Positions 1 to 64,000 of a DNA stretch of 64,000 bases are shown piece by piece. The position numbers and the translations under genes are program-made. Source of the DNA: a virus; IMG/VR virus record IMGVR_UViG_3300032829_000004, positions 1-64,000 of that record. One strand, given 5' to 3'. Position 1 is the first letter of the stretch; every line of letters begins with the position of its first letter. The notes beneath the pieces were generated by a model. It was not told the DNA's origin. It searched no databases and worked only from the letters and a program-made list of their open reading frames with translations.

Positions 1-747
1 CGGAGACCGCCCGGCTCCCGCGTCCTCGTCGACCCCGAGCACGACGCGCTCCTCCGCGAGACCGCGGACATCACCGCCGGGTGGGCCGCCAGGGTCCGCG
101 CCGTCCCCGGCCTCCGCCTCGCCCGCCACGGACACCCCCACGCCAGCCCGGAGGCGGTCGCCGCGGACTGCGCCGTCCTCGCCGCCCACACCGTCCCCCT
201 GCTCGCCCTCCCGCCCGGCCCCATGACCCGCTCCTTCACGTGGCCCGCAGGCTCCGCGATGCCCCCCGGCCTCGCCGCGGACCTCGCCGACCTCGAAATC
301 CTCCACATCGGCGACGGGTGGCTCAAAGCCCAGACCCGCCTGTCCGGCGAAGACGCCGGCCTCGAAATCCTGGACCTGCACCGCCGCGCCGTCCGCCTCC
401 TCGGGGAGACCCCCGCGCCCCCGGAAATCCTCGACGGCATCCCCTGCCGCAACTGCGAGGCCATGTCGTCCCTCGCCGTCCTCGAGCAGCCCCCGCCCGA
501 CCCGGAAAAGCCCGCCCCCCCGTGGTGCCGGTGCCTCGAATGCCGCGACGAGATGACCCGGAAGGAGTACGAGGACTGGGCGGCGCAGTACGCGGCATGG
601 ACGCGGGGCGCAGGCGTCCTCACCTGCCGCAGGTGCGACCTCGGGTACTGCGAACGGTGCTGCTGGGACCGCTGCTCATGCCGTGCTGCGGGACACGCCG
701 CCGCCTTATTTGCCAAGATCGATCAGGGGTGCAACACTGACGGCTGA
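1..747 (+). CDS. Cys-rich phage protein (5' end probably outside window), possible late transcription regulator
   Basis: CxxC pairs (CRNC, CLEC, CRRC, CERCC); position just before the HTH/terminase block. Confidence 0.55.
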   Translation, partial: RRPPGSRVLVDPEHDALLRETADITAGWAARVRAVPGLRLARHGHPHASPEAVAADCAVLAAHTVPLLALPPGPMTRSFTWPAGSAMPPGLAADLADLEILHIGDGWLKAQTRLSGEDAGLEILDLHRRAVRLLGETPAPPEILDGIPCRNCEAMSSLAVLEQPPPDPEKPAPPWCRCLECRDEMTRKEYEDWAAQYAAWTRGAGVLTCRRCDLGYCERCCWDRCSCRAAGHAAALFAKIDQGCNTDG

Positions 748-811
748 CGGCAGAACTGTCCCCGGAGCGCGGCGCGCCCGGGGTCTTTTCACATTCCGGG
801 GCGGTGAGCGC

Positions 812-1063
812 ATGCTCCCTGCCCGAGGAGACGGCCTGCTCACCACTCCCCAGCTCGCCCGCCTGCTCGGCGTGAGCCCCGCGACGGTCCGGTCGTGGCG
901 CAACCGCGGCTGGCTCGCCAAGCAGGGCCTTGACGAGCGCGGCCACCCGCTGCACACCCCGGAAGCGGGCCGCGCGGCGGAAAAGCTGGTCCGCGAGCAC
1001 GGCCTCCAGGCGTCCGGGGTCGACCCCCGGCTTCTCCGCAAGGGGACGGCGCGGGCAGCGTGA
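812..1063 (+). CDS. MerR/excisionase-like HTH DNA-binding protein
   Basis: LLTTPQLARLLGVSPATVRSWRNRGWL; ATG at 812 within ORF 683..1063. Confidence 0.75.
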   Translation: MLPARGDGLLTTPQLARLLGVSPATVRSWRNRGWLAKQGLDERGHPLHTPEAGRAAEKLVREHGLQASGVDPRLLRKGTARAA

Positions 1064-1207
1064 CCGTGACCGTGACCGAGCAGGACGGCCGGTGCCGCGC
1101 CACGGTCCCCTCCGAAGGCCGGGATCTGCCCTGCTGCGAGCCCGGTCACCCGGACCCCGCCGAGGCGGCACGGCACGCGTGGACGCTGACCAGGGCGATA
1201 GCGCGGA

Positions 1208-1241
1208 AAACGATCTTGAACCCCCCGTAAACGATCTTGAA
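1208..1241. repeat. 13-bp direct repeat AAACGATCTTGAA x2, 21-bp period
   Basis: Copies at 1208-1220 and 1229-1241, AT-rich, upstream of the small terminase. Confidence 0.8.
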
Positions 1242-1300
1242 AGACCGTCTCCGCGCGGGGGCCGCGGCCTCTATGAGCACAAGTTCAGGAGGCACCTTCT

Positions 1301-1864
1301 ATGGCCGAGCGCGCCGGGCCTTTCTGCGGGGCCGAGCGCCGGCACGGCAACGGCAAGTGCAGGCGCGACGCCGGGGCCGGAACCGACCACAAGGGCTACG
1401 GCAGGTGCTCATGGCACGGCGGAAGCTCCCCGGCCGGAAGCCAGTCGGCAGCGGAGCAGCGCATCGAGGACCAGGCACAGAAACTGCTGTACCAGCATGA
1501 CGCGGCCCCCGTCGCCAACCCGCTGCTGGCCCTGCAGGCTCTCGCCGGGCGGGCACTGGCGATGGAGGCCGCGATCGGCGAGGCCGTCAACCGGCTCGGC
1601 TCGATCCGCTACGACACCGAGACGGGCGGCGAGCAGCTCCGGGCCGAGGTTGCCGTCATGGAACGGGCCATGGACCGGTGCGGCAAGCTCCTGACCGACA
1701 TCGCCCGGCTGAACATTGACGAGCGGCTCGCGAAGATCGAGCGGGACAAGGCGGACGTCATCGTCGAGGCGATCGAGATCGCCCTCGCCGCGGCGGGCAT
1801 CCGTGGGCAGCAGGCGACGGAGGCGAAGCGGGCCGCCGCGCGGCACCTGAGGGCTGTTGCCTGA
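1301..1864 (+). CDS. Putative terminase small subunit (HGGxSTG-like motif)
   Basis: CSWHGGSSP motif, helical C-terminus, overlaps start of the large terminase. Confidence 0.65.
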   Translation: MAERAGPFCGAERRHGNGKCRRDAGAGTDHKGYGRCSWHGGSSPAGSQSAAEQRIEDQAQKLLYQHDAAPVANPLLALQALAGRALAMEAAIGEAVNRLGSIRYDTETGGEQLRAEVAVMERAMDRCGKLLTDIARLNIDERLAKIERDKADVIVEAIEIALAAAGIRGQQATEAKRAAARHLRAVA

Positions 1865-3425
1865 CGCGTTCTCCCTGGCCGCCGACGAGCTTGAAGACGG
1901 CGCCGACGTCTCGGGCATCCTCCGCTTCTACGATGACCCGGCCGGGTTCGCCGAGCAGGCGATCGCATGGAAGCCGGGCAGGTCCCTGTCGCCCTACCAG
2001 GCCGAGGTCCTGGGGAAGATCCCGGCCGGCAAGCGCGTCTCGGTCCGGGGCCCGCACGGGCTGGGGAAGAGCACGACTTCCGCCCTGGCTGTCCTGTGGT
2101 TCGCCCTGACCCGCGACGCGGCCGGGCGCGACTGGAAATGCGTCACCACCGCCGGGGCCTGGCGGCAGCTCACCCACTACCTGTGGCCGGAGATCCGCAA
2201 GTGGTCCCGCATGGTCCGGTGGGACTTCCTCGGCCTGCCTCCGCTCCGCGAGGGCCATGAACTGCTCGTCTTGTCGATGAAGCTGCGGCACGGCGAGGCG
2301 TTCGCGGCTGCGTCGAACAAGCCGGAGCTGATCGAGGGCGCGCACGGCGACTCGGTCATGTACGTGTTCGACGAGTCGAAGGCGATCATCGCCGACACGT
2401 TCGACGCTGCCGAGGGCGCGTTCTCGGGCGCGTCGGATGACGAGGGGCTCGAGGCGTTCGCGCTGGCGATGTCGACGCCGGGCGACCCGAACGGCCGGTT
2501 CTACGATATCCACCGGCGTGCCCCGGGCCTGGACGACTGGCATGCCCGGCATGTCACGCTCGAAGAGGCGATCGCGGCCGGCCGCGTGTCGCGGGAGTGG
2601 GCGGAACGAAGGCGGCAGCAGTGGGGCGCGGACAGTGCCGCCTACCACAACCGGGTGCTGGGCGAGTTCTGGTCCTCGGATGAGGACGGGGTCATCCCTC
2701 TGCGCTGGATTGAGCTGGCGAACGAGCGGTGGCACGAGTGGGACGCGTCCGGGCGCCCGGACCTTCCCGGCCCGCACGTTGACGGCGTGGACGTGGCCCG
2801 GTCGGGTGAGGACAAGACGGTGATCGCGATCAGGCGCGGCCCGGTCCTGGCGGAGCTTCGTCGGTCCTCGAAAGAGGACACGATGCAGACCGCCGGCCGG
2901 GTGAAGGCGCATCTCGACACCGACCCGGACGCGACCGCCGTGGTGGACGTGATCGGCATCGGGGCGGGCGTGCTGGACCGGCTCCGCGAGCAGGGCTGCA
3001 AGGCGGTCGGTTTCAACGCCTCGGCGGGCACGAAGAAACGGGACGCGTCAAACGAGCTGGGCTTCGTGAACCTGCGGTCGGCGGCGTGGTGGTCGCTGCG
3101 CGAGCAGCTTGATCCCTCCGCCGGGTCTGACGTGGCGCTGATCCCGGATGACCTGCTGCTCGGCGACCTGACCGCCCCGAAGTGGCGGGTCATGTCCGGG
3201 GGGAAGATCCAGGTGGAGTCCAAGGACGACATCAGGAAGAGGATCGGCCGGTCCACGGACGACGGCGACGGCACGGTGCAGGCGTTCAACGGCGACGGCG
3301 GGTCGTACATGGACGCGTACGGGGTCGTGAAGTGCGGCGGTTGCGGGCGCGGTTTTCTCGGCATGGCGGACGGGAAGCCGAGGGACCGGTGCCCGCACTG
3401 CGGCGCGGCTGCGGAGACGGCGTGA
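1857..3425 (+). CDS. terL: Terminase large subunit
   Basis: Walker A GPHGLGKST, Walker B YVFDE, STP coupling motif, nuclease GVDVARSGEDKTV and RSTDDGD; C-terminal zinc ribbon. Confidence 0.93.
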   Translation: MPDAFSLAADELEDGADVSGILRFYDDPAGFAEQAIAWKPGRSLSPYQAEVLGKIPAGKRVSVRGPHGLGKSTTSALAVLWFALTRDAAGRDWKCVTTAGAWRQLTHYLWPEIRKWSRMVRWDFLGLPPLREGHELLVLSMKLRHGEAFAAASNKPELIEGAHGDSVMYVFDESKAIIADTFDAAEGAFSGASDDEGLEAFALAMSTPGDPNGRFYDIHRRAPGLDDWHARHVTLEEAIAAGRVSREWAERRRQQWGADSAAYHNRVLGEFWSSDEDGVIPLRWIELANERWHEWDASGRPDLPGPHVDGVDVARSGEDKTVIAIRRGPVLAELRRSSKEDTMQTAGRVKAHLDTDPDATAVVDVIGIGAGVLDRLREQGCKAVGFNASAGTKKRDASNELGFVNLRSAAWWSLREQLDPSAGSDVALIPDDLLLGDLTAPKWRVMSGGKIQVESKDDIRKRIGRSTDDGDGTVQAFNGDGGSYMDAYGVVKCGGCGRGFLGMADGKPRDRCPHCGAAAETA

Positions 3426-3877
3426 AGGCCCCATCCCGGACGGAAAGCGACAGGAGCGAAGTGGCGCTGACGCGCTTGTGCCCGTTCTGCCTTGAAGCGG
3501 CCGTAGAGTGCATCTGCCCCGAGGAGGAGCCAGTGCCAGCGATCCCCGGAATGCGGCAGATCCCGGACGCGCAGGCGGAGATGGAACGGCTCGCCGAGGC
3601 CCGCAAGCAGCCGCCCGCCGGCGTGGTCCTGACTGGCATCGCCTGCCCCGTCTGCGGCAGGCAGGTCCCCGTCGAGTGCGGCGACGTGACCGGCCTCGAC
3701 CTTGCGGGCATGCTCGCAATCGCAATGGCCAAGGCAGACCAGGCGCACGTCACCTGCGATGCCGTCGAACACGGCCCGGTCTCCGTCAGCGCTGCCGACG
3801 CGGACGGCGCGGAGAAGTACCGGGAGCAGGCCGCCGCGGCGCCGTTCCCCGGCCTGCAGACGCGCTTCGGCCGGTGA
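3422..3877 (+). CDS. Hypothetical Cys-rich protein
   Basis: GTGA overlap with terL; CPFC, CPVC. Confidence 0.55.
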   Translation: MKAPSRTESDRSEVALTRLCPFCLEAAVECICPEEEPVPAIPGMRQIPDAQAEMERLAEARKQPPAGVVLTGIACPVCGRQVPVECGDVTGLDLAGMLAIAMAKADQAHVTCDAVEHGPVSVSAADADGAEKYREQAAAAPFPGLQTRFGR

Positions 3878-4260
3878 CCTCTCCCGGCATCCCCCGCTCC
3901 CACGGCGAGCCCCTCCTCGACCGTGCCGCCGCCGGGGCGATCGACGCGGCACGGGAGCGGGCAGGGATCGGCAGGCCGCCCGGCTTCCCGTTCCCGCAAA
4001 GGCACGTCCTCACCCCGGAAGAGCGGAAGGAAGCCCTCGCCGCCGCGAAGGACGCCTGCCAGCTGTGCGGCGGCCTTCACGCCGCCCCCGGCACCCCGGC
4101 CTGCCCGCGCCTGCGCATATTCGAGCTCAACCCGGACGGCAGGGTCATCAAGGGCGAGTTCTGGCAGGACGGCACATGGGACGCGACCCGGGTGCTTTTC
4201 ATCGCCGACGCGGCCGAGGAACCCGGCACCGGGGACGATGACGAGGGTGAGCGTGACTGA
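3874..4260 (+). CDS. Hypothetical protein
   Basis: GTGA overlap; CQLCGGLH...CPR motif. Confidence 0.6.
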   Translation: MTSPGIPRSHGEPLLDRAAAGAIDAARERAGIGRPPGFPFPQRHVLTPEERKEALAAAKDACQLCGGLHAAPGTPACPRLRIFELNPDGRVIKGEFWQDGTWDATRVLFIADAAEEPGTGDDDEGERD

Positions 4261-4353
4261 CGCCGAGCGGTTCCTGGCGGAGATCGTCAAGACGGCCGAG
4301 GCGCTCGGCTTCAGCGAGGTCATCGTGCTGGGGTGCGACGCGGAGCCCGGCCG

Positions 4354-4626
4354 GTGAGCGCGCCCTCGGACGGCGGGCAGGACCAAGCCCTCGCCGGCCT
4401 CGCGGGCGTTTCCGTCCCGGACGGCGTGAACCGGGACGTCCTGCGCCTGGACCTGATCGGCAGGGCACGGGAGAACGGCGTCACCTGGGCCGCGATCGGG
4501 GCGAGCCTCGGCGGGATGAACGGCAAGGCGGCGAAGGCGGCGGCGAAGAGGCTCGCCAGGGACACCCGGCGGCAGCTCGCGGCGGCGGTGCCCGGGGACG
4601 TCATCGAGGAGATCCTGAAGTCATGA
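4354..4626 (+). CDS. Small HTH-like protein
   Basis: ARENGVTWAAIGASLG; coupled overlaps at both ends. Confidence 0.55.
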   Translation: MSAPSDGGQDQALAGLAGVSVPDGVNRDVLRLDLIGRARENGVTWAAIGASLGGMNGKAAKAAAKRLARDTRRQLAAAVPGDVIEEILKS

Positions 4627-4934
4627 CCGAGACTCCCGGCGAGTACCGCAAGCCCTCTCCCGGTGACCTCGCCGGCCGCTTCACCCCGCCCGGTACCGAC
4701 GTGACCCGGCTCCTGAACTCGCTGAAGTCCGCGCACGCCCCCGCGGCCCCGGCCCCTGGCGCCTGCCTGCCTGCCGACCCGTTCGGGAAGGCCGACGGCG
4801 CCGGCATAGCCCTCGCCGAGATGTACCGTTCCATGCTCGCCGGCGGAATCCCGCTCCCGTCGGTGGAGAAGATCCTCGGGCACATGCTCGCCAGCCTGCC
4901 GTCTCAGGATGATCAGCGCCCCGGCGGCGTGTAA
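4623..4934 (+). CDS. Hypothetical protein
   Basis: ATGA overlap, high-GC3 codon usage. Confidence 0.55.
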   Translation: MTETPGEYRKPSPGDLAGRFTPPGTDVTRLLNSLKSAHAPAAPAPGACLPADPFGKADGAGIALAEMYRSMLAGGIPLPSVEKILGHMLASLPSQDDQRPGGV

Positions 4935-5035
4935 ACGTCATCCGCCTTCTTGCACCGCCTGCACAGCACGAAGTCCGCGTCCCATGAGATCAGCCCGAGC
5001 GGGCGGCGGCACCAGTTGCAGAACCCCTCGGCCAT
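4913..5035 (-). CDS. Small antisense zinc-finger peptide
   Basis: MAEGFCNWCRRPLG...VLCRRCKK fills the gap before the portal. Confidence 0.4.
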   Translation of the reverse strand: MAEGFCNWCRRPLGLISWDADFVLCRRCKKADDVYTPPGR

Positions 5036-5075
5036 GAGCGTCACGGACTGACCGTACCCGCCGGGGGGTGGCCCC

Positions 5076-8000
5076 TTGGCAAGCCCGGCCGCCATCCTCC
5101 GTGCCGCCAAGGCCGTTCCCGGCGCAGCGCAGGCAACCCCGCCGCCGCAGGGGGCACCGGGATGGTCCGGGGCGATGTCGCCGCTCGCCCGCGAACTGGC
5201 CGCACCGGACTCCTACCGGAACGCCTACGGCCCGTTCCTGCCCAGGCCGCCGCAGGACTTCACGCAGGGCGCGTTCGGGCCGTTCTCCCCGATCCTCCCC
5301 GTCCCGGTCGACGCCCCCGAGGACAACGGCAGGGCCGAGCCCCGCCGGGAGCAGTACGAGGTCGGCTGGAACCTGCCCGTCGGCCAGCCCGGCACCGAAG
5401 GGATCAAGCTCGCGTCGTTCCAGACGCTGAGGACCATCGCCGACCTCTACAGCGTCGCCCGCAGCTGCATCCAGCTCCGGAAGAACGAGATCAAGGGCGT
5501 CGCCTGGGACATCGTCCCCACCCTCGACGCGGCCAAGGCGATGCGCGGCTCCCCGTCCCAGTCCAAGGACTTCGGGAAGCGCCGCGCCGAGGCCCTGAAG
5601 TTCTTCCAGCGTCCCGACCCGGACTACTTCACGTGGTCGTCATGGATCGGCGACGTCATGGAGCAGGTCCTCGTCTTCGACGCCCTGTCGGTCTTCCTGC
5701 AGCCCAAACGCGGCAAGGGGCTGGGGAAAGGCCTGCTCGGCTCCGACCTCGACTGCCTGCAGCTCATCGACGGCGAGACGATCCGCCCCCTGTACGACCT
5801 GCACGGCGCCACCCCCCGCCCCCCGGCAGTGGCATGGCAGCAGTACCTTTACGGCGTTCCCCGCGCCGACTTCACGGCGGTGATCACCGGCCGGGACATC
5901 GACGAGGCAGGCCTGACCGGAGCCCAGTGGGGCCAGTTCCGCGGCGACCAGCTCCTGTACCTGCCGGTGGAGAAGCGCAGGTGGACCCCGTACGGGTTCC
6001 CGCCCGTCGAGCGGGCACTGCTGCCGATCATGGCCGGCCTGCAGAAGCAGGGCTACGCCCTGGACTTCTTCCGCGAGGGCACCGTCCCCGCCGTCTACAT
6101 CTCGCCGGGCGACACGGCGATGACGCCGAACCAGATCCGGGAGCTGCAGGACGCCCTCAACGCGATCACGGGCGACCCGGCCTGGCATCACAAGGTCATC
6201 GTGCTGCCCCCCGGCTCCAAGACGATGCCGCAGCGCCCGGCTGAACTCGCCGACCAGTTCGACGAAGTGGTAATGAACTGGGTGTGCATGTCGTTCGACG
6301 TGCAGCCGATGGAACTCGGCATCAGCCCGAAGGTCTCCACCACGCAGAGCCCCGGCGCAGCCAACCAGATGGCCAAGGCGTCGCAGTCCTCCCAGGAACG
6401 CAAGGCCACCAAGCCGACCCTGGAGTTCCTCTCCGCGATCTGCGACTACATCCTGCAGGAGGTCTGCCGGCAGGCCGACATGCGGTTCCTGTTCGAGGGC
6501 CTCGAAGAGGACGAGGACGAGCTGACCCAGACGACGATGCTCACCGCGCAGATCAGCGCGGGCCTGCGGAGCATCGACGAGGGACGGGGCGAGCTCGGCC
6601 TTCAGCCGTGGGGCCTGCCCGAGACGTCCGATCCCGGCTGGGCGTCCCCGACTGCGGGCTTCGTCCCGCTCGGCCAGGTCGACGCCACGGGCGCCCCGGT
6701 CGCGGGCGCGCAGCCGGACGCCTCCCACCCGGCGGGCGCACCCCCGGCAGGACAGGCACCGGGACAGCCGGCCGGGCAGCGCCAGCCGGGAAGCGCTCCG
6801 GCCGGCCGGCAGGACCAGGAACCGGGCCAGGTACCCGGACGGCAGCAGGGCAACGCCGGCCAGTCTCCAGGCCACGACGCGGCCGAGGCGGCGGCAGCCG
6901 CGCAGCAGTCCGCGGCCGGGCACGGCACCGGCAGCAGCCGCGCATCCTCCCCGAAGGCCGCCCATGCCGAACTGGACGCCCTCGCCCGGCACCTGCGCAA
7001 GGGCCGCGCCATCTCCACGTGGCAGCCCCGGCACCTGCCCGCGGTCACCCTCGCGATGATCTCCGAGGACCTCGCGAAAGGCCTGTCCGCCGGCCAGGCC
7101 GTCGACGTCGCGCGGGCAATCACCCTGCCGAAGGCGGATTGGGAGTGGGCCGGCAAGGATGCCGGTGACAGCGGCCCGAAAGGATGGCCGGGCTGGGAGC
7201 TTGACGAGATCCTCGCCCGGGTCTACGCCGGGAAGCTGACAGCTGCGTTCAAGACTGCGGCGAGGGCCATCCGGCAGGCCGCGGCCCGCTGGCTCGGCCA
7301 GGCGGCCGGTTCCGCGGACGCGGCGGCGCGGGCGATCCGGCAGGCGGTCGAGGACTCCCTCGGCGGCATCCTGCGGGACGCGTGGACTGAAGGTTACGCG
7401 CTCGGCCAGCAGGCCGCCATGGCGATGATCACCGAGGCGGACGCGGTCGACTGGGGCGAGTGGACTCCGGGCGACGCCGAGGCCGCGGCGAAGGTCGCCG
7501 ACGCTTCCGGCCTGTCAGACCTGCTGTCGCAGTACGGGATCGGCGCGATCAAGTCGATCTCGGGGACGAACATGGACGGCGTCGCGCAACTGCTGTCGGA
7601 TGCACTGGACGGGGGCCTGTCGTCGGCGTCGCTCGCCCGGCAGATCCTCGGCCTGCTCAACCTTCCGGGCCGGGCGCAGATGATCGCGCAGACGGAGATC
7701 GCCCGCGCCGTGTCCGCGGCGACACTGGACCGGTTCTCGGCCATGAACGTGACGGCGAAGCAGTGGCTCATCGCCCCGTCGAAAGCATGCCCGTCATGTG
7801 TCGCGAACGCGAGCCAGGGCGCGATCCCTGCTAACGCTGACTTCCGGAGCGGCGTCAAGTCGCCTCCGGGCCATCCGTCGTGCCGGTGCGCCATCGCCCC
7901 GGCCGCGGTCGCAGGGGTCAGCCTGGCCGGCAAGTCCGTCCGCGTCATCGACCTCAACGGCCAGGAGACACGGCGCGGCCAGCGGCAGGACGACGACGGG

Positions 8001-9248
8001 GGCTACGCGGCCGGCGGAGGCGCGGCCGGGGTGAGGCCGCACGACGGCGACGGCAGGCAGCAGGACATCCCCGGCGGCGTTCCCGGCTCCACGGCAGGCG
8101 GGGAACCTCCCCGCTGGGACGGGTCGGAACCGGAGCCCCGGGTCATGACCGTGCCGGACGACGAGGACGACGCTGACTACCCGGACACCCGGGGCGTGCC
8201 CTCTCGTCCCGGCACTTACTGGCCCGCCCCGTACATGGACGGGTACTGGCCGCAGGGCGGCCACGGCACCCGCCAGGCGGGAACGTCGAGCCCCGGCGGC
8301 GGGGGGGCGAGGGGAAGGCCCCCGAACGGCGTCGGGAAGGGCGCTGCCGACCTGGACGACCCGAACCCGGCCGACGCGGAGCACGTCCGCGCCCTGATGG
8401 AGCAGAAATTTCCGGAGAAGGCCCTGAGCTGGGTGGACGATGCACGGTGGATCGGCCCCGTGAACGTCCCGCTCGACCGGATCGACTTCTCCGGCGAGGA
8501 CTCGTGGGCAGCCTCTCACGATAAGGCGACGGTCAAGCGGTACGCGAAGGACATCAAGCACGGAACCGGCCACGCCCACCCGGTGATCCTCGTCCAGTCC
8601 CCGGCCAGCCCGAAAGCCGTCATCATCGACGGCCACCACCGCACCCTGGCGTACCGGAAGCTCGGAAGGCCCGTTAAGGCCTACGTCGGGCAGGTGGACA
8701 AGGTCACCCCGGAGATCGCCGAGACCCACTCCTACCAGGCGGGAGGCGGCGGTGACATGACGGGCAAGGCGGCAGTTCCCGGGCTCACGTCCCGTTCGGG
8801 AATGATCTCCCTCGACCTGCCGCCGGGCACGATCGCGCCGGTACCGGGCGGGGTGGACGACCATCACGTCACCGTCGTCTACCTCGGGCCGGACGTGGAC
8901 GACGACGCGTTCGCGGACGCCTGCGCGAGGGCGCAGGCGGCGGCGCGGCTTGCACCCGGCCCGCTCGCCGGCATCCTCGCCGGCGCCGGCTCGTTCGAGC
9001 CGTCCGGTTCCAGCGGCGGCAAGGTGCCCGCGTTCATCCCGGCCCGCATCCCCGGCGCGGAACGCCTGCGGAACGACCTCGCGGACCTGTCGGCGAGCGA
9101 GCACGCGGACTGGAAGCCGCACGTCACCATCGCCTACCTTGACCCCGGCGAACCGCTCCCGGACCCCGGGCCGCCGGTTCCGGTGATGTTCACGCACCTG
9201 TCCGTTCACCGGGGCGGCGACGTGCGCCGTTTCCCGCTCGGCGGCTAG
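5076..9248 (+). CDS. Portal protein fused to MuF (head morphogenesis) domain, ParB/Srx-like domain and C-terminal 2H phosphoesterase
   Basis: Portal-like N-half (TPYGFPPVE, FFREGTVP, MSFDVQPMELG); MuF RAQMIAQTE...KQWL...CPSC...PPGHPSCRC; ParB IIDGHHRT; 2H motifs HVTVVYLG and HVTIAYL. Confidence 0.85.
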   Translation: MASPAAILRAAKAVPGAAQATPPPQGAPGWSGAMSPLARELAAPDSYRNAYGPFLPRPPQDFTQGAFGPFSPILPVPVDAPEDNGRAEPRREQYEVGWNLPVGQPGTEGIKLASFQTLRTIADLYSVARSCIQLRKNEIKGVAWDIVPTLDAAKAMRGSPSQSKDFGKRRAEALKFFQRPDPDYFTWSSWIGDVMEQVLVFDALSVFLQPKRGKGLGKGLLGSDLDCLQLIDGETIRPLYDLHGATPRPPAVAWQQYLYGVPRADFTAVITGRDIDEAGLTGAQWGQFRGDQLLYLPVEKRRWTPYGFPPVERALLPIMAGLQKQGYALDFFREGTVPAVYISPGDTAMTPNQIRELQDALNAITGDPAWHHKVIVLPPGSKTMPQRPAELADQFDEVVMNWVCMSFDVQPMELGISPKVSTTQSPGAANQMAKASQSSQERKATKPTLEFLSAICDYILQEVCRQADMRFLFEGLEEDEDELTQTTMLTAQISAGLRSIDEGRGELGLQPWGLPETSDPGWASPTAGFVPLGQVDATGAPVAGAQPDASHPAGAPPAGQAPGQPAGQRQPGSAPAGRQDQEPGQVPGRQQGNAGQSPGHDAAEAAAAAQQSAAGHGTGSSRASSPKAAHAELDALARHLRKGRAISTWQPRHLPAVTLAMISEDLAKGLSAGQAVDVARAITLPKADWEWAGKDAGDSGPKGWPGWELDEILARVYAGKLTAAFKTAARAIRQAAARWLGQAAGSADAAARAIRQAVEDSLGGILRDAWTEGYALGQQAAMAMITEADAVDWGEWTPGDAEAAAKVADASGLSDLLSQYGIGAIKSISGTNMDGVAQLLSDALDGGLSSASLARQILGLLNLPGRAQMIAQTEIARAVSAATLDRFSAMNVTAKQWLIAPSKACPSCVANASQGAIPANADFRSGVKSPPGHPSCRCAIAPAAVAGVSLAGKSVRVIDLNGQETRRGQRQDDDGGYAAGGGAAGVRPHDGDGRQQDIPGGVPGSTAGGEPPRWDGSEPEPRVMTVPDDEDDADYPDTRGVPSRPGTYWPAPYMDGYWPQGGHGTRQAGTSSPGGGGARGRPPNGVGKGAADLDDPNPADAEHVRALMEQKFPEKALSWVDDARWIGPVNVPLDRIDFSGEDSWAASHDKATVKRYAKDIKHGTGHAHPVILVQSPASPKAVIIDGHHRTLAYRKLGRPVKAYVGQVDKVTPEIAETHSYQAGGGGDMTGKAAVPGLTSRSGMISLDLPPGTIAPVPGGVDDHHVTVVYLGPDVDDDAFADACARAQAAARLAPGPLAGILAGAGSFEPSGSSGGKVPAFIPARIPGAERLRNDLADLSASEHADWKPHVTIAYLDPGEPLPDPGPPVPVMFTHLSVHRGGDVRRFPLGG

Positions 9249-9252
9249 CCGG

Positions 9253-9552
9253 GTGGGCAAGCCCGGCCGCGGGCACCGCAAGGACAGGCGCGGCAGGCGG
9301 CTCGCGAAAGCCGTGCACGCCCCTCTCCCCGATCGCCGCCGCAATGGCGCCGAGCCACCCTCCGCGCGCCTGCTCCAGTCGGTCGCCGGCGCACTGAACG
9401 CCTGCGAGGCCGCCGGGATCATCGTCCAGCTCGCCCACGGGGCCGTCATCACCGACGAAGGCTACGTCTTCGCGGTAGGCGCAGCCGGGGGACGCTGGGC
9501 CGCCCGCTCCCGGACGCTGACCGGGTTCCCTGCAGCGGACGGCGACGACTAG
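9253..9552 (+). CDS. Hypothetical protein
   Basis: Fills gap between portal and protease. Confidence 0.5.
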   Translation: MGKPGRGHRKDRRGRRLAKAVHAPLPDRRRNGAEPPSARLLQSVAGALNACEAAGIIVQLAHGAVITDEGYVFAVGAAGGRWAARSRTLTGFPAADGDD

Positions 9553-9601
9553 CAAGCAGACCTGCCCATCGCGGCACGAACACCCCTACGCAAGGAGATG
9601 T

Positions 9602-12388
9602 GTGGCCACTGCCGTGACCGGCCGGGACCCGGACCTCGTCTACCACTCGTTCCCCATCGAGAAGTTCGACACGGACCCGGAGACCGGCACCCTGTACGTG
9701 TACGGGAAGGCCACGTCGCCCGACGTCGACTCCGACGAGCAGATCGTGGACCCGGACTGGTCGGCGAAGGCGATGGAGACATGGTTCGCCTCCGGGCCGA
9801 ACGTGCGGGTGATGCACAACCCGACAGCGATGCCCGCAGGGTCCGGCGTCAAGGTGGAAATCAACCGGGACGGCGACGGCGCCCACTGGGTGAAGGCCGC
9901 GGTCGACGAGCCGACCGCCAAGCGCATGGTGGAACGCAAGCACCTGCGTGCCTTCTCCGTCGGCATCGCCCGCCCGCTGATCGTCCAGGACGTCACCGGC
10001 AAGGCCCGGAACGGGATCATCAAGGGCGGCGAGCTCGCCGAGATCTCCCTGGTCGACCGGCCCGCGAACCGGTCCTGCTACGTGGAGATCGCCAAGTCCG
10101 CCGGGGACGGGTCGTGCGAGTTCACCGGCAAGGTCTTCGGCGGTGACGACTTCCTCGCCAAGACCGTGAACGTGGACGTGCCGAAGGGGGCGCCGGTCAC
10201 GTTCTCGCCGGAGGACCTGAAGAAGCTGCTGGAGCATCGCAGGCTCGCCGAGGAGCGGGAATCCGCGGAGAAGGGCGAGCTGTCCGCCGCTGACCGTTCC
10301 CGGCTCCCGGCCTCCTCGTTCGCCTACGTCGACTCCGACGGCAACGGCCACCTTCCCGTGCACGACGAGGGCCATGTCCGCTCCGCGCTCGGCAGGTTCG
10401 GCCAGCAGCAGTTCGAGGACGGCGCGTCCCGCAAGAAGGCCGCCCGCAAGATCATCGGCAGGGCGCGGGAAATGGGGATCAGCGTGGACGAGGACTCCGA
10501 CGTCGCCCAGGCGGCGGCCGGGAAGACCGCCCTGCCTGACGGCGTGAAAGCGGCCGGGAAGTGCGGCCTCTGCCACGGCTCCGGCAAGATCATGGACGGC
10601 AACCGCGACTGCCCCCGCTGCCACGGCGACGGGAACATCGCCGAAGGCGAACCTGACGAGCACGGCGAGAATCAGGACAAGGACGCGGAACCGGACATCG
10701 CCAAGGCCGGCGCGCGGTCCTGCAAGGGATGCGGGAAGAGCCACCACGCGGACTCCCCGGCGAAGTTCTGCGACTCCTGCGGCACGAAGCTCCCCGCGGC
10801 GGGCGGGAAGGACGCCGAACCGGACGTCGTCAAGGACAGCGGCGGCACCGGGGAGGACGGCCCGGACGACGCCGGCCAGGGCGGCGGCGATGACGGCGGC
10901 GGCGACGACCCGGATGCCGCCGCCGCGGAGAAGGCCGCGGCCCCTGCCGTGACCGGGAAGCCGAAAGTCCCGTGCCCGTCCTGCGGCAGGCAGGTCAAGG
11001 CGAAGATGGCGTTCTGCCCCAAGTGCGGCGGCGGCATGACGGCCGGCAAGGCCGGCAAGCCGACTCCCGGCGACGGGGTGACCGGGGAGCACGTCCAGCC
11101 CGTTCCCGCCCACCGTGAACCGGACGGCCCGTACATCGAGTCGCTCGAGCACGACGCCGGCCTGCCCACCGACCCGGACGGCCCCTACCTGAACCGCGGC
11201 GGCGCGGAGAAGGCCGCGGCGCTGCGGTTCAAGTCCCTCGGAGTCCCGCACGGCCTCGGCGTGCTGCACGACCTCACCTGCCCCGCCTACGCCCCGGCCG
11301 CGGTCGCCAAGGCCCACCCGGGCGCGGCACTCGCCGACATCGACGCCGAGGAGTGGATGGGCAAGGCCCTCGACGCCGCCGCGACCGCCCCGCTGCCCGA
11401 AGCGGGCGCGATGCAGCTGCTGTGGCAGCACGCCCTCACCCTGAAGGGCGCCGACCCGGAGATCGTCTCCGAGGTGTCCGGTGCGCTGCACAAGGCGTTC
11501 GCCGACGCCAACCCGGGACCGGGCACGTTCCCGGTACCAGGCGAGCTCAGCGCGCAGCGGTTCCGGCGCCCCTACATCACCGAAGGCCACGCCGCCCCCT
11601 CGCCCGGCCAGGACGGGCCGAACACGGCACAGGTCCCCCCGCCCGGCGGCATTTCGGCTACCCAGTTCAACCGGGACTACCTCAGCGACGGGCACGCCGC
11701 CGACTCCCCGCAGAACAAGGCCGACGGCGGCGCCCCCCCGAAGCCCGGCGCCTCCAACGGCGGGCGGGTCTTCTACCGCAACACCGCCCGCGACAACACG
11801 AGGGCGGCAATGCAGGCGATGCACGACCACATCGCCGCCACCTTCCCCGACCTGTGCGCCATGAACCCCGGCCCGGAAGCGGACCCTGCGCCCCAGCCGG
11901 GGCCGCTGCCCCGCCCGGCCGGCTCATCCAAGGCGGCGAAGGCGGAGAAGCCGGCGAAGCGCCGCGACCCGGAACCCGCCGCGGCCCGGCAGCCGGAACC
12001 CGCCGCCAAGGCGGCGGGCGCGGCGTCACCGGACCTTGTCAAGGCCGCCGTCGCCGAGGCCGCGGCAGGGCTCGCGGGACAGCTCGCCGAGACACGGCAG
12101 CTGCTCGAAGCGCAGGCGGAAGTCCTGAAGAAGCAGGCGGCAGTCCTCGACGCCATCGCCGGCCAGCCCGACCCGGCATCCCCCTACCGGGGTGCCGCCC
12201 TCCCGTACCAGGGCAAGACGGCGACGGCCCCGGCGGGGCCGCTGTCGATGGCCGGGGCCGCGGAGCAGGCCCAGGCCCACGTGTACGCCGAGCTTTACCG
12301 GGAGTGGCGCGAGTCCCCCGACCCCGCGGCACGGCTGGCAGCCGAGCGGGCGATGGAGAAGATGCGCGGCCTCCCCTACACCTCCTGA
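9602..12388 (+). CDS. HK97-type prohead protease fused to zinc ribbons and scaffold-like region
   Basis: RBS AAGGAG; VRVMH, AFSVG, EISLVDRPAN protease motifs; DUF6582-like LSAADRSRLPASSFAY...LPVHDEGHVRSA; several CxxC ribbons; C-terminal coiled coil. Confidence 0.82.
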   Translation: MATAVTGRDPDLVYHSFPIEKFDTDPETGTLYVYGKATSPDVDSDEQIVDPDWSAKAMETWFASGPNVRVMHNPTAMPAGSGVKVEINRDGDGAHWVKAAVDEPTAKRMVERKHLRAFSVGIARPLIVQDVTGKARNGIIKGGELAEISLVDRPANRSCYVEIAKSAGDGSCEFTGKVFGGDDFLAKTVNVDVPKGAPVTFSPEDLKKLLEHRRLAEERESAEKGELSAADRSRLPASSFAYVDSDGNGHLPVHDEGHVRSALGRFGQQQFEDGASRKKAARKIIGRAREMGISVDEDSDVAQAAAGKTALPDGVKAAGKCGLCHGSGKIMDGNRDCPRCHGDGNIAEGEPDEHGENQDKDAEPDIAKAGARSCKGCGKSHHADSPAKFCDSCGTKLPAAGGKDAEPDVVKDSGGTGEDGPDDAGQGGGDDGGGDDPDAAAAEKAAAPAVTGKPKVPCPSCGRQVKAKMAFCPKCGGGMTAGKAGKPTPGDGVTGEHVQPVPAHREPDGPYIESLEHDAGLPTDPDGPYLNRGGAEKAAALRFKSLGVPHGLGVLHDLTCPAYAPAAVAKAHPGAALADIDAEEWMGKALDAAATAPLPEAGAMQLLWQHALTLKGADPEIVSEVSGALHKAFADANPGPGTFPVPGELSAQRFRRPYITEGHAAPSPGQDGPNTAQVPPPGGISATQFNRDYLSDGHAADSPQNKADGGAPPKPGASNGGRVFYRNTARDNTRAAMQAMHDHIAATFPDLCAMNPGPEADPAPQPGPLPRPAGSSKAAKAEKPAKRRDPEPAAARQPEPAAKAAGAASPDLVKAAVAEAAAGLAGQLAETRQLLEAQAEVLKKQAAVLDAIAGQPDPASPYRGAALPYQGKTATAPAGPLSMAGAAEQAQAHVYAELYREWRESPDPAARLAAERAMEKMRGLPYTS

Positions 12389-12438
12389 CGATCACGCCGC
12401 CACGGCGGCGGACACGCATGACGCACGAAAGGAGCTGT

Positions 12439-14262
12439 GTGGCAGACATCCTCACAGCGGAACCCCCGGCCCCGGCGGCGCTCTACGGAACCCCCGCCGT
12501 CGAGGCGGAACGCGCAGCCTCCGGCGCCAGCAGCACCGGCGACGTCCTGAAGGCCCGCATGCCCGAGCTCGTCAAGGGCGCCGGCATGGCCTTCAAGGGC
12601 GGCAACACGCCCCTGTCGGACCCGGTCGAGATCACCACGAAGGCCCACCGGGCCACCCTCGACCTGCGGTCCGAGACGTGGCGCGGCTACCATGCCCGTG
12701 CCGACGTCGTGAAGTCCGGGTTCAAGCCCGACTTCCTGAAGCAGTTCGGGGCGCTCGCCACGGCCCTGTCGGCGCCGTCGTTCGCCGAGCAGCTCGCCCA
12801 GTTCGCCTCCCTCCTGCCCGGCGGCGGAAGCGACGCGCTGAAGTCGTTCACCGCAGGCAACATGGGCATCGGGTCGGTTTACGGCCTGACCCCGTTCAAC
12901 CTGCTCGCACCGTCCCGGCTCATCTACCCCGTTTACACGGTGTACAGGAACAAGTTCCCCCGGCCCGCCGGGCAGGGCGTGTCCCTGATCGAGCGGCTCG
13001 CCCTCGGCATCTCCGGTTCCCAGACCGGCGGCGAAGGCGTCCTGGACATCTCCATCGGGGAACTCGTCCAGAACGGCGGCTCGTTCAGCAACTGGCCGCT
13101 GAACCTGCCCCCGTCCGGGTCGCAGAACTTCGAGACGCTCAACGTGCCGTACCGGTTCTTCGGCATAACCGAGCAGCTCTCGTGGCTCGCCCAGTTCGCC
13201 GGGCAGGGATTCGAGGACATCAGCGCTCTCGCCAACCTCATCATGCTGCAGGAGATGATGCTCGGCGAGGAGTACCAGATGATCGCCGGCACCTCCGTGC
13301 CGCTCGCGGTCCCGGGCACGCCGACCTGCACCGTCCGCACCGCCGGCTCCAACGAGACCGCGTTCAACACCACCATCACCAACGTGAAGGTGGCCGCCAC
13401 CAACTACTTCGGCTCCACCGCCGTCTCGGTGGCCAGCTCCGGCTTCAGCGTCTCCGCCGGCCAGGTCGTCGACGTCACCATCCCCGCCGTCGCGGGCGCG
13501 ATGACGTACTCGATCTACGGGTACGACGGCACCCACTACTACCTGCTGGCCTCCGGTGTCGGCGGCATCCGCTACACCCTCCAGGGGTACGCCACCCTCC
13601 CCGCGATCGTCACCCCGCCGGCGTCCGACACCGGAACCGGCGCCGCGACCCGTATGGAAGGCGTCATCCCGACCCTCACCGGCGTCTCCGCCTCCGCGGG
13701 CATCTACCCGTCCGGGTGGCAGGCCGGGTACGTCAACAACTCCGTCGGCACCCACCTGTCCTACAACGCGATCTACACCGCGCTGAAGGCACTGTGGAAC
13801 TCCTCGTCCAACAGCCCGGGAGCGTTCAAGGGCGACCCCGCCGAGTGCATCAGCTCCGGCACTGACATCGCCAACCTCTCCCAGGACGTCATCGCCCAGG
13901 GCGACGCCACCACCTACCGGCTGTTCATCCAGCAGTCCGAGGTCGGCGACGTCCAGGTCGGCGGCGCCGTCTCCGAGTTCCGCAACCCGGTCACCCGTTC
14001 GATCATGAAGATGGTCGTCCACCCCTGGTACACCCAGGGAACCGCGGACCTGCTGTCCTACCAGCTGCCCCAGACGTGGACCAACGTCGCCAACGCCATC
14101 GAAATGTCCGTCGTGCAGGACTACGCATCGATTGCGTGGCCCGTCATCGACGCGACTTTCCGCTACTCCATTTTCTTGTATGGCGCCCTGGTCATGCACG
14201 CGCCTTTCTACAGCGCGCACCTTGCGGGGCTCCAGAACTCGGACACCACTCCGTACAGCTAG
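12439..14262 (+). CDS. Major capsid protein (about 607 aa, with beta-rich insertion)
   Basis: RBS AAGGAG then GTG 12439; strongly biased codons; follows protease; hairpin-rich spacer downstream. Confidence 0.75.
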   Translation: MADILTAEPPAPAALYGTPAVEAERAASGASSTGDVLKARMPELVKGAGMAFKGGNTPLSDPVEITTKAHRATLDLRSETWRGYHARADVVKSGFKPDFLKQFGALATALSAPSFAEQLAQFASLLPGGGSDALKSFTAGNMGIGSVYGLTPFNLLAPSRLIYPVYTVYRNKFPRPAGQGVSLIERLALGISGSQTGGEGVLDISIGELVQNGGSFSNWPLNLPPSGSQNFETLNVPYRFFGITEQLSWLAQFAGQGFEDISALANLIMLQEMMLGEEYQMIAGTSVPLAVPGTPTCTVRTAGSNETAFNTTITNVKVAATNYFGSTAVSVASSGFSVSAGQVVDVTIPAVAGAMTYSIYGYDGTHYYLLASGVGGIRYTLQGYATLPAIVTPPASDTGTGAATRMEGVIPTLTGVSASAGIYPSGWQAGYVNNSVGTHLSYNAIYTALKALWNSSSNSPGAFKGDPAECISSGTDIANLSQDVIAQGDATTYRLFIQQSEVGDVQVGGAVSEFRNPVTRSIMKMVVHPWYTQGTADLLSYQLPQTWTNVANAIEMSVVQDYASIAWPVIDATFRYSIFLYGALVMHAPFYSAHLAGLQNSDTTPYS

Positions 14263-14497
14263 AGGAATTCCGCAGCCTCGCCCGCCCCGGCGGCCAGGAG
14301 CCGCTTCCGTTCCAGTCCGGGCACGCACGGTGCACCCGTGCACCGAGTGTCCGGACTGGAGCGCCGGCCGCGATAATCGGCCACGCGGAATTGCGGCGCC
14401 TGTCCCGATAGGGGCCGCCTACCTTCACTCCTATTTGCGCGAGAATTCGCGACCGCATGATTTTCAGGAAATCCGGGTTGCCGGATGAAAGGACTGT
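14263..14497 (+). other. Highly structured intergenic region with nested hairpins
   Basis: TCCAGTCCGG 14311-20 / CCGGACTGGA 14351-60 enclosing CGGTGCAC/GTGCACCG; AATTCCGC 14266-73 / GCGGAATT 14385-92. Confidence 0.55.
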
Positions 14498-14854
14498 GTG
14501 GAAGCATTCACCACCACCCCTCCCGCCTACCAGGCGACCCCGTCGCTCGGCACCACTGCGACGCAGATCTACTCCGGCACCGGCGTCACCGTCTCCGGGA
14601 CCGCCTACTCGTTCCCGGCCGGGGTCACCCTGTCGAACCTGATCATCCAGAACTCGGGCACCGCGACCGCCTACGTCGGCCAGGGCTCGACCGTCAGCTC
14701 GGCGACCGGCCTGGCCGTCCTCGCGGGGACCGGGATCGTCATCGAGGCGTCCGTCGCCCAGGGCACGGCGTCCACGTTCAACCTGTGGGGCATCGCCGCG
14801 GGCGGGACGACCTCGCTCGAGCTGTCGCTCGGCACCCTCGTCGAGAACGTCTGA
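14498..14854 (+). CDS. Small beta-rich virion protein (decoration-like)
   Basis: RBS AAAGGA; IQNSG..AYVG motif shared with the next two genes. Confidence 0.65.
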   Translation: MEAFTTTPPAYQATPSLGTTATQIYSGTGVTVSGTAYSFPAGVTLSNLIIQNSGTATAYVGQGSTVSSATGLAVLAGTGIVIEASVAQGTASTFNLWGIAAGGTTSLELSLGTLVENV

Positions 14855-14882
14855 CACCGCCCCAGGGCAGTTAGGGAGTCGT

Positions 14883-15374
14883 GTGGGAGCACCGTTCAGC
14901 ACGCCGGTGTCAGTGACGCCGGTACAGGTGTACGTCCCGTCGCCGTCCGGGGTCCCCTCGGTGTTCATTGCGAACACCGGGCAGAACCCGGTGTACGTCG
15001 GCGGCTCCGAGGTGACGACCGTGGCGGGGCTGGAGCTCACGCCCGGAGCGTCGATGACCCTGGCCAATGCCGTTCAGGGCGTCTTCGCGGCGTCCGGGTT
15101 CACTCCCGGGGCTGCGGCAGGCACCGTGGCGGCGAACATCGCCCAGGGCGGCTCGGTGATCTCCGTCGCGTCCGGAGGGTCGTCGTTCACCATCGGGTCG
15201 GAGATCGTCATCGAGCAGGGGAGCGCCCGGCAGGAACTCCAGGCGGTGGCCGCTCATACCGGGACGACGGTGACCGTCAGCGGGACGTTCGCGTTCGCGC
15301 ACGGGTCGACGGTGACGTTCAGCCAGGTCATCGCCGCTCCCGCTCTCGTCACGGTGAGCGCCGGGGCGGTCTGA
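14883..15374 (+). CDS. Small beta-rich virion protein
   Basis: IANTGQNPVYVGG..V....G motif. Confidence 0.65.
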   Translation: MGAPFSTPVSVTPVQVYVPSPSGVPSVFIANTGQNPVYVGGSEVTTVAGLELTPGASMTLANAVQGVFAASGFTPGAAAGTVAANIAQGGSVISVASGGSSFTIGSEIVIEQGSARQELQAVAAHTGTTVTVSGTFAFAHGSTVTFSQVIAAPALVTVSAGAV

Positions 15375-15377
15375 CCG

Positions 15378-15650
15378 GTGGCGATCCAGGCATCGCAGTG
15401 GGCGGTGGGCACCGTGGCGACAGTCATCGCCAGCGTGCCCGCCGGCCCCTGCACCGTCATCCTGTCCAACGTGTCAGGGGAGACGGTGTACGTCGGAGGG
15501 TCTGCCGTCACCGCGGCACGGGGATTCCCCGTGCCTTCCGGCGTCACGCCCGTCGTCATCCCCGGGTACCCGTCGTCGTCGGCCACGCAGCTGTCCGCGG
15601 TAGCAGGATCGGCGGCGACCATCGGCGTCATCATCTCGACGGACGGGTGA
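15378..15650 (+). CDS. Small beta-rich virion protein
   Basis: LSNVSGETVYVGGSAV...G motif, paralogous to the two upstream genes. Confidence 0.65.
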   Translation: MAIQASQWAVGTVATVIASVPAGPCTVILSNVSGETVYVGGSAVTAARGFPVPSGVTPVVIPGYPSSSATQLSAVAGSAATIGVIISTDG

Positions 15651-15654
15651 GTCA

Positions 15655-16041
15655 TTGAGCGTTAAAGTGCAGCTCCCCCCGGGGTGCGAGGGCCTGAACA
15701 TGCAGGACGGCACCCGCTACGACGCCCGCAAGGGCGGCGCGGTCATGGTCGCCGACGAGCACGCCTCCGCCGTCCAGCGGTACTCCGGCGGCGACGCGGC
15801 GATCCTCAACGGCGCGTTCCGGGCGTTCGGCGGGACACGGAACGGCCGCTGGTGCCCCGCGTGCCGGTTCCTCGCCAACGCCTGGTCGGAGCAATGCCCG
15901 AGGTGCGAGCGGCGGGGGATCGTGACCGCGACCGTCCCCGAGTCCGAAAGGCCGGCGGTGCGTTCCCCGCTGCCGTCCGGCTGCCCGCCCGTCCCGTCCG
16001 GGGCGGCAGTGAAAACAGAGCAGGAGATTGATCCGACGTGA
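15655..16041 (+). CDS. Hypothetical zinc-ribbon protein
   Basis: CPAC...CPRC. Confidence 0.6.
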   Translation: MSVKVQLPPGCEGLNMQDGTRYDARKGGAVMVADEHASAVQRYSGGDAAILNGAFRAFGGTRNGRWCPACRFLANAWSEQCPRCERRGIVTATVPESERPAVRSPLPSGCPPVPSGAAVKTEQEIDPT

Positions 16042-16703
16042 CCGTTTACGCCGCCAGCAGCATCGTCTATGTTGCTGTCAGCCCTGAGCATGGAGGCTGC
16101 GGAGAATCGCATGTCCGACCCGTGGTTCAGGGTGCCCCCGCCAAGGTGTGGGGCCTGGAGTGCCCCAGGTGCGAGGATCACCTGAGGTCTGACCCGCACT
16201 GGTCCCCGGTGATCAGCAAGATCCCGGAGACTTTCGACGAGAAGCTCACCCGCGAGGACTTCGAGAAGCGGGGCGTCCTCGACGAGCGCGCCCTGATGGC
16301 GATGGCCCTGGCGAGGCTGACCGGCCTCGAGCTGCCGGAGACGCTGCGGGCCAGGATCACGGGCAGCGGGCCGGGCGGCTTCGTTCCCGGCACTGTCGAG
16401 TGCGGGCAGGGGCACGAGAACCGGCCCGGGTCCAAGTTCTGCGCCGAATGCGGCGCTGTGATGCGCGAAGCCGAGCCGACAGTGCTGACGTGCGCGAACG
16501 GTCACGAGAACGCGGCTTCGGCCAAGTTCTGCGCCGAGTGCGGCGACCGGTTCAGCCTGATGGCGCTCCCGGCCGCCGGGCCGTCCCTGCCTGACGGCTT
16601 TGCCTCGCTGCCCGCGAACCAGCTCCGCGCCCTCGCGAAGGAACGCGGCCTCGACGCGTCCGGCACCAAGGCTGACGTCCTCTCCCGCCTCCAGGCCGCT
16701 TAG
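16038..16703 (+). CDS. Double zinc-ribbon protein with C-terminal SAP-like domain
   Basis: Two C..GHEN....KFCAECG repeats; LPANQLRALAKERGLDASGTKADVLSRL. Confidence 0.75.
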   Translation: MTVYAASSIVYVAVSPEHGGCGESHVRPVVQGAPAKVWGLECPRCEDHLRSDPHWSPVISKIPETFDEKLTREDFEKRGVLDERALMAMALARLTGLELPETLRARITGSGPGGFVPGTVECGQGHENRPGSKFCAECGAVMREAEPTVLTCANGHENAASAKFCAECGDRFSLMALPAAGPSLPDGFASLPANQLRALAKERGLDASGTKADVLSRLQAA

Positions 16704-16709
16704 GGCCGT

Positions 16710-16934
16710 GTGACGGGACGCGGCCAGTGCGGCAGGTGCGGGACGCGGAAACGGGGCAGGAGCGCCCGCGTCCAGGCCCCCGTCGCGGACTGCCTGCGGT
16801 GCGGGACCCCCGTCTGCGTCAAGCATGCCAGGGAAGCACCCGACGAGGGCGGCTACGTGTGCACTAAGTGCGCGAGGGCGCCGAAGCCGGCAGTGCCCGC
16901 TGAAGTCCAGGCGGGAGGCGAAGCACCCCCGTGA
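16710..16934 (+). CDS. Small zinc-finger protein
   Basis: CGRC, CLRC, CVKH, CTKC. Confidence 0.5.
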   Translation: MTGRGQCGRCGTRKRGRSARVQAPVADCLRCGTPVCVKHAREAPDEGGYVCTKCARAPKPAVPAEVQAGGEAPP

Positions 16935-17905
16935 CGACACCGCTTCCCGTAGGGCCGGGCACGCCGTACGTCACGCCCCAGTACCTGACCCAGGCGCCAA
17001 CCGGAATCAGCTGGTCATCCATACCGCCCGGCTCGACCGTCACCGCCCAGCAGCGTCTCGCCGCCCAGGCGGACATCTGCGCGCAGGCGACCGCCCAGGC
17101 CGACGAGATATGCAACCAGCCGCTGCGGGCCACGGTCGACACCGAGCAGTACTCGGGCCCTGACTTCCGGATGACGATCCAGCAGGCCACCGGGAACGTG
17201 CGGATGATCCTGGCCCGGTGGCCGATCCTGTCGGTTTCCGCGATCCAGGTGTCGGCGAACGTCTTCCCCCGGCAGTGGACTTCGCTCGCAGCGGGCCAGT
17301 GGGACATCGAGTTCCCGCCGATCGGCGTGTACGGGTCGGCCGCCCCTTCGGCGTCAGGCGGCGACGGCGGGCAGTCGGTCATCTTCGCCCCGTCAGCGTC
17401 CTGGCGCCTCGGCCGGAACGGTTTCGTCGCCCGGGTCACTTACGTCAACGGGTGGCCTCACGCCGGGCTCACGGCGGACGCAGCCCCGGTGGAGTCCGGT
17501 GCGCAGACGATCGCCGTGGACGACTGCACCGGGTGGGCGCTCACCTCGGAAATGAACGGGGTGACCGGCGCGACCGGGACGATCTTCGACTCCGGCGCGC
17601 AGGAAACCATCCAGGTGACCGCGTCGTCGGCCGTGTCAGGGCCGGGGACGCTGACCCTCGCCCAGCCGCTCGCCTACTCCCACAGTGCCGGCGTGATCGT
17701 CTCCACCCTGCCCGCCTCCGCGCAGTGGGGCGTGATCCTGCTCGCCACCCAGCAGGCTCTCACCCGGGGCGCGACAGCCACGACGGTGCAGTCCGTGCCG
17801 GGTACGGCGTCCAACGCGAACACCGGGGGCGGCGCCGGGCTGAACACGCGGGACCTGATCGGGCAGGCGATGCGGATCCTCAAGCCGTTCGCCAGGACCG
17901 TCTGA
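16931..17905 (+). CDS. Head-to-tail adaptor-like protein
   Basis: Position; N-terminal PYVT, VTYVNGW, C-terminal ILKPFAR typical of gp6/gp15-like adaptors. Confidence 0.6.
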   Translation: MTTPLPVGPGTPYVTPQYLTQAPTGISWSSIPPGSTVTAQQRLAAQADICAQATAQADEICNQPLRATVDTEQYSGPDFRMTIQQATGNVRMILARWPILSVSAIQVSANVFPRQWTSLAAGQWDIEFPPIGVYGSAAPSASGGDGGQSVIFAPSASWRLGRNGFVARVTYVNGWPHAGLTADAAPVESGAQTIAVDDCTGWALTSEMNGVTGATGTIFDSGAQETIQVTASSAVSGPGTLTLAQPLAYSHSAGVIVSTLPASAQWGVILLATQQALTRGATATTVQSVPGTASNANTGGGAGLNTRDLIGQAMRILKPFARTV

Positions 17906-18417
17906 TGCCCATCGCGTCGACCCTGGGCTACATCAAGGGGCTGCTCGCCAGCCTTCCCATGCCCGGTTCGCTGCCGGACATGAACGCCTACATCACCCCC
18001 CCGGACCCGAACACCGAGACGGACATCCCCACCGCCTACGTGTGGCCGACCGACGGCGAAGAAGGGCGCGACCCCGAGAAGGGCGGCACGGTTCCCCGTA
18101 ACACAGGGGCCGGCACCGCATCCGGAACCAAGGGCACCGAGCACAGCATCGACGTGTACGTGGTCTGGTTCGCGGCCAGCGACGAACCGGACATCGACAA
18201 CCTGTTCCCGGGCATCGTTGACGCCGTCATGGCTGCGTTCCGGTACTCCGCCGACCCCGCGACCGCCGTCGACCCGTACACGGAAGAACAGAGCACTCTC
18301 GTCGACATCGGCGAGCGCCAAAGTTACCGGATCACGCTCAGATCCCTGGTTGAGCAGGCTTACAACAGGTACGACGCCCTAGTTTCACTGTCAGTGCTCG
18401 AGATTATCCAAGCCTAG
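17905..18417 (+). CDS. Tail terminator/completion-like protein
   Basis: TGATG coupling; acidic 170 aa upstream of tail tube. Confidence 0.5.
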   Translation: MPIASTLGYIKGLLASLPMPGSLPDMNAYITPPDPNTETDIPTAYVWPTDGEEGRDPEKGGTVPRNTGAGTASGTKGTEHSIDVYVVWFAASDEPDIDNLFPGIVDAVMAAFRYSADPATAVDPYTEEQSTLVDIGERQSYRITLRSLVEQAYNRYDALVSLSVLEIIQA

Positions 18418-18422
18418 GCGGC

Positions 18423-18569
18423 CTACTCTTCCCATCCGCCCTCGCACGGGCACCCGTCGGCGTCGCATTGGCCCCATCCGTGCTCTTCCGGGTCGTGCCC
18501 GCAGGTGCAGTCGACGAATACCGCGCTCTCGATCCACTCGCCCTCGCCGTCCGGGCCGTCCTCGTTCAT
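18423..18569 (-). CDS. 48-aa antisense Cys/His peptide (not in ORF track)
   Basis: MNEDGPDGEGEWIESAVFVDCTCGHDPEEHGWGQCDADGCPCEGGWEE with RBS AAGGGA. Confidence 0.55.
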   Translation of the reverse strand: MNEDGPDGEGEWIESAVFVDCTCGHDPEEHGWGQCDADGCPCEGGWEE

Positions 18570-18600
18570 TCCCTTATCTTCCCAGCCAGGAGGCCCCCAG

Positions 18601-18843
18601 TTGCCGTATCTCTACACCGGAACCGGGACCCGGAAGTACATGGACTACGTCGATACGGCCACTGACCGGATGCTTGTCGCCGAACCAGGCTGGCAAGGGG
18701 AGATGCGGGTCACCGACCCCCGGTTCCCCGTCCCCCCGGCAGACGGGCACTGGGAAGAGATCGAACCTGTCGCGGAAGTGCTGGCGGCCGAAGCGCCGAA
18801 GGCGAAGCCAGACAAGAACAAGAACGCGCCGGAAGTCGTCTAG
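18601..18843 (+). CDS. Hypothetical protein
   Basis: RBS AGGAGG then TTG 18601. Confidence 0.6.
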   Translation: MPYLYTGTGTRKYMDYVDTATDRMLVAEPGWQGEMRVTDPRFPVPPADGHWEEIEPVAEVLAAEAPKAKPDKNKNAPEVV

Positions 18844-18871
18844 AGGCCAAGGACGCCGCGCGCCGAGGGGA

Positions 18872-19126
18872 TCAAGTCCCCATGAGCCCCGGGTCGAAGT
18901 GCACCTCGGTGAGGCTGCCGGCCGGGGGATCCATGACCTCGATCGTGTCGTAAAGCTGCCGGGACATGCGCAGCCGCCGGTCGCTGCCGACGTCGGCCAC
19001 GACTTCGAACCGCCCTCCGGCTGCGGGAATGGCCACCTGCGGGATGCTCCTCGACAGCAGCCTGATGTCCCGCATCGGCACGAGCAGCAGCTTGTACCCG
19101 CCCATCGGGTCCTCGTCGTTTTCCAC
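18872..19126 (-). CDS. Antisense hypothetical protein
   Basis: Fills gap before tail tube with protein-like composition. Confidence 0.4.
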   Translation of the reverse strand: MENDEDPMGGYKLLLVPMRDIRLLSRSIPQVAIPAAGGRFEVVADVGSDRRLRMSRQLYDTIEVMDPPAGSLTEVHFDPGLMGT

Positions 19127-19176
19127 CCGTCAATCTTCCCCCCGCCGGGGGGTCCTTCTCACCCTTCAGGAGCTGT

Positions 19177-20517
19177 GTGCCCCTTGGCGGACCGAATGTC
19201 TTCCCCTCCAGCAAGACCTGGCTGGGCGCCTCCCGAGAGCTAGTCGCCGGTTCCGCGCAGATGCCGGGCACGTCTCCGGGCATCGCGGGAATGCCGTCCA
19301 CGATCCCGCTCGACAAGTCGTCGTTCGAGGTGGAGGACACCCCGCACTGGCTCCCCGACGAAGCGATCCGGGGCTCCATGGCGAAAACGTTCTCCATGAT
19401 CCTCGGCCCCGAGGACGCCACGTTCTCCTACGGCGGCCCTTTCTTCGGCGACGTCGAGGGGTTCTTCCTCGACAACGCGTTCGGGGACCTGTCCAGCACC
19501 TACTCCGGGTCGTTCGCCGGGAGTGCGACCTCCGTCGCCGCCGTCGCGGTCGGCGGGACGACAGTCACCGTCTCGTCCGGCTCCTCGTTCACCTCCGGCG
19601 GGTACGCCCAGTTCGGCACGTCCTCCACCGCCGAAGTCGTGGCCCTCAGCAACGTCTCGGGCAGCGTGCTGACCTTCGCCCAGACCCCGCTCCGGTTCGC
19701 GCAGGGCTCCGGCGTCACCGTGTACGCGATCGGCACCGCGGTCACGAACCCGTTCGCGCACACGTTCAACATCCTCAACTCCTCCCTCGGCTACGGCGGC
19801 GCGTACGGCGCCCAGCCGCCCACCCACACGTGGGGCGACTACCTCGGCCCCATGACCGGGCAGGGCACCGGGGACGCCGCAAACGCCTACGGCATGCGCC
19901 TGTACCCGGGCGCGTGCGTCGCCCAGATCGACTTCACCGGCAACAGCGAGCAGCTGCTGCAGGCGAAGGTCACCGGCACGTCGTGGATTTCCACCCCCGC
20001 AGGCACCGCCCCCGCCAACACGGTGTCCGCCGTCGTGCCCATCGCGAACTGGCGGTCCACGGTGCAGACCGGCCTCCCCGGCTCCGCCGCCACCCTCGGG
20101 TCCGTCCCGACCGTGGGCGAGTGGATGGTCAGCATCAAGCGGGAACTGCAGGTGTACTTCACCGACCAGGGCAGCCTGAACCCGTACATCATCGCCCGCG
20201 GGCCCCTCGACGCCACCGGCACCCTGAACTACACGGCGCCGAACGACGAGACGCCGCTGGAGCAGATGCTGCTGAACGTGCAGCCGTCCGTGCAGATCGC
20301 CATCAACAACGGGCAGGCCGGAACCTCGCTCACCTACCTGGGGCTGAACATCGCCATGCACCAGGCGGCGTTCACGAAGGTCAAGCCGGTCCGGTCGGCG
20401 GTCCTCGTCGGCTACGACGCGGAATGGCAGGCGGTAGCCAACAGCACGAACGCGGGCGGCAGCGGCGGCCTCGGGCCCTTGACCGTTACGTTGACGAACG
20501 GCATCCCAACCTACTGA
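19177..20517 (+). CDS. Major tail tube protein
   Basis: RBS AGGAG; Ser/Thr/Gly beta-rich; precedes chaperone and tape measure. Confidence 0.75.
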   Translation: MPLGGPNVFPSSKTWLGASRELVAGSAQMPGTSPGIAGMPSTIPLDKSSFEVEDTPHWLPDEAIRGSMAKTFSMILGPEDATFSYGGPFFGDVEGFFLDNAFGDLSSTYSGSFAGSATSVAAVAVGGTTVTVSSGSSFTSGGYAQFGTSSTAEVVALSNVSGSVLTFAQTPLRFAQGSGVTVYAIGTAVTNPFAHTFNILNSSLGYGGAYGAQPPTHTWGDYLGPMTGQGTGDAANAYGMRLYPGACVAQIDFTGNSEQLLQAKVTGTSWISTPAGTAPANTVSAVVPIANWRSTVQTGLPGSAATLGSVPTVGEWMVSIKRELQVYFTDQGSLNPYIIARGPLDATGTLNYTAPNDETPLEQMLLNVQPSVQIAINNGQAGTSLTYLGLNIAMHQAAFTKVKPVRSAVLVGYDAEWQAVANSTNAGGSGGLGPLTVTLTNGIPTY

Positions 20518-20546
20518 GCAGCAGCAAACCTGAAAGGCGTGATCCG

Positions 20547-20900
20547 TTGCGAGTTGACCTCCCGTCCGGCGGCTTCATCGAATGCCGCGACAAGCTCGTC
20601 GGACGCGACAAGTTCGCCGTCCAGAACAGCCTCAAGTTCAAGGTCCGCGACGGCCAGGAGCAGGAAGTCTCCGGCGGCATCACCAACGACATGCGCAACG
20701 CCCTCCTGTGCGAGGTCATCACCGCATGGTCCCTTGACGCCCCGCTGCCCTCCGCCGACCGCGCGAAGGCGCTGGAAGCCCTCGCCGACCTCGACATCGA
20801 CGACTACAACGCCGTCCAGGAAGCCGTCGACCCGCTGCTGGAAAAGGTGAGCTTCCGCCCAAACCGCGAGACGCCCTCCGGCTCCGCGGCCTCTTCCTGA
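20547..20900 (+). CDS. Tail assembly chaperone (G)
   Basis: TTG 20547; VITAWSL..PLP motif; between tube and tape measure. Confidence 0.75.
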   Translation: MRVDLPSGGFIECRDKLVGRDKFAVQNSLKFKVRDGQEQEVSGGITNDMRNALLCEVITAWSLDAPLPSADRAKALEALADLDIDDYNAVQEAVDPLLEKVSFRPNRETPSGSAASS

Positions 20901-21115
20901 GCCGGGGGCGGCAGGACCTTCCCCTCCCCGACGGCATGCCGCCGGAAATGCTCGTCAAGGAAATGTTCGCCGAAGCCTACCGGTGGAGCGAAGAGGAAAC
21001 CGAGAACGCCTCCCTCGACGCGATCACCTGGTTCCCGCTGATCCGCGAAGCGAAAAACCACGCCATCGAGGCCGAGCAGAAACGCCAGGCACGGGAGTCC
21101 CGCAGCGGACGGTGA
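20858..21115 (+). CDS. Tail assembly chaperone -1 frameshift extension (T)
   Basis: In-frame slippery C CCA AAC at 20858-20864; -1 frame open to TGA 21113-15 (…AEAYRWSEEETENASLDAITWFPL…). Confidence 0.75.
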   Translation, partial: PKPRDALRLRGLFLSRGRQDLPLPDGMPPEMLVKEMFAEAYRWSEEETENASLDAITWFPLIREAKNHAIEAEQKRQARESRSGR

Positions 21116-21220
21116 GGAGGCCGTGTCGCATCAGGACCGGACAGCGTCGGCGAGGTCATCGCGAAGCTGCAGGCCCTCCGCGCCCGGACCCCCGCAGCGG
21201 CCGGCCTCGCCGCCGCGGCC

Positions 21221-21559
21221 ATGGGAGCGGTCGCGATGCGGGCCGTGCAGCAGGAACTCGGCCTGTCCTCCCATGGCCGCGGCACTCCGACCCCGGCCGC
21301 CCCGGGCGAGCCGCCGTCGCTGATCACCGGGCAGCTCCGCCGGAGCGTGATCATGCGGCCGAAAGGCAGGGCGCACGTCCAGGTCGGGGCGACCGCCGTG
21401 TACGCGCGGATCCAGGAACTCGGCGGCGACGCCGGGCGCGGACACTCCGCGCACCTCCCCCCGCGGCCCTACCTGGCCGCGGCGCTGAAGAAGATCACCG
21501 AGTCCGGGGAGGCCCGCAAGGCGGCACTGAAGGTCATCCGCACCGTCCTGGACGCGTGA
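21221..21559 (+). CDS. HK97 gp10-like tail component
   Basis: PGEPPSLITGQLRRS, VYARIQELGG, LPPRPYL; frame is open upstream to 21116. Confidence 0.75.
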   Translation: MGAVAMRAVQQELGLSSHGRGTPTPAAPGEPPSLITGQLRRSVIMRPKGRAHVQVGATAVYARIQELGGDAGRGHSAHLPPRPYLAAALKKITESGEARKAALKVIRTVLDA

Positions 21560-21562
21560 CCG

Positions 21563-24500
21563 GTGCCCGACTCGTTCCTGCCTCCCGCGGTCCTGGACAT
21601 GATCGTCAACGCCGCCGAGTGGACGGCCGGCCTTGACGAGGCAATGGAGCCCCTCGAAGGACTGAAGGCCCTCATGGGGGAGGTGTCCGGGGCGTCCGCC
21701 GACATGGCGGACGTCATGGGCGGCTCCGCCGACGCGATCGACGCGGCATGGTCGGCGGCGTCGGAGGCGGCGGCGCGGGTCCTGGAACTGGAGCAGCAGG
21801 TCGCGGAAGCCTCAGCGGAGGCGGCCGACGCGCAGTACGCGCTCGCGTCGGCGTCCCGCGAGTCCACGGCTGCCGGGTCGCAGTACGCGGAAGCGCTGAA
21901 CGCCGCCTCGGAGTCGACGATCCGGCTGCTCGGCCTCCAGGCGCAGCTTGCAGGGGCCGAGGCCGACGCGGCAGCCGCAGCCGACGCCGCGGTGGCATCC
22001 GTGGCCGCGCTCGGCGACGCGCAGGCAGGCGCAGCCGCGGCGGCGGGAGCGGCCGGCGACGCGGAAGACGCGGCAGCCGCCAAGGCGACGGCAGCCGGGG
22101 ACGCCGCCGGGGCGTCCGGGTCGAAGTGGAAGCTGTGGGGCCTGGCCGTCGCAGCCGGCGTGGCCATCTCCGTGAAAATGGCCGGCGACTACCAGCAGTC
22201 CATGACCCGCCTGGTCACGTCCGCGGGCGAGTCGCAGAAAAACCTCGGCCTCGTCTCGCAGGGCATCCTCGCCATGTCGTCGGCCACCAACACGAGCACG
22301 TCCCAGCTGGCGTCCGGCATGTACACGGTCGAAAGCGCCGGGTTCCACGGGGCTGCGGGCCTGGCCGTGCTGAAGGCCGCCGCTGAAGGCGCCCAGGCTG
22401 AAGGCGCCGACCTCGCCACCGTCGCGAACGCCGTCACATCCGGGCTGAACGCCTACGGCATGAAGGCGAGCCAGGCGACGAGCTTCACCAACCAGATGCT
22501 CGCCGTGGTCGGCCAGGGCAAGATGACGATGCAGGACCTGGCATCGAGCATGGCCGCCGTGCTGCCGACCGCGGCCAAGTACGGGCTCAGCTTCGCCCAG
22601 GTCGGCGGCGCGCTGGCCACCATGACGTCGATGGGCGTCTCCGCCCGGCAGGGCTCCGACGACCTCGCCAACACCATCAGGAACCTGGGCAACCCGACCA
22701 GCGTGGCCACCAACGAGATGGCCGAGTTCGGGATCAGCTCGACCACCGTGTCGCAGAAGCTGGGGAAGCTCGGCCTCACCGGCACCATCTCCTACCTCAG
22801 TGACGCCATCACGTCAAAGATGGGCAAGTCCGGCCTGGTCATCGTCAACGCGATGAACCAGTCGAAATCTGCGGCAGCCGACGCGCAGTCCATGCTGAAA
22901 CTGCTGCCGCCGTCGGTCCAGTCGGTTTCAAAGGCCTACCTGGACGGCGGCGCCAGCTACACCACCTGGTACAACGCGACCAAGAACCTGCCGCTGACCG
23001 CCAAGACGATGGCCGACCAGTTCGCCACGGTCGCCGGCAAGGCACACGGGTTCAACACCCTGCTGGCCAGCGGGTCGCCAGCCGCCCAGACCTACTCGGC
23101 GGCCCTGGCGCGAATGCTCGGCGGCGCGACCGGCCTCAACGTCGGGCTGATGCTCACCGGCACGCACGCCAAGACGTTCAGCGGCAACGTCAAGGCGATC
23201 TCAGAGGCCGCCCGGCACGCGGGCTCCGACGTCAACGGCTGGGGCCTGATCCAGAAGAACTTCAACTTCCAGCTCGGGTCGGCGGAGAAAGCCGTCCAGG
23301 CGATGGCGATCAGCTTCGGTACCGCGCTGCTTCCCGCGGCGACGAAGGCGATGAAGATGCTCGCCGAGTTCGGGGGCTGGCTCACCAAGCACACTGCGGC
23401 GTCGAAAGCGCTCGCTATCGCGGTCGGGGTGCTGCTCGCCGGGGCGCTCGAGCACGGCCTCGTCAAGGCGCTGAAAACCTGCCTGTCCGGGTTCAAGGAC
23501 GTCCTCGGCGCCGGCAAGGGAGTCCTCGGGTTCTTCAAGGCGGGCGAGGGCGAGGCGTCCGGGTTTTCCAAGATGCTGTCCGGCATCGGGACGGGCGGGA
23601 AGGCTGCGTGGAGCGGGCTGCAGGCCGCGGGCTCCGCGATCAGCGGCGTGTTCTCCGCCGCCGGATCCGGCATCGGCAGCGCCGTCACCGCGGTCAAGAA
23701 CTGGAGCATCTGGTCCAAGATCGCGGCCGCCGCGACGAAGGCGTGGTCCGGCATCCAGGCCGCCTTCAACGTGGTCATGGACGCCAACCCGATCATCCTC
23801 GTCGCGATCGCGGTCGGACTGCTCATTGCCGGCGTCGTCCTGGCTTACATCCACTTCAAGGCGTTCCGTGACGTCGTCAACGACGTCGGCCGGGCGATCA
23901 AGGACGGGTTCCTCGACGCGCTGCATGCCGTCGAGAAGGCGATCGGCGACGTGGTCTCGTTCGTCAGGAGCCACTGGGAATTGCTGGTGTCGATCATCGG
24001 CGGCCCCATTGCCGCGATCGTCATCCTGATCACGGCCCACTGGAACACGGTCAAGCACGTCTTCGACGAGGCCTGGGGGTTCATCAAGAACCTGGTCCGC
24101 CGCGACGTGCACGAGGTCGAGACGATCTTGTCGTGGTTCGGGTCGCTGCCCGGGAAGATGCGCGACTGGTGGAATGAGGCGGTCTCCGCCGTGGAGAAAA
24201 CGGTGTCCCGGCTGCTCGGCGACGTCCGCGAGATCCCCGGCCGCATCCTCGCGGGCCTGGGCGACTTCGGGAACCTGCTGTGGGGCGCCGGGGCAGACCT
24301 GATCAAGGGGCTGATCGGCGGCATCGAGTCGATGGCGGCAGCCCCGCTGCACGCGATCGAGGGCATCGGCCACGGGATCATCGGCGCGGCCAAGGACATT
24401 TTCGAGTGGGCGTCTCCGAGCAAGGTCTTCTACCGGCTCGGCAGCGACATCACCGCCGGCCTCGCCCTGGGCATCGGGGAGACAAAGGCGCAGGCGGTCG

Positions 24501-25702
24501 AGGAGTCCCGCCGCCTAGGGCAGGAGGTCGCGCAGGCCGCGGCGTCCGGCCAGATCACCGCCTCCGAGGCGGCCCAGCTCGGCTCCCGGATCGCGAACGC
24601 CCTCGCGTCCGCCGAGCGCCAGCTCACCGCGCGGGCTGCCGCAACGGCAAAGGCGGGCAAGGAGATCGGCCTGAAAATGCAGGCGGGCATCCTGTCTGCC
24701 ATCGAGGACGCCACGACGGCATCCCAGGTCAAGACTGCCGTCGGCAAGCTGGTGTCGATCGTCAGCCAGTCGTTCACCGCGGGGCTCGTCACCGCCCCGC
24801 AAGCATCCGCGATGACGTCATGGCTGGAGCACGACAACGGCAGGCTGCAGCAGCTCGCGACGCAGCGGGCCGCGATCGCCAAGCAGATCGCGGCGGCGAA
24901 GGCCTACGCCGTTTCCACGGCGTCGAACATCGCCGGCGGGTACGGCCTGTCCTCCGTCATGCTCGGCGGAACCAGCGGCCAGCTCACCTCCGTGAAGGGC
25001 ATCCTCGGCAACCTCGGCGCCGACCTGCGGCAGATCCGCGCGTTCAAGACCAACCTGCTCAAGCTCGCCAAGATGGGCCTCAACAAGAACTACCTGTCCC
25101 AGCTCATCGCCATGGGGCCGGCCCAGGGCGGGGCGCTGGCCGCCGAGCTCGCCGCCGCCGACCCGGGCCAGGTCAGCCAGCTCAACGCCGCCCAGTCCGC
25201 GATCACGGGACTGTCAGGGCAGATCGGCAAGCAGGCCGCCGACGAGATGTACGACACGGGGAAGGACGCGGGCAGAGGGTTCCTGTCCGGCCTCCAGGCA
25301 CAGCAGGAGTCCATCACGAAGCTGATGGACGAGATAGCCAAGTCCATGGTCGCCACCCTGAAAAAGGAACTCGGCATCCACTCCCCGTCGACCGTGTTCT
25401 ACGCGCACGGCGTCGCCGTCGCCCAGGGCCTCGCGCTCGGCATCGCGTCCGGCGCAGGGCAGGTCACCCGGGCCGCCCGCGGCCTGTCCGCCGCCGCGAC
25501 GCTCACCGGGATCCACAGCGGGATTCCCGCCGGAGTCCTCTCGCCGGGAGGCGCGCAGCCGATCGTGATCCGCCAGCAGGCCACCTTCACCGCCAAAGTC
25601 GACCGCGGCGTGCTGTTCGAGGAAATGCAAGAGGAAACCTACCGCTACAACGTCCGCAACAGCGGGCAGGTGACCGGCGCGTGGAAGCCGGGAATGCCGT
25701 GA
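21563..25702 (+). CDS. Tape measure protein
   Basis: 1379 aa Ala-rich; TP901-type core, ANPIILV, SPSKVF and LGIHSPS motifs. Confidence 0.9.
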   Translation: MPDSFLPPAVLDMIVNAAEWTAGLDEAMEPLEGLKALMGEVSGASADMADVMGGSADAIDAAWSAASEAAARVLELEQQVAEASAEAADAQYALASASRESTAAGSQYAEALNAASESTIRLLGLQAQLAGAEADAAAAADAAVASVAALGDAQAGAAAAAGAAGDAEDAAAAKATAAGDAAGASGSKWKLWGLAVAAGVAISVKMAGDYQQSMTRLVTSAGESQKNLGLVSQGILAMSSATNTSTSQLASGMYTVESAGFHGAAGLAVLKAAAEGAQAEGADLATVANAVTSGLNAYGMKASQATSFTNQMLAVVGQGKMTMQDLASSMAAVLPTAAKYGLSFAQVGGALATMTSMGVSARQGSDDLANTIRNLGNPTSVATNEMAEFGISSTTVSQKLGKLGLTGTISYLSDAITSKMGKSGLVIVNAMNQSKSAAADAQSMLKLLPPSVQSVSKAYLDGGASYTTWYNATKNLPLTAKTMADQFATVAGKAHGFNTLLASGSPAAQTYSAALARMLGGATGLNVGLMLTGTHAKTFSGNVKAISEAARHAGSDVNGWGLIQKNFNFQLGSAEKAVQAMAISFGTALLPAATKAMKMLAEFGGWLTKHTAASKALAIAVGVLLAGALEHGLVKALKTCLSGFKDVLGAGKGVLGFFKAGEGEASGFSKMLSGIGTGGKAAWSGLQAAGSAISGVFSAAGSGIGSAVTAVKNWSIWSKIAAAATKAWSGIQAAFNVVMDANPIILVAIAVGLLIAGVVLAYIHFKAFRDVVNDVGRAIKDGFLDALHAVEKAIGDVVSFVRSHWELLVSIIGGPIAAIVILITAHWNTVKHVFDEAWGFIKNLVRRDVHEVETILSWFGSLPGKMRDWWNEAVSAVEKTVSRLLGDVREIPGRILAGLGDFGNLLWGAGADLIKGLIGGIESMAAAPLHAIEGIGHGIIGAAKDIFEWASPSKVFYRLGSDITAGLALGIGETKAQAVEESRRLGQEVAQAAASGQITASEAAQLGSRIANALASAERQLTARAAATAKAGKEIGLKMQAGILSAIEDATTASQVKTAVGKLVSIVSQSFTAGLVTAPQASAMTSWLEHDNGRLQQLATQRAAIAKQIAAAKAYAVSTASNIAGGYGLSSVMLGGTSGQLTSVKGILGNLGADLRQIRAFKTNLLKLAKMGLNKNYLSQLIAMGPAQGGALAAELAAADPGQVSQLNAAQSAITGLSGQIGKQAADEMYDTGKDAGRGFLSGLQAQQESITKLMDEIAKSMVATLKKELGIHSPSTVFYAHGVAVAQGLALGIASGAGQVTRAARGLSAAATLTGIHSGIPAGVLSPGGAQPIVIRQQATFTAKVDRGVLFEEMQEETYRYNVRNSGQVTGAWKPGMP

Positions 25703-25720
25703 CGCCCCGAGGGGAGGCCT

Positions 25721-28700
25721 GTGGGCGAGATCCTCGACGAGGCCGGCAGTCCCCTCCTTGACGAGGCCGGCAATCCCCTCCTCGTCGAGGCCGGGACCCT
25801 GGTCCTGGCCGGGATCACCCCGGCGTCAGGCGTCCTCGGCGCGGGCACCCCGGTCGGGCCGCAGTCGGCGCAGATCGGCAATGCCCCCGGAAGCCTCCTG
25901 GTGGCGTTCGCCGCCTGGAACACCTCCGAGCAGGCGTCCAGCACCGCCGTGATCCCCGCGTCCAGCGTGTGCGACTCGCAGGGCAACTGGTGGCGTCTCG
26001 CCGGCGACTCGGGGAACGCCTGCCCGGGGGCGCGGGCCGCCGTCTGGTTCGCGCAGAACGCGCTCGCCGTCCCCGGCACGGGCTGGTGGTCGGTCGCCCT
26101 CCAGGGGTACGCGAACGCCGCCGTGTGGGCCGTCGCGGAGTTCTCCGGCACCCCGGACGGATACGAGCCCGTCATCGACTTCGCCGTCCCCGTAGCCAGC
26201 GCCGCCGGCGGGTCGGCCGTGACCGTGACGGCGTTCACCACGACCCCCGACTGGTGCTTCGCCGCCGCCGCAGTCGGCAACTCCGCCGCGTCCCTGGCAT
26301 CGGGCGCGGCCGGGTGGACGACGCTGGCCTCCGGGGCGCAGGCGGCCAGCGTCACGGCCGACAACGCGGCCGGGATATCCGCCGCGTTCGCCTGGACGGC
26401 CGCCGGGTCCGCGGGCACGGTGCTGTCGCCGTCGTGGACGTTCACGGGGACCGGGCAGTACGCCGGGATCCTGGTGGGCATCAGCCAGGCCAGCAGCGCG
26501 CCGTCGTCCGCCAACGCGGACTTTCCCGTCGTGCGGACCGAGGCGGCGTTCGGGACGTTCCCGGGCGACCCTTCGCAGGCCATCGCCGACACGGCGTGGA
26601 CGGACCTGACGCAGCGGACCCTCACGCCCGACGGGGTGGCGGGCATCACCTGCTCACGGGGGCGGCAGTACGAGCTCGCCGAGCCGGAAGCCGGGCAGCT
26701 GTCGGTCCGCATGTCCAACGTGGACGGCGCGTTCGACCCGCTGTGGCCCGGCTCGCCGTACTACAGCAGCGCACTCAACTCCAACATGTCGTTCCAGTCG
26801 GGCATCGCGCCGTGGCTGGCCGAGAACGGCGCCGTCCTGTCGCAGTCGGGCGCCGTCACGTTCGCGTCCGCGCCTGGCGCTTCCGCCCGGTACTCGATGC
26901 TGCTCGCGCCCGACGGGGCCACCGCCAACCCGGCGGCGGTCGGCAACGAGGTCATCGCGATCGCCCAGGGCGGCGCGTACTCGGCGTCATGCTGGATGTA
27001 CTGCGCCGCCGGATGGCCGTCCGGCGCCTATGCCGCCATCGACTGGTACGACGCCTCGCACTCGTTCATATCGGCCGCCGCCGGCAGCCACGTCCCCCTG
27101 CCGGCCGGCACGTGGACGCAGGTCTCCTACGAGGCGGCTCCTCCCTCGAACGCGGCCTACGCGGCGATCGCCTTCGCCGTCTACGGCACGCCGCCGTCAT
27201 CGACCGTTTTCCACCTCGCGGAGGCCGCCCTCGCCGCCGGCGCCGTCCAGACGGGCCTCGTCCGGCTCGGCACCCCCGTCCGGGTGTCCGCCTGGTGGGA
27301 AGGAAGGCGCTACCCGGTGGGGAACGGCTACGTGGAACGGTGGCCGCAGGACTGGCCGGAACTGCCCCAGTGGGGGTTCTCCACGCTGATCGCCACCGAC
27401 CAGGTCGGGGCGGCGGCGTCGGCGAACATACCGTCAGCGGTGCAGGGGGAAATCCTCGCCGACGGCCCCTACCTGTGCCTGCCGTTCTCCGACAGCTACA
27501 CGACCAGCGCGAACACGGTCAACGGGACGGTGAACACCCCGTCTGACTCCTGTGACGGCCTGCTCGCCGCCAACACGTCGCGGGTCAACCAGCAGGCCGG
27601 GACGTACGCCGACGGCTCCGAGCCCGTCACCACCGGCCAGTCCCTCGCCTTCTCAGGCGACTCGGGCACCGGGATGGGCGTCAGCACCTACCAGGCGGTC
27701 GACACGTCGAAGGCCCGCGGGGCGGGCGTCACCTACGGCCCGGACTACGGTCTGCCGTCGGTCACCTCCTCCGACGGGATCACGGCCGAGTTCTGGTTCA
27801 GCATGCCGGCGGTGGCGAACCTGTCCTCCCAGCAGCTGTTCCCCCTCATGCAGCTGTACGGCCCCCCGTACATCGGCGGGATCTCCACGGCGCAGCTCGC
27901 GCCGGGCTGGCTCATGGCCGCGGGAGTGGAGCTTCCCGCGACCTCGGGCAGCCCGGTCCTGTACGTGCAGACTGCGGCGCAGGCCAGCGCCGTGCTGCTG
28001 AGCTCGGGGGCGCTGTCGTTCGGGACGCTCAACCACGTCGTCATCACCACCGACCCCGGAAGCCCGTCCCTGCTGAACGTGTACCTGAACGGGGTCAACC
28101 TGTCCCCGGACCTGGAAACGGTCAACGACGGCGGGCAGGTCACCGCGGTCACGTTCGGCCAGGCGTCCTGGGCGTACGCGAACGCGTGGACGAACTGGAA
28201 CTACGCCCTCGCCTACGGCACCGTCTACCCGTACACGCTGAACTCGCTGCGCGTCTACGGCCACTACCAGTCCGGGGCGACCGGGTTCTCGGGCGACACG
28301 ATCGCCCGGCGGTTCGGCCGGTACCTGGCCTGGGCTAACGCGGGCCTCAACCCGGGGGGGCCGGGAAGCATCCCCGACGCGATGCTGCTGTCGGCCGCCT
28401 ACGGCACCGACGGGTCGTCGCTGTCGTCGGCGGTCAACGGCGACGCGGCAGGCTCCGGCGCGTCCTGGCACGCCACCGCGGCCGGGAACCTCGTCATCCT
28501 CCCGCGGCCCGCCCTCTACGGCCAGCCGTCCACGGTGACATTCGGGGACAGCCCGGCGAACGGGGAGATCCCCTACCAGCGCGACCTCGCGTTCGACTAC
28601 GACAACACGTACCTGAAGAACGTCACCCAGGCGACCCTGAGCCAGGGGCCGAATACGAGCATCTCGCCCGTCGCCAGGGACACCGCCTCCGCCGCCGAGT

Positions 28701-29134
28701 ATTCTGCCCGCGGCCCCCTGTCCCTGACCGTGTCCGGGACCAGCGCGCAGGACGCCTACGACGCCGCGTACTGGAACCTGTCGAAGTACGCGCAGCCGCA
28801 GATGCGGGTCCGGAAGATCACGGTCGACGCCGCCTCCTACCCGGCCGCCTTCGCCGCCGTCCTCCAGACGGACCTCGCGGACGTCGGCACGGTGATCCGC
28901 CGGCCGGTCGGGGCACCGTCGTACACGCTGCCGGCGATCACCCAGCGGGTGCAGCACGCGATCGGCCCCGGCATGTGGAGGACGTCCTACCAGCTGACCC
29001 CCTACGTGCAGGAAGGCGCGGTGCTGGAAGCCGACGTGACCGGGTCCGACGTCCTCGGCGCCACCGTGCTGGCCTGGTTATGCCCGTCCAGCCAGGATCG
29101 TGGAGCACCGGCCCCGTCACGGCGAAGGCGCTGA
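25721..29134 (+). CDS. Large minor tail/baseplate protein with carbohydrate-binding and LamG-like segments
   Basis: Follows TMP; SRGRQYELAEPEAG..SNVDGAFDP hub-like motif; CBM-like LPAGTWTQVS; N-terminal LDEAG repeats. Confidence 0.7.
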   Translation: MGEILDEAGSPLLDEAGNPLLVEAGTLVLAGITPASGVLGAGTPVGPQSAQIGNAPGSLLVAFAAWNTSEQASSTAVIPASSVCDSQGNWWRLAGDSGNACPGARAAVWFAQNALAVPGTGWWSVALQGYANAAVWAVAEFSGTPDGYEPVIDFAVPVASAAGGSAVTVTAFTTTPDWCFAAAAVGNSAASLASGAAGWTTLASGAQAASVTADNAAGISAAFAWTAAGSAGTVLSPSWTFTGTGQYAGILVGISQASSAPSSANADFPVVRTEAAFGTFPGDPSQAIADTAWTDLTQRTLTPDGVAGITCSRGRQYELAEPEAGQLSVRMSNVDGAFDPLWPGSPYYSSALNSNMSFQSGIAPWLAENGAVLSQSGAVTFASAPGASARYSMLLAPDGATANPAAVGNEVIAIAQGGAYSASCWMYCAAGWPSGAYAAIDWYDASHSFISAAAGSHVPLPAGTWTQVSYEAAPPSNAAYAAIAFAVYGTPPSSTVFHLAEAALAAGAVQTGLVRLGTPVRVSAWWEGRRYPVGNGYVERWPQDWPELPQWGFSTLIATDQVGAAASANIPSAVQGEILADGPYLCLPFSDSYTTSANTVNGTVNTPSDSCDGLLAANTSRVNQQAGTYADGSEPVTTGQSLAFSGDSGTGMGVSTYQAVDTSKARGAGVTYGPDYGLPSVTSSDGITAEFWFSMPAVANLSSQQLFPLMQLYGPPYIGGISTAQLAPGWLMAAGVELPATSGSPVLYVQTAAQASAVLLSSGALSFGTLNHVVITTDPGSPSLLNVYLNGVNLSPDLETVNDGGQVTAVTFGQASWAYANAWTNWNYALAYGTVYPYTLNSLRVYGHYQSGATGFSGDTIARRFGRYLAWANAGLNPGGPGSIPDAMLLSAAYGTDGSSLSSAVNGDAAGSGASWHATAAGNLVILPRPALYGQPSTVTFGDSPANGEIPYQRDLAFDYDNTYLKNVTQATLSQGPNTSISPVARDTASAAEYSARGPLSLTVSGTSAQDAYDAAYWNLSKYAQPQMRVRKITVDAASYPAAFAAVLQTDLADVGTVIRRPVGAPSYTLPAITQRVQHAIGPGMWRTSYQLTPYVQEGAVLEADVTGSDVLGATVLAWLCPSSQDRGAPAPSRRRR

Positions 29135-30834
29135 ACGCCGCCCTTTACTCGATCCGGCCCGGCAACGGCCACAAGCCGGGCGGCATCGCGTTCCACGCGA
29201 ACCGGCCGCTGCTCGTCGAGGGGCTGACGGACTCGTCGTTCACGCAGCCGTCATCGTCAGCCGGGACGTTCAAGTCCGTCGCGGGAACAGCCGACTGGAA
29301 GAACTACTTCGACTCCTCCGTCCTGTTCGGGGGCGGCGCCGACGCGCCGTGGAACACCGCCACCGGCACGTTCACCGCGCAGGTGTTCGCGTCTGACGGC
29401 AGCACCTCCGACGTTCCCGGCGGCTACTACCTCACCTGGGGCAACGCGGCGTGGACGGCGACGAAGAACCCCGGGGCGTCCGGCGCGGGAATCCTCGAAG
29501 CGGGCAGCGTCACCGCAGGCGGCGCCCAGTTCTCCGGCACCGCCCGGCCGAACTGCGCCTACGTTCTCGACGCCGTCCAGCTGCCGAACCCCTCGACGGC
29601 GAACCTGATGGGCTACTGCTCGGACTCCTCCGGCTCGTCGTTCACGTACACGTCCAAGTCTGCCGACTACTCCGGCGCCTGCACCCGCTTCTACACGGCA
29701 TGGGCCGGGATCTCGTCGGATTACGCCACCCTCGGGTCCGTCCCCGCCCCGGCCGCGTGGGCGAACGGGGGGACGGTCACGTCGGCGCTCCTCAACGGCG
29801 CCGGGGTCAACGAGCCGCTCACCCTGCTGAACGCGCCGCCGCTGCTGCGCGCCGGGTCGCTGCTGGCCACGTCCGTGTCCTCCGGCACGGTCACCACCGT
29901 GCCCATCGGCACCCCGCAGATCGACACCTACTCCGCGTACACGGTCAGCACGCGCACGTGGACCGTCCCGCTGACAGGCGTCTACCTGGTGCACGGCATC
30001 GTCTACTACGCCTCCGGGTCGACGGGCCAGATGTACGCGGGCATCGAGGTCAACGGGTCGCTTATCCTCTACGGCCCCGCATACCAGTCGGCGGGGAGCG
30101 GGAACACCGCCTGCCAGGTGACCCGGCTGCTGGACCTCGAAGCAGGCGACGCGGTGAAGCTCGTCACCTTCTCCAGTGCGTCCAACACGCTCGGCTCCTC
30201 CTACCAGTGCCGTCTCGTCACCCTGTGGATGTCCTCTCTCGCCCCTTCCGACGGGGCCTGGTCGTGGACCCCGCCGTCCACGGGGTTCCGCTGGGAGGCG
30301 GGGTCCTCCGGCACCGCGCTCACCGCCCAGTTCGCCGCCCACCTGACGAACGACCTGTCGTTCCTCCTCCAGCGCCCCTACCTGCTCGCCTGGCAGGGCA
30401 CAGCGCAGACCGGCCTGTCCCAGAACGCGTTCCACACGGTCACCATGGACACCGTGGCGGGCAGGGTCCACGCCTCCGCCGGGGACCCCTACGGGGGCTG
30501 GCACACCGGGTCGGGCGGCTACTGGGAGGCCCCCGTGAACGGCTGGTACCTCGTCCAGGCCGGGTTCTTCCAGGGCGCCCCGTCGTCCACGCCCGCGTCG
30601 CTGACCGCCGCCATCTTGCAGAACCCGCCCGGGACGGCGACACCCGACCAGTTCCAGCAGGCGACCACGGTGTCGGCGACGCTCGCCCCCGGCGCCGAGG
30701 CCGTCGGCGCCTACTACCTGCGCGCCGGCGACACCGTCCAGCCCCAGTACCAGCAGCAGGACGGCGGGACCTTTTCCACCTTCACCGGGGCGGGACGCGA
30801 GTCCTACTTCGGCGTCATGTGGCTCAGCAATTAA
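29080..30834 (+). CDS. Minor tail/fiber protein with repeated C1q-like beta-sandwich modules
   Basis: TVPLTGVYLV...LLDLEAGDAV and APVNGWYLV...YLRAGDTV. Confidence 0.65.
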   Translation: MPVQPGSWSTGPVTAKALNAALYSIRPGNGHKPGGIAFHANRPLLVEGLTDSSFTQPSSSAGTFKSVAGTADWKNYFDSSVLFGGGADAPWNTATGTFTAQVFASDGSTSDVPGGYYLTWGNAAWTATKNPGASGAGILEAGSVTAGGAQFSGTARPNCAYVLDAVQLPNPSTANLMGYCSDSSGSSFTYTSKSADYSGACTRFYTAWAGISSDYATLGSVPAPAAWANGGTVTSALLNGAGVNEPLTLLNAPPLLRAGSLLATSVSSGTVTTVPIGTPQIDTYSAYTVSTRTWTVPLTGVYLVHGIVYYASGSTGQMYAGIEVNGSLILYGPAYQSAGSGNTACQVTRLLDLEAGDAVKLVTFSSASNTLGSSYQCRLVTLWMSSLAPSDGAWSWTPPSTGFRWEAGSSGTALTAQFAAHLTNDLSFLLQRPYLLAWQGTAQTGLSQNAFHTVTMDTVAGRVHASAGDPYGGWHTGSGGYWEAPVNGWYLVQAGFFQGAPSSTPASLTAAILQNPPGTATPDQFQQATTVSATLAPGAEAVGAYYLRAGDTVQPQYQQQDGGTFSTFTGAGRESYFGVMWLSN

Positions 30835-30862
30835 CGGCCAACGACCACTTCCGGAGTCGCGA

Positions 30863-32002
30863 TTGAAAATCGGCTGGGGTCCTTCGAACGCCCCGTGGGC
30901 CGCGTCCGGGTACGGAACGCAAACCGCCCTGTTCGCCTCCCGTTTCCGCGACCTCGGCCACGAGGTCGTCATCTACGCCAACTTCGGGCTGACCGGGGCG
31001 GGCAGCACCTGGAACGGCATCCCCGTGCTGCCCGCCGCGTTCGACGGCACCGGCTGCGACATCCTCGGCGCGCACGTGCAGTCCACCCGGCCGGACCTGG
31101 TCGTCATCCTGGCTGACGCGTGGCCGCTGAACCCGCAGGTGCTCGCGGGGCTGCCGTGCCCTGCCGCGGTGTGGATGCCGGTCGACTCCGACGTTCTCGG
31201 CGCGGCCGACGAGCGGATGCTCCGCGCGTCGGGGACTGTCCCCGTCGCGATGTCCCGGCACGGGGAACGGCAGCTGAAGGCGGCCGGGTTCTCGCCTCTT
31301 TACGTGCCGCACGGCGTCGACGTCCAGACGTTCCGCCCCCCTGCCGACAGGGACGCGCTGCGCGAGCAGTGGGGCGTCGCCGGCCGTTTCGTGGTCGGGA
31401 TCAACGGGGCGAACAAGGACGGCATCCGCAAGGGGTACGCCGAGCAGTTCCTCGCGTTCTCCCGGTTCCGCGCCCGGCATCCCGAGGCGCTGCTGCTCGT
31501 GCACGCGCTCCCGCAGATGCCCGGCTGCCAGCTTGACCTCGAGGCGCTGGCCCGCAAGACGGGCATCGCGGACGCGGTGCTGTTCTCCGACCGGTACAAG
31601 TACGTGACCGGCCTCCTGTCGCCCCGGGACCTGGCCGACTGGTACGGGGTGCTGGACGTCCTGTCGGCATGCTCGTACGCGGAGGGCTTCGGCATCCCGA
31701 TCATCGAGGCGCAGGCCTGCGGGACGCCCGTGGTCACCACGGGCGCATCCGCGATGACCGAGCTGCGCGGCCCCGGCTGGCTCGTGGCCGGCGAGCCGTA
31801 CTGGAACCCCGTCCACGAGGCGTGGTGGACCCGGCCGTCAGTGAAGGCGATCGAACGGGCCTACGAGAAGGCGTTCCGGGCTGCGGGGCAGAAGAGGCAG
31901 GCCGCACGGGAGTTCGCGATGGGCTACGATGCGGACCTTGTGCTGGTAGACCACTGGAAGCCTTCACTTGACGCCCTCATGGAGCGGGCGGCGGCGGCAT
32001 GA
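30863..32002 (+). CDS. GT-B glycosyltransferase (GT4-like)
   Basis: SGYG, VPHGVD, EGFGIPIIEAQACGTPV (EX7E). Confidence 0.9.
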   Translation: MKIGWGPSNAPWAASGYGTQTALFASRFRDLGHEVVIYANFGLTGAGSTWNGIPVLPAAFDGTGCDILGAHVQSTRPDLVVILADAWPLNPQVLAGLPCPAAVWMPVDSDVLGAADERMLRASGTVPVAMSRHGERQLKAAGFSPLYVPHGVDVQTFRPPADRDALREQWGVAGRFVVGINGANKDGIRKGYAEQFLAFSRFRARHPEALLLVHALPQMPGCQLDLEALARKTGIADAVLFSDRYKYVTGLLSPRDLADWYGVLDVLSACSYAEGFGIPIIEAQACGTPVVTTGASAMTELRGPGWLVAGEPYWNPVHEAWWTRPSVKAIERAYEKAFRAAGQKRQAAREFAMGYDADLVLVDHWKPSLDALMERAAAA

Positions 32003-32889
32003 GGTGCCTTGTCACCGGCTCGGCCGGCTTCGTCGGGAAGCACCTGACGGCGGCCCTCGAGGCCGGCCGCCACACGGTCACGGGGTTCGACCTCCGCTAC
32101 GGGGACGACATCCGCGACTACGAGCAGGTCCGCACGGCTGTCGAAGCGTGCGAACCGGACCGGGTCTTCCACCTTGCCGCCGCCGCATGGCCGGGGGAGT
32201 CCCTCGCAGACCCTCAGCGGCACCTGGACGTCAACGCCACGGGCACGCTGAACTTGCTCCGCGCCGTCCGCGCGGCCGGATCCGACGCGCGGGTCCTGCT
32301 GGCGGGCACGTCCGAGGAGTACGGGTACGAAGGCCACGACGGCTTCGTCATCACGGAGGACTCCCCGTGCCGGCCGACCACGCCGTACGGGGCATCCAAG
32401 CTGGCAGCGTCCACGATGGGCATGGTGTACGCGCGCCGGTTCGGGCTGCACGTCACCGTCACCCGGGCGTGGAACCACACCGGGCCGGGACGGCAGGCGG
32501 TCAACGCCGAGTCGGCGTTCGCCCGCCGGATCGTCGCCGTCGAACGCGGCGAGGCGGACAGCATCCCGCACGGCGACCTGTCGTCGCTGCGGAACTTCAC
32601 CGACGTCCGCGATGTCATCGCCGCTTACCGGATCGCGATCGAGCAGCCCCCCGGCATTTACAACGTCGCCTCGGAGAGCACCCTGAGCCTCCGCGACGTG
32701 ATGAACCTGCTCCTGTCCATGTCCCGGGTGCCGGCCGCGCCGCTGAAAGAGGCGGCCGGGCTCGGCCGCGCCGACCGGGGCACTTTCCCCGGCGTGTCAG
32801 CGGAAAAGCTCCGCACGGCCGGATGGGCGCCGGAGATCCCGCTCGCCGGGACCTTCGCCGATCTCCTCGACTACTGGAGAAGCCGTTGA
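31999..32889 (+). CDS. Extended SDR NDP-sugar dehydratase/reductase (GMD/RMD-like)
   Basis: GSAGFVG, TSEEYG, YGASK, NHTGPG, RNFTDVRD. Confidence 0.88.
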   Translation: MRCLVTGSAGFVGKHLTAALEAGRHTVTGFDLRYGDDIRDYEQVRTAVEACEPDRVFHLAAAAWPGESLADPQRHLDVNATGTLNLLRAVRAAGSDARVLLAGTSEEYGYEGHDGFVITEDSPCRPTTPYGASKLAASTMGMVYARRFGLHVTVTRAWNHTGPGRQAVNAESAFARRIVAVERGEADSIPHGDLSSLRNFTDVRDVIAAYRIAIEQPPGIYNVASESTLSLRDVMNLLLSMSRVPAAPLKEAAGLGRADRGTFPGVSAEKLRTAGWAPEIPLAGTFADLLDYWRSR

Positions 32890-34073
32890 ACTGCCGTAGC
32901 TGCGGCACGGAAACCAGCCAGGTCCTCGACCTCGGGGACCATTACCTGCCGGACTTCACCGACCTGGGCACGCCGCCCGGCCCGAAGTACCCGCTGCGCC
33001 TGGAGTTCTGCCCCGGCTGCACTCTCCTCCAGCTGGACGAGACGACACCCCGCGGCGCCCTCTACCACGAGCGGTACGGGTTCAAGTCCGGGGTGAACGA
33101 GGCGATCCGCGCCGACCTCGCGGACGTGGTGAAGTACGCGCTCGCCGCGAAGCCGGGCGCGGGGTCGTGGCTGGACATCGCCTGCAACGACGGCACGCTC
33201 CTGTCGCGGGTGCCCCGCGGCATTTACCGGGCCGGGATCGACCCGCTGGAGCAGTTCGCCGCCGAGGCCGCCGGCCACGCCGACCGGGTCGTATCCGACT
33301 ACTTCGCCGCGCGTCACTTCGGCGTGCCGTTCGACGTGATCACGTCGGTGAGCATGTTCTACGACCTGGATGACCCGGGCGCGTTCGCCGGGGAGGCGGC
33401 GTCAGTCCTCGCGCCGTACGGCGTGTGGGTCATCCAGCAGAACTACGCCGCCGCGATGCTCGAGCGGAACGCGGTCGACAACATCTGCCATGAGCACGTC
33501 ACCTACTTCTCGGTCACGTCACTGAAGCCGCTGCTCGAACGGCAGGGGCTTGAAATCTGCGACGTCGCCTACTCGGACGTGAACGGGGGCTGCTTCCGGA
33601 CGCTGGCCGCCCATGCTGGCACGCGGCCCGTCATGCCGTCAGTCCAGGAGGCGCTCGACGCCGAGCAGGCCGCGGGCCTCGGCGACGCGGCCACTTACAC
33701 CCGGTGGGCGGATGACGTGCGGGCCGAGCTTGCGAAGACCCGTGAGCTGCTCGACCAGGCGAAGGCCGAAGGGAAGCGCGTCCTGGTCTACGGGGCCAGC
33801 ACCCGGGGCGGCACCATCCTGCAGATGATCGGCGCCGGGCCGGAACTGCTGCCCGCCGCGGTGGAGCGGAACCCGGCCAAGGTCGGCAAGGTCATGGCCG
33901 CGACGGGAATACCGGTCATCTCCGAAGAGGAGATGCGGGCCGGCCCGCCCGAGTACCTGCTTGTCAGCCCTTGGTTCTTCCGCGACGTTTTCACTGCCCG
34001 CGAAGCGGAGTACCTGAAAGGGGGCGGCAGGATGGTGTTCCCGCTGCCGCGTTTCGAGGTCGTCGGCGGATGA
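32886..34073 (+). CDS. NDP-hexose C-methyltransferase-like SAM methyltransferase
   Basis: CRSC..VLDLG, CPGCTLLQL, LDIACNDG, ICHEHVTYFS, YGASTRG. Confidence 0.88.
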   Translation: MNCRSCGTETSQVLDLGDHYLPDFTDLGTPPGPKYPLRLEFCPGCTLLQLDETTPRGALYHERYGFKSGVNEAIRADLADVVKYALAAKPGAGSWLDIACNDGTLLSRVPRGIYRAGIDPLEQFAAEAAGHADRVVSDYFAARHFGVPFDVITSVSMFYDLDDPGAFAGEAASVLAPYGVWVIQQNYAAAMLERNAVDNICHEHVTYFSVTSLKPLLERQGLEICDVAYSDVNGGCFRTLAAHAGTRPVMPSVQEALDAEQAAGLGDAATYTRWADDVRAELAKTRELLDQAKAEGKRVLVYGASTRGGTILQMIGAGPELLPAAVERNPAKVGKVMAATGIPVISEEEMRAGPPEYLLVSPWFFRDVFTAREAEYLKGGGRMVFPLPRFEVVGG

Positions 34074-34768
34074 TCTCGGTCCTGTGCCCGTCACGGGGAC
34101 GCCCGGAATCCCTCAGCGGCTCGATCGGTTCCCTGCTCAGCCTTGCCTCTGACATGACCGGGGTTGAGATCCTGGTCGCCGCCGACCCGGACGACCATGC
34201 CACCGCGGGCGCGGTGCCCGCGGTTGCCGCCTGCTGGACCGCCCCGGAACGTTACGGGTACGCGCAGCTCCACCGCTACTACAACCACCTGGCAGCGCTT
34301 GCCCGGGGCGAGTGGCTGCTGCTGTGGAACGACGACGCCCGGATGCTCACCAGGGACTGGGACAAGGTCATCGAGGGCCAGGAGCCGGGCGTCCTGTGGC
34401 CAGGGTCCAACCAGGGCCCGTACTTCTTCCCCGCGTGGCCGAAGGCGTGGTCGGACGCGTGGGGCCACGTGTCGCTGTCCCCGAACGTGGACGTGTGGCT
34501 GTCCGAGGTCGGCTCCCGGCTAGGCCTCGCCCGTCCGGTCCCGGTCGAGATCGTGCACGACCGGAAGGACATCACCGGCGGCCATGACGACCTGACGTAC
34601 GCTGAAGGGCGCGCGGTCATGGGCGCCTACTCCAACCATCCCGACTACGATTCGGCGGCCAACCGGGAAGCCAGGATCAGGGACGCTATCGCGGTGCGGC
34701 GCCTCCTGGAGGGGGTGTCCTCAGCCTCAGCTACAGCGCCTCGAACCGTTCCAGCCGTACCGGGGTAG
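34070..34768 (+). CDS. GT-A glycosyltransferase (GT2-like)
   Basis: ISVLCPSRGRP, WNDD DxD-like motif; ATGA coupling. Confidence 0.8.
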   Translation: MISVLCPSRGRPESLSGSIGSLLSLASDMTGVEILVAADPDDHATAGAVPAVAACWTAPERYGYAQLHRYYNHLAALARGEWLLLWNDDARMLTRDWDKVIEGQEPGVLWPGSNQGPYFFPAWPKAWSDAWGHVSLSPNVDVWLSEVGSRLGLARPVPVEIVHDRKDITGGHDDLTYAEGRAVMGAYSNHPDYDSAANREARIRDAIAVRRLLEGVSSASATAPRTVPAVPG

Positions 34769-35045
34769 AGCACTTCCCGCACAGGAGCGGCTCCATCGCA
34801 TGCCAGGTCCGCCAGAACGGATGGCTGGCGAACGTGATCGCCTGCCTGTGCATGTTGCACACCGGCCACGGCTCGGCGGACCCGCAGGTGCCAGTGTTCT
34901 CCTCGTGGTCGAACAAGGCGAGCCACTTCGCCGTATCCGCGCACGGCGGGTCGGCCATCGAGAAGAAGCACGGAACATGGCCCTCGAACATGGCCAGGGC
35001 CGCTGTGCGGGATTCGACGGTGCTGCCGGCCGCGGCGGAAGTCAT
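34731..35045 (-). CDS. Antisense Cys/His-rich hypothetical protein
   Basis: C..C, VCNMH, CGKC. Confidence 0.5.
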   Translation of the reverse strand: MTSAAAGSTVESRTAALAMFEGHVPCFFSMADPPCADTAKWLALFDHEENTGTCGSAEPWPVCNMHRQAITFASHPFWRTWHAMEPLLCGKCSTPVRLERFEAL

Positions 35046-35223
35046 GACCGGAATCTACCGGCCGCCGCCAGTCCTGGCGTCCCGGGACCGGGGAGGCCCG
35101 CAGCGGGGACCTCTTGCGGTCTTTGCCCCGCCATGCCGCCGTGAAGCCGGACCGCGTCAGCGGCGGGGCGGGCCTCTCCTTTCTTCTCCCGTCACTTCCG
35201 GTCCCCGCCGGCCAGTCCGTGAT

Positions 35224-35616
35224 CTAGCCGGCAGCCGGGGAGCAGTACGAGCGGAGTGCCGCGGCATCAGCCGTCCACTGGCCCACCGCCGCAGTCATCC
35301 CGGTGCCCGTGGCGAATGCGAACCCGATGTTGAGCGCGTCGGCCGCGAGACTGTCGGCGAGCATTCCGGCGGTCGTTCCTTTCCGGCCGCCGAGCGCGAC
35401 CGAGTCATCAGCGGTCTGCGTTTCCGTCGCGGGGGCTTCCGCGGGGAGCGCGGCCAGCGCGGAAGCACAGCCGGGCGGCATCGCCGCTGCCGTGGCTTTC
35501 GCCGTGACGGCGGCTTTCGCCGTGACGGTGACTGCCGACACCGGCGTGCCGGGCGAGCAGGCGGCAAGCAGGACGGTGAGCGTGAGCAGGGGGACAGCAC
35601 GGCGTGCACCCATCAT
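35224..35616 (-). CDS. Putative lipoprotein
   Basis: Signal peptide ending LLAA|C; T/A-rich linker; Cys pair. Confidence 0.55.
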   Translation of the reverse strand: MMGARRAVPLLTLTVLLAACSPGTPVSAVTVTAKAAVTAKATAAAMPPGCASALAALPAEAPATETQTADDSVALGGRKGTTAGMLADSLAADALNIGFAFATGTGMTAAVGQWTADAAALRSYCSPAAG

Positions 35617-35768
35617 GAGGGCAGCGTCCTTCCTAGGGGTGACCTGGGTTGCCGGCGGCTGCGGCCTGCGCGCGGCGTGTGACAAGGCGTGACGCTACCA
35701 GTTGACCGGGGCGGACACAGGAAGCCGCGCTTCCCCTTCACTCATCCGAATACAGCCCGGAGGCAGCC

Positions 35769-36128
35769 TTGGCCGACACTGACCCAGCCGTCTCGTATGC
35801 CGTCCGGGACCTGATAGCGGAGCTCCGCAACGACCTGCGGGGCGACATCGCCGCACTGCGCGCCGAGATCGCAGCCCAGCGGCAGCACCTGGAAGACAGG
35901 TTCGACCGGATAGACGCCAAGCTCGACGGGAAAGCCGACCGGGCAGCGGTCGACGCCCTGGCCGTGCGGGTCACGACGCTCGAAGAAGACAGGCGGGTCC
36001 GCGAGGAACGGGACCGTGTTGAACGCGAGCACCATCAGGCCGGGGTCGACTGGCACCGGTGGATCTGGCCCACCCTCGCGGCCATCGCGGTCGTCATCGT
36101 CGGGATTCTCCAGATAGTGCTGAAATAG
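35769..36128 (+). CDS. Coiled-coil protein with C-terminal TM helix (lysis-region membrane protein)
   Basis: RBS GGAGG; heptads; WIWPTLAAIAVVIVGILQIVLK. Confidence 0.65.
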   Translation: MADTDPAVSYAVRDLIAELRNDLRGDIAALRAEIAAQRQHLEDRFDRIDAKLDGKADRAAVDALAVRVTTLEEDRRVREERDRVEREHHQAGVDWHRWIWPTLAAIAVVIVGILQIVLK

Positions 36129-36131
36129 GGG

Positions 36132-37313
36132 GTGCCGGTGACCGTTCCCGCGCACGTGCAAGCGGAGTCGCATCACTACGTGATGCACTTCCCGCCCCAC
36201 CCGGCCAGGGCCGACGACCCGCATTACGCCGACTTCGACCACTACCACCGCAAGACGCGGGCGACCGCACGGTGTTACATCGGTGAGCGGATCGGGTTCG
36301 GCGACTGCAAAGACGCGCAGTGCAAGCCGTGCCCGCCTCCTGAAGACGGCGGCGAGCAGCCGGGGCTCGAGCTGCACCATGCCCACGTCGAGTTCAGCCT
36401 CCAGAACGGCGTCGACCTTGCCGCACTCGAGAAGGACTACCCCGGCATCTCCGACCCGTCTCAGGTCGGGGCATGGGTCGAGTCGGAGGCGAACTTCCGG
36501 TGGCTCTGCGTCGCCGAGGGATCGCCCGTGCTGATGGCGGACGGCACGACGCGCCCGATCGAGTATGTGCTACCCGGCGAGCAGGTCATCGGCAGAGACG
36601 GACTGCCTCACCTTGTCGAAGTAACCAGCCGGAAGAGGTATCGCGGCGAGCTCGTATCGTTCGGCTGCGCGTCGTTCACGCCTGAGCACCGCATTCTTAG
36701 TCATCGAGGCTGGCTCTCTGCGGCCCATGTTTTCCGCCAGGTCTGGATGCATGGCCCGGACGTGATCGCGCTGCGATGCGAACAGAACCAGATTCGCTCT
36801 GGCGTTGTCGGCGCGGTTCCCGTTGAGGTGGTGAACGCGCTCTCGCGGCAGCAGCGGGCGCCCTATCCAGTCTTCCATGACCACGACGTGCTCCATGCGA
36901 TGCCGGCTGCCGTCCCAGATGCGGATGTAGCCCTTCGCGGTGACCCAGGCCGTCCGGTTGCCGACGTTCCACTTCGGGAGCTTGTTCAGCTCCGTGAGGC
37001 GGCACTCGTTGGTGCAGTAGCGCCCGACGTTCGGGCGGGAGCGCCAGTGCGCCGGTCGGTGGAAGGTCTTCCCGCAGGAGGCGCAAGCCCAGAGATGGGA
37101 TGGGTCACAGCGATGCCCAGCCGGACGGCCGCTTTTACCGGATGGGTTCACGACCTAAGTGTAGCGCATAGCCACTCTTTTGTTGTGGGCGGCATCGCGG
37201 CTCATAACTGTGCCTGGCATCACAGGGGGGCGGCCGGGGCGCATACGGCGTCGCATTCCGATTGGGAGGCGAGCCAGTACGTGCAGGGTCTGATTTCGCA
37301 GGCGGCGAAGTGA
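36132..37313 (+). CDS. HNH-like (DUF6424-like) protein interrupted by an intein
   Basis: Extein LELHH...NFRWL|CAWHHRG; intein between. Confidence 0.8.
   Translation: MPVTVPAHVQAESHHYVMHFPPHPARADDPHYADFDHYHRKTRATARCYIGERIGFGDCKDAQCKPCPPPEDGGEQPGLELHHAHVEFSLQNGVDLAALEKDYPGISDPSQVGAWVESEANFRWLCVAEGSPVLMADGTTRPIEYVLPGEQVIGRDGLPHLVEVTSRKRYRGELVSFGCASFTPEHRILSHRGWLSAAHVFRQVWMHGPDVIALRCEQNQIRSGVVGAVPVEVVNALSRQQRAPYPVFHDHDVLHAMPAAVPDADVALRGDPGRPVADVPLRELVQLREAALVGAVAPDVRAGAPVRRSVEGLPAGGASPEMGWVTAMPSRTAAFTGWVHDLSVAHSHSFVVGGIAAHNCAWHHRGAAGAHTASHSDWEASQYVQGLISQAAK
36507..37208 (+). mobile_element. Intein, 234 aa
   Basis: Block A CVAEGSPVLMADGTTRPIE, block B FTPEHRI, block F VHDLSV..SHSFVVGG, block G AHN followed by +1 Cys. 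Confidence 0.9.
36570..37151 (-). CDS. HNH homing endonuclease encoded antisense inside the intein
   Basis: Zn finger CASCGKTF...YCTNEC; GYIRI, EHVVVME..IGRPL...ERVHHLNGNRADNARANL. Confidence 0.85.
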   Translation of the reverse strand: MNPSGKSGRPAGHRCDPSHLWACASCGKTFHRPAHWRSRPNVGRYCTNECRLTELNKLPKWNVGNRTAWVTAKGYIRIWDGSRHRMEHVVVMEDWIGRPLLPRERVHHLNGNRADNARANLVLFASQRDHVRAMHPDLAENMGRREPASMTKNAVLRRERRAAERYELAAIPLPAGYFDKVRQSVSADDLLAG

Positions 37314-38068
37314 CCGGCATCCCCGTCCAGGGCCTGTCGCCGGCAAAGGCTGGAACGGGCGTGACCAGGTCGATTGTCGTTCACCAGGTCCGCGTCGCGG
37401 ATGAGGGCCGCTGGCAGTGGCGGGGTTCCCGCCTGACCTGGCAGCCTCCGCACCGGTACGGGTTCGAGGCGGAGTTCGACCCGTTCCCCGCCTACCCCCA
37501 CGATCCTGACGCGGCCCGCAAGGCGGCCGATCATGTCGCCGCGTGCTGCCCTCCGCTGTGGGACGTGAACCTGTACCTCGCCGACCGCGAGGAGACGTCC
37601 CGGTCCAACGGCCACTCCAACGTCCACGAAGGCGGCCGGTACGAAGGCTCCGAATGGGTGCAGGACGAGCCGTCCGGGATGATCCTGCTGTCCGCCAAAC
37701 GGATACCGCCGCACCCTGCGATGACCCGCCACCTGGTGGCCCACGAGTACGGGCACAACGTCGAGTACATGCTGAACTCGCTGCGCGGCGGCAGGCACGT
37801 GGCATCATGCGACGACCTCGAACGCGAGTACGCGGAAATGCGCGGCCTCCCGCCGTCGTCGGTCCACCACGGGGAAGGCGCGACCTGGCACGACTCCGCC
37901 TGCGAGATCATGGCGTGCGACTTCCGGATCGTCGTCTGCGGCACCGAGGCGGAGTTCTGGCCCCACCCCGGCATCCCACGGCCGGAAGAAGTACCCGCCG
38001 TACGGCAGTGGTGGGTCGGCGCGACGGGACAGCTGGCGGATGGCCTGGCCGCGAAGCAGGCGGCATGA
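37310..38068 (+). CDS. Zincin-like metalloprotein
   Basis: LVAHEYGH (HExxH) and downstream EIMA.DF; GTGA coupling. Confidence 0.6.
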   Translation: MTGIPVQGLSPAKAGTGVTRSIVVHQVRVADEGRWQWRGSRLTWQPPHRYGFEAEFDPFPAYPHDPDAARKAADHVAACCPPLWDVNLYLADREETSRSNGHSNVHEGGRYEGSEWVQDEPSGMILLSAKRIPPHPAMTRHLVAHEYGHNVEYMLNSLRGGRHVASCDDLEREYAEMRGLPPSSVHHGEGATWHDSACEIMACDFRIVVCGTEAEFWPHPGIPRPEEVPAVRQWWVGATGQLADGLAAKQAA

Positions 38069-38141
38069 CCTCCAAGGCCCGTGCTGGGGCGCTGGTCTTC
38101 CCGGGCGGCGGGGACGGGACTCCCGAATGGCAGGCGGCTTC

Positions 38142-38510
38142 ATGAGGCAGCACGATGCGGTCACCCATCCCCGGGACCTGATCGCCACGGAGAAGCGCGC
38201 GGTCGCCAGGTTCAACGACTGGGCGGCCACTCATCTCGCCGCGTTCTTCGGCCTGGTGTGGACGGTGTGGTTCTTCGCCGCCTGGCCGCTGGCGTCGCTG
38301 CTGCTGCCGAAGGGCCTCCAGTCGGTGGCGTTCTTCATCTCCTCCGGCTGGATCCAGCTATGGGCGCTGCCGCTGCTGAACTACGTCTCCAACCGGACCC
38401 AGGAGATGCAGGGCGCGCAGTCCGACGCGCAGCACCTCGCGCTGACTCACATCGCGAACACGGTTGACGACATCAAGGCCGCTCTCGCGGCAGGGAAGGA
38501 CCCGGCATGA
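38142..38510 (+). CDS. Two-TM membrane protein, possible holin
   Basis: Two hydrophobic helices, directly upstream of the lysin (ATGA overlap). Confidence 0.55.
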   Translation: MRQHDAVTHPRDLIATEKRAVARFNDWAATHLAAFFGLVWTVWFFAAWPLASLLLPKGLQSVAFFISSGWIQLWALPLLNYVSNRTQEMQGAQSDAQHLALTHIANTVDDIKAALAAGKDPA

Positions 38511-39424
38511 CGGCCAGCGCGCAGGGCGCGGACACTTCGGCCTACCAGCAGCCGCTCACCGCCGCCGTGCTGAAGGCAGCGGGCTTGTCGTTTGCGTTCG
38601 CGAAGGCCGCCAACGGGACGGCGGGGGAAGACCCGGATTTCGCCGTGTCCTGGCAGGCGATCGCCGAGGCAGGCCTGCACCGCGGTGCCTACCATGAGCT
38701 GACCGGGGAGGACCCGCTGCTCCAGGCGGGCACTTTCATGGCCGTCGTCGCCGGCCGGGGGCTGAAGGCGGGGGACATGCTCGCCGTCGTCGCCTCCGAC
38801 TATGCCGTGGCCGGGCGGCAGGCGAAGGCGTTCCTCGACGCGGTGAAGGCGGCGGCGGGACCGGAATGCCCGGTGCTGCTCTACTCGGACCTGTCGGCGC
38901 TCCCGTCACTGGCGGAATGCTCGGGGTACCCGCTGTGGCTCGCGTATTACGCGGACTCGGCTCCCGCCTCGGTGGCCCCGTGGGACCGGTGGACGTTCTG
39001 GCAGTACCAGGCGGGCGGCGGGGCTGACGGCGGGGACCGTGACGCGTTCAACGGCACCGTGGCGGAGCTCGACGCGTGGATCGCATCGTACGCGCACCCG
39101 GAACCTCCGGCGGACTGGACGTTCGGCCCGGTACGGGACCTGACCGTGGAGGGCGCGGGGCCGCACTCGGTGAAGCTCGCCTGGGAATCCCCGGCCGTGC
39201 CGATGCCCGCGGCGGTCGGCCACTACCAGATCGTCGTGCGGAAGGACGCGCAGGACGTCGGAAGCTACCCGAGGGTCACGCCCACGGGGGCAAGCCCCGA
39301 AACGTGGCAGGGCGGCAGCCTCCAGCCGGGCACCGCCTACGAGGCCCTGGTCCGCGCGGTCGCCCGGGACGGCGGCCACGCCTCCCCGTGGGCGGCGGCG
39401 GCCTTCACGACGGCAAGCGCCTAG
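38507..39424 (+). CDS. Endolysin: GH25-like muramidase plus FN3 domain
   Basis: GADTSAYQ, AFAKA, RGAYH, PLWLAYY, WTFWQY, DRDAF; FN3 VKLAW...LQPGTAYEALVRAV. Confidence 0.85.
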   Translation: MTASAQGADTSAYQQPLTAAVLKAAGLSFAFAKAANGTAGEDPDFAVSWQAIAEAGLHRGAYHELTGEDPLLQAGTFMAVVAGRGLKAGDMLAVVASDYAVAGRQAKAFLDAVKAAAGPECPVLLYSDLSALPSLAECSGYPLWLAYYADSAPASVAPWDRWTFWQYQAGGGADGGDRDAFNGTVAELDAWIASYAHPEPPADWTFGPVRDLTVEGAGPHSVKLAWESPAVPMPAAVGHYQIVVRKDAQDVGSYPRVTPTGASPETWQGGSLQPGTAYEALVRAVARDGGHASPWAAAAFTTASA

Positions 39425-39503
39425 CAGTCCGGCCTGAGATGCCCGCCCGCGATCACCCTGCCGCACTCTGCGGCCGGGTGCACCAGGCCAGTTCAGGAGG
39501 CGT

Positions 39504-41348
39504 GTGACCTCTTACGAGATTTCCCAGCTGTCCCAGCTGTCCGCCCTCGCGGCGGGAGACCTGGCACCAGTCGTCGACGTGTCGGACACGTCGACTCCCC
39601 CGGCAGGGCCGGGCGGCAGCGACAAGTCGGTTCCGGCGGCCCAGCTGGGAGACCAGCTTTCCTCGCTCGCGAAGGGCACCGCGTCGAACGCCGGCCTGAC
39701 GAGCTTGTGGGCGGCGATAGCGAACCGCAACAGTGCGCGCTGCGAAATCATCGTGCTCGGCGACTCGATCACGGAGGGGCAGGGCGCGTCCCTGTGGGCT
39801 AACCGGTGGGTGGTGCAGGCGCAGGCCGCGATCCGCGCCGCCTACCCGACGACGGCGAACGGGTCGGGCGGCGGGTACGGGTTCATCCCCATCCAGTCCG
39901 CCGGCTCGGACACGTTCACGTGGCCTGTCACCCAGACGGCCGGCGCGGTGACCGAGTTCGACCTGGGTCCGGTCCGCAACAGCACCGTCACCAGCGCGAC
40001 GGGCTCGACCTGGACGTACACGGCCACGCCTGGGACGACGTCGGTCAAGATCATGTACTACGACGTGGGCTATTCCGGCAGCTTCACGTACAAGGTCAAC
40101 TCGGGCAGCACCACGACGGTGTCCAACACGATGACCGGGAAAGAGCTGCTCACCTCCTCCATCCCGATGGTGGCCGGGGACGTCCTGACGATCGTGTTCA
40201 CCGCCGGAACCGGGATCGTGCTGGACGGGCTGCTGCACTTCGCCGGCGACGAGAACTCCGGGATCACGCTGCACGGCTGCGGCCACTTCGGCTGGTGCGC
40301 CGGGACGGAAATGAGCATCGGGTGGAACCAGCCGGAGACGTACAGCCTCAACTGGGCGCAGTGCTACGCCAACGGGTTCCCGACCACCCCGGCGGCGCTG
40401 ATGATCATGCTGGGCGTCAACGACGCCCGGATCACCTCCGTCGGCTCCGGCGGCGGCCGGACCGCCGCCCAGTTCGCCAGCGACCTGCAAGGACTCGTCT
40501 CCACGATCCGGGGAGCGGCGACGGCGCTGGCCACCCTGCCGCTCATCCTCGTCATCCCGTACCAGGCGAATGAGACGGTGCAGGACGCCGGCGGGTGGGC
40601 GGCGTACGCGGCGGCCATAAGGTCAGTCGCCGTCGCCGATGCCGTCGGGGCGATGGTGATCGACCTCAACTACCGGATGCCGACGGTCGCCAGCGACTAC
40701 GACGGCGGGATCTTGTACATCGACGACTACCACCCGACCGACCTGGGCCACCTGCTGCTCGGAAAGCTCGCCGCGGGCGCCGCAGAAGGACTGCCGCCGG
40801 AGGCGGTCACCACTCCGGCGCGGTGGTCGGCGGCCGAGCCGCTGGCGAGCGGGGAGAGCATCCTTCCCCGGTTCGCGCTGAACGGGAGCCTGGCCTATCC
40901 GGCGGGGACGCTCGCACTCGCCTCCTGGGTAGCGGCGACGTCCGGCACGGCCACCGCGGTGCGGGTGGCGACGACCGGCACCGCGGGCTCCGGCCTCACC
41001 TACGCGGCCGTGGGCGTCTACGAGCTTGACAGCAGCGGGAACGGGCAGCTGCTCGCGTCCACGGGCGACGTGCACGCCACCGCGTTCACCAGCGCCTACA
41101 CCGTCTACGACCTCACGCTGACGAGCAGTTTCGCCCGGAACGCGGGGCAGCGGTATGCGCTGGGGATGCTGTTCACGGGCACCACCCCGCCATCCGTCGC
41201 GGCGGTCGGCTATCCGAACTACGGGTTCGGTTCCGTCGCCCCGTGGGCGTGGGGCGGGATCACCGGGCAGTCAGCGCTCCCCGCCACGTTCCTGGCCTCC
41301 TCTCTGGCGTACACCGACGGGCCGCCGGCGGCGACGGTGCACCCGTGA
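39504..41348 (+). CDS. SGNH/GDSL hydrolase-containing, probably virion-associated protein
   Basis: VLGDSITEG, IMLGVND, DDYHP; N-terminal ISQL...D..PVVD fiber-type motif. Confidence 0.78.
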   Translation: MTSYEISQLSQLSALAAGDLAPVVDVSDTSTPPAGPGGSDKSVPAAQLGDQLSSLAKGTASNAGLTSLWAAIANRNSARCEIIVLGDSITEGQGASLWANRWVVQAQAAIRAAYPTTANGSGGGYGFIPIQSAGSDTFTWPVTQTAGAVTEFDLGPVRNSTVTSATGSTWTYTATPGTTSVKIMYYDVGYSGSFTYKVNSGSTTTVSNTMTGKELLTSSIPMVAGDVLTIVFTAGTGIVLDGLLHFAGDENSGITLHGCGHFGWCAGTEMSIGWNQPETYSLNWAQCYANGFPTTPAALMIMLGVNDARITSVGSGGGRTAAQFASDLQGLVSTIRGAATALATLPLILVIPYQANETVQDAGGWAAYAAAIRSVAVADAVGAMVIDLNYRMPTVASDYDGGILYIDDYHPTDLGHLLLGKLAAGAAEGLPPEAVTTPARWSAAEPLASGESILPRFALNGSLAYPAGTLALASWVAATSGTATAVRVATTGTAGSGLTYAAVGVYELDSSGNGQLLASTGDVHATAFTSAYTVYDLTLTSSFARNAGQRYALGMLFTGTTPPSVAAVGYPNYGFGSVAPWAWGGITGQSALPATFLASSLAYTDGPPAATVHP

Positions 41349-41466
41349 CAGCCCGTGCGGGAACTGTGCACCCCCGGCACGTCTAACTACTGCAAGTACG
41401 AATGCACACCTGCGGCACAGGGTGCCCCGAACGCCAAGCAGCCTAGCGCGGGACGGCCGGGATCGT

Positions 41467-41895
41467 TTACGCGGACGGCACCCACTCGGGCCGGTAGTCC
41501 GGGTGGTCGGACCAGGCGGCGGCGAGGTCGCGCACGTCCAGTTCGTGCGAGTCCGCGCGCAGCGGCCAGCCAGGGTCGGCGGGACCGTACCCGGCACCTT
41601 CGTTTACCGCGCCGACAGTCACCTGATTGCGGGCGAATTCCCAGCGGGCCAGGATGCGCCGCTTGGCCGTGACCTCGCGCAGTACCCGCGCCGGGTCGTG
41701 GCGGGCGATGTGCTCCGCCTCGTTCAGGGTGGGGGTTCCCTCGTCGTAGACCAGGGGCTGGCCGGTGGCATAGGTGACGATCCATGAATCATGCTCGTCT
41801 TCGGCGGCCTTCCACGGCGACGGCGACTCGCATGCCTTCGCGGTCGCCTCGTCCTCGGCAAGCCGGGCTTCTACGAACGCGGCCAGTTCTTCCAT
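41467..41895 (-). CDS. DUF6221-like protein
   Basis: LAAFVEARLAEDE, HIARHDPARVLREV.AKRRIL, WSDHPDYRPEW. Confidence 0.75.
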   Translation of the reverse strand: MEELAAFVEARLAEDEATAKACESPSPWKAAEDEHDSWIVTYATGQPLVYDEGTPTLNEAEHIARHDPARVLREVTAKRRILARWEFARNQVTVGAVNEGAGYGPADPGWPLRADSHELDVRDLAAAWSDHPDYRPEWVPSA

Positions 41896-41964
41896 GCCCC
41901 TCATTCTCCAGTCCAATGCCAGCGGTCCGGGGCTTTCCCACTGCCACGCTCGAAGGGAACCGTC

Positions 41965-43014
41965 TTGACTGACCTCGCACGCACGCCCGGCAAACGGGGC
42001 AGGCTTCCCGCGAAGCGCCTCGCGATGGGCTACCTGCACGAGTACGCGAAGACCCCTCTTCCCGTCCCCGCCTACCCGGTCGACGTCCGCGCGGGCATCC
42101 CTGACGATGCGTGGCTCATGCTGGGGAACGGCCCCGACCCGTCGTGCACGACGCACCCGGACGGCGTCGGCGACTGCGGGTTCGCGGGCCGCCAGCACTA
42201 CCGGATGGCGAAAGCCGCCCACTACGGCGAGACCGAGACGTGGGAGACCAGCGACCAGCTTGTCGCCGAGTACCTCGCCTACGACGGCGGCCAGGACCAG
42301 GGTGTCGTCCTCGCCGACGTGCTGCTCGCCTGGTACAAGGCGGGAAAGATCAAGGCCTTCGCCCCCGTCGACCACGCCGACCCGGCCGCCGTCGACTCTG
42401 CGATGCAGGCGTTCAGGGGCGTGTACGCGGGCGTCGACCTGACCTGCGATGCGGACCAGCTGTTCAGCGACGGGCAGCCCTGGACGGTCGCGGACGGCGA
42501 GCAGCCCGACCCGGCCGAGGGCCACTGCATCGTCAAGGTCTACGCGGACGGCAGAGGCCTTGACGGCTGGGTCACCTGGGGCGCGTTCCAGGAGTCCACC
42601 CGCGACTGGACGAAAGCCTGCCTCACTGAGGCATTCGTGATCATCACCAGCGAGGACGAGGCGGCCAAAGTCGACATGACCGTGCTCCTCGCAGACATCG
42701 AAGCCCTCGGAGGCACCGGGGGCTCAGTACAGCCGAAGAAGGGAAACACCGTGTTCGAGGTAATCAAGGCCAAGCTCGAGGCCATCTGGCACACCATCGA
42801 CGGGGAGGCGAAGGCCGACCTCGAGAAGGCCCTCGCCGACGTCGAGGCGGAAGTCGCGAAGGCACAGCCGATCCTCGCCGAGTTCGAGACCGCGCTGAAG
42901 GCGGCCGTCGCCGCGGCCGAGCCGGAAGTCAAGGCGGAGATCGAGGCGCTCCTCGCCAAGCTCCTCGCCGACTTCGCCCCGCTGCTCGGAAAGGCACCTG
43001 CCTCCGGCATGTAG
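41965..43014 (+). CDS. Papain-like cysteine peptidase with acidic helical C-terminal extension
   Basis: VGDCGFAG, GHCIV, VTWG; RBS GAAGGGA. Confidence 0.65.
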   Translation: MTDLARTPGKRGRLPAKRLAMGYLHEYAKTPLPVPAYPVDVRAGIPDDAWLMLGNGPDPSCTTHPDGVGDCGFAGRQHYRMAKAAHYGETETWETSDQLVAEYLAYDGGQDQGVVLADVLLAWYKAGKIKAFAPVDHADPAAVDSAMQAFRGVYAGVDLTCDADQLFSDGQPWTVADGEQPDPAEGHCIVKVYADGRGLDGWVTWGAFQESTRDWTKACLTEAFVIITSEDEAAKVDMTVLLADIEALGGTGGSVQPKKGNTVFEVIKAKLEAIWHTIDGEAKADLEKALADVEAEVAKAQPILAEFETALKAAVAAAEPEVKAEIEALLAKLLADFAPLLGKAPASGM

Positions 43015-43049
43015 GCTCTCTCCGGGATCGCAAGTCCACGGAACCAGGG

Positions 43050-43088
43050 GCGCCCCCGTTCGGCCTTCGGGCGAGCGGGGGCGCTTTT
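43050..43088 (+). terminator. Rho-independent terminator
   Basis: GCGCCCCCG/CGGGGGCGC stem followed by TTTT. Confidence 0.75.
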
Positions 43089-43139
43089 CGCGTTGTCCCG
43101 CTGTGCTCGCGACCGCTGGAACGCACGCGAGACGATGAA

Positions 43140-43184
43140 GCCCCCGCACTGGCCTCAAGGTCAGTGCGGGGGCGTTTCGCTTTT
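43140..43184. terminator. Second hairpin at convergence of the two gene arms
   Basis: GCCCCCGCACTG/CAGTGCGGGGGC stem followed by GTTTCGCTTTT. Confidence 0.7.
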
Positions 43185-43210
43185 GCGGGCTAGAGTCCCG
43201 GCGCTGAAGC

Positions 43211-43477
43211 TCAGCCTTCGGTTGCGGCCGACAGCACCCGGAGCCACTTCTGCTGTTCCCACCTGCAGATCAGGGACACCAGGGGCGTGCTGCCAGGAAT
43301 CGGAAGCCCCGCCAGCCGGTACACCGACCTTTCCAGGTCATCCACGATCAAGGGCGGCAGGTTGTCCTGGTCCGCCAACTCGAGCGCGCGGATGAGGATT
43401 CCGCCGACCGCGTCCGCCGTTGCCCGCGCGTTCTGCAGGTTGCCGAGAACATCCTGTTTGAATGCACTGCTGGCCAT
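43211..43477 (-). CDS. Hypothetical protein
   Basis: RBS GGAGGT, ATG 43477. Confidence 0.6.
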   Translation of the reverse strand: MASSAFKQDVLGNLQNARATADAVGGILIRALELADQDNLPPLIVDDLERSVYRLAGLPIPGSTPLVSLICRWEQQKWLRVLSAATEG

Positions 43478-43542
43478 GCGATTACCTCCGTTTTGATGAC
43501 GGCCCGGGGACTGCCGGGCCAGGGAATCAGAGGGGTTGCGGC

Positions 43543-43842
43543 TCATAACAGCGGCACTCCCTGGTCTGCCGAGACGATCCGGTTGCAGTCGTCGCAGACG
43601 ACAAACTGATCCTCCGGGCCTCCGTCACCGAACCGCCGCCGGTACTCCGCTTGCGCCTCGTCTTCCGGCACCGTCTTCTCCAGCTCGCGGCGGCACACGA
43701 AGCACCGGTACCAGCCCGGCGCGAGCGGCAGGTCCGGAATCCGCCCGGCGTCCATCGCGGCGAAAAGCAGGCCCGTGCGCCTTTTCAGGTAGGCCTCGCT
43801 GACCTTGCACGGGTCGACGGGGGCGAAGATGTCCGGGAACAT
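43543..43842 (-). CDS. Hypothetical Zn-binding protein
   Basis: CFVC...VCDDC. Confidence 0.55.
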   Translation of the reverse strand: MFPDIFAPVDPCKVSEAYLKRRTGLLFAAMDAGRIPDLPLAPGWYRCFVCRRELEKTVPEDEAQAEYRRRFGDGGPEDQFVVCDDCNRIVSADQGVPLL

Positions 43843-44183
43843 CACGCCCCCTGCGGTGCGGGCCGTAGCACCGGACCAGGCTTGGGCATGTTCCGGGCGA
43901 GCGCGGCGAGCCGTGCCCTCGCCTTGTGGCCGAGCTGCCTCAGTGACCGTTTCCGCCGGCCGCCCCTGCGGTTCAGCCAGATCCACAGCCACGCCGCCGC
44001 GACCGCCGCGTCAGCGGGTGCCAGCACCCAGTGGCCTGTTACGGCTTCCAGGGCCGACTTCAGGCCGGCCGTGACCGCGACCGCCAGCGCCCATCCCCGC
44101 CGGGACGGCATGGCAGACGCCGCGATCACGCACCCGGTCTCCAGGATGGCCGCGCACACGGTGACCGCAGTCATGCCCGTCAC
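43842..44183 (-). CDS. Membrane protein
   Basis: Hydrophobic helices, basic tail, coupled overlaps. Confidence 0.5.
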   Translation of the reverse strand: MTGMTAVTVCAAILETGCVIAASAMPSRRGWALAVAVTAGLKSALEAVTGHWVLAPADAAVAAAWLWIWLNRRGGRRKRSLRQLGHKARARLAALARNMPKPGPVLRPAPQGA

Positions 44184-44394
44184 CGCCGGGCCGCCTTCGC
44201 GTCAGGGCAGTCCGCGAGCATGCTCTGCTGGCTCCCCGGAATGTGGCCGGGGCAGCGGACGTCAGGATGGAAGCGCAGGAGCCGCCTGCGCCTGCGCCGG
44301 ACGCGTACCGCCTGGTAGATCAAGGCGCCTGCCGCTCCGGAGGCGCCTCCCGCGAGGAAATGGCCGGCCGCGCCGAGAAGGTCATGTGTCATGC

Positions 44395-45405
44395 TCATGA
44401 ACGCCCCGCCTTCAGCGTGTACCCTTCGACCGCGTTCCCGGTGCCGCCCCAGTCCATTTCCCAGCCGAGGTCGATCGCGTCGAGCCACTCGTCATCGCGG
44501 AGGAACCCGCGCCGGATCGAGTCTCCCCAGAAGTCGTTCAGCTTCAGGTTGTGGACGCTCACGGTCCCGCCGGTCACCCTTGGGGCCGTGTAGATGACCA
44601 GCCGCCACCCTTCCCCGGCCGGGCAGTGGTTCGTGGTTTCCCACTCCATGACATGCCACATCCGCCCGTCGACCCGGGTCGTGTAGTAGCCGTACGGCGA
44701 ACGGGGCTGCCAGTCGCCGGGGTGGGCGAGCCACACCATGATCTCGGTGTCCGCCTTGGACAGCACAGTTGAGCACCGCGACTGGAACGACGTCGAGCGC
44801 GGGGAGGCGGAAAACCACGTGTCGAACGCGAAATTCCCCTCGTAGCCGGGTGCCAGCCAGCCCTTCACGCTCGCGACCGGGTCCCAGTTGCCCGCCACCC
44901 TCGCCGGGTAGAGGAGGCACAGGCCCGCCTTCCGGTCCGCGTACGACGGGCACGAATCCCCGCCTACCCCGAACCCGGAGCCGACGTAAGGGAAGCTTCC
45001 GTTGCCAGGAGCCTGCGTCACGACAAGCTGCGCCTTGCGCGGGTCCGGGACCTCAACGCACGACCCTGCCGAATCGTGGGCGACGAGACGCGGGTCCGTC
45101 TCCAGCCACGTCCAGGCGTTAGTCCCGCAAAAGGGCTTCCCCCACGTGCGGACGTCCTGCGCCCCGGCCGGCCCAGGTGCCCCGTACAGTGCCAGTGCCG
45201 CCGCGGCGAGCAGCATCAGCATGGCGGCACCCCGGCGGGCCGCGCGGCGGGGAACCCGCCACGCCCTCGGGGCAGGAGGCGGCGGGGAACAGGAAAGGGA
45301 GCGTTCCGCCTGGAGCAGGGCGATCCGTTCCAGTTCCGCCAGGCCGGCCAGCTGGTCGCCCTCGCACGCGGCGGCGGGGAATCCCTGGGGGAGAGTGGCG
45401 GTCAC
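44395..45405 (-). CDS. Exported GH12-like glycoside hydrolase
   Basis: TM/signal segment; NFAFDTWF, TEIMVWL, IDLGWEMDWGG match GH12 catalytic motifs. Confidence 0.65.
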   Translation of the reverse strand: MTATLPQGFPAAACEGDQLAGLAELERIALLQAERSLSCSPPPPAPRAWRVPRRAARRGAAMLMLLAAAALALYGAPGPAGAQDVRTWGKPFCGTNAWTWLETDPRLVAHDSAGSCVEVPDPRKAQLVVTQAPGNGSFPYVGSGFGVGGDSCPSYADRKAGLCLLYPARVAGNWDPVASVKGWLAPGYEGNFAFDTWFSASPRSTSFQSRCSTVLSKADTEIMVWLAHPGDWQPRSPYGYYTTRVDGRMWHVMEWETTNHCPAGEGWRLVIYTAPRVTGGTVSVHNLKLNDFWGDSIRRGFLRDDEWLDAIDLGWEMDWGGTGNAVEGYTLKAGRS

Positions 45406-45497
45406 GCGGCGGCCCTTTCAAGCCGGGCCGGGCATGCCGGGTCCTTCATGCTCATCCTGATCCCATCCTTCTGTTTCAAGGACGCCGCAGGTCAGAG

Positions 45498-45549
45498 CCA
45501 GTCAAGTATAGAGTGGTTGCGGGTCCGCAATCATCCTAGACCGTAGTGG
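45498..45549. other. Candidate attP for the serine integrase
   Basis: 52-bp imperfect inverted repeat (17/25 arm matches) around central GT 45523-24, overlapping the integrase stop. Confidence 0.6.
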
Positions 45550-47146
45550 CTTTCCCTGCCTGCGGCATCGCGCCTTCCCACGGGTCCGGTTCCCATACCG
45601 GCAGCACCTCGATCCGGGCAGGCATGAGCTTCCACCAGCCCGCGCGGTCCCGTGACCGCTCGCCGGCCCGGTACACCGTGATCCGGCGCACCAGGCTCCG
45701 CAGGATCGCGTTCAGCTGCGCCGCCGGCAGCCGGTCCCAGTCGGCCGCCAGGGCGGGCAGCACCGGGATGAGGTCCGCGGACGGCTCCGCCGCCAGCGCC
45801 TCCCTGGCGGCTTCCAGGTCCGCCGCCGCCTGGTCCCGCTCCGCCCGCTTCACCGCCGCCGCCTGCTTCCACGTGTCGTCGCCGAGAACGTCCCCGCCGT
45901 CCCTGGCACGCTGAAGGGCAATGTTCACCAGCTGCCTGTCGTGCTCGGCCAGGGCCGCCTCGAGCCTGGCCACCGTGCCGGCCGAGTCGCGGCGCTCCGC
46001 CGACCTGGCAAGGTCCCTGGCCGCCGCGTCCACGTCCGCCGCCCACGCCTCCACGGCCTCCCGGGCGGCGTCCGCGATCCGGGTCACCGACAAGGACGGC
46101 TTTCCCTCGCAGTCGTCGTACTGCCTGCCCCGAGAGCAGGAGTACAGGGTGGCGCCGCCGCTGGCGTACCCGGACGGCGTCATCGCCGACCGGCAGTGCC
46201 CGCACCTCACCAGGCCCGTCACCGGGTAGCGGGCGGCCCGCGCGCGGGGCGGCAGCTTGGCCGTCTCGGCGCGCCGCCGCCGGTACGCCTGCCATTCCGC
46301 CGGGGTGATCACCGGGTCGTGCGCCCCCTTGACGTAGGCGCGGCGCGGGCAGCGTGCCCTGCTGCCGCACTTGCACGCCGGGTCGTGCAGCAGCAGGAGT
46401 CCGGCGCCGAACCCGGAGTCGAGCACGTCCCTGACGGACTGCGCCCGCCACCTGCCCCCGTAGGAGGTCTGCCAGCCCGCCGCGTTGAGCCGTCCCGCGA
46501 TCACCCTGAACCCCTCGCCGGCGATGCTGGCACGGTAGGCGTCCGCCAGGGCGGGGCCTTCCGCGGTGCCCGGAACGTACCTCTCGGTTTCTCCTTTGAC
46601 GCGGCGGGTGCGCTGCGGGTCGTCCTCGTCGCGGACGCGTCCTTCCCGCCGGTAGCCGAACCGGGGGCGGCCGAACGGGGGGAGTCCTTCCCGGACCCGC
46701 CAGCCGTAGGTTTCCGCCCAGATTTCCCCGGCCCGGTCGGATTCGTAGGCGGACACTTCCAGCAGGACGCCCCGCTGGAACTTGCCCGTCGCGGTCGTCG
46801 TGTCCACGTCCTCTGTCGCCGACACGAGCCGGCCGCCGGCTTCTTCCAGTTCGGCGAGGTAGACGTGGTTGCCGAGCCGCTGCCGGCCGAACCTGGAGAA
46901 CTTCCAGACGATGACCGCCTGCGCCTCGCCGGACTTGACCCTGCCGATGGCGGACAGGATCTTCCTCTTGAACGTGCGGCCCGACACGTCCAGGTCCTCG
47001 ACCCAGTCGATGACCGCGTACCCGCAGCGGGCCGCGCACGCCTCGATCGCTGCCCGCTGCGTCTGCGGGGAGATCATCTCCTCGCGTTTCATCGACACCC
47101 GGACGTACCCGATCGCGGGGACCGGGGGAGAGGCGTCAGGCGGCAT
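45536..47146 (-). CDS. int: Large serine recombinase (integrase)
   Basis: GYVRVS, DLDVSG, KFSRFGR, PRFGY, HDPVIT, GLVRCGHC zinc ribbon, coiled coil. Confidence 0.93.
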   Translation of the reverse strand: MPPDASPPVPAIGYVRVSMKREEMISPQTQRAAIEACAARCGYAVIDWVEDLDVSGRTFKRKILSAIGRVKSGEAQAVIVWKFSRFGRQRLGNHVYLAELEEAGGRLVSATEDVDTTTATGKFQRGVLLEVSAYESDRAGEIWAETYGWRVREGLPPFGRPRFGYRREGRVRDEDDPQRTRRVKGETERYVPGTAEGPALADAYRASIAGEGFRVIAGRLNAAGWQTSYGGRWRAQSVRDVLDSGFGAGLLLLHDPACKCGSRARCPRRAYVKGAHDPVITPAEWQAYRRRRAETAKLPPRARAARYPVTGLVRCGHCRSAMTPSGYASGGATLYSCSRGRQYDDCEGKPSLSVTRIADAAREAVEAWAADVDAAARDLARSAERRDSAGTVARLEAALAEHDRQLVNIALQRARDGGDVLGDDTWKQAAAVKRAERDQAAADLEAAREALAAEPSADLIPVLPALAADWDRLPAAQLNAILRSLVRRITVYRAGERSRDRAGWWKLMPARIEVLPVWEPDPWEGAMPQAGKATTV

Positions 47147-47552
47147 CGGCCGCGGCCTTCGCTTCGAGCTCGGCGACGCGCGCCGCGGTCCCCTCGGCGA
47201 TGATTTCCGACATCGGCACCCGCAGGTCGAACGCGACCTTGCGGAGCCGCTCGTACAGTCCGGCGTCGAACCGGAGTATTGTCGCCCGGAGTTTCCTGGG
47301 GCCGGCCGGATCGCCGTCCGCTGGAATCAGCCTGTTGTAAACAGGTCCTTCTGCATGTATGGCCACCGCCTCGGCAGCCAAGGCCGCCGACCTTTCCGGA
47401 TGCCACTCGACGACCTCGCGCTTCACGTCACCCCACCACGGCTTCTCGCGGGCGTGGGTGCTGAGCCTTGCTCTCGGCGAGACCGCCACGCCGACATACA
47501 GGAGGCGCTCGTCCGCGTCATAAAGGCGGTAGACCGCCGTGCGCCTACTCAC
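47136..47552 (-). CDS. GIY-YIG nuclease-like domain fused to ribbon-helix-helix
   Basis: AVYRLYD...LLYVG, R, EAVAI..E.PVYN; TILRFDAGLYERLRKVAFDLRVPMSEII. Confidence 0.75.
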   Translation of the reverse strand: MSRRTAVYRLYDADERLLYVGVAVSPRARLSTHAREKPWWGDVKREVVEWHPERSAALAAEAVAIHAEGPVYNRLIPADGDPAGPRKLRATILRFDAGLYERLRKVAFDLRVPMSEIIAEGTAARVAELEAKAAADAA

Positions 47553-47745
47553 TCGCCCGCCCTTCCTGCCCAAGCGGCGCAATTGCGGCCAAAGCTGCAC
47601 GGTGCCACTCAACAGGCACTATCACGGCGGTCGGAGTGTCGTACCGGAGGATCGTGACATGCGCGCCGCCGTGTTCGACTGCGTTGAGCAGTTCGCGGAA
47701 GTTGCGGCGCGCCTCGTCGCTGTGCATCCGGCGATCTTCATCCAT
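47545..47745 (-). CDS. Phd/YefM-family antitoxin
   Basis: SDEARRNFRELLNAVEHGGAHVTILRYDTPTAVIVP. Confidence 0.8.
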   Translation of the reverse strand: MDEDRRMHSDEARRNFRELLNAVEHGGAHVTILRYDTPTAVIVPVEWHRAALAAIAPLGQEGRASE

Positions 47746-47757
47746 CGGGTGAGTCTA

Positions 47758-47775
47758 TAGAGTCATATGACTCTA
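47758..47775. promoter_or_regulatory. 18-bp perfect palindrome TAGAGTCATATGACTCTA, probable operator
   Basis: Read directly, 12 bp upstream of the phd-like start. Confidence 0.65.
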
Positions 47776-47811
47776 AGGCGGCTCTATCGGCAACTGCGGT
47801 CGCCGGAAATG

Positions 47812-48042
47812 TCAGGCGGCGCCGCCCGTTGCCGCCGCGAGAGCCTTCCCGTAGGCGAGGGCGTGCGGGGCGGACGGAACCGACCGGCCTGCTTCCCATG
47901 CGCTGACCGACTGGCGGGAGACGCCCAGCGCGAGAGCGATCTCCGATGCCGACACTCCGGCCGCGGCCCGGGATTCTTTCGCGGTGCCCGTGCGGAGATC
48001 GGCCCGGATGCGGGCGACGGCGGCGAGATCGGAGGGGCGCAC
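47812..48042 (-). CDS. XRE/Cro-like HTH regulator
   Basis: RAAAGVSASEIALALGVSRQSVSAWEAGRSVP. Confidence 0.8.
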   Translation of the reverse strand: MRPSDLAAVARIRADLRTGTAKESRAAAGVSASEIALALGVSRQSVSAWEAGRSVPSAPHALAYGKALAAATGGAA

Positions 48043-48141
48043 GGTGGAAACGCTACGGCAGGGGAGGGGGTAAGGGAAACGGCGGAAAGTCTGTGTCAGG
48101 ACTTCGGCAAGCATATGTAAGGCGTAAGCCCGTAATTCCGG

Positions 48142-48175
48142 CTGGCTCACGATAAGATGCATTATCGTGAGCCAG
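48142..48175. other. loxP-like recombination site (13-8-13)
   Basis: CTGGCTCACGATA-AGATGCAT-TATCGTGAGCCAG, perfect arms, asymmetric spacer. Confidence 0.72.
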
Positions 48176-49210
48176 AATCCGGGGCGCGAAATCGTCCCGT
48201 CCGGAATCCGGCCGCCGGCCGCGAATCCCGGCGGACGGCTGTCCCCCGCCGCCGTCACCGCGGTGACTGCCGGCACTCCCGTCAACACCGGGCGCACGTA
48301 CCGGGCAACCCTGCAGCGGTACGCCAAATGGAGCGAGCAGACAGGGCTCGGCGGCCTGCCCGCCACCGCCGGGGCGCTCACCGAATACGCGGCCTACCTC
48401 TCCGGCGTGCGCGGCCTGAAGCCGGCCAGCATCGAGACCGCCCGCTGGGCCATCATCAAATGGCACAGGATCGCCGGGTACCCGCCGCCGGAAACCGCCG
48501 GCCTGGTCGCCGTCCTCAACGGCTACCGGGCGCGCCTCGCCGGAGCCGGCGACCCCAGGGCGAAGACGAGGAAGGCGACCGCCGCCGAACGGGACGCCCT
48601 CGCCGCGATGCTCGCCGCCATCGACCGGAAAACCCCGGCCGGGCAGCGGGACGCGGCCATGATCCTCGTCGGCTTCGGGATCGGCGCCCGCCGGGGCGAG
48701 ATCGCCGGGCTGGACATCGGCGGCCTCGACATCCGCGACCGGGGAATGCAGGTCAGCGTCTACCGCCAGAAGGTCAGGAAACTGGACGACCCGGTGGTGA
48801 AGCGGCGCACCTTCGCGGCACTCTGCCCGGTCGCAGCCGCAGAGGCGTGGACCGGGACGCTCGCCGCGCACGGGCGCACCAGCGGCCCGCTGTTCGTCCG
48901 CATCGACAGGCACGGGAACCTGGCCAGCCCGGTCGTCCGCGACGGCCGGCAGATCGGCGACCCCTCGGGGCGCATGACCGGCCAGGCGATCGCCGACGTG
49001 ATCCGGCGCCGCGCCCTCGCGGCCGGACTCGGCGGCCGGTGGTCAGGGCACAGCCTCCGCCGCGGGCTCGCCACAGAGATGCACAAGGCGGGCGCGGAGC
49101 GGCGGCTGATCGAGCGGCAGGGCGGATGGTCGGCCGGGTCCGCCGCGGTATCGGGATACATCGAGGACGCCGAGCGGTGGCTTTACGACGCACTGGACGG
49201 CGTCCTGTGA
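48167..49210 (+). CDS. Cre-like tyrosine recombinase
   Basis: NTGRTY, RDAAMIL..F..GARRGEI, K, GHSLRRG, GGW, GYIE. Confidence 0.9.
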   Translation: MSQNPGREIVPSGIRPPAANPGGRLSPAAVTAVTAGTPVNTGRTYRATLQRYAKWSEQTGLGGLPATAGALTEYAAYLSGVRGLKPASIETARWAIIKWHRIAGYPPPETAGLVAVLNGYRARLAGAGDPRAKTRKATAAERDALAAMLAAIDRKTPAGQRDAAMILVGFGIGARRGEIAGLDIGGLDIRDRGMQVSVYRQKVRKLDDPVVKRRTFAALCPVAAAEAWTGTLAAHGRTSGPLFVRIDRHGNLASPVVRDGRQIGDPSGRMTGQAIADVIRRRALAAGLGGRWSGHSLRRGLATEMHKAGAERRLIERQGGWSAGSAAVSGYIEDAERWLYDALDGVL

Positions 49211-49780
49211 CCGCCCCGGACGACTGCGGCAGGCTGACCAAGGCCGGAACGCCTTGCAAGATATCCCGCATGGCCGCTGACGGCTGGTACCTGAGGCGCT
49301 CCCATGTAGCCGAGTCGTGCAGCATTCACGCCACCCCTGAGGAGCGGGCCGAATTCGCCGCCATCGGGGAAGAGATCATGGCGGAAGACGAACGTCTCCG
49401 GCTCGCCTATCATCAGGCCCTCCCGGTGGAGTGCTGGAACTGGCCGGTCACCGACGATGACCGCCGGAGGGCCGCGGAGGCCCGCGATTGCGCGGACCCG
49501 GAAATGGCGAGAGGCATCGCATGGGACCTGCTGGCGGACTGGCAGGATGACCGGTGCGCCGTCTGCAAAGGCTGCTCCGACGTCCTTGACCATGACCACG
49601 AGACCGGCCTCGTACGCGGGTGGCTGTGCCGGTTCTGTAACAGCCAGGAAGGACACGGCTATATCCCCGGCGGCCGGTACGAGCGCTACCGGGCCAAGAA
49701 CCCGGCCAGTATTCTCGGCTTGGCCATCCGCTACTACAGCCCGTTCGCCGGATGGGCGGGGCGGAGCTTAGGGTCACAGG
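49207..49780 (+). CDS. Endonuclease VII-like domain protein (3' end uncertain; frame open to 50664)
   Basis: WQDDRCAVC...DHDHETGLVRGWLCRFCNSQEG. Confidence 0.7.
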
Positions 49781-49929
49781 CAAGCCGCCGATTTATACCG
49801 GCGCGGCCCGTATCCGTCCCGCGTGGGGCGGATATCGCGGCTATCCGCGCGGATAAACGGGGCGGGGCACGCGCGGCGGGTGATCAGGTCCCGCACCGGT
49901 CTTCAGGTCGCAGTGCCCCGCAGCTTAGG

Positions 49930-51201
49930 CTATGCCGCCTGCGGCGGCAGCATCCGTTCGCTCAGTTCGCGGAACGCTCCCTCGGCCCGCTCGTGCCGCT
50001 TGCAGACCTCGATCACCTCGGCAGGGGCGATGTCCCTGAACGGCCCCGCAAACGGCTTGCCCTTTTCCAGGGTGGTGCCGTAGTAGCGGGCGACGAGGCG
50101 CGCCGCCTGGTCCGTGTCCGCATAGCCGAAGTGCTCGACGAGGTCGACGCGGCCCGGCCGGATCACGGCACCGTCGAGAACCTCGGGCGTGTTGGTGGTC
50201 AGCACGGTGAGCAGGCCGTGCGGAGTCGCGATCCCGTCAAGGGCGTTCAGGAGGCCGGAAAGCGTCACCTGGTCGGCACTGTCGTCCCGGGCGGTCGCGG
50301 CGTGGAACACGTCGACGTCCTCCAGGAGCAGCATCGAGCGGGGCGCGATCCGGCTGGCCATGCGGAGCAGCTCGCCGTCCTTCTTGACGTCGGCGAGCGG
50401 CAGGTACCAGACGTCCATCCCGAAGTGACTGGCGATCGCGCGGGCCACCGACGTTTTCCCCGTGCCCGGCGGTCCTTCGTACAGGTGGCCGCGGTGCCAG
50501 GGGATGCAGCGGCGGGCGTAATCCCGCTCGGCGTCGAGAAACCGGCTCACGTCTCCGGCGAGCCGTTCGATCTGGCCCGCGGGGAGGATGACGCTGTCGA
50601 GGCCGCGCTGCGGCAGGTCGTCCAGGCGCTCCCAGTCGCCCCACTTGTCGAGCATCCGGAATGAGGGCTTGCGGGCGGCGCCCTGGCTGCTGCGGAGCAC
50701 CCCTTCCATCTCGGCGACGAGAGCGCGCCGGCCGGCGAGAGAGGAGGCGGTGAACACGATCTCCGGCGGTTTCCAGTGGCCGTCGTCGTCAGCCCTCGTG
50801 CCGTCGGTGACGACCACCTTCACCCGGTGGCCCGCGACGGTGATGACCTGCTCGCGGGTGCCGTCGTAGCGGAGGCGCAGCGCGGGGGGCGCGGGGCGCT
50901 CGCCCGGAGCCGGGATGTCCGAGTACCGCTTGGTCGACCAGGCAACCAGGGCGCGCTGCTCCTTCGGCGCCAGCAGTCCCAGGACCCATTCGTGCAGGTC
51001 GTCGTAGATCCCGTCACTGCCGGGGACCTTAACGGTGTACGTGGTGCGCTCGTGGACCTTGCCCCGCGCCCAGCCGATCACGGGGCGCGCGGCCTGCCCT
51101 GCGGCGAACGCCATCGCCAGCCGGGGGGCGCGGTCGCGCAGGACCGCGATCAGGTCGGAGGCGCTCCCGTGCTCGGGAGAGGAAGCGATCTCAGCACTCA
51201 C
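49930..51201 (-). CDS. BCS1-like AAA+ ATPase
   Basis: RGHLYEGPPGTGKTS, LLEDVD, TLSGLLNALDG, TTN, IRPGRVD. Confidence 0.88.
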   Translation of the reverse strand: MSAEIASSPEHGSASDLIAVLRDRAPRLAMAFAAGQAARPVIGWARGKVHERTTYTVKVPGSDGIYDDLHEWVLGLLAPKEQRALVAWSTKRYSDIPAPGERPAPPALRLRYDGTREQVITVAGHRVKVVVTDGTRADDDGHWKPPEIVFTASSLAGRRALVAEMEGVLRSSQGAARKPSFRMLDKWGDWERLDDLPQRGLDSVILPAGQIERLAGDVSRFLDAERDYARRCIPWHRGHLYEGPPGTGKTSVARAIASHFGMDVWYLPLADVKKDGELLRMASRIAPRSMLLLEDVDVFHAATARDDSADQVTLSGLLNALDGIATPHGLLTVLTTNTPEVLDGAVIRPGRVDLVEHFGYADTDQAARLVARYYGTTLEKGKPFAGPFRDIAPAEVIEVCKRHERAEGAFRELSERMLPPQAA

Positions 51202-51383
51202 GGGACTTATTTTGCCGCAAGTGGCGCGGTGCCGGGCCAGAGCCGCCCGGCCCGGCACCGCCCCATCAGGCGGGAAGACAGGGACCGGCTTCCGAGCTGC
51301 CGGCGCTCGCCCGGCACCAGCCGCATAGCGGGGGCCTGGACTATCCCATCCCTGAACGTCTCCCCTAACGGGAATCCTGCGGG

Positions 51384-51560
51384 TTAGCTTAGCGCGGCGA
51401 TGTCCTCGGCAAGGAAAAGGCCGCTAGTCACAACGTGGAGTGCCGAGACGAGGCACGGGTTCCTCTGCCACCGGACGAATGCCCGGCTAAGGTTGTTTTC
51501 GTCAGCGATGAGCTGCATTGCGATTATGGCCGTGGTCGCGACCGCCAGTGCGTTCTTCAT
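51384..51560 (-). CDS. 58-aa hypothetical protein (not in ORF track)
   Basis: MKNALAVATTAIIAMQLIADENNLSRAFVRWQRNPCLVSALHVVTSGLFLAEDIAALS; lower GC. Confidence 0.4.
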   Translation of the reverse strand: MKNALAVATTAIIAMQLIADENNLSRAFVRWQRNPCLVSALHVVTSGLFLAEDIAALS

Positions 51561-51631
51561 GGGGACTTTCGCCTTCTCAGGAACGGGGCCCGCTGTTCGG
51601 GTCCTTCGGCTGGACGCTATCGATTAGGCTC

Positions 51632-51660
51632 CCGTAAATTACGGAACGCTTGTCAAGCGT
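51632..51660. promoter_or_regulatory. Two adjacent palindromes in an AT-rich spacer
   Basis: CCGTAA-A-TTACGG and ACGCTTG-T-CAAGCGT (TTGACA on - strand). Confidence 0.5.
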
Positions 51661-51676
51661 AGTTACTTAAATGTTA

Positions 51677-52075
51677 TTAAGTTTGTTTCCCGAAGAGTTC
51701 CCCGGCCCGCATCCGCCGCCACACCTCCAGCGCCTCCTGGCGGACCGTCATGCCCGGCGTCTCCCCGCTCCCCCCGTGGCAGCGGCACCGGCCCTCGTGA
51801 TGGGCAAGCGAGCCGGCAACGCTCATGAACTGGCATTCCTTGTGCACATGGCGGATCTGCGTCCCCGCCGGGACCGCCTGCCCGGAATCGCCAGCCGCCT
51901 CGTCGAACTCGTCATTGCAGTACAGGCAGGACTCGCCCGCGGGAAATGCTTTGCGCATCTCCTCGATGAGCCTGCCGTCCTCGTCATAACAGACGTAAGA
52001 CCAGTAAGGCGGCCCGAACCATCCCCAGTTGGCGCGGCGCACCTCGACCGGGAGCCCGTCATAGGAAGTGGTCAC
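51677..52075 (-). CDS. Hypothetical Cys/His protein
   Basis: CLYC, HKEC, CRCH. Confidence 0.6.
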   Translation of the reverse strand: MTTSYDGLPVEVRRANWGWFGPPYWSYVCYDEDGRLIEEMRKAFPAGESCLYCNDEFDEAAGDSGQAVPAGTQIRHVHKECQFMSVAGSLAHHEGRCRCHGGSGETPGMTVRQEALEVWRRMRAGELFGKQT

Positions 52076-52605
52076 GACGGCTTTTCCTTCCGCAGTTCCC
52101 GCAGGTACCCGAACACGCGCTCCTGCTGCTCGCCATCGAACCCGGTCCCGCGGAGCGCCTCGGATACGAGCTGGTCAGACTCCGTCGCCTCGGCCGCCTC
52201 GAGCCACTGGAGCGCCATCGACCGGGCTTCGGCCGCCATGACGGAACCCCGCTTCGATCCCCGGCCGATCAAGACAACGGCATTCCCCGTCTTAGTCGAC
52301 CCGGCGGGAACCAAGTCGACGGTGCCGGGGGTGCCGAACTTCCTCCCGCCCCTGCCGTCGAGCAGGTCCGTGACGATCGCGGACGCGGTCGCGCCGTCCA
52401 GCCTCAGCTTCGCGACCAGGAGCATCATCATCTCCGCGTATGCGGAGCACGACACCAGGTCCAGCGCTGACCGGCGGACCTCGGCAACCGGGGCGTACCA
52501 CTGGAAAGCACCCCACGTGAACAAGCAGGCAGGCTCGTCATCCGGGCCGCGCGTCGACTCCACCCACAGCGCCTCGCCGTCATCGTCAGCCGTGGCGGCG
52601 CCCAT
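52072..52605 (-). CDS. Hypothetical protein
   Basis: Coupled overlaps, high-GC3 codon usage. Confidence 0.6.
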   Translation of the reverse strand: MGAATADDDGEALWVESTRGPDDEPACLFTWGAFQWYAPVAEVRRSALDLVSCSAYAEMMMLLVAKLRLDGATASAIVTDLLDGRGGRKFGTPGTVDLVPAGSTKTGNAVVLIGRGSKRGSVMAAEARSMALQWLEAAEATESDQLVSEALRGTGFDGEQQERVFGYLRELRKEKPS

Positions 52606-53045
52606 CAGTATCCTCCGCTCAGCGCGCGGAGCATGTTCAGCCCGGCCTGCGCCTCGTCCATCGCGCTGATCTTCTCCACTTCCGGCTTGCCGAGCGCGAC
52701 GACGCCTTCGCCTACGCGGACCGTCGCCACGCAGTCAAGCGACTCGTACTCGCCTCCGCAGTGGACGACCAGGAGCATCGACCTGGCCACCGTCACGAGC
52801 TGGCGGAGCTGGGCCGCCACGTCCTCCGGGTCATAGCCCCGCTCGGCCAGGTTCCCAGCACGGTTCACCGTCTCCGCCGGCCAGTCGTTCAGGCCGCAGG
52901 CCGACGGCTGGTCCCGGTTGAACGAGAGCGGGCCGAAACGGTCCCACGCCGGGTCGCGGGGGCCTCCGCCCGTGACGAACCGGTAACTGTAGCCGAGGTA
53001 CTCGCGGAGCGCCGCAGCGTCCCCCGCTGTCATCGTGCCCGACAT
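52605..53045 (-). CDS. Hypothetical protein
   Basis: Part of ORF 52605..53120; likely start near MSGTMT. Confidence 0.5.
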   Translation of the reverse strand: MSGTMTAGDAAALREYLGYSYRFVTGGGPRDPAWDRFGPLSFNRDQPSACGLNDWPAETVNRAGNLAERGYDPEDVAAQLRQLVTVARSMLLVVHCGGEYESLDCVATVRVGEGVVALGKPEVEKISAMDEAQAGLNMLRALSGGY

Positions 53046-53061
53046 GCTCACCGTGCGCCAG

Positions 53062-53601
53062 TTACCCAAGATGATCGCTCTCCGCCCGTGCGCGCCATTC
53101 GGCCGCCCACTGGAAGTCAAGCCCGGCGAGCCGAGCGCATTCCTGGTCCTCGGGCCGGTCGCCGACCATGAGGCCCATGTACGGCGGGTAATACTCGCCG
53201 TGCCGTGCCGCCACTTCGAGAGCCGCTTCGATCACCAGCCCCGGCGACGGCTTGCGGCACCAGCAGCGGGCCATCTCCGGACTGGCAGCGTCCGGATGGT
53301 GAACGCAGTAGGCGATCTTGTCGAACAGCCGTTCCGCCTGCTCGTAGGTGGCGCGCATCGCCGCCGCGACGTTCGCGTGGGTGACGATGCCGAGCGCGAC
53401 GCCGCCCTGGTTGGAGACGCCGACGACCCGGCCTCCCCCCGCTTTCCAGCGGCGCATCATCTCGACGGCGGCAGGGAAGACCTCGACGTCCTCCGCACCG
53501 TTCACGAACCGCCCCAGCTCGTCTTTGCCCTTGCGGACCGTGCCGTCAAGGTCCAGGTACAGGACCGGGACGGCCTTCTCGGGGACGTGCAGCAGGGTCA
53601 C
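53062..53601 (-). CDS. HAD-IIIA phosphatase (GmhB/PNKP-like)
   Basis: YLDLDGT, VSNQGG, CWCRKPSPG, MVGDRPED. Confidence 0.88.
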   Translation of the reverse strand: MTLLHVPEKAVPVLYLDLDGTVRKGKDELGRFVNGAEDVEVFPAAVEMMRRWKAGGGRVVGVSNQGGVALGIVTHANVAAAMRATYEQAERLFDKIAYCVHHPDAASPEMARCWCRKPSPGLVIEAALEVAARHGEYYPPYMGLMVGDRPEDQECARLAGLDFQWAAEWRARAESDHLG

Positions 53602-54002
53602 TTGCGCTTCCTCCTGTTCTTCAGTCGCCTCTGGTATTCGTGCCCGTCGACCGCGAGCGGGCCGGGATTGCCTGCCGGGTTGCACCTGGAACAGCGGCGC
53701 TTATGATGGCGCGGCTTCCACGCCGCGTACAGGCTGTGGACCTCGCGCACCGCCCTGTCGACCTCGGCGCCGAACGCCTCCCAGTTGCCAGAGAACCAGG
53801 CTGCCGGCGCGATGATCTCCGCTTCCGCGAATGACGGGCTCCGCCGTGCCGGCGTCAGCAGCCGCCCCCCGTCGCAGATGACCAGCGCCGGCGGTTCCGG
53901 CCGCCACCTCATCGAGTCCCCGGTCTCCCCGTAGTCGACGGTCCCGTAAGCCGCGAGAGCGCCGTCGGCCGGCGCGGGCGCGCTGTCCTTCATGCCGGTC
54001 AC
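53598..54002 (-). CDS. Hypothetical protein
   Basis: Coupled overlaps; CSRCNP. Confidence 0.5.
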   Translation of the reverse strand: MTGMKDSAPAPADGALAAYGTVDYGETGDSMRWRPEPPALVICDGGRLLTPARRSPSFAEAEIIAPAAWFSGNWEAFGAEVDRAVREVHSLYAAWKPRHHKRRCSRCNPAGNPGPLAVDGHEYQRRLKNRRKRK

Positions 54003-54322
54003 TGTCCCGTCTCCCCTGCGATCTCAGGGGCGAAGAACTGCGGGAGAGGCTCAGGCCCGCTGTACCGGCGGCAGGCACAGGGCGCGTAGTCGTACCCTGT
54101 CCAGCTGCCCCCGCTGCTGTACCGGGCGACCTGCACCAGCGAGTTGCACGCCCCAGTCTGCGGGTCGTGCAACGAATAATGGTGGGTGCAGCCGCACACC
54201 GCCTCGACAGGCTTCGGGGCCTGGCGGCGGGGCGGGAGGCTCCGCAGGATCACGCCGGCGATGATTCCGGCTAGCAGGATCAGCGCGCCCTCAATCATCA
54301 CTGGCCTCCGTAGCGGGCTCAC
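53999..54322 (-). CDS. Membrane-anchored Cys/His protein
   Basis: TM helix then CGCTHH...C...CACRRY. Confidence 0.6.
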   Translation of the reverse strand: MSPLRRPVMIEGALILLAGIIAGVILRSLPPRRQAPKPVEAVCGCTHHYSLHDPQTGACNSLVQVARYSSGGSWTGYDYAPCACRRYSGPEPLPQFFAPEIAGETGQ

Positions 54323-54617
54323 GGGCCGCCTTCCCCGCCTCGTAGGCGCGGCGGATCATCCCCGCCAGCGACACGCAGTCCGCGACCTCCCGCCAGGCAA
54401 CACCCTGAAGGAAGCCGAGATCCCAGGCACCGAGAGCAACCCCGGAAGCCTCGCAGGCATCCGTCATCACCTTCAAGCGCGCCGGAATGCTCGCACCGTA
54501 GCCGGGGGCGGCGTCGAAAGCGGCCCGGATCACGGCGGCTGCCCTCGTGGCGCGCGCCTCGCGCTCGGTGTCGAACGGCCCGTACTCGTCAGCCACGGGG
54601 AACCTCCGCGTCAACAT
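54291..54617 (-). CDS. Hypothetical protein
   Basis: GPFDTE.EA...GVALGAWD motif. Confidence 0.55.
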   Translation of the reverse strand: MLTRRFPVADEYGPFDTEREARATRAAAVIRAAFDAAPGYGASIPARLKVMTDACEASGVALGAWDLGFLQGVAWREVADCVSLAGMIRRAYEAGKAAREPATEASDD

Positions 54618-54723
54618 AGCGCCATTCGATCCGGGTCACCATGCTGCCCGGAGTGCAGCCCTTGTGGCTGCCGCAGAAGAAGGCCGCGAACTCTGCCGGG
54701 GTCATGTGCGGGAATCCCGACAT
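54589..54723 (-). pseudogene. C-terminal fragment resembling ASCH-domain phage proteins
   Basis: GFPHMTPAEF..FFC.SH.GC.P...VTRIEWRY with no N-terminal half. Confidence 0.35.
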
Positions 54724-54975
54724 CAGCCTCGGCACGGGAACCACCGGCGGAACGCCCCGTCCGACATGACCCCGGCATCCCCCGGGCCGTACCGGATGAC
54801 CCACCAGCCCGCGGGGACATCGAAGACGAGGCCGTTCGCGGCGCGGACCCGCAGCGGCTCCCCCTCGAGCGCGGCGTCTCCGGCGACCAGGCGGGCACGG
54901 GAGTCCGGTGTGCCGTCATGAGGGGCGGCGTCCTCGGCAGTGACCGTGGCACTCACCAGGGGCATCGTCAGATTG

Positions 54976-55398
54976 TCAGGCACTGGGCGCATCCTTCCCG
55001 GTCAGGGCGGCCAGTATGGCCGTCACCTCGTCGCACGGCCACGGGAGCCGCTCGCCGTCCGCGCTCTCGGTGCACGAGCAGACCACACCCTCGGGCTTGC
55101 CCCTGCACAGCAACTCTCCGGGCTCTTGGTCGTCCTCGAAGTGGAGGGGGTCGTCCGGGTCGTGAGGGCACGCACCGGGCTCGTCGTCGGTCGCCGCGTT
55201 GCCGTAGAGCGGGACTCGCTCGTGGTGGCTCAGGGCCGCCTCCACGGCTTTCAGGAGCTTCTCCGAAGTGGCCCACAGCGCTCCGGCGGCGAACGATGCC
55301 CGTGCCTCGTTCAACGGCAGCGCGGCGAACTCGCGGGGCATCGCGTCGATCGCCTCGCGGGCCTCCGCCAGGGCGGAGGACAGGCTGCCGTCAGCCAC
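54976..55398 (-). CDS. Hypothetical protein
   Basis: CSCT...WPC motif. Confidence 0.55.
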   Translation of the reverse strand: MADGSLSSALAEAREAIDAMPREFAALPLNEARASFAAGALWATSEKLLKAVEAALSHHERVPLYGNAATDDEPGACPHDPDDPLHFEDDQEPGELLCRGKPEGVVCSCTESADGERLPWPCDEVTAILAALTGKDAPSA

Positions 55399-55747
55399 GG
55401 AACACCTCCACCCCGAGCGCGGCGGCGAAGGCCTTCACGACCGTCTCCGCCTGCTCGCCGTTCATGTAGCTGAGCTTGTAGCGGTTGGAACCGATGGCGA
55501 CCGCAAGCTCAAGAACGGCCATCTCCGTCGTGGATGCGGCGGCCCGGTGCGACTCGATGAACTCACTCGCCTTGCGCCAGCTGATCCAGGTTTCGGCCGG
55601 GTCCTCAATGGCGCATGCCGACGTGAAGTCCCGGCGCCGGAGCCACCGCCCATCCGAAATCAGCAGTTCCACGGCGGCCCGGACGTGCGGGTCGTGGTCC
55701 TTCGTCCAGCGGCGCAGGCCTGCGGCGAGCGAGTCGAAGTCAGCCAT
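55391..55747 (-). CDS. Hypothetical protein
   Basis: Coupled overlaps. Confidence 0.6.
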   Translation of the reverse strand: MADFDSLAAGLRRWTKDHDPHVRAAVELLISDGRWLRRRDFTSACAIEDPAETWISWRKASEFIESHRAAASTTEMAVLELAVAIGSNRYKLSYMNGEQAETVVKAFAAALGVEVFRG

Positions 55748-56135
55748 TGCCGGCCTCGGCGCCTGCTGCGGGCACGGGGGCCGGGGCGAGCGGGAAGCAG
55801 TGCGTCTTGCCGTCGTCCGGGAGCATGATCGTCCACGGGGCGGGGAACAGCCCGTACGCAGCCCAGTCGCAGCCCCGACCCGCGTACTTCCTGTCCTTCG
55901 CGAGCGCGCCGGCGGTCCGGCCGATGCACTCCTGCCCGAGTATGTCCGATGCCGTGACCGCGCTGCCGTCCCGCCCGGTGCGGGGATGCGCGGCCAGGGC
56001 CTCGCTGAAGTCCTGTCCCGTTGCGATGTCGCCGCAGGCCGGGCACTGAAACGCCCAGTCCATGGGGTTGCCGCCGAAGCGTTCCGTCGCCTCGGCGACC
56101 AGTTCCGCCTGGGTCAGCGTCCGCCGGTTTCCCAT
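55740..56135 (-). CDS. VVA0879-like protein
   Basis: WAFQCPACG, GQECIGR, GCDWAAYGLF. Confidence 0.65.
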   Translation of the reverse strand: MGNRRTLTQAELVAEATERFGGNPMDWAFQCPACGDIATGQDFSEALAAHPRTGRDGSAVTASDILGQECIGRTAGALAKDRKYAGRGCDWAAYGLFPAPWTIMLPDDGKTHCFPLAPAPVPAAGAEAGNG

Positions 56136-56512
56136 CAGTCGCCTCCGTCTGTTGATGTGTTCACGCCGTCTGCTGATCTGTTCATGCCTGGCCGCTTGAC
56201 GTGCGGCCAGCCGCCGCCCCTCAAGATCCGGCCGATGTTCTGTCGCGCCACCCCGAACACGGCCGCTATCGACGCCTGCGTCCGCCCCTCGGCCCGCAGG
56301 TCGAAGATCCGCCGCACGTCGTCCTCGGACAGTTTCGCGAGCGCGTTAGCCGATCCCCGCCGGGGCGGGCTGTGCCCTGGCACGTAGCGGAGCGGCTGCC
56401 CCTTGACCTGGCCCCTGCGACTGTCGGTCCGCTTCGCGATGCTGACCTCAATGCCGCAGCCGCAGGCGCACAGGCGCGCGGCCTCTTCCCCGTTCAGGGC
56501 GTCCCCGCTCAC
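56135..56512 (-). CDS. CxCGCG motif plus HTH protein (homing-endonuclease-type DNA-binding modules, no nuclease)
   Basis: LCACGCG...RYVPGH; AKLSEDDVRRI...TQASIAAVFGVARQNIGRI. Confidence 0.6.
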   Translation of the reverse strand: MSGDALNGEEAARLCACGCGIEVSIAKRTDSRRGQVKGQPLRYVPGHSPPRRGSANALAKLSEDDVRRIFDLRAEGRTQASIAAVFGVARQNIGRILRGGGWPHVKRPGMNRSADGVNTSTDGGD

Positions 56513-57042
56513 CGCTTCTCCGGCCCGGCATCGGGCACTCCCGCTCCTTCCGGCCGCGCCCACCACGGGCCGTGCTCGTCCATGGACCGCCCCAGGGCTT
56601 CCAGGACTTCTTCGTATGACGCCGGATGATGGAGGCTGATGGAACTGCGCACCGCACCGCCCGTGTCCGTTAGCCGCAGACGCCAGCTCTCGGACTCGCC
56701 GGCACCTGACCGGATTGCCCGGCCGACGACCAGGTCGGCCGCCGCCGTGCGGGCGATGATGTTGAGGTGGCCTGGCTCGTCGGCCGCGCCGAGCAGCAGC
56801 TTCGGGGGCGGCCCGTCGAGCCGCCTCGCCCGCTTAGCCAGCATCTGCCTGGCATCCATCAGCCCGGACATGGCCTGGCTGATCCCGTTCTCAGCCGTGA
56901 CCGCATCACGCGGGGGCATGTCCGGGTCGTCTGATTCCATGAGGTCGCGGAACTTGCGGGACAGGAACGCCGCGTGGCTGACGGCGTCGCGGGCGGCCTT
57001 GTCGAGTTCGCGGACCAGCTTCGCACGTTCACTGGCGTCCAT
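56509..57042 (-). CDS. Hypothetical protein
   Basis: Coupled overlaps. Confidence 0.55.
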   Translation of the reverse strand: MDASERAKLVRELDKAARDAVSHAAFLSRKFRDLMESDDPDMPPRDAVTAENGISQAMSGLMDARQMLAKRARRLDGPPPKLLLGAADEPGHLNIIARTAAADLVVGRAIRSGAGESESWRLRLTDTGGAVRSSISLHHPASYEEVLEALGRSMDEHGPWWARPEGAGVPDAGPEKR

Positions 57043-57377
57043 CAGTCGTCCACCGCCCGGCGTGCCTCGTAGCTGGGCTCAGCCTTGCAGGGCGTGCAGC
57101 CGCAGTCCGGCCCGTGCTTGACGCGCACCTGCCCGTTGCGCGCGGACATGCGGATGTAACCGGTGGCCATGTCCTGAGCCCGGTTAAACTCCCGCCAGTC
57201 CGAAGCGCGCTGTCCGGTTTTCTCCGGCACGTGCGAGATGAAGTTCAGGTGGTCGGCAAGCTTGCCCCAGAACAGCCAGTCGTCGTCAAGGACCCGGTGC
57301 TCCGCACGGATCAGCTGCTCGGCGTATCGGATCTTCTCCGCAGGGCCGAGCATCTCGGGATCAGAAGCGCTGCTCAT
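57042..57377 (-). CDS. Hypothetical protein
   Basis: Likely start MSSASDP. Confidence 0.5.
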   Translation of the reverse strand: MSSASDPEMLGPAEKIRYAEQLIRAEHRVLDDDWLFWGKLADHLNFISHVPEKTGQRASDWREFNRAQDMATGYIRMSARNGQVRVKHGPDCGCTPCKAEPSYEARRAVDD

Positions 57378-57381
57378 CTGC

Positions 57382-57681
57382 TCAGTCCTCTCCTGCCGCC
57401 GTGGCGGCCCATACGTGGTGCACCGGGCAGCCCCCACGAAAGCCGCCCCGCTCGGGTAGTCCGGGCGGGCAGATGCACTCGCCTGCCGGCTGCTCGCCGG
57501 GGAACTGGTAGCCGTCCATCTCCGACTCGGGCAGCTCGCCCGCCTGTATGCGCAGCGCGGTCTCCGCTGCCGACATGAGAGGCAGCGCGTCCAGGTCGGA
57601 TCGCAGGACGTGCAGCGCCCGCTCTAGCAGCGTCTCGGCCCTGTGCCCCCAAAGACGGGCGCGGTCCTTGTTAAGCGCCAC
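57382..57681 (-). CDS. Hypothetical protein
   Basis: CICPP...CPVH. Confidence 0.5.
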   Translation of the reverse strand: MALNKDRARLWGHRAETLLERALHVLRSDLDALPLMSAAETALRIQAGELPESEMDGYQFPGEQPAGECICPPGLPERGGFRGGCPVHHVWAATAAGED

Positions 57682-58270
57682 GGGGAGCCTCTGTTCCTGG
57701 CGCCGTGGCGGCCGAGGTAGGGAGCAGCGTCAGGTCGGCGGGCAAGGTCGCCTGCGACTGCACCCGCCCCCCGTAGGCGACGTAGACGACTTCCTCGCCA
57801 GTGCCCGTGATGACCCCGTCCTCGGCCCAGGGAAGCCCTGCGCAGTACGTCACGCTGTCGCCGACGTGGTTGCGTGCCTCGTCAAGCGTCATCACTCGCA
57901 CTCCTCGTCGTCCGGTGTTCCCTCGGCCCATGACAGCTCGAAGTCGAGCAGCCCGAGCCTGGCCGCATCCTCGACGTCGTCCGCGCGCCCGCCCCCGTCG
58001 AGGAGGTTCAGCCACTCCTCGACCTCGGGCAGGGTTTCTGCCACCCAGTGCCGGTAAGGCGGGTGCTTCTCCTGCGCGGCGACGAGACCGACGTCCACGG
58101 AGACAGTCACGGCATCCGGGCCGATCGCGTCCGCGATCGCGCGGGCGGCAGCCGACCCGGTCAGGCTCGCCGCGACATGCCTGCGGACATGCTCCGGGGA
58201 GACCCGGACGACCGTCGTGTTGCGGGGCCACGCGGGCACGGTCTCCGCCAGGACCGGAACCGGGTCGCAC

Positions 58271-58600
58271 TTACCGGCCATTGCCGCCATCCTCGGGAAG
58301 CGCCCTGACGACGAGAGGCCCGAAGAAGCCGCCCTCGCTCCGCTCGACCGCGTACCCGGCTGCCTCGATCGCGTCGGCGTACCGGCCTTCAAGCTCCGCC
58401 GAGGCCCGCCTGTCGGCCTCGGTGGAGTTGTACTTGCCGTCCTCGTGATACACGGTCACCGTTCCGCCGCTGCCACGGGCAACGAAGCCGCAGGTACGGC
58501 TGTGCCATCCGGGGACTGCGGTCGCGTGCTTCACGGACCGCTCGAAGCCGGCCTTCTGCAGCAGCGCGGAAATACCCTGCGCTGTAGGCTGCCTGGACAT
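58271..58600 (-). CDS. Hypothetical protein
   Basis: RBS GAAGG, phage-like composition. Confidence 0.55.
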   Translation of the reverse strand: MSRQPTAQGISALLQKAGFERSVKHATAVPGWHSRTCGFVARGSGGTVTVYHEDGKYNSTEADRRASAELEGRYADAIEAAGYAVERSEGGFFGPLVVRALPEDGGNGR

Positions 58601-58601
58601 T

Positions 58602-58835
58602 TCAGCCTTCCTTTTCGATAGGGATCTCGGCCGGACCGCGGCATGCCGCCGCGCCTTCCGGGTCGGTGACCGGGTTCACGGCGGTCAGGTGCGTGTACCC
58701 GGTCGCCTCCAGGTCGTGTTCCATCCCCTGCGGGCAGGTTGCCAGGTGGAGCGAGCGGCCCTTCAGGTCGCCGCCGGGGATGACCCGGTACACGAAGCAG
58801 CGGAGGCCGCAGAACTTGCAGTAGGCGCCGGGCAC
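58602..58835 (-). CDS. Hypothetical Cys/His protein
   Basis: YCKFCGLRCF...HLATC. Confidence 0.55.
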   Translation of the reverse strand: MPGAYCKFCGLRCFVYRVIPGGDLKGRSLHLATCPQGMEHDLEATGYTHLTAVNPVTDPEGAAACRGPAEIPIEKEG

Positions 58836-58837
58836 GG

Positions 58838-59074
58838 TCAGTCCTCCTCTGCCAGCCGGACCTTCGCCGGGTCAAGCGTCGCGACCCGGCGGTTGCGCTT
58901 CTTCGCCGACGGTGCGCCGCTGAGGCGGGTCAGTTCACCGGCCACGAGCACCCGGCCGGGCAGGCTGCTCACCAGCACCTTGTCGACCCGGAGCCGGTAG
59001 GGAAGCGTCCTGGTTGCGTCCGCGCCGGCAGGGACGATGATCTCGACTCCCGGCCTGATGTCCTCGGGTGCCAT
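58838..59074 (-). CDS. Hypothetical SH3-like protein
   Basis: RBS GGAGG; DIRPG beta-rich pattern. Confidence 0.5.
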   Translation of the reverse strand: MAPEDIRPGVEIIVPAGADATRTLPYRLRVDKVLVSSLPGRVLVAGELTRLSGAPSAKKRNRRVATLDPAKVRLAEED

Positions 59075-59220
59075 GTCAGGCCTCCGCTTCCGTGATCTCG
59101 CGCAGCTTCTCCCCGTACTGGCGGACAGCCGCGCTCAGCTCCTCCTCCGTCGCGAACACGGAACGGTCTCCGAGCAGGAAGCCCAGGGCCGCACTGCTGA
59201 ACTCGTCCATCTGTGCCATG

Positions 59221-59442
59221 TCAGGCGCTCCTCTCCCATGCGATGCGGATCTTGCGGGCGAGCTCCGCGCGGCCCTGGCCGGCGAGGTCCAGGCACAGGC
59301 GGCGGGTGAGGGCTTCGGCGACCTCGGCGCACTTCGCGGCGAACGCGGGGCTGGAGGCGTCGGCGGCGGGGTTGACCCGGGCGACGAGCACGGCGGCCTG
59401 CTCGCGGATGTGGGCGACGACGCCTGCGGCGGTACCAGGCAT
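59221..59442 (-). CDS. Hypothetical protein
   Basis: Tandem small gene. Confidence 0.45.
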   Translation of the reverse strand: MPGTAAGVVAHIREQAAVLVARVNPAADASSPAFAAKCAEVAEALTRRLCLDLAGQGRAELARKIRIAWERSA

Positions 59443-59443
59443 G

Positions 59444-59815
59444 TCAGGCCGCCTTCGCGATCGAGCGGCGGGAAGCGATCGACAAGACCCGCGCGGCCAG
59501 CTGGTGGTAGCAGCGGCGGTCCTTCGCCCCGGCCGCGCACGTGCAGCTCGAGCCGTCGGTGGCGTACGTGTCCGTGCCCTTGCTGGACACGGCCAGGTAC
59601 AGGCCCGGTGCCTGGGAGACGATCCCGCCGTCCTTGATCAGCTCGTCCGCCTTGGCCTGCTGCGCGTCGGTGAAGCCCTCGCGGACCTCGGCGATGGCGG
59701 CCTGGCGGATCTTCGCGGCGCACTTCGGGCCGTAACCGGTGCTCGCGGTGAGCTTGCGCCCGCAGCGGAGGCAGCGCCGGGTTTCGCATGTGACATGCGG
59801 AAGTTCGTTGCGCAT
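59444..59815 (-). CDS. DUF6011-like plus SWIM zinc-finger protein
   Basis: CLRCGRKL...GYGPKC; CTC...CYH. Confidence 0.7.
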   Translation of the reverse strand: MRNELPHVTCETRRCLRCGRKLTASTGYGPKCAAKIRQAAIAEVREGFTDAQQAKADELIKDGGIVSQAPGLYLAVSSKGTDTYATDGSSCTCAAGAKDRRCYHQLAARVLSIASRRSIAKAA

Positions 59816-59875
59816 GTAACCGATGCTAGCGTGCACAGAAGACAAGCGCAACTCAGTTGCGCTACTATCCCTGGC

Positions 59876-60127
59876 ATGAACGAAAACGAGCACGTGGCCG
59901 CGATCGAAGCCGCCACGAGCCGGTACAGCGAGGCCCTCGCGGCACTCGAACAGGCCCGCAAAGAGGCTGCCGACACCGTTCTCGCCGCACTCAGAGACAA
60001 GGTTCCCCCGACCACCGTCACGGAGAAGTCGCCGTTCACCGCCACCTACGTGCGGCAGATGGCGCGCGAAGCGGGCATACCGGCAGCGACGACCCGGCGC
60101 AGGCCGCAGCGGCGTTCGGCGTCGTAG
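59876..60127 (+). CDS. Small divergent HTH-like regulator
   Basis: VPPTTVTEKSPFTATYVRQMAREAGI. Confidence 0.65.
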   Translation: MNENEHVAAIEAATSRYSEALAALEQARKEAADTVLAALRDKVPPTTVTEKSPFTATYVRQMAREAGIPAATTRRRPQRRSAS

Positions 60128-60132
60128 CCCGG

Positions 60133-60435
60133 TCATCCCGCTACCCTCTCCACGGCGGTACCCGAGTCCTCGACGCCCCACTTCCGCCGCCTGTACTCGG
60201 CCACCTTCGCCGCGTCCTCCTCGCCCAGCCGGTACGGTTCCCTGTCCAGCGGCCCGTCGCGGGGCAGCTCCTGCCGGCACGCGGGGCACCGCCAGTCCTC
60301 CAGGGCGCCGATCATCACGCCGCTGCCCGTCGTCCGGAGCGAGCGGCGGTTGATTCGCACCGTGGCAACGGCGATGTAGCGGATCGGATGGCCGCAGAAC
60401 GGGCATGAGACGCGAGTCTCCAGGGTGACGATCAC
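60133..60435 (-). CDS. Zinc-ribbon hypothetical protein
   Basis: CPFC...CPAC. Confidence 0.5.
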   Translation of the reverse strand: MIVTLETRVSCPFCGHPIRYIAVATVRINRRSLRTTGSGVMIGALEDWRCPACRQELPRDGPLDREPYRLGEEDAAKVAEYRRRKWGVEDSGTAVERVAG

Positions 60436-60852
60436 GCCGCGCCGCCGGACCCGCCGAGCACCAGCTGCCCCGAATGGTGGGCCATGAGGACTGCTGCTTC
60501 CCGGACGGTGCGGGGCTTGCGGGGGCGGGGCGCGGGCCTGCCCTTCAGGTTCCAGGCCCGCAGCCTCCGCTCCAGGTCCGGTTCCGTGCCTGGCTTGCGC
60601 TTGCCGGTCACGGCCTGCCCCCGGTGCCCGCCGTCTCCCTCGCGCACCGTCCCGGGTCGTGCGCGGGCATCATGCCTTCCAGGTCGGACGGGACGGGAAA
60701 ATACCCGTGCCAGCGTCCCGCGGCGGCATGCTCCCGGCAGCAGGCCAGGAACGCGGCCCCGTCCCGCTCGGCCATGACGCGGACGGTCCCCCACGTGCGG
60801 ACGAACGTCCCCGGCGCTACGCCGAGCATGGCCAACGGCATCCGCCCCGCCG

Positions 60853-61074
60853 TCACCGGTCCCCGCCTTCCCCCGCGAGCAGCGCGCGGACCTCGGGCTC
60901 GCGGAACCTTCGGTGCCCGCCGGGAGTCCGGACCGCCGTCAGCCTGCCTTCCTTCACCCACCGCATCACCGTCTTCGGGGCCACGCGGAACATCGCGGCG
61001 ACTTCAGCCGGGGTCATCAGCGGCTCCTCGGCGGCGAGGTCCGGAACGGGAGGCGGAGGGGTCTTACCGGGCAC
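60853..61074 (-). CDS. bldC: BldC-family MerR-like HTH regulator
   Basis: EPLMTPAEVAAMFRVAPKTVMRWVKEGRLTAVRTPGGHRRFREPEVRALL closely follows Streptomyces BldC as recalled. Confidence 0.75.
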   Translation of the reverse strand: MPGKTPPPPVPDLAAEEPLMTPAEVAAMFRVAPKTVMRWVKEGRLTAVRTPGGHRRFREPEVRALLAGEGGDR

Positions 61075-61888
61075 CTGCCGTCACCTCCTCCGGCTGGTCG
61101 CATACCTTGCAGCGGTGGGCGAAGTCCGCCGACTCGCGGCACCGGCCGATGCACGCCTCGCAGAACCGGCCGAACGGGCCTGCCTGCGGTACGGCGACCC
61201 GCTGTTTCCCGCAGGCCGCGCAGGCGGGCACGGGCGGGTGAAGCCGTTCCCAGCATCCGTCCGGGCACGGTTCGACCCGGCACAGCGGCTCGTGGCCGTA
61301 GCCGTCCAGGCCCCCGCCGCAGTTGCACCCGTCCGTGTCGACCAGGCCGTGCTCGCACCGGCCGCAGGTGACGGCGAGGGCGAGGACCGCCGCGGCGTTC
61401 ACCCGCGCGTCCTCCGCCCGGCCGGACGGCTTGCGGGCTTCCCCGTCCATCGCCTCCCGGCAGCGGGCGGCGACCGCCTCGAGCCGCGCCTCCTTCACGG
61501 CGAGATCTTCCCGCAGGCGCCCCGCCAGCAGCTCCAGCGCGTAGAGCTCCCCGCCGGACGGCTCCATCCCGGCAGGCGGGGCGGGCTCGTGCTCCGCCTC
61601 GAACTCTCCCGCCTTCCACCGCCGGATGCCCAGGAGGCCCGGCACCCGGGCCGCCCAGTCACCCGGGGGCAGGAGAATGTGCTGCCCGTCAGACGCCCTG
61701 CGGACCCAGATCATGCCCTCGCGTTCCTCGCCGTGCAGGGCGGGAAGCGCCTCTTCCGGCTGCGCCCCCCACTCCGCCAGCAGTGCCCGGACTCCGGGGG
61801 TCCCGTCCCACCGGACCGCCTCAGTATCGGCGTCGCGGCGCCGGAACCGGGCGGCGCAGCAGGGGGATGTTTCAGTTTCCGCTGTCAT
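61064..61888 (-). CDS. Multi-module Cys-rich hypothetical protein
   Basis: EAVRWDG...FEAEHEP module followed by several CxxC. Confidence 0.55.
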   Translation of the reverse strand: MTAETETSPCCAARFRRRDADTEAVRWDGTPGVRALLAEWGAQPEEALPALHGEEREGMIWVRRASDGQHILLPPGDWAARVPGLLGIRRWKAGEFEAEHEPAPPAGMEPSGGELYALELLAGRLREDLAVKEARLEAVAARCREAMDGEARKPSGRAEDARVNAAAVLALAVTCGRCEHGLVDTDGCNCGGGLDGYGHEPLCRVEPCPDGCWERLHPPVPACAACGKQRVAVPQAGPFGRFCEACIGRCRESADFAHRCKVCDQPEEVTAGAR

Positions 61889-62180
61889 CGCTGCCTCTCG
61901 TGTAAGGGATCTCGTACAGGTGCCAGACCAGGCCGTCCGGCGTCCGCGGGCAGGTGCCGGCCCATTTCGCACCCTCAGGCAGAGGGTGGCCGGTGCCGAA
62001 GACCTGGAAGGCGCGCGGCCGGGCCGGCTTCGCCTCGTCATGCTCGGCCCAGAACTCGACTCCCGTCCCGTCGCCGAGCGCGCCGGCGTGCACCGGGTCG
62101 CCGGCCAGGCCGACCGTGACCGGGCCGCCAAGGCCGACCTCGTACCGGAGCATGCGGCGCCGGGGCTCCCGGCCGGTCAC
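61872..62180 (-). CDS. Hypothetical protein
   Basis: VEFWAE...FQVFGTGHPLP...LVWHLYE. Confidence 0.65.
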   Translation of the reverse strand: MTGREPRRRMLRYEVGLGGPVTVGLAGDPVHAGALGDGTGVEFWAEHDEAKPARPRAFQVFGTGHPLPEGAKWAGTCPRTPDGLVWHLYEIPYTRGSDDSGN

Positions 62181-62557
62181 CGCCCGTCCTCCGTCCCGGC
62201 CGTCTCGAGCGGCCCGTCCGGTTCCATCGGAACGCCGGCGTCCGCGAGCACCCTGAGAGCGGCACGGCGAGCATCTGCGGCATTCTGGCCACCCCGGAGA
62301 AGCTCCCTGCGGACGCCCCGGACCAGGGCCTGGTAGCGCTCGAGCCCCGTGCTGACGGCGGCCAGTTCCGTGCGGACACGCTCGCGCGCCTTGGACGGGA
62401 GCGCATCGCCGAGGAATTCCGCGCGCTCCGGCGGCAGGCAGAACGACGTGACCTGCAAGCCGTAGTCCACCGTGATCCTGGCGGCATGCGGAGCGTGTCC
62501 CGGGATTTCGCAGATCGAGATGACGAGCTCGCCCAGTTTCGGCGTCGGGGCGGTCAT
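62177..62557 (-). CDS. Hypothetical protein
   Basis: Coupled overlaps. Confidence 0.55.
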   Translation of the reverse strand: MTAPTPKLGELVISICEIPGHAPHAARITVDYGLQVTSFCLPPERAEFLGDALPSKARERVRTELAAVSTGLERYQALVRGVRRELLRGGQNAADARRAALRVLADAGVPMEPDGPLETAGTEDGR

Positions 62558-63606
62558 AGCGACGCCTCGCAGTCGTCGTAGTCGCCGTCCTCGGCGGCCA
62601 TGTCACGGGCATGCTGCCTGGCTTCGCGGTCCTGCTCTGCGGCGACTCCAGCGGCATCGTCGCCGACATGCTCAGGGGACGGGCCGCCCATCCCGCCGGC
62701 GTGCGCCTGCAGGTCTGCGGCGCGCTGCCTGTCCTCGCGCCAGCGGCGGAACTCCGCCAGCTCCTCGTCGTCCCAGTCGCCCAGCAGGCCGCGCTCAGCC
62801 GGGGGCGGGGGGACGGTCACGGTCCACGGGCCGAACGTCACCGGCCGGCGCGCGACACCCCCGCCCACGATCCACTCGCGGTGCTCCTCCGCGTCGGCCT
62901 CGTCCTCGCTGGAATGCCAGCCCGCGCACTCGTCCGGGCTCTCCCCGCCCCAGAACACGACCCACTCGGTAAGGGACGGCACGGGCTGCGGTTCCGGCTG
63001 CCACATGTTGCCGTCCCGGTCACGATGGGTCTCGTGCGCGCGGATCACGCGGCAGCGCATGCCCCACGGGCTGACCTCATCGCACGGCGGTACCGTGGCC
63101 AGCGTGGCGTCCAGTTCACCGGGCCTCATCTCGTCGCTCGCAAGGTCCAGCTCGGGCGCGGGCTGCGGCTCCGGGTGGTGCGTGGTGTCGGTGCACTGCT
63201 CGTTGCAGACTGGCCACAGCGCTTCGACCATGGTGGCTGCGCATCCGGTGGCGTACGCGGCCTCAGGGTGGCCGCTGTCATCTTGCTGGCTGCTGATGCG
63301 CCGCAGGGTGATGACAAGCTGCGTGTTCAGCCTGAGCAGCTCGCGAAGCTGACTTAGCTCGTCGCCGGGCGCGGACTGCGGCTGCTGAGCAGCGTCCTCT
63401 GCCGCCTGGTGGAGCGCGGCCTCGGCGTAGTCGCGGCGCAGCGCGGCCTCTGGCGGCAGCGGCTTGGCCTGGTCGCCGAACGGGAGCGGGTCGGCGAGTC
63501 GTTCCAGTGCGCTGACCGTGCCCGCGAGTGCGCCCTGCCGCGCCGCTGCGGCCCGGAGCGCCTCGCGCACCTCGTACGCCGCCTGTCCCGGCGTCCCGGC
63601 GGTCAC
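62554..63606 (-). CDS. Mosaic hypothetical protein
   Basis: TPGQAAYE start; modules joined by PQPAP linkers. Confidence 0.55.
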   Translation of the reverse strand: MTAGTPGQAAYEVREALRAAAARQGALAGTVSALERLADPLPFGDQAKPLPPEAALRRDYAEAALHQAAEDAAQQPQSAPGDELSQLRELLRLNTQLVITLRRISSQQDDSGHPEAAYATGCAATMVEALWPVCNEQCTDTTHHPEPQPAPELDLASDEMRPGELDATLATVPPCDEVSPWGMRCRVIRAHETHRDRDGNMWQPEPQPVPSLTEWVVFWGGESPDECAGWHSSEDEADAEEHREWIVGGGVARRPVTFGPWTVTVPPPPAERGLLGDWDDEELAEFRRWREDRQRAADLQAHAGGMGGPSPEHVGDDAAGVAAEQDREARQHARDMAAEDGDYDDCEASL

Positions 63607-63992
63607 AGGTCGTCCTCGGTGTACGACCGGTACGGCTGCCCGTCGGGGTCGCAGACGCCGAGCGCTCCGGCGCGGTCGCGCCATTCCTGCTCGTCGGCGG
63701 TGTCGGGGAACGACTGGAGCATGTCGCGGACAAGGTCGTTGAGGCCGTCGATGTTGGCGAGCATGGCGTCTTCCAGGCTCGTCGTCGGCCGTCCCGCCCC
63801 GGCGGGCTCGCGCTGCGGCTGCTGCGCGACGACGGCGGCACGGAGTGCCGCAACAGCGATCTGCGTGGGACTCTCACGCAGGATCATGTGAGTGCCGATA
63901 GCTTCGGCCACCGCAGCGACTACCTCGGCCGAAGGCTCGTCCGCCTGTCCCGGCGCGGCGGCGGTCGGCGTTCCGGGGCTGGTCTCGCTCAC
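63603..63992 (-). CDS. Hypothetical protein
   Basis: GTGA overlap; AQQPQ linker. Confidence 0.5.
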   Translation of the reverse strand: MSETSPGTPTAAAPGQADEPSAEVVAAVAEAIGTHMILRESPTQIAVAALRAAVVAQQPQREPAGAGRPTTSLEDAMLANIDGLNDLVRDMLQSFPDTADEQEWRDRAGALGVCDPDGQPYRSYTEDDL

Positions 63993-64000
63993 AGGTCGCC

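Follow-up and report, generated by a model that had tools for sequence, protein, structure and literature searches.

The stretch of DNA analysed here (the window, 64,000 nt) belongs to an IMG/VR virus record (IMGVR_UViG_3300032829_000004) that is complete, 97.8 kb long, about 70% GC and equipped with terminal repeats. On the plus strand, an ORF of 393 aa (36132-37313) is open throughout, with genes for a GH25 endolysin and a GDSL lipase directly downstream. Residues 126-359 of this ORF (36507-37208) constitute a class-1 intein, leaving exteins of 125 and 34 aa, and the insertion point of the intein is the most conserved motif of the small phage gene that hosts it. Inside the intein, a second open frame of 193 aa runs on the minus strand and carries the motifs of an HNH nuclease (Table 1). 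A previous reading made from the sequence alone had reported these two open frames, as well as the splicing, zinc-finger and HNH motifs, and each of them was recovered in our analysis.

Table 1. Positions of the host gene, the intein and the antisense nuclease gene in the window. A slash marks the intein insertion point, here and in the text.
Feature	Position	Strand	Evidence or remark
N-extein, 125 aa	36132..36506	+	Small phage protein, HNH-like motif ELHHAH...N..W.C/..HHRG
N-terminal splicing lobe: block A Cys1, block B TPEH	36507..36722	+	Pfam Hom_end_hint; pLDDT >90; plus-synonymous changes dominate
Linker, plus-strand read-through of the antisense nuclease gene	36723..37130	+	pLDDT about 30; minus-synonymous changes dominate
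C-terminal splicing lobe: block F WVHDLSVAHSHSF, block G AHN	37131..37208	+	pLDDT >90; plus-synonymous 9:1
C-extein, opens with +1 Cys (CAWHHRG...), stop codon included	37209..37313	+
Putative HNH homing-endonuclease gene, 193-aa ORF	37151-36570	-	HNH_3 and PHROG HNH matches
Nuclease start codon GTG, complement of the block-F His codon CAC	37149..37151	-
-10-like hexamer TACACT, 6 nt upstream of the start codon	37158..37163	-	Inside a 20-nt conserved element, 37157-37176
Zinc ribbon, C23, C26 ... C46, C50	37002..37085	-	Four Cys invariant in 9 minus-strand proteins
HNH core, MEH88 ... ERVHH107-108 LNGN ... DN116 ... N120L ... H130 ... H135	36747..36899	-	Invariant columns
Empty-site DNA, predicted nuclease substrate			...TTCCGGTGGCTC/TGTGCCTGGCAT...

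Intein-less alleles of the host gene matched no Pfam or PHROG family, and the whole plus-strand ORF had no tblastn match among GenBank phages. The host-protein family shares the HNH-like motif (ELHHAH ... N.RW.C/..HHRG) and is widespread in phages, with at least 494 metagenome relatives found in one metagenome scan, the best 80 of which were all intein-less. Neighbours of the host protein according to a protein language model were hypothetical phage proteins, and the nearest named clusters were HNH and HNH_2; we treat this possible kinship, suggested by the model, as a lead only.

The intein retains the residues required of a class-1 splicing element. Cys1 (in CVAEGSPV, at 36507) was invariant in 24 sequences, as were T58 and H61 of block B and, at the downstream junction (WVHDLSV...AHN/C, 37208/37209), H233, N234 and the +1 Cys. 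Profile scans of both strands yielded the pairing that the sequence-only reading had anticipated, namely Pfam Hom_end_hint on the plus strand (aa 126-167, the first 42 positions only, covering block A; E=4.5e-6, 27.2 bits with a gathering cut-off of 32.1) and Pfam HNH_3 on the minus strand (aa 88-127; E=4.3e-5, 23.5 bits with a gathering cut-off of 24.8), both scoring slightly below the gathering thresholds. An AlphaFold (AF2) model of the intein, built on the alignment of the 24 sequences, reached pLDDT >90 at intein aa 1-90 and 197-234 and about 30 at aa 95-194. The confident part resembled the mini-inteins Prp8, RecA, DnaB and gp41-1 (Foldseek probability 1.0; TM about 0.6-0.7, target-normalised), and the two intein ends are predicted to fold as a HINT domain. 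No Pfam or PHROG family matched the plus-strand middle, which is predicted to be disordered; the lack of a plus-strand motif between blocks B and F, and the view that, on the plus strand, the nuclease region encodes no more than a linker lacking structure, agree with what had been reported from the sequence alone. Given the conserved splicing residues and the purifying selection on the exteins (described below), we infer that the intein splices.

On the minus strand, the ORF contains the motifs CASC...YCTNEC and EHVVVME...ERVHHLNGNRADNARANL, and it matched twelve PHROG HNH families (best 7e-13). Across nine close minus-strand proteins, the residues H88, H107, H108, N116, N120, H130 and H135 of the HNH core were invariant, together with C23, C26, C46 and C50 of the zinc ribbon. 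In a structural model of the protein, the zinc ribbon spans aa 20-50 and the HNH core aa 70-135, both at pLDDT 70-85, and the top structural match of the model was the HNH homing endonuclease I-HmuI (1u3e; Z 6.5, rmsd 3.4 over 72 residues, VIA-align), well ahead of I-PpoI (Z 3.9). The protein is thereby predicted to adopt a beta-beta-alpha-metal fold. The Foldseek match of the same model was weak (E 0.7), and a profile of the protein family matched no solved structure when compared with PDB sequences. We also considered whether the minus ORF might be a shadow ORF, with the plus-strand middle representing a degenerate in-frame endonuclease domain. Nothing more than the general frequency of shadow ORFs favours this account, which is refuted by HNH matches in the minus frame only, by the predicted disorder of the plus-strand middle and by selection acting on the minus frame (see below), and which we judge to have a negligible chance of being correct.

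The two reading frames are tightly interlocked. The middle ~135 codons of the intein are the exact reverse complement of minus-strand codons, in the same register. As had been seen from the sequence, both ends of the minus ORF overlap codons for splicing blocks: its start overlaps block F, and its last ~50 codons overlap the N-terminal splice lobe. The conserved part of the minus-strand protein is aa 1-143 (37151-36723), and aa 144-193 make up a tail dictated by the plus frame. Base composition by codon position was of the minus-strand gene type in 36850-37080 and of the plus-strand gene type in the exteins and the N-terminal lobe. The sequence-only reading had attributed a lower GC3 bias to the element and had taken this to indicate recent arrival. 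The lower bias is real in that AT-rich third positions occur, limited to 37131-37208, but it was otherwise a misreading, as minus-frame GC3 is 0.9-1.0 in 36850-37080, the mark of a well-adapted gene. Recent arrival is rejected because the family is old and diverged (intein identity within it falls to about 30%) and because the GC3 of the minus-strand gene is host-like.

Openness of both frames carries no weight in itself and was rejected as a criterion, since 53% of 194-codon stretches in the genes of this phage (70% GC) have an open antisense frame in the same register. Because double-open frames are this common in a GC-rich phage, the case rests on homology and selection. About 25 diverged homologues (38-65% identity) carry the intein at the same site and at the same length; in two homologues (P0013 and P0016), the middle is deleted, giving mini-inteins without the nuclease region. 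At the DNA level, the layout was examined in the window, in two IMG/VR loci (L081 and L159) and in a Dormibacteria MAG (L147). Extein identity to the window ranged from 0.66 (L081) through 0.44 (L147) to 0.37 (L159), and in all three loci the zinc-ribbon HNH ORF was intact, antisense and in the same register.

We assessed selection on the two strands by classing each changed codon as synonymous in the plus frame only or in the minus frame only. Between the window and L081, the ratio of plus-only to minus-only changes was 65:12 in the exteins and splice lobes and 7:34 in the middle (Fisher p=6e-13), and the same switch of strand was found in two pairs with L147 (p=1e-8 and 5e-6). For the N-extein, plus-synonymous codon changes numbered 28 versus 4 that were minus-synonymous. 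Moreover, amino-acid identity between the window and L081 in the middle was 0.76 in the minus frame and 0.57 in the plus frame.

For a further view, 23 homologues known only as plus-strand proteins were used to deduce minus-strand residues via the fixed codon register, a procedure that minus-strand stops would escape; the four Cys of the zinc ribbon were encodable in the minus frame in 96-100% of them, the HNH-core residues in 100%, and five His, Asn/Asp and several Arg, Gly, Glu and Leu of the minus-strand protein in 96-100%. Plus-strand residues flipped in the manner that minus-strand synonymy predicts (V/M for His, A/T for Cys, V/I for Asn/Asp and A/T/S/P for Arg; also L/F). Where the plus residue of an alignment cell differed from that of the window, the window's minus residue was still encoded in 46% of cells in the middle versus 25-31% elsewhere. 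In five contigs (P0046-P0050; 68-93% identity), gene callers had called the minus ORF and not the plus ORF, with precomputed PF13392 annotations on P0046, P0048 and P0050; these copies also sit in inteins, because they share the C-terminal tail, which only a plus-strand splice lobe explains.

As judged from these codon comparisons, the two-strand layout is real and selection keeps both strands. The sequence-only reading had proposed a two-strand selfish element and had suggested looking for homologues with both frames intact and for selection in each frame, and its proposal stands on all three points, with the splicing lobes encoded and selected on the plus strand and the HNH gene on the minus strand. 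An inverted HEG insertion that simply disrupts the host gene, in which no splicing occurs and GC richness happens to keep the plus frame open, could draw on the 53% of comparable stretches noted above. It is very improbable given that the nuclease gene is flanked by a full, invariant set of class-1 splicing residues and by a HINT fold predicted with confidence, that the exteins of intein-bearing alleles are under purifying selection and that the whole plus frame is kept in about 25 diverged homologues. The same family of homologues excludes a one-off inverted insertion into a mini-intein, which the sequence-only reading had named as an alternative to its own proposal.

The start of the nuclease gene is embedded in the splicing motif. 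In all four intein loci, the minus ORF begins with a GTG or ATG read from the strand opposite the His codon (CAC or CAT) of the WVHD motif. Hexamers at the same offset upstream read TACACT, TACGCT, TATGCT and TACACT in the four loci, and TAAACT lies 6 nt upstream of the ATG of a free-standing copy of the HNH gene (L158, described below). The pattern TANNNT occurs at only 0.08% of window positions, and in the window it is spelled with rare plus-strand codons (AGT, 2.5% of Ser, and GTA, 2.2% of Val in this phage); also rare beside the hexamer are CTA (0.4% of Leu), TCT, TTT and GTT. The AT-rich third positions towards the intein's 3' end follow from this use of rare plus-strand codons by the hexamer and its neighbours. 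A TANNNT element at 6 nt has the spacing of -10 elements of leaderless mRNAs in actinobacteria. A sigma-70 consensus scan found no promoter for the minus-strand gene, since there is no -35 and only the -10-like hexamer is seen; with that scan empty, the idea of a promoter is founded on the conserved hexamer, which is probably the -10 element of a leaderless minus-strand mRNA.

We then compared the distribution of the intein with the history of its host gene, using an extein-only tree of 128 rows that included 29 intein-bearing alleles. The tree required 24 intein gains or losses for the 29 alleles, at least 8 of them forced by well-supported branches, compared with 26 changes on average after shuffling the intein labels; the scatter was measured on a sample that is not unbiased, because the intein-less rows were chosen as the 80 most similar and not at random. 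The extein nearest to that of the window (P0003, 91%) contains an intein whose identity to that of the window is only 62% over the splice lobes and 40% over the middle, and the inteins most similar to that of the window (L081 and P0002) sit in exteins that are 66-68% identical. Sporadic distribution and the mismatch between intein and extein identities are, at the level of sequence, consistent with homing. The predicted empty site, NFRWL/CAWHHRG, was present exactly in one allele (L004), in keeping with the expectation from the sequence-only reading that intein-less alleles with NFRWL/CAWHH exist, and close variants were found in L001, L007 and L018.

We consider it likely (probability roughly 0.8) that the anatomy, conservation, two-strand selection, predicted folds, sporadic distribution and empty site computed here belong to a class-1 intein with a separate antisense homing-endonuclease gene of the zinc-ribbon and HNH_3 type, made from its own minus-strand message and cutting empty alleles. 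Under this model, the homing endonuclease would be encoded opposite the intein linker in exact codon register, and the host mRNA would be translated straight through the intein. The HINT lobes (intein aa 1-90 and 197-234) would fold and splice the precursor, discarding a disordered linker of ~100 residues that corresponds only to the nuclease gene read in antisense. The nuclease would be produced from its own minus-strand message, starting at the complement of the block-F His codon, with the conserved TANNNT in the block-F codons probably serving as the -10 element of a leaderless mRNA; as proposed from the sequence alone, homing may thus be uncoupled from the expression of the host gene. The nuclease would then probably cut intein-less alleles (NFRWL/CAWHHRG) in co-infecting phages, and repair would copy in the whole two-strand element. 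We infer splicing, transcription and translation of the minus-strand gene and the cleavage target from the features described above.

One could suppose instead that the intein splices and is vertically inherited, with the antisense HNH gene being an inactive, decaying relic. The deletion of the nuclease region in P0013 and P0016 would fit such decay. However, all catalytic and Zn-binding residues are kept down to about 30% intein identity, minus-synonymous changes are in clear excess, the intein is sporadically distributed and its history is at odds with that of the extein, and we consider the relic account improbable.

The same HNH clade also occurs outside this arrangement. In an IMG/VR phage of 47% GC (L158, on the same contig as L082), the host gene is intein-less and the HNH gene is convergent to it, and near-identical arrangements were found in L083 and L084. 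This free-standing HNH gene has 139 codons, is 53% identical to the minus-strand protein of the window over the core, and overlaps the host gene by 80 nt at its 3' end. Upstream, it matches the window's 37157-37176 at 18 of 20 nt, and the opposite-strand reading of its 20-nt stretch, HT*SLAHSHF, is a broken block F. On the simplest reading of these sequences, the nuclease cassette and its 5' control region would have left the intein and settled beside the target gene; the opposite direction, in which a free-standing copy was captured by the intein, is also conceivable. Because the free-standing copy bears this block-F remnant, the model in which a free-standing HEG invades or leaves a mini-intein is directly testable. 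Members of the clade further occur antisense in terminase inteins of many IMG/VR contigs (L128-L133, L145, L187, L188, L203 and L235) and, likewise antisense, within large ORFs in which no intein blocks are visible (L206 and L233).

Such copies raise the question of whether the nuclease is selected without having a role in intein homing, as an independent HEG of the free-standing type or a phage-competition nuclease with another cut site, for which the linker is a safe harbour. The free-standing copies beside intein-less alleles (L158, L082-084), the antisense copies in large ORFs without visible intein blocks and the closest relatives among GenBank phages, which are out-of-frame "ShiLan domain" HNHs with no intein (PMC11855218), would all suit a nuclease of this kind. 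However, even in very divergent exteins the intein and the nuclease are found together at a single insertion site, the intein-bearing alleles are interspersed with empty ones as homing predicts, and the free-standing copy still adjoins the same host gene. We regard a nuclease without a homing role as unlikely, though less so than a relic, and retain the antisense homing endonuclease as the preferred reading. Within the latter, we tentatively propose, at somewhat less than even odds, that the nuclease gene with its start codon and promoter forms a self-contained cassette, with its 5' control in block-F codons, that is able to leave the intein. Intein and HEG would then be separable selfish partners that exchange a "nested" for a "neighbour" arrangement, and back, at a single target gene.

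Antisense nuclease genes in inteins have precedents. An antisense LAGLIDADG ORF is described in the Synechocystis DnaX intein (Gorbalenya 1998; Gogarten et al. 2002), a case taken up again in a 2026 preprint (bioRxiv 10.64898/2026.09.14.751524), and a further antisense-LAGLIDADG case is the Chloroflexus SpoVR-like intein. Actinophage inteins have been found with in-frame HNH, antisense LAGLIDADG, antisense VSR-like and out-of-frame EndoVII-like nucleases, and the origin proposed there is the invasion of inteins by free-standing HEGs (Gosselin, Arsenault & Gogarten, bioRxiv 10.1101/2025.01.02.630785). The sequence-only reading, which knew of no described class of this kind, was mistaken in this respect: the layout represents no new class, because antisense LAGLIDADG and VSR-like nucleases in inteins are already published. 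It falls outside the described LAGLIDADG and VSR-like subtypes, because its nuclease is a zinc-ribbon HNH_3 protein.

Compared with the antisense-LAGLIDADG inteins, the element shares an opposite-strand nuclease ORF between the splicing blocks with the host frame open, an in-frame reading without a recognisable fold and a sporadic distribution that suggests continued homing. It differs from them in nuclease (zinc-ribbon HNH_3 versus LAGLIDADG), in host gene and in having its start and putative promoter embedded in block F, a feature that those inteins are not known to have. With the antisense VSR-like and out-of-frame EndoVII-like actinophage inteins, it has in common an HEG of the free-standing type in the endonuclease slot and a proposed origin by invasion of a (mini-)intein; the nuclease fold is different, and the hosts there are DNA polymerase, minor capsid, TerL and ThyX genes, whereas here the host is a small HNH-motif protein beside lysis genes.

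More distant parallels include "fractured genes" (Dassa et al. 2009, as cited in bioRxiv 10.1101/2025.01.02.630785), where a VSR-like HEG of the free-standing type lies between the halves of a split intein; the intein is contiguous here. The closest GenBank phage relatives of the minus ORF are the ShiLan-domain HNHs in mycobacteriophage DNA methylases (Arsenault et al. 2025, PMC11855218), with about 40% identity over the zinc ribbon and HNH, and the ShiLan match was confirmed to be out of frame with gp65. These resemble the present case in that a nuclease is nested in a host ORF whose frame stays open, but they lie on the same strand in a shifted frame, have no detectable intein or splicing domain and occupy another host gene. 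Inteins with an HNH domain inside the intein polypeptide (1997 work, as cited in bioRxiv 10.1101/2025.01.02.630785) likewise combine an intein with HNH-family homing, but there the nuclease is part of the intein polypeptide, whereas here it would be a separate opposite-strand protein. A literature search found no paper on an antisense HNH gene in an intein, an absence that is no proof that none has been published. What is new here is an HNH nuclease and a new host gene in a known but rarely documented kind of intein, together with two new testable details, namely the start and putative promoter lying within block F and the free-standing copy that appears to have escaped.

With these observations, HNH becomes the third nuclease family among the few inteins that have a separate antisense mobility enzyme, and their host genes gain a new member. 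Comparison of homologues shows one ~430-bp stretch to be under selection as a protein on one strand and tolerated as a disposable linker on the other. The endonuclease slot of this intein would also tolerate about 100 arbitrary residues. The observations also provide a concrete, testable mechanism of expression, in which the start codon is the opposite reading of the block-F His and a -10 hexamer is spelled with rare codons. Elements of this kind are systematically missed, since only one gene of the pair is annotated by gene callers. If the proposal of separable partners is true, intein and nuclease would parallel, for protein splicing, the collaborative homing that has been proposed for group I introns.

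The host protein interrupted by the intein is itself small and HNH-like (window positions 36132-36506 and 37209-37313), without a Pfam or PHROG family, and at least 494 relatives were found in soil and peat metagenomes. The intein is inserted at the Cys of N.RW.C|..HHRG. Because an endolysin, a GDSL lipase-domain protein and the other genes listed in the table lie downstream, the host gene is placed at the edge of a lysis cassette.

Genes downstream of the intein-bearing host gene
Product	Window coordinates
268-aa protein, HExxH-like motif (VAHEYGHN), no family match	within 37262-41348
Membrane-like protein, 156 aa	within 37262-41348
GH25 + FN3 endolysin	38507-39424
GDSL lipase-domain protein, 614 aa	39504-41348

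The middle of the intein varied in size among homologous proteins in our alignment (A1). In P0013 and P0016, the nuclease region was mostly deleted while both splice lobes were retained (columns ~380-495), and these proteins are natural mini-intein derivatives of the window's intein family. Four other homologues (P0022, P0023, P0025, P0028) carried ~40-60 additional residues in the plus-strand linker (columns ~465-520). The linker was likewise longer by ~40-60 residues at L147, a Dormibacteria MAG, where the extra segment, read on the minus strand, supplies the N-terminus of the nuclease with a second zinc-ribbon unit (CxxC...CxxxC).

Antisense HNH genes were also located inside inteins of terminase-like genes at 10 loci (L128, L129, L130, L132, L133, L145, L187, L188, L203, L235), with 30-45% identity to the window's nuclease and a long host frame open across each antisense HNH; at L129, several inteins appear to lie within one 1459-aa frame.

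HNH genes adjoined intein-less alleles of the host gene as well. In a 47% GC phage (L158:1968-2790), a free-standing zinc-ribbon HNH gene is convergent with such an allele and overlaps its 3' end by 80 nt, and a broken intein block F (part of the C-terminal splicing lobe; HT*SLAHSHF) stands immediately upstream of the nuclease start. The same convergent layout was observed at L082 (the same contig as L158), L083 and L084. At L026, an HNH_3-like gene (1295-1504) follows an intein-less allele on the same strand after a gap of ~260 nt and is another HEG adjoining the host gene.

Related HNH genes were further detected antisense inside open frames of 1305 aa (L206:2001-2312) and 835 aa (L233:196-507), where no intein splicing blocks were seen; the tell-tale ...IPVDVVN... 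was present in the host-frame reading of both. This arrangement may correspond, in antisense orientation, to the intein-less insertion of the ShiLan type, in which a hidden HNH lies out of frame on the same strand in mycobacteriophage methylases (PMC11855218).
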